Below, piece after piece: positions 1 through 64,000 of a stretch of DNA of 64,000 nt; the first letter of the stretch is position 1; each line of letters starts with the position of its first letter. The notes under the pieces are model-generated. The model was given only the letters and a program-made list of their open reading frames with translations, searched no databases and had not been told where the DNA came from. Origin of the DNA: Pavona decussata. Its lineage: Eukaryota. The stretch is from contig CDRNST010000070.1 of assembly GCA_977016875.1 (NCBI GenBank), forward strand, positions 992,001 to 1,056,000. The letters are read 5' to 3'. The position numbers were made by a program, and so were the translations under genes.

Positions 1-636
1 TGATGGCTGGTAACATTTATGTTTAAACTCATCAATAATAGATGAGCTTGGTGCCTAAAAAGGGGTGGTGGAGCTGGGCGGCAATCAGGCACAGGGAAGG
101 AGGTATCCATGGCAACCCTGTGAGTGGCCACCACGAAAGGCACTGTCACACTGAGACCAGTCAGTGGAATCCTTACTGAACCCAATACTTACCAAAAGGA
201 GGGCCGCAAGGGAAAAAAGCTTGAAAATTAAGCAGGCTAAATGATCTTACTCACAGGCTAGCAAGCTGGTAAATGCAAAGCAAACCATGAGGAGTCCCCA
301 GCAGAGACCCCAAAGGTCGCCTCTGAGCCGCACAGAGAGGCAACTGCTGACCGGCATTGTCTCGATTTTAACCTTGCCTAAATTAATAATTACATTGACC
401 CACGTGAAAACACGCTAAAATGACCGGTAACTGGTTCCTGCATGTAGCAAGAACCTTGAAGAGGGGGAGCTTAATAGGGGTTTAGAGCTTTTCCGGTATT
501 CTGTTGTTCCAATTATTTTTGTCTGGTGTATCTAAGAATCTTCCTTAGCATTGCCAACTAGCGTTTTAGATCATACTTCCCTAACTATTTGTACTGGTCA
601 CTTTTTTAAACATTACTCTGGTATTTTCTTGTGCAG

Positions 637-1260
637 ACACTGAAAAAGCGTGAACGTGATTATGAAGCTGAGCGAGACCTGCTGAAGATCAGTAATAATG
701 CCATCAAACAGAAGCTTGTGATCCTAAAGAAGGAAATGGATGTTAAACGGGAACTTGCCAAAAATTCCCAACAAAATTGTGTTAATTCAAAGACTTCTCA
801 GCCCCTTGATGACACAAATGCCAGAAAGCCTGTTGCAAAATTGAGAAGCATTGAAAGCCAAGCCTCACCTGTCTCTGTGGCAACGCAGACTTCATTCACC
901 TCTGGCGAGGAATCAGACACAGAATGCTCCGGGGCTTCTGGTGGGAAGATTCCTGAAGTGGAAAGCGATAAGATAGATTTGGTAAGTAATGGAGAAGTGG
1001 ATCATAGTGATGCAGTGAAGAAAGAAGCTTGCGTTGATGACGAGGATGAAGACGTGGATGTTGAAGGAGAAATCACTGATGATAACACTGAAGATGTGGA
1101 TGGTTTGATCAAGGATGAAGAGGCAAAGAGTACTAAGCCTGCTGAACCTAAAGCTACTCCAGGTAGATCCACCAAGAGGAAGGCTGCTGCCGGTGATGAT
1201 GGTAATAAATTAGAAGCCAAAAAATCAAATATCCAGTGCTGTGCACGTGTCAGCTGTTAG
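637..1260 (+). CDS. Terminal coding exon of MNT/MXD-like MAX-network bHLH-ZIP protein (upstream exons outside window)
   Basis: Acceptor ttttcttgtgcag|ACA. TLKKRERDYEAERDLLKISNNAIKQKLVILKKEM resembles the MNT zipper as I recall it (SLKRKEKEYEHEMERL...QQRLAELK). Acidic DEDVDVE motif as in MXD tails. Stop TAG at 1260, AATAAA at 1540-1545. Confidence 0.65.
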   Translation, partial: TLKKRERDYEAERDLLKISNNAIKQKLVILKKEMDVKRELAKNSQQNCVNSKTSQPLDDTNARKPVAKLRSIESQASPVSVATQTSFTSGEESDTECSGASGGKIPEVESDKIDLVSNGEVDHSDAVKKEACVDDEDEDVDVEGEITDDNTEDVDGLIKDEEAKSTKPAEPKATPGRSTKRKAAAGDDGNKLEAKKSNIQCCARVSC

Positions 1261-4200
1261 ATATGACACAAGGTCAGCCCCATAGATAATCTCACTGTGA
1301 TTCCAGTGAAAAACTGCTTCATACCATGTATGCAAGTGATCGCTGTAAATAAGAGAAATGTTTGGTTAGTTGTTCTAGATCTACTTTAAGATCTGCAATG
1401 GAGTTCTCCAGGGTGTGCTTTAAACATTCAATAGACCACCTTAAATGTTTGCTCAATTTTGAAGTTTGACTTGTACAAAAAATCATCAATACTACTCCCC
1501 ATCAATACTACTAGTCCCCAGAGAAGTGGCCTTAAAAGTAATAAACCTTGTAAAAAAATATGGTAGGTTTTACAAACAGTTATACAGCAATATGCAATGT
1601 CACATGTGTAGTGCCCGTAAAATGTTGGGAAAATGTTTGTGACATCTTCCCAGGTTGAGAGAAAAGAAAATTCAAATTGTCAAGGTTGAAGTCACTGCTC
1701 TATCTAGCACTGCCAATGTTTTTTTTCTGTTCTAGTCAGATGTCAAAATTTAGAAAAAGTTTAAGGTTGTCTGTTGTGACTGGGGTGCCTTAACCTGCCT
1801 CAATATATTATCCTAACTTAAAATATCTTAACATTGTTGTATTCTTAATGTAGGTGGCAACAGATGAGTTTGGTTGCAGCTTAGTTAAATGGCGTTTGTT
1901 CATCCAAGTGAAGTCTCTTTCAAATGTCATATAAAGTAATTGAAGGGCTGAGAGCACAACCATCTTATGTTGAATTTAGGTTAATTTTTCATTTCGTTCT
2001 GAAGTGCCTGAATTTGTACATGCGGTCTTCAATTCAATCAAAGAACACCACACAGCAAATGTTGTTGTTGTTGTTGTTGCTTGCTCCAAAACATGTTTTT
2101 CCACTTTTTTCTTTCACTGGCTCAATATTTTGGCCTCATTTTTTTCGGACACTGTGCACAAACCAGTGGAAAAAACACAGTGATGTTCTCTGACTAACTT
2201 GAAGGCCACATCCAAACATTCAGACACTTTCAAGTAAAACTAAAAATTAGCCTAAAATTCGACATAAGAAGGTTATGCTCTCGCCCCTTCAATTTATTTG
2301 GTGTGTACTGTAAAACAGTTATTTGTTTAAAAATTGTAAATGTTTATTTTCAGGTCATTGAAGATTGATTACCTCACTTGCTCAGACGTAGAGCATAAAC
2401 AGCGTTGATAAAATTTTTAATGGGTAAAACAACAGGGGCTCCCAGTGGTTCGTTTCGGTGGAATATCTGTGCAGAAAGACATTGCGTGTCTTAAAAATTT
2501 GTTAAGAAAGACCAGCATTTTCTTTAGTGAAAGGCCGTCTCAAACTTTTGCAATGCTAAAAACCTAATCCCTTTTGTTTTCAGAGGGGCAAATACATTGT
2601 TAAAAGTACAAAAAAAAAAAAAAAGAAAGAAAGAAAGGGCCAAGGCAAGCTAGCATTTTCGGATAGGCAACGGCAGCTCGTAAATTTGGGGAATGAAATT
2701 CTGTTCTCTAAAATTTTTGACAAATTAACTTTTCAACTAAGGAATCTGAACATCTAAAACTGTTTACTCAAATTTGCCTTTTAAAAGGCCATGAACTGAT
2801 TTGGACATGAGAGTAACAATATTTTAACTACTTTGCTTTGATGTTCTCGTTGGGTGCCCTTGAAACAACCACATTACGTAGTTTAAGGGGGTTGTACACA
2901 AATCTTTGCAAGTTGGATTTGCTGCAAACCCCAGTAGATCTCCTCAAAGCTATGAGTAAGGGATCATAGCCTGCACAACAGGTGTTTGTTTAGCCCAGTG
3001 TGAAGCGCAAGACATCTGGCATAAAGCATGGACACAATCACGCTTTGTATTTGGCAAATAAACCGCATCTTGCAGGCAAGGGAGATCAGTACTTGTTTCA
3101 TCTCATTTTGTAAACACATTTTTTTGAAATTTTCCTCCCAATTACCTTTATCTTGCGTTCAAGTGAATAACAGAGTGTTTTATTTGGTCTATAACTGATT
3201 ATGAATATATTTTTCTCACTCCAAAAGGGGATAATTATGATAGCATAGCTACTGGAATCGATATATAACACAGGTAACTTTAATCATGACAGTCTGTGAC
3301 AGGTAAGAAATGGGGAGATGGAGGGGGAATAGAAAGCAAAGTGTGAGGAGATTTACATCTGAAATGTCTGGCTGTCAAAATTATCTAAGACATATAAAAC
3401 TAACCAATCACAGCCAAAGGAATTTCAACAATCCTATTTTTGTTCAAAGAGGAGTGCTTAGCTTCAGTGGATTTGATGAAATCTGGCAACACCACTGAAC
3501 CAGAGACTAAATGTTCAAAAGAGCTGGCTCTTTTGAGAACATCAAAGCCTCCATTCATCATTACATTCAGAGACGCACCCATTGCAGGTCAAAAGTCAAT
3601 ATTTTATCAGGTGCAGCAGAGTTGAAGATAACTAGTCTTTCAGAAATCTGCTCACCAGAGTCACATTTTACTTCGATTTTTAAGTTCAATAGAAATAGTC
3701 ATCTCTTTTACTGAGGACAGTTTTGTCAAATTTTTCTGACCAAGTCAGTGAAGGGTTTGATTGACAAAGATTTACATCTGCTGGTCAAATGTAGGAAAAT
3801 TAGGACTGCGCCAATTTCAAGCAAATAAGGTCCAATGTCTGTAATGTTAACAGAACATACTACTGTCTAATTATGTTTGTTAGTTAGTTTTTGTTTTTTT
3901 GTTTTTTTTTCATACGTTCGTCCGATAAGTGTTTTATAAAACCTATACTTTGTGTCAATGTTGAGTTTGGAGTGTTGTAGGCCGACAATTTCTTGTTGCG
4001 TCGATTACCTTTTCGAACTTTTGGCACCTGTTAAGTTGAAATGGTTAAATAACATTGCAGGCAGCCATGTTGTCTCCTTCATTATGCAGTTCTATTCCCT
4101 TGTACCTCCCCACTCTTTTCCTGCCACACAGGCCACAATCATGACAATTCGGTTTGACCGATAATTCATGTCCAAATAAGAAAAAAAACATGGAAATGTT

Positions 4201-5492
4201 TACGTTTGTTACAGAGTGTGACTACCATTGCATGTTTGAGAAAGCGATCGACCTTTCTCGTGGACTACATGCTTTCCATAGCAAAGGACGTCTGAGCAAT
4301 TAGTTAAGAATACTGATGGTATCACACTGCACGAAGTGCCTCTGACTGGCGGCTGCTTTTTAATTCAAACTTGGTTAAAACTTTTTACTCATAAGCTCGC
4401 GAAATTATAAAGCGAAAAATTTCGTTTTGCTCTGAAATATACCAGGCTGTTCATCCCTATTGTTTGAGGCAAACCACCGGGAAACCAACAGCACCAAAGG
4501 GAAGGTTACCTCTCAACTGCATTCATATCAATGGTCGTAATTTAGGGAAGGCTCAGTGCTGATAGCACTCGTCTCCTGGACGCTATATGTAGTTTGAGTT
4601 TGTTGTTTGTTTTCTACTGTGCTTCAAGGGTTTTTCTCTAGGGCCTGCAAGTCAACTTGAGCAGTTGTTAGACTTTTATTTCCCTGCGACTTTCCCTAAA
4701 TGTTAAGGGTCGTGCGCAGTAAACGGAATTGCTTTATAAACCACAAAGTCAATTCCATCCAGTCTACAGCCTAACATGTTAGAAGTATCTCGCAGAGCAT
4801 AAGCAGTACCACGGGAAAATACTACTCAGTTTAAACGTTCGTTTGAATGGTTCACCGGATTACTAAAACAATTGAACCTCCTCGTACAGAATTAAGAACA
4901 GTACCACAAGAATGAACTGAGCAGTAGCTTTCACGAAGCTTTCACGTAAACCATAGTTTTCTACAGATAGTTGAAGGCTTTACTAATAGAATCGCCAAAT
5001 TTGAGTGGCACTATATATGGGCTAGTGTTGCATGTCCCAGGTTGTTGGTCAGACGGCCTTTTTGCATGGTGTAGCATCCAAAGGTCGTCGCATTTTGTAG
5101 ACCATGCATGTATATCTGGGTTTGGTGTATTTATGCGATAGTATACGTTATTGTGTACGGTTCTCGTAAGAGCTAGAGAGACTAATAGTTGCTACTGTGT
5201 AGCTGTAAACAGATCGAGTGTTGTGAATAAAGGCGGTGTCGGTCTTGTCCATTTTTGGACAGAAAATTTAATGTGGAGTTGTATTGTCATTATGCACCAG
5301 TCAATTCCAGTAGCGCCTATCCCTAACCCGCCCCCCCCCCCCCCCTCCTCCGGTGTTAGTGCGGCATTTTTTCACATGTCTGGTTCCGGGGATCGGGCAT
5401 CAGCCTACCCCCGGGGCTTTTGACAGCCTTGGGATTTTACGTTCCCAGGATCTCTCTTCTTCCCGCCCCTCAAGAGCTCTTGGGGGAGGGTT

Positions 5493-5708
5493 TTAAACCT
5501 TAAACACCTAATATCAAAGAACAAATTCTCCTATCTTGTCCCCATACTTTTCTTATAAAAGTACTGGGGAGACGTTATCCAGTAAAATAACAAGAAAATT
5601 CACCTTGGGTGATCATATCCTTAATTCTTATGACCTCTGGGATTGAATAAGCATTGATATTACCAGGAGAAATTTAATGCTGATCACTGTTAGGGCTTAA
5701 AGGGTTAA
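5493..5708. mobile_element. piggyBac-like MITE (TTAA-flanked)
   Basis: TTAA at both ends; right end ttaaaggg; inverted homologue at 55096-55283. Confidence 0.75.
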
Positions 5709-6495
5709 TTGTACCCATACAACCGGGTCACACTTTTTCACATTGCCGTGATGGATTTGGAAAATGTTCGCCTCCCAATTGAACAGTTTTCTCCGACTAT
5801 TTCACAAGTTGAATTTTTTTTTTTTATCCCAGAATCACGTTCTCTTAGCTTTATTAACGGCAATCACAATCTTCTCAAAAGTCATCTGTTCTTCATGCAC
5901 CTTCCCCGTGGTAAACGTATCCGTTGTGGTTGAACAAGAATTTGGATGAAGGCGGACGAGCATCGCATGATTGGTTTTTTTAACCACTAATGAATTCATC
6001 GGACATGCCTACGCATACCGCAAATGGACGATAATTTGCAAAAATGACAGCGGTTTATAATCCCACTGTTTCAGCTATTTTGTCAACCTTTGTATATTGT
6101 CATGGGTAAAGCTAAAGAACAGGGTCAGGGTTTTGCTTAATTCGATTTCGTTCAAAAGTTACAGAACATTTTTAAAACAGCGAGAAAAACATGCGGAGTG
6201 AGCGCACAAAAATGGAGTTCAAGAAAAGAACGTTTTGAACTATCGAATTCTTGATGAAGTAATCCAAAAATGTACCGATTTGCACGGACTGCAATATAGT
6301 TGTGGCATTTGATTTCTCTTTTATCCGCCAGTTTTAATCCGCTTTCGACGTATTTTCTACACAGAGTGACTTCTTACATCTTTAATTTTCTTGCATTTAA
6401 ATTTAGTGATTTTTAAAACAAAGCCTGAATCAACCCGTCCCTAGGGTTTTCCCCTTGTAAATTGGGGAGGGGCGCGTTTACAAGGGAATAACCCT

Positions 6496-6909
6496 CTTTT
6501 CGTATTTTGTATTTTTTATTTACTCCACATGATCGTTTTACATAAGGTTACAGTGCGTAAGAAAGGAGTGGAGAAGGGCATAATATAGTTAACTAATTGT
6601 ATGCCCTTTAAAATTATGATACAATATTTGTTAAGATAAAAAAAAGAAAAAGAGAAAAAGGAAAACTAATTATAAATAGAGGAGAAGAAAGACAGAAAAC
6701 GTTTTACAAGGTCGTGTATCAGTGATTAATACTGAGCAAAATAATACTGGAAGAGAGCTCGTTTAAACTGTTGTTTTATTGGTTTTTGACGAATCGATAA
6801 AGGAATATCATTCCAGTAATAGCATCCAATAATTGTTGGGCAAAATTTCCTAACATTTATTCTGAAAGGACTAGGATTGAGATGCTGTAGGGAAGCAATT
6901 CGAGTGGCG
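6496..6909 (-). mobile_element. 5'-truncated CR1/L2-group LINE 3' end
   Basis: Minus frame YATRIASLQHL...RINVRKF...GCYYWNDIPLSIR...FKRAL* is typical of the ORF2 C-terminus. A-rich tail. Flanked by direct repeat TAACCCT (6489-95, 6910-16) inside a small inverted-repeat element. Confidence 0.7.
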
Positions 6910-8559
6910 TAACCCTGGGAACGAGGTTGAGCTTGAATAAGTTAACGCTTGTTGTCAGTCAAGATTTATCGCAACAAATCCACTGAAGAGTTACAGATAT
7001 TTTGACAATTTCTGGGAACAATGTGGGTTACCGGTTTTACAATAAACCGGTTTCTAAATATTTAGAACAATAGCAATTGTTTCAATAATAGAATTATCAT
7101 ACTAGTTTGTTTCAAAATTTCTCGTTTAGGCAATACCACGCCTATGCTGCAGTCAAACAATGCAAAGAGAGAACTAGTATGAAAACTTCATACAGAGTAA
7201 ACCATTTTTCATTTGAAATTTTTGAAGAAAATAGTCTAGGTTAAGAAAGACCTCGAGAAAAAAACAAACCCGTTGAAGGTCGCGGGTTTTGAAATGTGAA
7301 GTGCATGTGTTAGGTCATGTAGCATACGTAAAGTGTTTCACATGTGAACGTAAAGTCGCCACGACTCGGATGCTCTAACTTAGACGAGGGGTGTGCCGCA
7401 GGTCAGGTGTTTACTCAACCCTCCGCTCAGTTCACCACGACTCGCCCTTCAGCTAAGTGGCCCAATAGGTGGTTTTCATTTCTTTACCGACTAGTGCGCG
7501 CAGTATATACTAGTCCAGTAATTTTCCACGGAAAGCCATCATGTAAAACATGACCTAGGCTTCCAGCCGGTAAGAAGTCTATTGTCCGCAGTAACACGCG
7601 CAAAAATGGAAAAGAACGAGGAGTAAGTTGGTCTTTTGTGGGATTGCGTCAGCTGTCGTCAAGACAAACCCGTATTCTTGCAAAAGGCATGCAACCGACG
7701 GGAGAAAATCGTATTTGTGGATGAGTACTGACAAATAATCATTTTCAACTTCAGCACACTCTTGAACACGAACAGGGAGTTATCACTATCTGAGGAATAG
7801 AATAGAATAGGAACTTTATTAGCGTGTCAGTGCCTTATAGCCTGGGAAAACCCATACTAATTTGGGGACACAAAATAAATGGCAATGTTAGCAATGTTAG
7901 TGCTTCCCAAATGGTCCTTGAAGGTATCTCTACCTCTCCAGTATTAACTGCACTGAAAGGCCTTATAGGTACCAGGAGCAGATCAGTGGAATTAACAGTA
8001 GATATCTAAACTGAAGAATAACTGGGGAACTATTGCAATAGCTGACCTGCTTTCATTGTAAACAGTGTTTACAAGAGAAATTTGAGATTGCCAATCACAC
8101 GAAAGGTACTCCCTGGAAATAAATGTGGATTTCGAACAGGCAGGATTGCGAGTGTTCGCTTTCCATCATCTGCGCAAAAACAAAATGCCACGAGCATAAC
8201 TGGGATCTGCACATGATGGTTTTTGATTGACTTCAATGAGGAAGCCTTTGACAGGTACGGAAAACCGGAATAGCCTCGAGAATATCCTTCAGTCACAAGT
8301 TGGTTGATTAACAAGCAGGTTTAGGAGTTGGGATATCATGTACATTGTAAACCATTTTATAGTCTATCGAATAAAATTTTATTTATACTGTAATATCATC
8401 GAAGTTTGGCAGCGAGACACAGCTTATACAGCAGTACGGTGTATCTCACTAGTTTTCTTTTTTGTTTCACCTAACAGCATGGTGGTTCCTATGTTATCCA
8501 CAATGGTAAAGTAACCAATGCCTGACTGCCATATTTTTCTGAACATCGATCAACATGTC

Positions 8560-9510
8560 TCCTATGACACAAGTACTTCCAAATCCAGATCAAACAGCAG
8601 CAGCTAGCCCATCACCCTGAATGGAAACGATCTCATGCAGAGAAGAAGAAACGTTCACCTATCTGCAAAGTATTGTGTCTATCACTGAAGAAAAACAACT
8701 GAATAAAGATTGGTTAGCGGACTAGACGTTTGAGAGCTGTGAATGCCCTTAGCCTATTATGGGATTCTAAAGCTTTGTACTAACTGGCCAGAAACAAACT
8801 GAGGATCTTGAACAACAATGTCAAAGTCCCTCCGCCTTATGCTTCTGAGCCCCGAGATGTGTGCATTGCAACATTGCAACATACAACATAACTCCAAACC
8901 TTCCACAATAGATCATTGTTTGAATTTTTGAATAAACTTGTTTCACATAAATAAATGGAAATTGGCTATGCATTGGTTCAAACCTGTAAGGTCGTATTGG
9001 AACAATACATTTTGGTTTTGGTGGAGGAAGAAAACCTCAGTATCCAGAGAAAAACTCATGGAACGAAAACGAGAACCCCGTTGCGAGACGAGTGCAACTG
9101 CGCCATCCCCGCTACATGCAAAGATCTGGGCCCGGTTGTTCGACAGCCGATTAACGTTAATCCACGATTAAAAGTTAACCGAGGTTTTCTGTTCCAGCGC
9201 TCGTTAAAATTGTTTTTAACCTCTAATGTTAAGCTAGTGGCAAAGAATAGTCAACGTCAAAACTGAGAGACAAAAATATTTTTGAAAAATCTTTATGCAG
9301 TGTAATTAAACTCGAACCAAAGTTGTTGTTAATCCAGGATTAGCTTAATCGGGCTTTGAACAACGGGACCCTGGAGAGTGAACGTCGCAACATCCACCAA
9401 ACATACTATGGGTTAGGTGGCCAGAGACCAACAGCAACGACAAAATTTGGGATAGGACTAACGCGGAGCCAATAATAGTACCAATTGCCGAAAGTAAATC
9501 CACTCTCAAA
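8560..9510 (+). mobile_element. Degenerate RTE-type LINE RT C-terminal fragment interrupted by younger insertions
   Basis: Broken frames ITLNGN..FTYL, KLRILNNNVK..YASE, LQTFHNR, continuing after 9372 with RWPET..NDKIWDRT. Confidence 0.55.
9129..9370. mobile_element. PIF/Harbinger-like MITE
   Basis: TIRs ggcccggttgttc / gaacaacgggacc; CTG direct repeat on both flanks. Confidence 0.75.
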
Positions 9511-9784
9511 CCCTATTTTTAAGGAATCTGGAATGCTGAAATTTCATGACATTCGCTTCATAGAATAAAGCAAATCAGTTCATGTATTCTCACAAGCACT
9601 CCATCCTACATTAAAGGTTTCATAAGTTATTTTTGCTAAACAGTACTGCTTTTGGATACAGTGGAAGAAATGCTCATACTTATAACTTACTCTTCATTAG
9701 AACAAATGCAAAACGATTTGCCATAACCTATCAAGAACCGAAGTATTTTAACTCTTTAGATGATTAATAGGTACTCGTCAGTCT

Positions 9785-10610
9785 AACAAAACTATGGAGT
9801 CGCGCTCCGGATGTTCAATCCGATACAGAGTCAGGCGTGGCTGGACAAGCCAATGCTCATGGCCCTCAGGTCTCTACTTGAAGACGTGCCAGTTCTTGTA
9901 TCGGGGATGTCTCCAAGAGACTATGCGTCGATGCGTCACATTGAAGAATGTGCTGCTGATGTAGAGGCCATGATGGCAGCAGAATTCCAGTAGGCGTTGC
10001 CCGTTTTCATTCATTTTCCTAGTGCGGAACTGCCCTAAACAGATAGGGCAGGAGTTATGATCGACACCCACTCTGGCGTTGAAATCACCAAGGATGAACA
10101 ATGGCCCTTTTGCGGGGATTCTTCTGATGGCAGTGCAGAGACGCATGCGCTGGCTTGGTTACCTGGTGAGAATGGATGACGGCCGGATCCCTGAGGATCT
10201 CCTCTACAGAGAATTGGTACAGGAGAAACGTCCCACAAGCAGACCCCAACTACGCTACTGAAGAGCCTACCCAGCATCAAGCTCACGCGCAGCTACCAGA
10301 GCGCTGATTGTGACACTGACCTCTCTTTGGTGTGCAGCAAGGTAAAACCAGGGAAAAGTGGAGGAATTTGCACGTGCGTTAGAGGATACTCTCTCAGGCT
10401 GGTCTAGTGCAAATGCCGGCGAAAGATGGGAAAACTTCAGGGAAGCTGTTTACAATGCCACCATGTCCACCTTAAGTAAGAAGGCTAGCAAGTCGACAGA
10501 CTGGTTCGAGGCTCACTCGGTAGAATTGATACCTGTCACCGTGGAGAAGAGAAAAGCCCTGGCTGCATACAAACATGGTCTGCCCCAGTGAATGGAACCT
10601 GTAGGTTCAG
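9785..10610. mobile_element. Scrambled RTE-clade LINE fragments (APE endonuclease, ORF C-terminus, tether)
   Basis: Minus: ILGDFNARVG..NENGQRLLEFC..SWRHPR. Plus: RRMRWLGYLVRMDDGRIPEDLLY, then TRSYQSADCDTD and DWFEAHS. Confidence 0.85.
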
Positions 10611-12877
10611 ATGATTACACCTTTAAATATTATCGAACTTCGCGTAACGTCCTTTATTAATTCCATAGTTAGTGTTATGTTACACGTTTGTAACGGGAAC
10701 GGGGGACCCTAATTTCAACGTCATGGTTTCTTCTTACTCTTTCGTTAATGTCTATTTTTTGAAGGATCGCGAGGTGATTTCTAGAGACGTGGCCAGCTCG
10801 CGAAAGGAATTCCTTAAGAATTTTCGTCTTCGGCCATACGTCATAAATATTCTAGTCACTGAAGCTACCGCTGATTCTATGGGAAGTGGTCTTCGTTTGC
10901 AGGTGTTATTTCTTATCCGTTTTCAAGCCTCGACAGAGACCTTTGACTGTTCCTTTTGCATTCCTAGTTTGGTACTTTGGTAAATTTTACCAACATAGAC
11001 CAACTGTTCAGAGTATTTTGGAAATGCAATGTAATTACAGCCGTTTTCGATTTGTGAGATTTGGGTACGAGATTAGTGACGTTTATCTCGATATGCTTGG
11101 ATGTACTTATTGGAAAGCCGATAAGGAGATTTTCGTTCACCAGCTGGTGTATACCAATCAAATGAAGTGCCTCCCTTTTCTCACGTGTACAGAGAAAACT
11201 TTAAGTCCAATCAGGAGCTGCCTGCCTTGAGCTTGTGGTTTGAAGTCTTGAAATGGTTGTAGATCACCTTATTGTCAGTGTCCTTTCTTTTATACAAGAA
11301 GATGTTTGTTACCTTGGAGGTTCATTGTGATCTTAGCTGTCAGTTAGTGTGGCAAAACGAAAGACCGTGATTTTTCCCACAAGCGGCAAAGAAGGAATTC
11401 AAAACAAGTTGAAGAAATTATGTTAACCTTGATTTATCTCCTTAAATATCCAGGAAACGAAAACAAACGCTTTTAACCGCAAAACATGCAAATTTACTGC
11501 AAACAATATCACTAAGGTAAGTGCTTCAACCAGCTGAGGCAACAAATCTACTGCAATCAGCTACTTCAAACAATTCACTCCAACCAAAATACTGTAATCA
11601 ATTCACTACAATCAACTGCACTGGAACCAAGTACTCCATCACATAAACGGTGAACGGAAGGTTTTTAGGTGAGGCGTGACACTTTAAAATGTATATCTAG
11701 TAGGACTGATATTAAAAGAATATCACAAGGTGTCAGTAATGGTTAAAAAAATCGCAGACGTTTCGGGTATAAGGGAAGAAAAGAAAAGAAGAAGAACCTT
11801 GCTTTGGGTCGGCAATATAAAGGGTGAAGATACTGCCAATCATACTGACTCAAGATCACGAAGAACGTACAATAAGGATAACCAAGTCTTGACAGCACCC
11901 TCCCCCTCCCCGCCCCCTGCTGAGCCCATCACGACTGCCAGCCTTGATGAGATCAACTAACGCATCGTATAGACCTATGGTCTGTTTCTTACATTCATCG
12001 GGAAACTATCTAAGCGCAAAAATGTTATCAATGGGGCCTCCGTTTGCGCAAATACCACAATAACGCTCTGGGAGTTTTTCCTCAGTCCACGAACACCCTG
12101 TACAAAAATGTTTCGTTAGTATAGGCACCTTGTATTTTTATCTGCTTTATTAGTATGTGGTTCATTTTAGGCGTCAATTTGTATTTTTATTTGAACGTAC
12201 ATTTCATTTTTATTTTCCCTTGATTTTCAGTTTTGAATGTTAATTTGTCAGATTTTTTCGTTTGCGTTGCTTTCGGCCGTATAAAAATGTCATAGTTATT
12301 TTGGGTGCCCTGCTACCAACTTTCTTGTTCAAATCAAAATTGATTGATTGTAATTCCTTTTTTTTGGTATAAATATATTGTTGTTGTTACGTTGCAAATC
12401 TCATTTACGAATGGAAAAGAAATAGAAGCGGAATCGTATGTGTGGTCTCTACCTCTGTTGGCCTTCATTTAGATCACTATAGCTGTTGGCTGTTGTTAAA
12501 ACAGTCGGGGTTTACTATTTTAGCTGGTATATCAGGAAGCGATTACTGCATCTCGCCGGTCCTGGGGCACTGACATGTCTGTTAGTCTTATGGAAGTGGA
12601 TTCCGCTGGGAATCAGCCACTGTAATTGACTACCCCAACTTATTACCTGTGACCAGTTCACTGCCACCAACCACCGCAACCAATCCAGTGCAGCAAAATG
12701 CTGCAATCTTTTAATTCATCCAATACAATCTAACCCACAAATGCAACAAATCCACTCCAACTGACTACTAGAACCAATTCACTGTAACCAACCCATTGCA
12801 CGCAACCGAGCTATCGCATCCATAAATTGCAGCTCTCTACTCCAGTCAATTCACTGTCACCAACCACTACAACTCCT

Positions 12878-13610
12878 CCCCTTGTGCTGTTACCTTGCCG
12901 TGGTGGGGAGGCTTGTGTGCCTCTTTGACCCCTGTGAGCTATACCAGCGTGGCCTTTGCCCCTGGTAGCTCCAACCAAGAAAAAAAAAAAGGTTTCAGGT
13001 TAGAGGCCAGACAAAATTCAGTACCTGGTCCTCTAGGTTGGGGGTTGGGCGTGGTGCCAACGACTCCACCCCCGTTAAACGTCCATCAAGTTACGGAAAC
13101 AACGACGAATACCAGTACCACGGACCCTGTAGTGGACGTAAGCTATTCGATTGGCAGTATGACTACTTATGATGAAAGCCTCCAACAGGAAGTCAGAGGT
13201 ACGATGATAGTCTGCTCGGGCCCAAAAGTAAGATCCGCGTAGGAACGTGGAATGTCCGCACTATGACATGAAAAACAACGCAGGTCATTAGTGAGTTGAA
13301 GTATAGGTTGGACATTCTGGGGATTAGTGAATGCCGAAGGACAGGTTCTGGGCACCGAGTGAACAGCGATGGATCAGTCACCCTGCACTCTGGACACGGT
13401 ATAGTCTCAAAAACTGTACAGAAAGACCAAGAGTCAGAGTGTGGTGCTGGACATCTCCCAAGCTTACGATGGCTTGGCATGCCTTCGGAATGGACCAGAA
13501 CCGTATACCCAAGACAGCTCTGAGATGGACTCCACCTGGCAAACGCAAAAAAGGTCGTCCCAAAACAACCTGGCGATGAACTGTGACAACGGAGCTGAAG
13601 GAATGGATTG
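12878..13610 (+). mobile_element. Internally deleted RTE-clade LINE (5' UTR, endonuclease start, 3' end)
   Basis: GTWNVRTM and RLDILGISECR (APE N-terminus) joined to RWLG..MDQNRIPKTALRWTPPGKRKKGRPKTTWR; followed by (GATT)n. Confidence 0.85.
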
Positions 13611-16600
13611 ATTGATTGACTGATTCGAGTTTAATTACTAACCAATAAGCAATTTTCCAAAAGATTTTCGCCCTTCAGTTTTGTTTTAGACTTTTCTTTA
13701 CCCTGAGCTTTTAAAAACATTTTTAACGAGCGAGATGAAAACCCCGGTTAACTTGTAAACGGGGATTAGCGTTAATCGGCTTTCGAAGAACTGGGCTCTA
13801 GCTTGTAGGAACAGCCTATGGACTGTACATCAGCGACATGTACCACTCCACAAATCCACATATCGTAATACCCAAAACCACGTTGCTTTTGAATTATGAC
13901 TTAATTTTTGCAATAAAGACGTTTGCTAATAAAAAAACCTGTTAAGCAGGGTGTTAGAGGTTAAAAATTGTTTGAATGAAGATATTAAATACTGCTTTAA
14001 ATGACTTCAAATGCGAAGAGGCCGAACGCTGAGAAAATAAAATGGCGGACAATCTTCAGCGCGACCTTACGCATTGAAAATCCAGGCGCCAGTTATTCAA
14101 AGAGCGGATAATTTTTATCCAGCGGATAAGTTGCTATCCAGCAGATAATAAAATATCATCCTGCGAAATCGCCCGATTCAACGGCCGAGTTGGCTAAAAT
14201 CTGGGGATATTCCGCAAGATTGAGCAGAATAATTGTTTTTTTTTTTTATTCAACACATTGATAACAAAGCACAGTTCTATTTGCAGTAAAGCTGGAGACG
14301 ATCTTTATTTTGCCATTTTTCTCCCTGACACACGAAATTACGTACATCGCAGGATATCTGTTGTGTACGGGCGACGAATATTGAGTACACCATGACCATA
14401 TTTGGGCAGTGTTAACAAAATGTATTAATTGAAGCACATTTTATCCGCTGGAAAGTGATTTTTCTGCTGATCAGGTGTTTTGCCGAGAAAGATTTTTTTG
14501 TGTCGATCCTCGTTATTTTATACCCAGTTGACTTTTCATATCTCAGTGCGCGTTTTATGCCCGGTCCGTGTTTTACACTTACCGCATTAGCAACATCGCT
14601 TAACCCACCCCCGCTCCCCCGAAAAAGTCTGTACCTTCATCAGCGTTTTCTGCGCAAATTTTTTTTTGCCACAGGAGTTAGCGCAAAACATGTTTAACCG
14701 AAAATGTTTCGGGAGTTTAATGATGCCATGCAATAAAAATTTGGCAGCTTATAGTAAAACTAAAGGGAACACTCACAGCAAGTTTCCATTCTGAATTAGG
14801 GATTTACGGTATGATCGAGTTTACAACACAATGCGAACAAATTATCATACAAAATCATATAGAATATTGGCTATTCATGTAAGTCAATGATTTTAGCGGT
14901 CATTATACTGCATCTGTTCGGAACAAATGAAATCTCATTTTTTTTCGCGTTAATTGCCAAACGCCAGCGGCAAGAATCGTTGTTGCTCCGAACTAGTTAG
15001 TTAATGGATTTATATAACGTGGTATTTTGCTTGCGATTCACCGCGAGTGCACTAAAACTTCACAAGTGCCGTTATGCCACGAACAGGTGCAAACATCTTG
15101 GAGCTGGAGGAGGACCTACGTCATAACTGTTAAAAAGCAATTTGGGGGCAAAGATCTGTCAAATAGAACATATTACGTTTGATTGTGCGCAATAACAAAT
15201 CAACAGATAAGGCGCCAACCAATCTGACATAATTCAACGCAATGACGCACAGACTCCTTAAAAGGTAAAATGACAGAGTGACAGCTGTTTATGCGAGAAG
15301 GCTGCTAACAGGTGATAAGTAAAGAATAGCAACGAAGCTCGTATGTAGCAGATGTTTTATGTTGGAAAATATCAAATTAAGGCCTTTATATTATAAAGGA
15401 AACGAGAAAACTAGCAACTTTAACGCTTTAAGAACAGATCCTCGTTATTCTTGTCGTTTGTTATTTTCACAATTAACGCTTAGTGTTTTCCCCCAGCCCT
15501 AAATTTCCAAAGTTAACGAGATAAGCAGTTTTCAAATTGCCGACGCTATTTCTATCGATTGTCCTCAAACAAATTGTCGTTTCATTGAAGGGGAAAACCG
15601 TTCAGCACAAAATAGACAATAGTCTTACCTTTATTACAAAGACTTCAATTAATGCGGCTTTTCATAATGTCCGTAATTAAAATGCGATCATAAACTTTCA
15701 AATTGCGAAACCGCAAGGCTGTAGTTAACAACTTTTAGCATGTTTTGAAAAAAAAACAAAGCAGAAGTGAACATTAAGTTTTCTCGATCCCAACTCACGT
15801 TTGAGAAGATTATCCATTAATATTAATAACAGAGACAAAAGAAAAACAAGAGAAGATACAACCGCCAGCGTAAGTATACAAGAAATCGAACAGAAACTCA
15901 CGAAAACACTGGTCGCACAGTAAAGATGTGTTTCAGATAGATACAGGACCATCAGACATAACAAGTAGCAAAAAAATATGATAGATATAAGCGCCTTATT
16001 TTATTCACGGCGCACATAACATTTTAAGCAATACAAAGACGTCACTTGCACCAAAAGCTTTGGACGTCAACGATAACACTTAACGACCCATTATTTATCT
16101 TCACAACAGGCGGCCATCTTACCGGGGTATATGTTTTCTCTTTTTTCTTAATTTAGACGCAAAACCTTAAAAAATGGAAAGTAATAAAATTTCACCTCAT
16201 TTATCGTACATGAAGTGGCATGAAAACCTCGATACAACTGACTTTTCTGCCAGCGATTCCGAACAGGAATCTTCAGTCAGCTCGACTGATAGCTAACAAC
16301 ACAGGTAATCATCCCACGGAGACAATACGCTATCCGCATTAAGGGGCATAGCGAAGCTTTATTAAGATGATTGACGTCTCTAAGAAGCAGGCAGGACGTT
16401 GACAGAGTGTAGAGGAGATCCACCTTTATCTGCCGCAAGTTGCCGTTTGGGGCTTGTCTTCCATAGTGCGACTCAGCTCTTGAAACTGTTGGTATTTTGT
16501 TCGCAAGAACTGGAAGGAAGAAAATGTAAGTCAGTCTTTTATTATTTTAACTCTCACTGCTTGGGATATACAGGTAATGTGGTAACAACTTGGCGTCTTG

Positions 16601-18500
16601 GTGAAATGCTTAGGTCTGGCAGTTTTAACTGTGAGAGACTATCGCCATACTTATCATTCGAAGCGTCAAAAAAGGAGACGAATTGGTCAGTGCGTAATAT
16701 AGATCCTTGGGATGGTGGCTCTAAGCGAGTATAACACGCTACTTGTTGCGGCTTCCCTACTCAGGCAAACTACAATAACAAAATTTGTGACCAAACAACA
16801 TGTGGCCGAGTTTGAAACTCGAAAGATTGTCAACTAACTCGTAAGTTGATTTATTATTTTAAATTTAAATTTCCTTTAACTAACACTGTTACCTTTGATA
16901 ACTACAACTGAAAATTGAAAACAGGACGTGCTTAGTTAATTTTAAATCAGGTAGTTCTGGAAAAGTCAATTCTGTTTTAATCAACAATGAGGAGAAACGC
17001 TTGGAACGAGATAAGGTTATGGTAAAAGCTACTGGCAAAAGTCATACACTGATGAACTTACAGGTCACACCCTCTTCAACTAGCAGAAATGTGAAAGTGC
17101 TCGATTCGAGTGAGCACAAGAAACGTGGTGAACTGAATCCCGCGGAAAATCCCTATACAGTAGAAACAAACTATTTGACGATATAATGCCGTGCGGATGG
17201 ATAAATCTATCCGCCGAGACATGATTTATTCACAGCATCGAGTAAATATTTTTCAAGGAAGACCAGAAACAGATCTAAGAATACCGAGTCACATCGAAGG
17301 TAATCGCTAATCTCATTTAATTTTCCGTGTTAACTGGGACCAGAAATCGAAACAAGAAACTATTTTGAAGACATTACAAACAAAGGTCGTGGTACTCCAA
17401 CGCAGACGAGTTTATCCTTCTTACCATCTATGCCCTAGATTCTAAAACTTAACCGTTAATCTCGGATGATCCGTACAAAAGATAAAAGATAATAGACCGA
17501 CTATGACAATCGACTGGTTCCCGTGCTTTGTCTTCCTTGGAGTATTCAAGTTTTCGCCATTTCCTGAACGTACTGCTTTTCCCACCATCGTCTCATTTGT
17601 TCGTTTGTCAGATGACGTTCGGCGCATTTATTCGTAAATGCGTCTCGGAAGCGTAATTGTTCAGGAAAACGTTTGTATGTTGCCCACATAATAAAGCAAT
17701 TCATCTCCAAATATTTCAGAAAAATAAATTGAAATTTTAACTGCAAGGGGAAGAACTGAAAAACCAACAGTATGAAAATGAAACTACCAAGTGTTTTTAG
17801 TGGTCACACAGGCTCCAAAGTTGTGAGCTCCCTAATTGACACTAGGTTTGACTCCATAGGGGAAAGAGGTAGCAAAATGTACATTCTTCGAGTTTGGTAA
17901 GGCGGTGAAACTGATCTCAAACTAACCAAGACAAACGTAGAAACAAACAAAAAATACAATAAATATATAAACAAAAAAGTAAAATTTTCATATTACAGAC
18001 CCTCATCTTTTGTGGGATGCAAGCAAGCAAATTAAATATGTAACTGGGAAACCAAAGATTCACTTTGTAAAACATTTGCTGTACATCGTCGGAATAACAA
18101 TCGACGACAAGCTGCCCACTAATCTAGTGCCTAGCAAGTAATACGGACTTTTTTCAAACTGTTGTCACGGTTGGGCCGACATATTAAATTTTCTTTTGCA
18201 TAAAAAGGCATGCAAACGAGGCGAAAAGGTCAATAGCATACACGGAGCCTCGTTTGCATGTCAAACCGCTGATGTACAACTTTTCGTCAGTCGTTCGGAA
18301 AAAGTGGCCATTCTGAACAAAGTTACAAAACCTACAACGCATAAACAGCTGACAAATGACATGGTTCCTTTTTGAGACCAGTATTAAATGAGAAAATCGT
18401 TCATTTTTTTATAAAACAGTTCGCTGAAACATTGAAAGGCTTAAATTTGGTTTGTAGCAAGGCATGGTTAGAAATCGAAATGTTGACATTGGCTTTAAAA

Positions 18501-18553
18501 ACTATAACAGGACGTTTCGGTCGCAGCTGCAACCTTCTTCAGGCGTCCCTAGT
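18501..18553 (-). ncRNA. Minimal type-I hammerhead ribozyme motif (Penelope-like element type), stem I partly degenerate
   Basis: Minus strand CUGAAGA-A-GGUUGC(AGCU)GCGACC-GAAAC-GUC. Confidence 0.6.
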
Positions 18554-20149
18554 GATATAAGAATAAAATTAAAAATATACAATAAATGTGACGTTCTTAG
18601 AAAAAACAATACATTTTAATTTTTGACGAGAGTTATGACGATAGCGTAACAATTTCGACGTGTTCTTAGAAATTCTTGAGGTTTTTTAAATACAAACTCC
18701 ATATTGGCAAGGTGCATCAGGAGGCCTTGGAGCATATTTGATGGACAGGGCATTCGAGCCACAACACTGCTTCGCTGATGAACGTTTTAGTCTCTTTTCC
18801 ACACTCCGAAGGTGTAAAACAGAGGTTCCATTCCTTTTATAGCGAAACGCCTTTTTGCACAAACCAATTTATCCCTTGGCTGTATTCAATACCTAACACG
18901 AGTAACACCTGCTGAGTGCCATATCTCGGTCATGATAAGAAAGTTTGAAAACGTTTAGTATACCTAAAACCACAATAGGGAAACCAAACTTTGGGTCAAT
19001 GGTTGTCTTCAAAGAATTACTAAATATCAAGCAAAACACACAATCTACTCAGAAGCCCTCTGGTACATGCTAAGCCCAAATGGCGCAATAAGGTTGACTT
19101 AAATAAAAGGGTGCATCTGTTGTACAATTTACTATTACACAGTAATGGTTTCAACAAGGCGATCGTTTTCAACGCACTAATTCCAGGGAAACTGCTCTCA
19201 ACGAGGGGTTGCCAACGAACGATTTTCTTTAAATTAATTAAACAGACGAAATCGCTCAAGGATGACCTTCGAGATAAAGGTATTAGCGGTAAAACTGATT
19301 TCTCTAACGCTTTGGCAGGAAATGTTTAAACTTATAAAAACTGACGAGAAGTCATGGCAGTTAACAAGAGTAAAGAATCAACTCAAAGTGAGATTTATTC
19401 TGTCTTGGCCTTTAATGAAATGGGTTTGAAAAACTATTCAACAATTCTTAGTCACCGCCTTCAATTAACCCTTGGCGCCACAATTCCACTAATAACAAGA
19501 CACACTGAAACTGCAAAGGATGTATTGCTTTGTTAACAACGACTTCAACATGAAAGGGCAGATTAGATTTCATTAAAATTCGCAGAAACGAACGAAGCTT
19601 TTATCACCGATGACAAAAATCCACCATGGTAGTGAACGCGAACATAAACTTCACAACGACTCCTCCAAATTGAAAATAGTAAACATCAATGCATAACAGA
19701 CATATCCATACCGCACAACCTAACGTCACCCTTAGGACTGATGATAACAAACTTAATCCCCTTTGGAGAAAAAAAAGATCCATTCAAAATTAACCACAAC
19801 TTACAAGAAAAATATCAACTAAACATATTGGACACAAAAAAAGGTAATCTGCCTTTGCAAATCCCCATGGAAAGACCAGAAAAACCGGTTTTCTTTGCTC
19901 TTGGAACAGGAACTTCGTGCCTACTATTAAATTTCAAGAGGAAATGCTTCAACATTTAATAAGCCCTCAATCGGAGTAAGACGGAAATGTCACGATTTCC
20001 CCCGCCTGAGTAAGCACTAAACCTTAATTACTGTTAACACCACGCAACCGCTTTCACAAAGTTTTCATTTCACAAACTGTGTTTTAACGCTTTTACACTC
20101 CTACTTTGAACAAGTCGATGTGGCGCCAAGTTTTCCGAGGCTGTGAATT

Positions 20150-20716
20150 AAATCACTGAAGTGATGGCAATTGTCCAGCACTTTCTTGCAGTACATTTGT
20201 TGTATTGTACAGGGTGGATCTAATTTTTGAGCAAGAGTGAAATCCTGAAGTATGACCATTCACGGCTATTACGCAGTTCTTTACGGTAGAGGTGCTGTTT
20301 GTTGTATGTTACAGCATGGGTCCAACTTTTTGAGCTGTGGGTAAAATCTCAAACTGTGACCACTGAAATGAGAGCAAACAGGCAGTATATCTCGGCGGTA
20401 CGGTTTATTATACTGTGGCGGACATGGTTGTTCTAACTTTTGAGTCTGTGGATGAATATTTTTCTGCGGTACCGTTACCTTATTTGTACAAGGTGGTTCT
20501 ACATTTGGAGTCTACGGATGAAATCCTGAAGTGTGATCATTCAAATAACAGTTATTGACAAGTCCTTTGATACGGTAGTGTTCACTGTATAATGTGGTTT
20601 CAAGAGTCTCTGACTGACATCCATTCAAATGAAAGCCCTTCAGCAAGACGTTTTTTCTTTCCAGATTTTTCCAAAAACAAAATTAATTTTGTTTTCGCTT
20701 TCAGGAGTCAAAGGTT
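20150..20716. repeat. Degenerate tandem repeat array (tgtacaaggtggttctaacttttgagtctgtggatgaaatcc-type unit)
   Basis: Several diverged copies of the unit between 20200 and 20640. Confidence 0.7.
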
Positions 20717-21789
20717 GACTCAGCTGTCAGACATGTGATTACCACGCACTGTGTAAGTGACCAACTCAAGGAGCTTTGGGATGACTCGGCAACAAATATC
20801 CAGACAAAACGAAAACGAAACCAACCATGGGGGATAGTGTTTTAACGATATTTTAATTACAGACATCTAGTCTCGAACATGAAAGGAACGATGACTTTAT
20901 TTCAGTGAAAGAAAAATTGAGCCACTGTAAATCAATAAAAGCAAAGCTATATATATATTAAAGGCAATGTCAAAATTAATAACTTGCTTTGCAACAGACA
21001 ATACCAATACCGTCAATTTAAGCAGGGGCTCGCTTTGTGTTGAAGGTTTATAAAGCTTAAAGTTTTTGTAGTTGAGGACTTTTGAATGGTGGCCCATAAA
21101 CTAAGACAACAAACATCGTGCGACGAAAGTGAAAGCAATCGTATTAATATAAAGATGTCACAAAGTACGAAGTGAAAGGAAACAGATCGACACCAAGCAA
21201 AAACATGGCCGGAAAGAGGCGCTGCAAACTCGTAAACAAACAAGTTGGGAGCTATGCGCATTCGCTTTTGAAGGCCGCAATAAAAGGTTCCCTCGTTAAG
21301 CCAACAGCAGCTCATTAATATGCTAAACTAGACATGCATGTTTTGAACAATCAAGAAGGAATCCTTCGCTTTCGTCGTGGTCGCTTTCCACCGAGTTCAG
21401 CAGTTGATTTTCACCACAAAACCAATAACAAATTCTGTCCTGACATTTTCAATATAGTGTCATGACAAACATCGACACAAGAAACTGAAAATCTGTTCAC
21501 AAAAGATATGACAACCAAACAAGAAGTGACGAACAATACAACCTTACCGTTTCATCTCGGATTTCAATCCGAGCGAATTCAAACGTTTATCCCGGCATAG
21601 CAAGCTCAAATTTTGGCTCCAACCGGTTCACCTCCTCGAGGATTATTATCTCGATGCTTTTTGTGGCTGGTGGGAGAAAAGAAATCGGGTTAAAAGCGAC
21701 AATTTCTCACAACAATTCAATCTTTGTCCACCTAAGAACTGCCAACCGAGCGAAATATTTCCACAATAGAGGGTGCGGCAGGAAAACGC

Positions 21790-21900
21790 AATTGCGTCAG
21801 CCCCCTAAAAAGCCAATGAGAGCTCGAAAAAGACAATAGAGCTGTCAATTCTGGGTGTATTAGCCAATTAAATGGCGACAACTCTCTGCTTTCGCGCGCA
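21790..21900. promoter_or_regulatory. CpG-rich, probably bidirectional promoter of MORC2-like gene
   Basis: Two CCAAT boxes (agccaat at 21811 and 21862), TGCGTCA, YY1-like AAATGGCG (21870), E2F-like TTTCGCGC (21890). Splice donors point away on both sides (+21930, -21547). Confidence 0.55.
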
Positions 21901-22170
21901 TAGGAGTCACGTTGGACTGGTTTGACACGGTATGTATTTCGGTACGCACGCATTTTTGCAGCGCCAACCTCCTTCGTTGTAAGTGTAAAATCTGGGCTTC
22001 AGTTTGCTATGCCGTTAGTAACGCTCTCCTTTCACAACCGCCCTAATTGTTTTCAATTATAGAGAAAAAGAGGAAATCTGTGGATGGGACCTCTTGTGGG
22101 GGATTGAACATTCGGCTCAAGTTTTGCTGACGAGAGCATCTAACTGTCCTGACTGCCGCGGCGACGAAGT

Positions 22171-47950
<25,780 letters not shown>

Positions 47951-49139
47951 CGAAGCAAGTTAATGGATTAAATTTCTTACGTGTCATTTCAAGTAAAGCA
48001 TAATTTTGCTGTTCTTCGTTTTTTACAAGTCAGCTGATGTCCAAGATTTCGTGGACTCGACACTTTTGTATCATGGCGTTAATGTTCAGTTTTGTTTTTT
48101 TAAAAATGTACTCGCGCTGAGCGTGAAGTTATAAATTTGCATTCAGATAGAGATCCTTTTCTACGTGAGCTATTTAACATTGCAACGTGATAACATTTAC
48201 TGTGAGTTGTAATTGTACAGTATAATGCTTTTTTTTTACAAAAAAATAACGAGAAAGCTTGTTTAGAAATTAAATTCTGGAGTACAAATGGCTGCGATGT
48301 TTGAGACGCCACTCCGGTATGAATCTCAGAAGAACAGAAGTCATTTCAAGAGACACTGTAACAAGAAAACGGATCCCCATTTTCACATAGCCACGTTACT
48401 TGGTAAAACCCGTTCAGCGCCTGGAAGGATGACGCCAATCTCCCCACGTTCGAAAGTAACAGGGGTTTACGTGGATGACTACACGGAATACACACAATTC
48501 ATCGCGATAACAAAGACTTTAGCGAAATGATCAGACTAGTACGTTGCTATTAAAGAATATTTATCTTAGAAACGAGAGAGAGCTTTGTGCAAAAGATCCA
48601 TTTTATTTCCCTATCATAATAATTGTAAAAATATTCATTGTTTTTGTTTTTCGGAGAAAATAGTACCACTTATTCAAAAGCTGTGGTGTATCATATTTAA
48701 CCTTTAATTCCCAAATTAAGCATAAAAATCCTTAATTTTTTTAAATACATTTTTTACTATAATTCTCACAACTTCCAGTGCTTACGAATACCCAGTGCGG
48801 AAGGACTTGTTCAGAGAATTAAAGGATTAAAATGATAGACTAACGCTTTACATATAATTTATATATACACAACACAGTCATAACAGTTTGTACCGCTTTG
48901 CAAAGAATATCAACAACCTCGTTCACTCTGTAAGGCTTGACCAAGTAAAAATCTTCAAACAAAATGAAATTCGTACTTGTATTTGGTGTTCGCTCCAGCT
49001 AATAGGCTGGGATTGTGTCGAGTGACAACTGTCCTAGTATCAGCAATTGTGGTTAGCTGACAATTGTTTGGTGGCTGCTGCTTAACCTGAGTAGACACTA
49101 ATGCTGTCTTTTCGTTTGGGATTTGTTCCCGTGATGACG

Positions 49140-49282
49140 TCATGTGATGTCTGTTAGTGGATCTTCACGGCAATTAATGGCGTATAAAAGTTTTTCCGTC
49201 ATTTTTTCCTGGGTCGAGTACTGGGGAAGCTTCACCATGAACATGCACGTTTCCACGCGTATGTAGCGCGCATCTGACGGAC
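49140..49282 (-). CDS. HECTD4: HECTD4-like last exon (catalytic Cys)
   Basis: DARYIRVETCMFMVKLPQYSTQEKMTEKLLYAINCREDPLTDIT*. Confidence 0.93.
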
Positions 49283-52200
49283 CTGGAATTTGAAATACCC
49301 TGGATGTTGTAATGCCCTATTGTAATAATGTTTGAACAACAGAAAGCCAACGGGTGAAGTCAGTACATGAGCCAAGTGGCCGACATTGGTGGCGCTTATC
49401 TCTGTTTGTACAGACGGAAGCGACTAAACTGTTTCTCCCACTACCAGCATTGTGTCAGAATTTACCAACATTTTAAAGGTACCCAGTTAATCCCCTTGGT
49501 GGAGACATTTGTGGAGTAAAGTGAAAGTCGAAGAACGATAACATCTAAGTGATGTGTTCTCTGTGGGTCGTCGTTAACAGAACAAAAGCAGAAAGAAGCC
49601 CTTACCATGATAACTACAATCAAGGATCTACATATTACATGAAATAAAGCGAGCAAACAAACAATGCCAAAGAGACAAACGAGAGAACATAAGAGAACAA
49701 AAAAGATGAACATATTCAACACGCAGTTAATGGCCTGACTTGAAAGTATCCATAGATGCACAACTCATTGAAAAACACTTTCGAAGGTAAGTATCTCCCA
49801 CACGGCCGGCCGGCGTTTAACCCGGTTTCTGTAGTATGAAGCAACTGGGAGTATTGCTACTCCCTCCTGGATAGCATGCTAGTCCATCACAGGGTTACCC
49901 CCAGCAGTATGTCGCCGGTACCTATTTATACACCTTGGCGAAGAGAGACAATGTAAGGCAACGTTTCTTTGCTAAGGAAACAACACAGCGATGAAGAGAC
50001 CAACCTCGCCTCGAACCACCGACCCTACGATCTTCCGACCGAAAGCCCGATGCGTTGACCATACCACCACTGCGCCTCCTCCTCCTCTGTGAATGAAATC
50101 TCTTACAAATTTTCTGTCATAATAATAGACGGGTACTGGAAGTCCTGGACTTCCAGTACTTGAATTCTAGTCTGGTATTTCCTAGGACTGGAAAGTCCCT
50201 GAAAATGGTAGGAGGTCCTGAAAAATCCTGGAAATCTGCAAATTCGAGTAATAAAGTTTTCTTGAAAGACATCGAGGAGCAGCTAGATGGGAAGATCCAA
50301 CAACTTAAAAATACTTAATGTACATTATGAACCCTGGAAAAAAATCTTTCTGAATCCTGGAAAAGTCCTGGAAATTTGTTTCTGTAAAAGGGTAAGAACC
50401 CTGTGAACAAGAGAGCGTGTTGAAAATCTACCGAGGAACCCACGTGACCGTCTCCACACCACCAGTACCACCAGGTACATGAAGGCTTACACTAATCACT
50501 GCAACTATTGGATGTTGTCAAACTACTTAGTTACCTCTTCCATCAGGCGGTCCAATCTTCATAGGGTATGGCGGCACATGGACATCAGCTGTATTGGGGT
50601 TGCCATCCTGACAAGTGCAACGGCTTGGTAATCGCTCCTGGTTACAGGCAAATTTCACAAATTTTCGTAGCTGATCCTGAAAACGAAAGCAGAACTTCGT
50701 GAAAATGACATTTTCCTTAATGCTGCAGTCAGACTTTGCTCAGTTGCTGTGGCTGAGAGTTGCAGTCTCCCAGCCTTGCCGTGCTTGACAAGTGGCCAGA
50801 GCATGACACCGGGAACAAAGGCAGCCATGTTTAAGTATTTCATTGACGATGAAGGCCATAGCTTCAATAGGGTCTTGAAGAAACCACGACGGCAACGCCA
50901 ACAAAAACGTCGCTTGAAAATACAAGTTCGCGTCACTTTTCTACTTCGCGATTATTCCAATTCGTTTTACTTGTACAGTGTGACCTAACTATCCAGTAAC
51001 AGAACCGGTGGGAACGGCGTTTAAGTTGAAACAGAAAATGAAAAATTTACCATCATGTGCTCACGTTCTCTTCAAAACCTTAAATTTGGTCATTTCACGT
51101 TGTTAAAATTATAACGGAAGTGTAGGGCTTTTGTTTTTCTCATTAAATCCTATTGTTTTGTAACGTTCTCGTTGCCGTCGCTGTAGTAGCTTCTAATCTA
51201 TTGTTCTGAATGGCTAGGGCCCGGAGATAAGAGGCAGGAACAAGTTAGCCTATGTGGGTCCAGTTGTTCAAAGGCCGGATAACTTTATCCAGTGGATAAG
51301 TCGCTATCCGTCAGTTTCAATCTGTGCAAAGATTTCAGTATTTCCTCTTGCACAAGCGAATATGCACACTCTAACCACATTTAAGTTTGGGAGTGTACGA
51401 AAACCTTGGACAACGTTTTACGTGAAGTATATTTTAGACCCTGAATAGTGCCTTATCCAGCGGATAAAGTTATCCGGCCTCTGAACAACTGGGGCAAAGC
51501 TCTCGCCTTGCGGCCGTAAGTTTCCTCTTTTCCTCAACGATAAACCGCTTTTCTGGTGTGCGGATTCTAGATGTGACGTTGCTACGCCAAGACAGGGGAA
51601 ATGCGAAGAACCTCCAGAAAGCAATCTCGACCTTGAGGGGTTACCATGGACATCTCGCTCACCACGACAGTTTACAATTCAAGGACGTCACTTTTTCGCG
51701 TTTTATCTGTGCTAATATGCTTTTAAAATCCAACAGTACATACCTGAGAAAAGCTTTCCATGGAGTTCCAGAAGTATTCGATGTGTACGTCTGTTTCTTT
51801 AACCCCAGCGACGTAAGCTGTGTGAGCCTGACGAAAAGACAAAGAAGGAAACGGACATTAGTTCGATTTATGCCGGTACAAAAACAAAGTGACAAATAAT
51901 GTCCTTTTGTTTATTATTAAAAGAGCTTGAATGAACGAGGTTGAAAGAGAAGGAAGTTTCTCGAACAGTACTCGAAAGTGAGCAACACTGCTCACTATAA
52001 AAACACATACAACCCACACCTCCTTGACGAAGGGCTAATGCTTGAAATGTCAGCACTCGAATCTCTGTACGGTGGCCAATTTACCTTGAGTTATCAACTC
52101 TGTTGATAAACCAAACATTCGTTTCTACTCTCCACCAACGCAGCACCCCAGTTTCTTCAGAAACTAACCTCCTTATACAGATTAGTCCCTCCGCAATTGA

Positions 52201-55200
52201 TAATGAGTACTACCTAGTCCGAATAAAGCTGTTATGAGGTCAGATACTCTTAGTAAAACTTGTACTGAACTAGACCCAAGTTCTATTTTTCTAGCTCTCC
52301 CGAGCTATACCCAGTCAATCGCGACTCAGGTGAAAACATGTGGGGTAAAAGGGACAAACCTTTAGGAACCCCAGGTCGAGAGAAGGAAGACCACAGGTAC
52401 GAATCTCAATGTCCAGCGGTGTCATGACCGTGAGCACGTGCAGCGGAACCACTGAAGACAGACCACAACGCACGGCAGCCATACGGGACTCACACCGGAG
52501 CTCCTTCATTCGTAGCTCCCTGATGGCCTCTACGTACGATTTGTGATTTTCCCATCTGCAACAAAAGGAGACGAACTTTACAGAATATCACTCACCAAAA
52601 ACCTACTTTACTGAATTGGGGTGGTGAACACCCTTAAAAGAAATTATATAAGCAAGGTCGCAGTTATAGAAAAAACAACACTTACGTTACAGGGATGTTA
52701 GCACCATCTTTACACAACTCCACTTCTTCGCCGTCAAGAGAGGTGTAAACAAATCGATACGGACAAAGATCCGCTTCAAAACACAATGTCTGAAACTCTT
52801 CTACGCTTTCCACCTACAACACAAGTAACTATTTTTAAATACTTGTGTATTAGGAGTGGAGAAACAAATAAATGAAATGAAATGAAACAGCTAACTCTGT
52901 GTGAGGCCAATGGAGGCCGCCCGGGCTCTCAACCGTAAAGTCCCAACTACTGTTGCCATCCTAGGTTGAAATAGAAGGGTGCACAACAAACTCATGCCAC
53001 GGTGTTTCCTCCAAAAAATGACAAGGGCGCCTATTTCAAATTTCGTATTAAAAACTGGCTTAAGTTTCAAGCAAGCATTGTCCGTAGCAATAAACCGTTC
53101 TCACCTCTTGTATTATTGCTTACTTGTAACTGATGAATGTTCAGGGTATCCCAAACATTGCAGAAATAAAACGAACTTGTAACAGAAAAGGTTCTTATTA
53201 AAAAAGAGTACCAAGATGGGAGTGCACATAAAGGAACAGGAAATTCCAGATGGTTGTGTCTGTTATGATGTATCCCCCCCCCCACCCCCTCGCCTTTGTA
53301 TTAGGAGGTGCCGTCCTTAACGATCTTACCTCGGAAAAGCGTCGTAAGTAGTTGTAGGTGAGCACATCAGATTCTCTGAGGTCTTCGTGTGTGTCTAGAG
53401 GAAGGTTCAACAGGCTTTTCCAGAAGGAAGGCAGCAAATCCAACGCGAGTGGAATGTCAGATCGCAGGGCAATTCCCAGTAACTGTAGAAAGATTGAAAG
53501 TCGTTAGACGACAACTGAAGTGAATTAACAGAGGGTGCTTTCCATATGTCAGAACTGACCGGGCAGTTTATTTATGTACTGCGCCATATTAACAGTACTG
53601 CCTCTAACCATTCTTCAAAATGGCACATTTTGAAAATAATATGCACCGTTTTGCCGTTAAAAAATCGTATAGCCAGCCGTTCAAATAAAGCATTCGTTTC
53701 ACAATATGCAATAAATATGGAAGTTTAAAACCGAAATGAAAGCTTTTACCTGACCAAAAAAGATCAGCAATTTCTCCTCAGCGTACGTCATGGAACCAGG
53801 CTTCATGATAAATTTACCCTACAATTCACAAGCCACAAAGAAAAAAAAATAACATGAACCATACATAAAGCTTTTTTTAAAAAATAAAATTTACGTATAA
53901 GGTCCAATTTGGTCAGAAGACTTTCAAAGAATCACGCCAAGCAGACCACATGCTAGCACTGAGGGTGGTCACAGCCCGAGTTCCTACCGTCCTCAATGGT
54001 TCATGTGCATCACCGAATTGGAGACCGCCATTTCTATGTGGTCATCCGAGCCAAGTGAGGGTCTAACCATTTGAATATGACAGCACCTCTTCCTTCTCTA
54101 AGGTTTGTCCATCATGAGTACCATACAGCACACCACCCTTGTTACTAAAATCACGTTAACGCGTACTTGCAAAACACAGACAGACCTTATTCTTGTTTGC
54201 AGCAGAGCTGGGGCATGGAACGAGTAACCTCACGTGGGTACCCTGGAGTTCACGAGCCATCAGCCACATGAAGTGACGAAACGAGCCTCCTGAGGATGGA
54301 AAATATCACCACATTGAAAACAACACATATGAAATTAATATAACAGCGATAACGGCTGCGATCGCTGGCTCAAAGGTATATTTCCAGTAAAAGGGGTTTA
54401 GCCAGGCCATCCCAGTGTGTAGTTTTCCAACCACCACTGTAATGTAATCAACCACCTCTCGACTATTCCTTGAATCTCTACTAACTAGTATGATTGATGT
54501 GATAATTTGTTTTTCATGAGATTAAAGAAGCATGTTTTGTTTATAGAACACTTGGCTGATAGACCAAACTCGTTTATAAAATAAACAGGACCACATCCAG
54601 GATGGAATTACAAGAGCCGAGGACTGAATCTTGCCGGGGGAAGTGGTCAAAACTACCATATTCGAAAAGGGTCCACCACAAAATAGATGGTGGTACCTCA
54701 GTATGCAACCCCCCCCCCCCCCCCTCCTCTACCTCGAAAGATGGTGTCTTCATTGCATAGTCGCCCCTCTATCAGTGTTTTCGATAACCCCCCTACCCCA
54801 GGCAAGAACAAAGCTGTTCGGACCAGTTTCCTATGAATAAAAGGGAAAAGCTGCGTGAAACCCAGTATACAAAACTAAATTGCTGAGTTCCATTTACAAG
54901 CAGTATTACCTGAACCTAGGACCTGCTCTCCTCGCAGTTGAACCTTGAGCGGGAAGACTGGGTCCCCTCCGGTGGCGACCTTAACCCTGAGACCATTGGA
55001 CGAAATATTGGCGATATGACGAGCGGCCTGACAGAATTGAGGTCCGGCTGATGACACCTTGTCAGCTGAAAACCACACACGTACAGAAAGTTCAGTTAAC
55101 CCTTTAAGCCCTAACAGTGATCAGCATATCAATGCTTATTCAACCCCTGAAGTCATGAGGAGGGTATGATCACCCAAGTTAATTTTCTTGATATTTTAAT

Positions 55201-58200
55201 AACTCCCCCCAGTACTTTTATATGAAAAGTATGGGGACAAGATAGGAGAATGTGTACTTTGCTAATAGGGGTTAAAGGGTTAATCATGTCTAAGGAAATT
55301 CACTGATAAGGGAATTTAACTTGTTTACACGTAAGCTTGAAATGTTAGGTTGTCACGCATTTCATTTAACCCTGTAGGGAACCTATGCACAGCGGCCCGC
55401 TCTCCTAAAAAATCGGAGAGGCCACTGTCCCCCATTCTGCTTTCTTCTTTATGGTGCCCATTTTAAAGCAAGAGGGGGCGAATGCATTTAAACGTCTTTC
55501 TGGAGAGCTAAAGGATCCCATGTCTAAATTTTGCAATGTCTCTCCCGCGAAAAGTTTGATTTTGAACAACAGACAAATATCTTGCAGTTCTTAATTGATC
55601 TTTTCGATGGAAGACATTGGGCAGCTTTGGCAAACGTTGGTGCTCACATTTGACGCGCCAACGTAAATTAAAATCCCGCTACGCCTGCTGTAGGATTTTT
55701 TTGACTCCCTTTTATCCATTTTATTGCCAGTATGTTCAGTTTGTGCGGAGAAATCACATGTTGATCGCACGCACAGTGGAGTTACCTTCTAGAGCTTCTA
55801 AAGGATCCAAAGAGACTTCAGGTGGCGAGTCTTCAGCTCCGCGGTGGGCCGTGTGGTTGAGAACGTGATTCAGCAGCGCTACCTTGGTGTGATAAAACAG
55901 GAGCCCGCGAGCTTCCCTCAGCAGAGTAGCAGTGCTTAGGTTGTAGGAGTCAGCGGATCGTAGGTCGGTCACTGGTAACAGTAGACGCTCCACATCTGAG
56001 TTTAACGACTTGAGGAAGGCAAACCGACTCCTGAGACTACGGAGTGATAGTCCTAAGGAATAATCCAAGATGTTAAAAACTGAATACAGTCGAACCTCCA
56101 CTAACGGCGGCCACCTCTCTACAACGGCCACTTTTTTTTGTCCCGGCGGACAGTCCATACATTAGCTCTTGTTTAAACCTCTCTACAACGGCAACGGCCA
56201 CTAAAGTGCGTCCCCAACTGCCAAAATAACCTCTCGACAATGGCCAGTACAGCACTTTTCTGTAAAAACCTTTATTTATAAACTGATGCAGTAATCGACA
56301 TTTGTCTTTTGAACATTACGTTTCTGCATCCATTTTAACGATATACGTATTTTGATTGTGTTCCATTTATATGCTGCAGTAAGCATAAATTGTCTACAAT
56401 AATATAGCGAACGTTGCGAACCTTGCTCGTTTCGCCTTGTTAACATTTTGATTCAAAACATTATTTACGTTTTATTGTGTATCTTATCTATATGTATTAT
56501 TTAAGATTGGATTGCCATTATACGCTACAGTAAGCCTGAACTTGGCACAATAAACATGTTGTACTTCCCGAAAAAAAAGTGTCATATTACACCCCTACCT
56601 CTCCATAACGGCCACCTCTCCACAACGGCCACTTTCTACTGTCCCCAAGGTGGCCGTTGTGGAGAGGTTCAACTGTAATTGGATAATGTAATTCCAGGGT
56701 TTTGATTGGCCTAGCGGCCTTGGGATATCAGCCATTATACAATACCGAGAAACAGTGGCCATTAAATTGTCTTCAGGTCTTCCTTGGACAATGAAATTAG
56801 TAAGTCCTAGCAAAATGTCTTGGTTGTTTTTAATAAAACAATTATTCCACTCGCGCTGTTGAATATGGATGGAACACCTGTGCCCAGCAACTTTCACTGT
56901 TAACATATACAGCACAAACTAATGAAAAATGTTACTTGATTTGAACGGTTACACCGTAGGATTTCATTAAGCGGTCTGGTTGTGCGAGTAAAAGCGGTAA
57001 TTCCAGTTCCATAGCTGTAAAGCTCGTATGAAACTGTAAGCTCACCTTGTAGCTGATGAAAGTCTTCACTGGTGAGATCCACCTCGGAGAGAAGAAGCTC
57101 GTCAGGCATCAGGCGGGATGGAGTGGTGGACCAGGCGCGACACAGGGTATCCACGTACAGGACAAGGGCGTGGTCTCGAGTCACAGGCCAGTCAGCATGG
57201 TCTGATTCCATATCCGACGGCAAGAAATGTGTACACCTAAAAAAGTTGTCTTTTAGACCCACACACGTTCTCAGAACGGATACTGTTGTAAATGAAACCT
57301 TGGCTAAGTATTTGAAGAAAAGGGTTTCCAGGGAACAGAACGTCCGTAATGTAAAGCAATAGGATAGACTGCAGGTCAGCTGTACAAAACCCATCTCAGA
57401 ATCGCTTATAAACGATTGAAGTAAAACCAAGGCTTCCACCTGTCACTCGCAACCTAATTATAATCGAAAACCGCACTTGCTGTGAACATCATCATCCCCG
57501 GCTACGTGGTGCACAGGGCTTTATCAACATTTATAGCCAGTTGAAGTTGAAACTAATACAGTATTTCATTATGAAAATACAACTAACCACAACGCAACGG
57601 GTTTTTTTTGTGGCTAACGTATTTACGACAGTGAGACTGCAGTTGACTTGTTTCAATATAAACCTCAATACTGTTGATTTGTAAATCGTGTTGTTCTTAT
57701 GCTAACTAATTGCATTTACATACGAAATACACTGAAGTTTGAACAAACAAAGTCAACTTCAGACTCACTTCCGGTCAAAGGCCAGCTCACTAAGCCCACA
57801 ACTGTTAACATGTTACTGCAGCACGTACCTGTGAAACTGCAAGTCATATCCACAAGCTATAACCCCTTTCCAAATCGCGCGAACATCCTGACAGCCTCTA
57901 ATTAAGGCCCACTTTAAAAACCCCTCCAGTCCAAGCACTCTGTCATCGCTTTTCCCACCAGAGATTCCGTGATCCCTTAAAAGTTGCGTGACTAGCTCCG
58001 AGGTTGATTCCTTTGCGTGACGCACCGCATTCAAAAACGACAACAAAAGGTTACCGGGCGCCAAACTACAGATATCGTCCTTTGTCAACATTGGTTCTGA
58101 TAACGCACTTTCATCAGTTTGTCCTGATGTTGAATTGCGATCGGTATTGCTGCTGGTATAGGTCGCTGTGTCGCTGCGTAGTTCCGCCACGTTTTCAACT

Positions 58201-61200
58201 GGAGTTTTGACTTCCTCCGTTGTTAACTCTTTACCCTGTTTAGCAGGGTCAGAAGACTCTGAATCAGCATTGGACTGAACTTCTTTAAAACTGTCTGATT
58301 TAATTTCCTTGACATCAGTTTGCACAGCTCGAGCGCAACTTGAGAAAATCTCAGCCAGTGCCCTCTTAGCTGAATCAGATAGTGTATTCTCAGTTTCACC
58401 ACTTAACATTCGCACGTTTAAAAATTCATCAAACACAGCGAAGGCGGCAAGCTCGTTAGTTCCTTCCATAAGAAGTTCAGAGTTGACTTTAGCAACGCCA
58501 ACACTAGATTCAGCTGACGATGGATCCTTTAGAGTCTTACTGGATGCAATAGCTTGACGCACCAAATCAAGCTGACTTGCGCTCTTCAATTGAACCACAG
58601 CATAACCAAGGATTTTCTCGGGTTTATCTTGTTGCGCACTTGGTAAAAGCTCAGTCATTGACCTTACTCTAGAGTCCAATCCGTCACTGCCATCCGCTGG
58701 AGGCGTCTTCTCGGCAGTAACACGTGACTCGACCGCGGGGATGTAAACATCATCGCGAATCCCACCGCTTGGTCGACTGGCTTTTTTTATCGCATCCACG
58801 GCTTCTTTCTTGCTCAGAGTGGGAGCAATGTTCGTGATGACCAGAAGCCGCTGTAGAGCGGTGCTCTTTGTGGGAATAACCGAAGCTAAGCTGTCTTTGA
58901 GCTGCGATGATCCACGCGGGTCTCCATGAATAAGATTCCTCAACAACAGTGTCGTGTCCACGATTTTGTCAAACCAAGGCATGCTTTCAGTAGGGGAGGT
59001 CACGCCGTGCCCAAAACCCCGTTTCCTTCGCCGTACGCTGCCGCGCCTCTCACTAGCCTTGCACTTGGGTGACGGCGGACCAGAGGAGGAGACTCCCTCC
59101 GTGGAAGAAGGAGGAACGACTGCTTCGAAGTTAAACGTGTTGCCACCACTGGTTGGCGGCGCAGACCTCATCTCGTTGTTGGCTGAATCAGAGACAGCTG
59201 CCTGGAGGCAAAAGAGAATATACGACTGATGCGGCCACTTACATATAATTACCTTTATACAGAGGGCTTTGTGGAAGCGAGATGGTGTAGTTAGTTACGA
59301 TGGATCAGAGAATTGACTTTGCAGTGTATGTTAAAGTCCTATATGAACCCATGAATTTCCCCACTGAGTGTGCGCCCTAGTAAGGAAATGTGAGATCGCA
59401 CGAGAGCAAAGAAAAAAGTCGCCGACCTCGGCGGGATTCGAACCTAATACCTGCGGATTTGATCGTTCGTTGATCTACCGACTGAGCTATGAGGTAGGAC
59501 AGGGACAAGTCGTGGAATATCACGGTAGTAACTGCGGCAATGTGAATGTGAAGGGTACAAATGAATGTTGTGCCGCTCGCTGACCAGGGACACAAATGAT
59601 GGATCCGTCCTTAGTACAAGCGGCACAACATTCATGCTGTAAATAGTTAGTTCGACGTCAGGGTTCGCGGCCAAACCTCTGCCTGCGCGTTGGTTCAAAG
59701 AAACTTTACTCCACATTATCTCCCTTAAGCCTTTGCCCAGGTGTATAAATGGGTACCAGTGACATACTGCTGCGGGTAACCGTGCAATGAAATGGTATCC
59801 TATCCAGGAAAGAGTACTAATGTTCCTAGTTGCTGAATGGGCCTGTCGTTTTGACCAAACTCTTAAACAGCAGCTGAACTCGAAATTTACATGACAAAAT
59901 TCCTTGAGAAAGAATTCCGCTACTCGAGATGCATCGTACTAGATAAAAATCCGCTACATTTAGACTTAATGTTCCAGAGTTAAGTTCCTAGTTGTCCCTC
60001 GAGAGTCACACTCAAATCCGAAAAATCACATTACAAATAATCACGTGCAATTTTGACTAGTTCCAGATCCTACTCGTTTACAACAGGGCCATCAGTGGCT
60101 CGTGTGACTGATTTAGAGAATACATGCTTTACTCCTTGCCTCTATACTTACTTGCAAGGCTTCTTGCATATCCTTAAGTGACAACCCTCTACCTGACTTG
60201 CCTCGGCTGGGAGAAACTTCATGAGCTGCTGATACAAGCCCAAGAAGGGCCTGCAGGTAGGATGAAAACTCGCTGTGTTCGAAATTACAGTTGAGAATAA
60301 AATCCAGAGCTGCAGTATTTGTGGCTGAAAGCTCTTTTTCTAAGAGCTTCTGCAGCTCACTGCGCAAGGGCCCCAATCTCGAGATAAACAAGTCAAATGT
60401 ACCCCAGTGATCGGGAGTATGCGGCTGGGCAGCCTGTGACTCCACATGATGACAGGATCTTATCAGCTGGGCCAAGAGGTGGAAGATAATCTCCTTGATG
60501 ACCGCGGGTAAGTTCGATTTCAGTAAATACGAACTGAGAATATCAGTCAAGTTAAACACCACTGTCTTGTGAATCAAAGCTCTTCTCTTCTCCTCGACGT
60601 CTTCAGCATTGTCTTCACAGGTCTTCTCCGAATTCCGTGAAAATTCTGCGGCGGTTTCCAAGTAGACTTGAATAAAAACCTCAATGAATACGAGCGAGAG
60701 GAAGAAGTCTGCAGAGAACGCGTTCAGGTGCACTACAAGCCCTTCAGTAGCCAAGGGAGAGAACTGCAAGTAGAGCCGATTGCAAGGTAGTATCATGTCA
60801 GGATACAGGTTAGTTTTACTTGACAAGTTCGAATCGGCGGTGTTAGGGTACTGAACAACTTTGTACCGCGCTTGTTGGCCATTCTTGTTTAGTTTCTGGT
60901 TTCCATGATAGCATGAAATCGTTACACAAGCTGACCGAGGATTGGACATACCCCTGAAAAGAAACAGCAGAACTGCATTGAGCCAATATTCATTTGTGCT
61001 GCATTATACTCTTTTCAGAGAGGAAATACAAGGATATAAAGTACCGAAAGCATAGACTATCGGACAATTTCATCCAACCTCAAGTTGGACGCCAAATAAT
61101 TGGTTCATATTCAAACCACCTCTGCTTACAAGAGGGGAAAGAGACCCAGACAAAACAAAAAAAAAATAATAATAATAAAATAAATTTTTTTTAAAAATAT

Positions 61201-63844
61201 GAATAATTTCATATAATAAAATATAAAAAATAAAAAAGGAAAAATCAATAAATATGTCCTCCTGCGAGGACATAACAGTTAATAAATTGGTAATAACATT
61301 GTACAGAATCACCTTGTGCGATGTTTGGTGAATGTTTGCTCGTAAAGCCACTGAACAACTTGGGCGACGAACAATACAGACAACTCTCGCCTTGCGGATA
61401 CCTCGCTATTACGGACACCCCGATAATACGGACAGCAGCTAAGTCACCGCAAAAAATATATTACAGACGTTCGACTGAAATATAAAATCCCGTTATTACG
61501 GACTCTCGGGTCCCCGGGGGTGTCCGCAATAAAGGGAGTTGACTGTACTGGATATCAATGTTTAGTCGTTTGTAAAGTCAAGGAGCCCCTGCATGTTAGC
61601 CGAACACATGTGATACCGTGGTATAAGCCTTCTGGATTGTTAAAAGGATTTAACACTGAGGGGGGAAAAGTTATACTCGATATAACAAAGATCAAGCGTC
61701 TACACTCACCCAGCGCTAAGACATCCTGTATCTTCCCTGCAAGAGATCACGCTTACAGCGGCACCAGGTATAAGCACCTCTTCGTCCGTTTTTCCCGCGC
61801 TGACCGACACTTCCTGATGGTACCCCCCTCGGGGAGCTTCTTTCAACACCTCGCATACTGTATTCACTATCCTCAACACTTCTTCTTCGTCCTGTTCAAT
61901 TGTAAGCGACAATAGGTAACGAAGCTGGGAGACGAGGCTCGCGGGGTCGCTGAAAAACAGTGCACTCGGCTGCAAGGTGTTGGCCGTGAGGCAATGACGG
62001 GGATCTGGGGCTGAGTGTGGTGACGTCATGGTGATCGTGCCATCATTCTGTGGTGGAGCCAATAGTTGAGTGGCAAGAGTTTGTAGGAGGGACAATATGT
62101 CTGTAAGGTAACAGAATTGAGGTTTATAAGTTGCCACATTAGCATCGTAAATGCTGTAGCGTCACAAGGCAAAAGCTTTTCCTTAGAGCAAAAAGTCGAT
62201 AACTCGAACCAACGTTAACCTTAACTTCTTGTTGACTCGAGCCAAAAGTAGTCCCCCTTAAAAAAAAAAAACAAAAAAACAAAAACAAAAGATAGCCCCT
62301 TCATAAAGCAATTTAGAGCAGAATACACCGCGATTACCATGTTTATAGCATTAATGAATGGCACCGGTTTCTGCTTCGGTTGTGAAAATTTTCACAAGAT
62401 CATAACTTTTTTTTCCGATTCGTATACCACGTACATCACTAGTATAGGCCACCTTTACGCTTCAGACGACTTCCTGTTGGGTTTCTTAGCCTTTCTTACC
62501 TGTTATCTGGTTGTGACTCTCAGCCTGCCTTGACAACAACCTGGTGTGCGCCTCTCTACAGTACATCCGGGTTAGACAAGCCTCGTTTCTGAGTAGTTCG
62601 CAATAAATGTCTACACGCATGCGGTCCTCGCTACACAGAGCCAGCGACGAGGAGCGTGCTAGGCCAGCAGTGGGCCGCTCCAAGGCCGTAATTGGATACC
62701 AGAATCTCATAAGTGTACCCTCCTCACGGTTATACGTTTCCACTTCGGCTAAACCTTTAGCCTGTACAAACAAATAAAGAAACCAACTCAACTTACTAAC
62801 ATGCCTTTTCTCGACATAAAAGTTTACCATAGCAACAGCATAACCTGTTAAAAACACCCCTAATTTTACCTTTAAGTGGTTATAACTCAAACACGAGCTC
62901 GATGACCCCCAATTTTTATTAAGGAATTTTAATTAGCATGTTGAGATACAACTTTCGCAAAGTTAAAAAAGATTCTATGAGGGGTTTCTGAACCCCTCTG
63001 AGCCATCAACTGGAAGTTTCCACCTGTACAAAAATAAAGTTCATTTCGGAGTAAGCCGAGGCCCTATCCTTAACGTTCGTAATAAGCGGTAACAGCTTCA
63101 TGGACAAACTGTGGAATGAACTGGATGCAAGTAAACCCCTCAAATATTACCTACCATGTTCACTAAAAAAAGGTGAGCGAATCTCCTACCATCCAAGAAA
63201 AAAGTACGGAGACTTGGCAGTTAAAAAACGTTTATAAATAAATTACCTTGTCAACATTCTTTACCACTCCCGTGAGACCAAATGTCTTCTTCATGTCCGG
63301 CACTGCAAAGCCCGGTAGAGAGGAAGCCTGGTTCAGAGTGGTGCTGTTTATGATAACAGGCTGACCCGGTTTCAGGCCTCCTGCGCTCACTTTGTTGACG
63401 TCAGCTTTTACGTCATCAAGATTAGGAAACTGCAGGGATGACGGGATACCACCGTTGTCTTCGTATAAATCCGCCACTGTAGCAATAGCGATTTCTATCA
63501 TGCCTAACAAACCGACACCATAAACAAAACTTTGAAACGATTCCTCACTACAGTGAAACAAACTCCACCTCACACCCAACCCCACCTACCTGCCAGGAGC
63601 GCCCCCCTGATTTGTTCGAGTCCTGACTGCCGGTCAGTATTTGAACGGAACCGTCTTCTGATAACTGGAAACACTTTGTCCTCCCAGGCTTTGACCAACA
63701 GACGGGAGGGGTCCATCGGTGGTGCCTCACCCGCCTGGCTGGTACCCTCCTCTGTGACACGCAGAGGCGCCGCAGGACCCACATCTGTCATCCTGTCATA
63801 ACTGCTGGACAACTTGTACTGGAGGCACGACAGCGGGTCGTACT
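49140..63844 (-). CDS. HECTD4: HECTD4-like HECT E3 ubiquitin ligase, 3' part (17 exons, about 1650 aa; 5' end beyond window)
   Basis: Spliced translation includes GSFRHF..ELQ, LLGIALRSDIPLALDLLPSFWK, FVKFACNQER, VPPYPMKI, RYIRVETCMFMVKLPQYS..CREDPL, matching HECTD4 as recalled. All phases consistent. Confidence 0.92.
49785..50080 (-). mobile_element. tRNA-headed SINE; related fragments at 31195-31285, 49360-49510 and 59660-59845 (+)
   Basis: Minus head ggaggcgcagtggtgg..ggtggttcgagg; shared core tataaat(g/a)ggtacc.g.gacatactgctg.gggtaacc. Confidence 0.7.
50535..50676 (-). CDS. HECTD4: HECTD4-like exon
   Basis: DQLRKFVKFACNQERLP..VPPYPMKIGPPDG. Confidence 0.93.
51257..51495. mobile_element. 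Harbinger-like MITE; related end at 14084-14148
   Basis: TIR ccagttgttcaaaggccggataactttatcc / ggataaagttatccggcctctgaacaactgg. Confidence 0.8.
51744..51827 (-). CDS. HECTD4: HECTD4-like exon
   Basis: AHTAYVAGVKETDVHIEYFWNSMESFSQ. Confidence 0.92.
52022..52170 (+). mobile_element. Degenerate hammerhead-bearing Penelope/retrozyme-type repeat
   Basis: cTTGACGA-A-GGGC(TAAT)GCTT-GAAAT-GTC, a mutated CUGANGA..GAAAC-GUC core. Confidence 0.55.
52360..52555 (-). CDS. HECTD4: HECTD4-like exon
   Basis: WENHKSYVEAIRELR..AVRCGLSSVVPL..CGLPSLDLGFLK. Confidence 0.92.
52686..52813 (-). CDS. HECTD4: HECTD4-like exon
   Basis: FVYTSLDGEEVELCKDGANIPVT. Confidence 0.92.
53330..53482 (-). CDS. HECTD4: HECTD4-like exon
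   Basis: LLGIALRSDIPLALDLLPSFWKSL. Confidence 0.93.
53750..53818 (-). CDS. HECTD4: HECTD4-like exon
   Basis: GKFIMKPGSMTYAEEKLLIFFGQ. Confidence 0.9.
53901..54026 (-). ncRNA. Candidate intronic C/D-box-like structured RNA
   Basis: Terminal stem TCCAATTcGG / CCaAATTGGA enclosing GTGATGC (C-like) and CTGA (D); long internal stem; about 95 nt from the 3' splice site. Confidence 0.35.
54186..54289 (-). CDS. HECTD4: HECTD4-like exon
   Basis: GSFRHFMWLMARELQ..PCPSSAANKNK. Confidence 0.9.
54910..55065 (-). CDS. HECTD4: HECTD4-like exon
   Basis: FCQAARHI..VATGGDPVFPLKVQLRGEQVLGS. Confidence 0.9.
55096..55283. mobile_element. piggyBac-like MITE
   Basis: TTAA|ccctttaa ... ttaaaggg|TTAA; same family as 5493-5708. 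Confidence 0.8.
55786..56052 (-). CDS. HECTD4: HECTD4-like exon
   Basis: SLRSRFAFLKSLN..LLPVTDLR..ARGLLFYHTK..PEVSLDPLE. Confidence 0.9.
56087..56675. mobile_element. Tc1/mariner (pogo-like) MITE
   Basis: TA|cagtcgaacctc ... gaggttcaactg|TA; subterminal acggccac repeats. Confidence 0.82.
57046..57236 (-). CDS. HECTD4: HECTD4-like exon
   Basis: WPVTRDHALVLYVDTLCR..TPSRLMPDE. Confidence 0.88.
57829..59201 (-). CDS. HECTD4: HECTD4-like large exon
   Basis: 452-aa ORF; ends VRAIWKGVIACGYDLQFHR. Confidence 0.9.
59340..59610 (-). mobile_element. tRNA-derived repeat
   Basis: Minus strand TAGCTCAGTCGG (A box) and GGTTCGAATCC (B box) at 59424-59495. Confidence 0.7.
60152..60953 (-). CDS. HECTD4: HECTD4-like exon
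   Basis: 278-aa ORF; FSSYLQALL. Confidence 0.88.
61377..61545. mobile_element. Tc1/mariner (pogo-like) MITE
   Basis: TA|cagacaactc ... gagttgactg|TA; internal acggac repeats. Confidence 0.78.
61710..62100 (-). CDS. HECTD4: HECTD4-like exon
   Basis: 143-aa ORF with matching splice phases. Confidence 0.85.
62500..62761 (-). CDS. HECTD4: HECTD4-like exon
   Basis: VETYNREEGTLMRFWYPITALERP..RMYCR. Confidence 0.87.
63247..63503 (-). CDS. HECTD4: HECTD4-like exon
   Basis: GMIEIAIATVADLYEDNGGIP..MKKTFGLTGVV. Confidence 0.87.
63590..63844 (-). CDS. HECTD4: HECTD4-like exon
   Basis: YKLSSSYD..AWEDKVFPVIRRRFR..SGLEQIRGALLA. Confidence 0.87.
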
Positions 63845-64000
63845 CTGTAATTATAAGAGGAAAGTTCTTGTTGGTTGTAATTTTTCAGTCGTAGACAAGT
63901 TGTAGCTTTGATTCACGTTAAACACTCCTTGTAGTGAGTAGGGCGTGAGCAATTTGATGGGACAAGTGAAAAGCCTTACAAAGGCCTAGCTAAATTAGGA

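Follow-up and report, generated by a model that had tools for sequence, protein, structure and literature searches.

A conserved exon-like unit with an invariant 5' splice site opposite MORC2 in stony corals: a putative divergent non-coding transcript

The DNA analysed here (the window) is a stretch of 64,000 nucleotides from Pavona decussata (contig CDRNST010000070.1, positions 992,001 to 1,056,000), and all coordinates below are counted from its first letter. Its + strand carries, at 22171–47947, the orthologue of MORC2. Residues 22–1024 of a MORC2A-like protein of Oculina (P0008) are matched by tblastn in about 24 exon-sized pieces of this gene. The CW exon retrieves human MORC2 as the top match among solved structures (41.6 bits, versus 28 for MORC3), and relatives of the encoded protein show HATPase_c_3, Morc6_S5, zf-CW and Chromo_MORC2. 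The acceptor (22063) and the donor (22241) of the exon that contains the start codon are kept in six of seven taxa. The MORC2 start site is stated as a range only; the 5' end of a Logan transcript was placed near 22012 by local alignment, and a match by eye of that end to a TTTCGCGC motif was discarded. The next gene in the window past the putative divergent unit lies on the other strand. In Orbicella, no called protein gene overlaps the 10 kb upstream of MORC2.

The initial annotation had proposed that the minus strand of this upstream region encodes a spliced transcript, head-to-head with MORC2 and in the position of mammalian TUG1. The motifs on which it relied are all present: donors ACG/GTAAGG (last exon base 21548) and ATG/GTAAGA (17425), acceptors ending in TTGCAG/ (last intron base 17741) and in TTCCAG/, preceded by CTGAC and a pyrimidine tract (16510), and AATAAA at 16363–16358. 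By themselves, these motifs are no more than chance would supply. GGTAAG occurs in the window at 0.27 per kb per strand, which gives an expectation of 1.5 in 5.56 kb, where two are observed, and AATAAA occurs at about 1.1 per kb per strand. The description of the region as mostly unique is correct overall, except for the dispersed repeat at 20176–20622, which has at least some 98 further matches elsewhere in the genome, and for 18445–18696, which has one. It is CpG-rich only in the sense of an observed/expected ratio of about 0.9–1.1, but the MORC2 gene body has an equal ratio, and CpG content was dropped as a mark of the region. The features discussed below are collected in Table 1.

Table 1. 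Features of the region upstream of MORC2, by position in the window.
Feature	Position	Strand	Basis
Reader-proposed exon 3; acceptor common to species A, poly(A) hexamer not	16358–16509	-	Species A comparison
Reader-proposed exon 2; boundaries not conserved	17425–17740	-	Alignable to nearest relative (species A) only
52-aa ORF in proposed exon 2; not conserved	17549–17704	-	Species A comparison
Dispersed repeat with internal direct-repeat units of about 105 nt, inside putative intron	20176–20622		Genome matches and internal repeats
Conserved first 80 nt of putative intron	21467–21547	-	Inter-group coral alignments stop at 21467
Invariant block, 29 nt, containing ATG AAA CG/GTAAG (5' splice site motif)	21543–21571	-	Longest exact run versus Orbicella
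Non-coding exon-like unit, 119 nt; proposed exon 1 with candidate 5' boundary	21548–21666	-	AG and donor kept in 7 of 7 taxa
3' splice-site-like signal: TTTTAAC, pyrimidine tract, AG	21667–21695	-	Kept in 7 of 7 taxa
Conserved promoter block between two putative transcription units	21750–21920		Exact run and identity windows
MORC2 exon with start codon (ATG at 22171)	22063–22241	+	Encoded sequence similar to coral MORC2 N-termini

Conservation distinguishes the first donor: across stony corals, no other part of the upstream region is conserved as well. Segment 21467–22258 aligns with the region upstream of MORC2 in Orbicella faveolata at 67% identity (E about 1e-92), and when the MORC2 5' regions of the two species are aligned over 900 nt, no exact run exceeds the 29 nt of the donor block. 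In windows of 30 columns, the block reaches 29 identities, versus 26 at best in coding exon 1 of MORC2. Parts of the MORC2 5' leader fall to 7–9 identities of 30, which means that substitution at neutral sites has reached saturation there. A 27-mer within the block was used to search coral metagenomes and occurs exactly in 14 contigs, which represent at least five additional taxa; identity within the 27-mer follows by construction, and the flanks beyond it are also conserved. Toleration of up to three mismatches still leaves the block as a single copy in its own genome, which rules out a spliced-leader or other multi-copy small RNA gene.

The block forms the downstream end of an exon-like unit on the minus strand, whose 3' end reads ...GAGATGAAACG at the donor. 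The donor that follows 21548 and the acceptor-like AG that precedes 21666 are both kept in all seven coral taxa, and conservation is weaker in the interior of the unit than at either end. At a cut-off of five of the seven taxa, just two donors as strong as this one are kept on the + strand, one at 21929, in a candidate 5' UTR exon, and one at 22241, at the end of the start-codon exon of MORC2. The same control on the + strand gave at least one false acceptor, within a MORC2 coding exon, in the lenient acceptor scan, and the signal at 21667–21695 is therefore suggestive only; it could instead be a pyrimidine-rich initiator. All comparisons between two coral groups end at the same point, 21467. 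The donor, which the initial annotation put about 250 bp from the MORC2 promoter, lies 340–460 nt from the MORC2 5' end, depending on where that end is placed, and 623 nt from the ATG. The alignments support a functional element at the first donor, on the minus strand and within several hundred bases of the MORC2 5' end.

Between this unit and MORC2 lies the conserved promoter block, with a 28-nt exact run (21885–21858) and 30-nt windows of 23–29 identities. It contains two CCAAT boxes, a GCCAT beside one of them, and motifs TTTCGCGC, TGACGCAAT and AAATATTT, the names of which were assigned by eye from the sequence.

The exon-like unit is non-coding, since no frame is open and the indel that divides the two coral groups, of 13 nt, is not a multiple of three; all three frames, read by eye, are closed through the unit. 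The earlier statement that the region has no long ORF is borne out. In a tblastx comparison of the window with species A, every match contained stops, and the matches fell on both strands and in more than one frame; none free of stops was found over the 6.5 kb downstream in the window or the 7.2 kb downstream in species A. Nor did tblastx against Orbicella, Actinia, Desmophyllum or species A reveal a conserved coding exon downstream. The unit frames and the species A comparison yield no conserved reading frame for the putative RNA. Rfam gave no known RNA family in 14500–22400 at E values up to 1. Two hairpins drawn by RNAalifold within the unit lack covariation and were rejected as RNA structure. 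The first AATAAA or ATTAAA on the minus strand lies about 650 nt beyond the donor; 29% of random positions do at least as well, and the hexamer-free stretch beyond the donor is consequently not significant.

The two remaining exons of the initial annotation fare differently. Exon 2 is 72–79% identical to species A, versus 60–66% for the surrounding sequence, and has no match in more distant corals. Its boundaries are not kept in this nearest relative, which lacks both acceptor 17741 and donor 17425 and shares a different AG that would give an exon start at 17755. The 52-aa ORF is lost there as well, with the ATG replaced, an indel and stop codons. With the exons searched individually, neither this ORF nor a 73-aa ORF of exon 2 has a Pfam match, a homologue by word search or an encoding contig on record, and an 85-aa ORF of species A that matches the exon 2 ORF is not on record either. 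In the form proposed, exon 2 is unlikely to be a true exon. For exon 3, the acceptor at 16510 holds up, with its branch-like ACTGAC/ACTAAC, pyrimidine tract and CAG kept in species A, but the AATAAA does not: it reads GATAAA there, and similarity continues past the hexamer to about 16040. Profiles of four downstream blocks, built from the window and species A, gave no nhmmer match in the 2–4 kb available from the distant corals. Members of the Orbicella-like group are 85–95% similar to one another, too close for exons to be told from introns.

The initial annotation had also raised the possibility of a very old, pre-coral arrangement. The mammalian facts that it cited are correct: MORC2 and TUG1 share a bidirectional promoter, and TUG1 is a lncRNA with a CUG-initiated ORF. 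In the mouse, Tug1 and Morc2a share a promoter, with start sites about 680 bp apart (PMC7487648). The coral unit resembles TUG1 in lying on the strand opposite MORC2, and the TUG1 start, like the coral donor, is separated from the MORC2 5' end by several hundred bases. By contrast, TUG1 has a conserved CUG-initiated ORF1 and the coral unit has no conserved ORF. An ORF of the TUG1-BOAT type was sought in the unit frames, which are closed, in the species A matches, which all contain stops, and in the 52-aa ORF, which is lost; the parallel fails in the absence of a conserved ORF. The coral unit differs further in being a putative transcript, known here from sequence, and in a conservation confined to stony corals. 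In the sea anemone Actinia tenebrosa, 7 kb upstream of MORC2 contains no match to the donor block or to the promoter, a comparison at the sequence level that a diverged transcript would escape; in Desmophyllum, the annotated gene (locus L010) lacks its 5' end, and the promoter lies outside the compared DNA. The ancient arrangement is thus not borne out, as the Actinia upstream region has no detectable element, and nothing in these sequences points to an origin before stony corals. The likeness to TUG1 is positional only, and the initial annotation reported no similarity in sequence. We find it scarcely credible that MORC2 has had a spliced non-coding head-to-head partner since before the cnidarian–bilaterian split, with unit 21548–21666 as the 5' exon of a positional TUG1 equivalent whose sequence has wholly turned over and in which only the promoter-proximal donor is constrained within lineages.

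Other readings of the invariant block have to be weighed. It might act at the level of DNA, as a regulatory part of the MORC2 promoter made up of transcription factor sites, in which the likeness to a donor is coincidental and from which no stable antisense RNA arises. Its location 340–460 nt upstream of the MORC2 5' end, amid many conserved promoter motifs, would suit such an element, as would the loss of conservation about 80 nt beyond the donor, which resembles a promoter-proximal block, and the lack of a conserved downstream exon in distant corals. However, an exact run of 29 nt with further conservation following it exceeds what a binding site would usually need, and the run holds a full G/GTAAG situated 119 nt after a kept pyrimidine tract and AG. 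The weaker conservation of the unit interior, which is typical of an exon with constrained splice sites, also argues against a regulatory element, and we regard this reading as somewhat unlikely. It is quite unlikely that the unit belongs, as the 5' exon, to a protein-coding gene whose translation starts at the conserved ATG located 8 nt ahead of the donor (ATG AAA CG/, phase 2) and whose coding exons lie far downstream. Start codons at the end of a 5' exon are, as general knowledge, common among animal genes, and ATG AAA CG/ is identical in all seven taxa; yet joins to exon 2, to AG 17755 or to 16509 run into a stop within 3–14 codons in the window and give unrelated peptides in species A (phases by eye). 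The absence of a stop-free tblastx match over the downstream distances given above, the absence of a called protein gene across the 10 kb in Orbicella, and the strand of the next gene in the window all speak against a coding continuation.

The full model of the initial annotation is a polyadenylated lncRNA of three exons (the first with its end at 21548, the second at 17740–17425, the third from 16509 to about 16340) that represents an ancient positional counterpart of TUG1. Every motif that it requires is present, donor 1 is conserved, acceptor 16510 is common to species A, and the promoter shared by mouse Tug1 and Morc2a offers a precedent. Nevertheless, acceptor 17741, donor 17425, the 52-aa ORF and the AATAAA are lost in the closest relative, the motif counts are at chance level, and the region upstream of Actinia MORC2 retains no trace, which makes this model very unlikely.

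The explanation that we favour, with about an even chance of being correct, is that a non-coding RNA, found in stony corals only, is transcribed divergently from MORC2 and spliced. The interval that separates MORC2 from its upstream neighbour begins with the promoter block conserved across stony corals. The adjoining 119-nt unit, which ends in the 5' splice site ACG/GTAAG that is invariant in every sampled coral, would be the first exon of an RNA transcribed away from MORC2, or its second exon if the upstream AG is used. By analogy with mammalian promoters, U1 snRNP may bind this promoter-proximal 5' splice site and so allow elongation and splicing of the antisense transcript, which would otherwise be cut early; acceptor 16510 is one candidate partner of the donor. 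Against this explanation, no downstream exon is conserved past the nearest relative, and the donor motif, for all its resemblance to a splice site, could be a piece of MORC2 promoter DNA to which a protein binds.

CCAAT-box (NF-Y type) bidirectional promoters occur in animals, and the two conserved CCAAT boxes between the units, with GCCAT and TTTCGCGC motifs, are reminiscent of them, although the coral motifs are putative. According to the U1/poly(A)-signal model, U1 and poly(A) signals set the direction of promoters (PMC11230626, which cites Almada et al. 2013). The coral unit resembles divergent lncRNAs from bidirectional promoters in its antisense position less than 1 kb from the start of a coding gene, a candidate 5' splice site ahead of any poly(A) hexamer, the lack of a coding frame, and a promoter and first donor more conserved than the remainder. 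The model was established in mammals, however, and the poly(A)-free stretch in the coral is not significant.

If the RNA is made, the unit would be a non-coding exon with a letter-perfect splice donor across stony-coral lineages in which the identity of MORC2 proteins has dropped to about 60% and introns can no longer be aligned. A pairing of MORC2 with a divergent lncRNA that proved to be ancient would matter for the question of how lncRNA loci persist by position, a case unsupported here beyond corals. To our knowledge, few cnidarian lncRNAs have any evidence of conservation, and the MORC2-adjacent unit would provide a concrete, testable cnidarian lncRNA locus. A divergent partner under conservation could also be relevant to the regulation of MORC2, which is a chromatin silencer.

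The plus-strand gene beside the candidate transcript comprises ~25 exons (ATG at 22171, end at 47947), and its sequence identifies it as MORC2. A MORC2A-like protein of Oculina patagonica (P0008) matches it exon by exon, the best solved-structure match of the CW-finger exon is human MORC2 (41.6 bits versus 28 for MORC3), and its relatives carry the MORC2-specific chromo-like domain. Identity to every stony-coral MORC2 found is ~57–66%. L027, a Logan contig of the MORC2 transcript of another coral, is collinear with the window from ~22012 to the ATG; because this alignment scores low, the 5′ end of MORC2 is given as a range, putatively within 21885–22012. The first bases of that contig (1–22) are an Illumina adapter remnant and are, therefore, not biological. 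Within the large intron at 24000–26000, CpG observed/expected drops sharply to 0.08–0.19, against ~0.9 in the remaining gene; a methylated insert would be one explanation. A MORC2 intron also contains a simple tandem repeat (37550–37994, GC skew strongly negative at −0.25) that gives rise to three overlapping open frames of 90–112 codons with abundant PTYL motifs.

Conservation was assessed by comparison with other corals. The MORC2 loci used, each with 10 kb of upstream DNA, were those of Orbicella faveolata (L009), Desmophyllum pertusum (L010, which lacks the 5′ end) and the sea anemone Actinia tenebrosa (L011); the Actinia gene upstream of MORC2 lies on the same strand and encodes an HLH protein. 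In the Orbicella assembly, the promoter and first exons of MORC2 occur in two copies separated by 5765 nt (L009:3535–4838 and 9300–10603), and ~2 kb of the locus is N. An assembly duplication is the probable cause, and only ~3.5 kb of true upstream sequence is left. A 27-mer from the block around the donor at 21548 was scanned against public metagenome contigs, and returned 14 coral-holobiont contigs from at least five further taxa: species A (L015, L019, L020), the nearest to the window with 83% identity around the block; species B (L013, L016, L017, L021, L022); species C (L018, L024, L025, with L014 close to these); species D (L023); and species E (L012). The presence of MORC2 introns and the collinearity with genomic DNA led us to treat these contigs as DNA. 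Those of the Ga00998xx series (L014, L015, L020, L025) all end exactly 100 nt upstream of the 27-mer in two coral species whose sequences are distinguished there by a 13-nt indel, and the species A end lies 3 nt before the candidate exon start. These common ends may be technical, or could hint at an RNA origin of the contigs.

Positions 21467–22258 of the window align to the Orbicella upstream region with 67% identity (E about 1e-92); neither of these two sequences was picked via the 27-mer. In windows of 30 columns, two peaks reach 29/30, one in the promoter (21889–21860) and one over the donor (21577–21533). The longest exact run of the whole alignment, 29 nt at 21571–21543, is the donor block itself, and the second longest (28 nt) falls in the promoter. 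The best window in MORC2 coding exon 1 reaches 26/30, and parts of the MORC2 5′ leader fall to 7–9/30, which is the random level; the donor block is therefore under selection. The seven-taxon alignment shows that the flanks beyond the 27-mer are kept too, including ~60 nt of the putative intron. In each comparison of the window and species A with the other corals, alignment stops at 21467. The donor block has a single copy in its own genome. In Actinia, neither the block nor the promoter has a match, and the MORC2 coding exon alone aligns. In Orbicella and species B–E the motif occurs twice, the additional copy lying ~80 nt upstream of the main donor (alignment A2, columns 415–450). This copy consists of ATGAAACG, six bases and a strong donor TTTG/GTAAGT, and its ATG is in frame with the conserved one; the window and species A lack the copy.

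All minus-strand motifs listed by the initial annotation are present in the window sequence at the positions it gave (see table). By themselves they prove little: GGTAAG, with a frequency of 0.27 per kb on each strand of the window, is expected 1.5 times in 5.56 kb and seen twice, and AATAAA occurs at ~1.1 per kb. The region had been described as mostly unique, which holds except for two repeated pieces, and as CpG-rich; its observed/expected ratio is indeed ~0.9–1.1, but the MORC2 gene body is equal, and the value thus marks nothing.

Features of the window
Feature	Position	Strand	Remarks
Donor ACG/GTAAGG	last exon base 21548	−	7/7 taxa
Acceptor-like pyrimidine tract and AG	exon start 21666	−	7/7 taxa; TTTTAAC ~25 nt upstream
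GTGACT, weaker donor-like signal	21911	−	7/7 taxa; inside apparent promoter motif
Acceptor	ends 17741	−	
Donor ATG/GTAAGA	last exon base 17425	−	
Acceptor with CTGAC and pyrimidine tract upstream	ends 16510	−	
AATAAA	16363–16358	−	
Dispersed repeat, ~105-nt units	20176–20622		at least ~98 further matches across many contigs of own genome; copies elsewhere often in short tandem runs; also in Desmophyllum MORC2 introns
Repeated piece	18445–18696		one further match in genome
LINE-type endonuclease fragment	9877–10146	−	weak Exo_endo_phos_2 match
Last exon of upstream gene	631–1260	+	coiled coil and acidic tail; weak NUDE_C match

A minus-strand scan for splice-like signals kept in all seven taxa gave three (see table); the donor and the acceptor-like signal outline a putative 119-nt exon-like unit (21666–21548). 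The same scan of the plus strand (cut-offs 5/7 for donors and 4/7 for acceptors) served as a control. Both splice sites of the MORC2 start-codon exon (acceptor 22063, donor 22241) were found, as was a candidate 5′ UTR donor (21929); the weak matches that accompanied them include at least one false acceptor, inside the coding exon. On this outcome, the donor at 21548 is solid and the acceptor-like signal no more than suggestive; an initiator is an alternative reading of the pyrimidine run. Predicted hairpins lack covariation, and an Rfam search returned no family match. The stretch free of poly(A) hexamers after the donor is not unusual, being matched by 29% of random positions.

Downstream of the donor, species A is the only relative near enough to align. 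Identity is 60–66% over much of the region, about that of MORC2 introns, so a resemblance to just this species counts for little as evidence. The core of the proposed exon 2 (17740–17425) is slightly higher at 72–79%, but its boundaries fail, as species A lacks both the AG at 17741 and the donor at 17425; in its 52-aa ORF the ATG is replaced there, and stops and an indel interrupt the frame. The window and species A do have in common another AG, which lies 15 nt further upstream and would set the exon start at 17755. For exon 3 (16509 to ~16340), the acceptor with its branch-like motif and pyrimidine tract persists in species A, whereas AATAAA reads GATAAA, and similarity continues past the proposed end to ~16040. 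Within the shared block at 16040–16460 (−), a possible distal regulatory element, two motifs of ACGTCA type are kept, GAGACGTCAATCATC and GTTGACGTCCAAA. Profiles from the downstream blocks found nothing in the 2–4 kb available from more distant corals. We consider the exact three-exon model very improbable.

The invariant final 8 nt of the unit, ATG AAA CG, would allow a start codon at the exon end, so that the unit could be the 5′ exon of a protein gene with distant coding exons. We regard this as unlikely. No frame is open throughout the unit, which carries a 13-nt indel between the two coral groups (window and species A versus Orbicella and species B–E). Read by eye in phase into exon 2, the AG at 17755 or the acceptor at 16510, the window meets a stop within 3–14 codons, and the same three junctions in species A give unrelated short peptides. 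All tblastx matches between the two contain stops, on both strands and in several frames, and no protein gene is called in Orbicella across the 10 kb upstream of MORC2. A promoter element that acts as DNA and mimics a donor is somewhat less improbable.

The most likely reading, to which we give about an even chance, makes the unit the first or second exon of a non-coding, spliced RNA whose transcription leads away from MORC2. The initial annotation correctly stated that mammalian MORC2 shares a bidirectional promoter with the non-coding RNA TUG1. Its observation is partly confirmed and its interpretation partly supported. The coral unit resembles TUG1 in position only, the CUG-type ORF of TUG1 was sought and not found, and the divergent arrangement is traceable no further than stony corals. 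The exon chain and the TUG1 link are unproven. The solid new finding is that a splice-donor block next to coral MORC2 is deeply conserved. In a non-coding transcript of this kind, U1 snRNP would bind to the invariant donor and may thereby permit productive elongation of the antisense transcript, a mechanism documented in mammals (PMC11230626).
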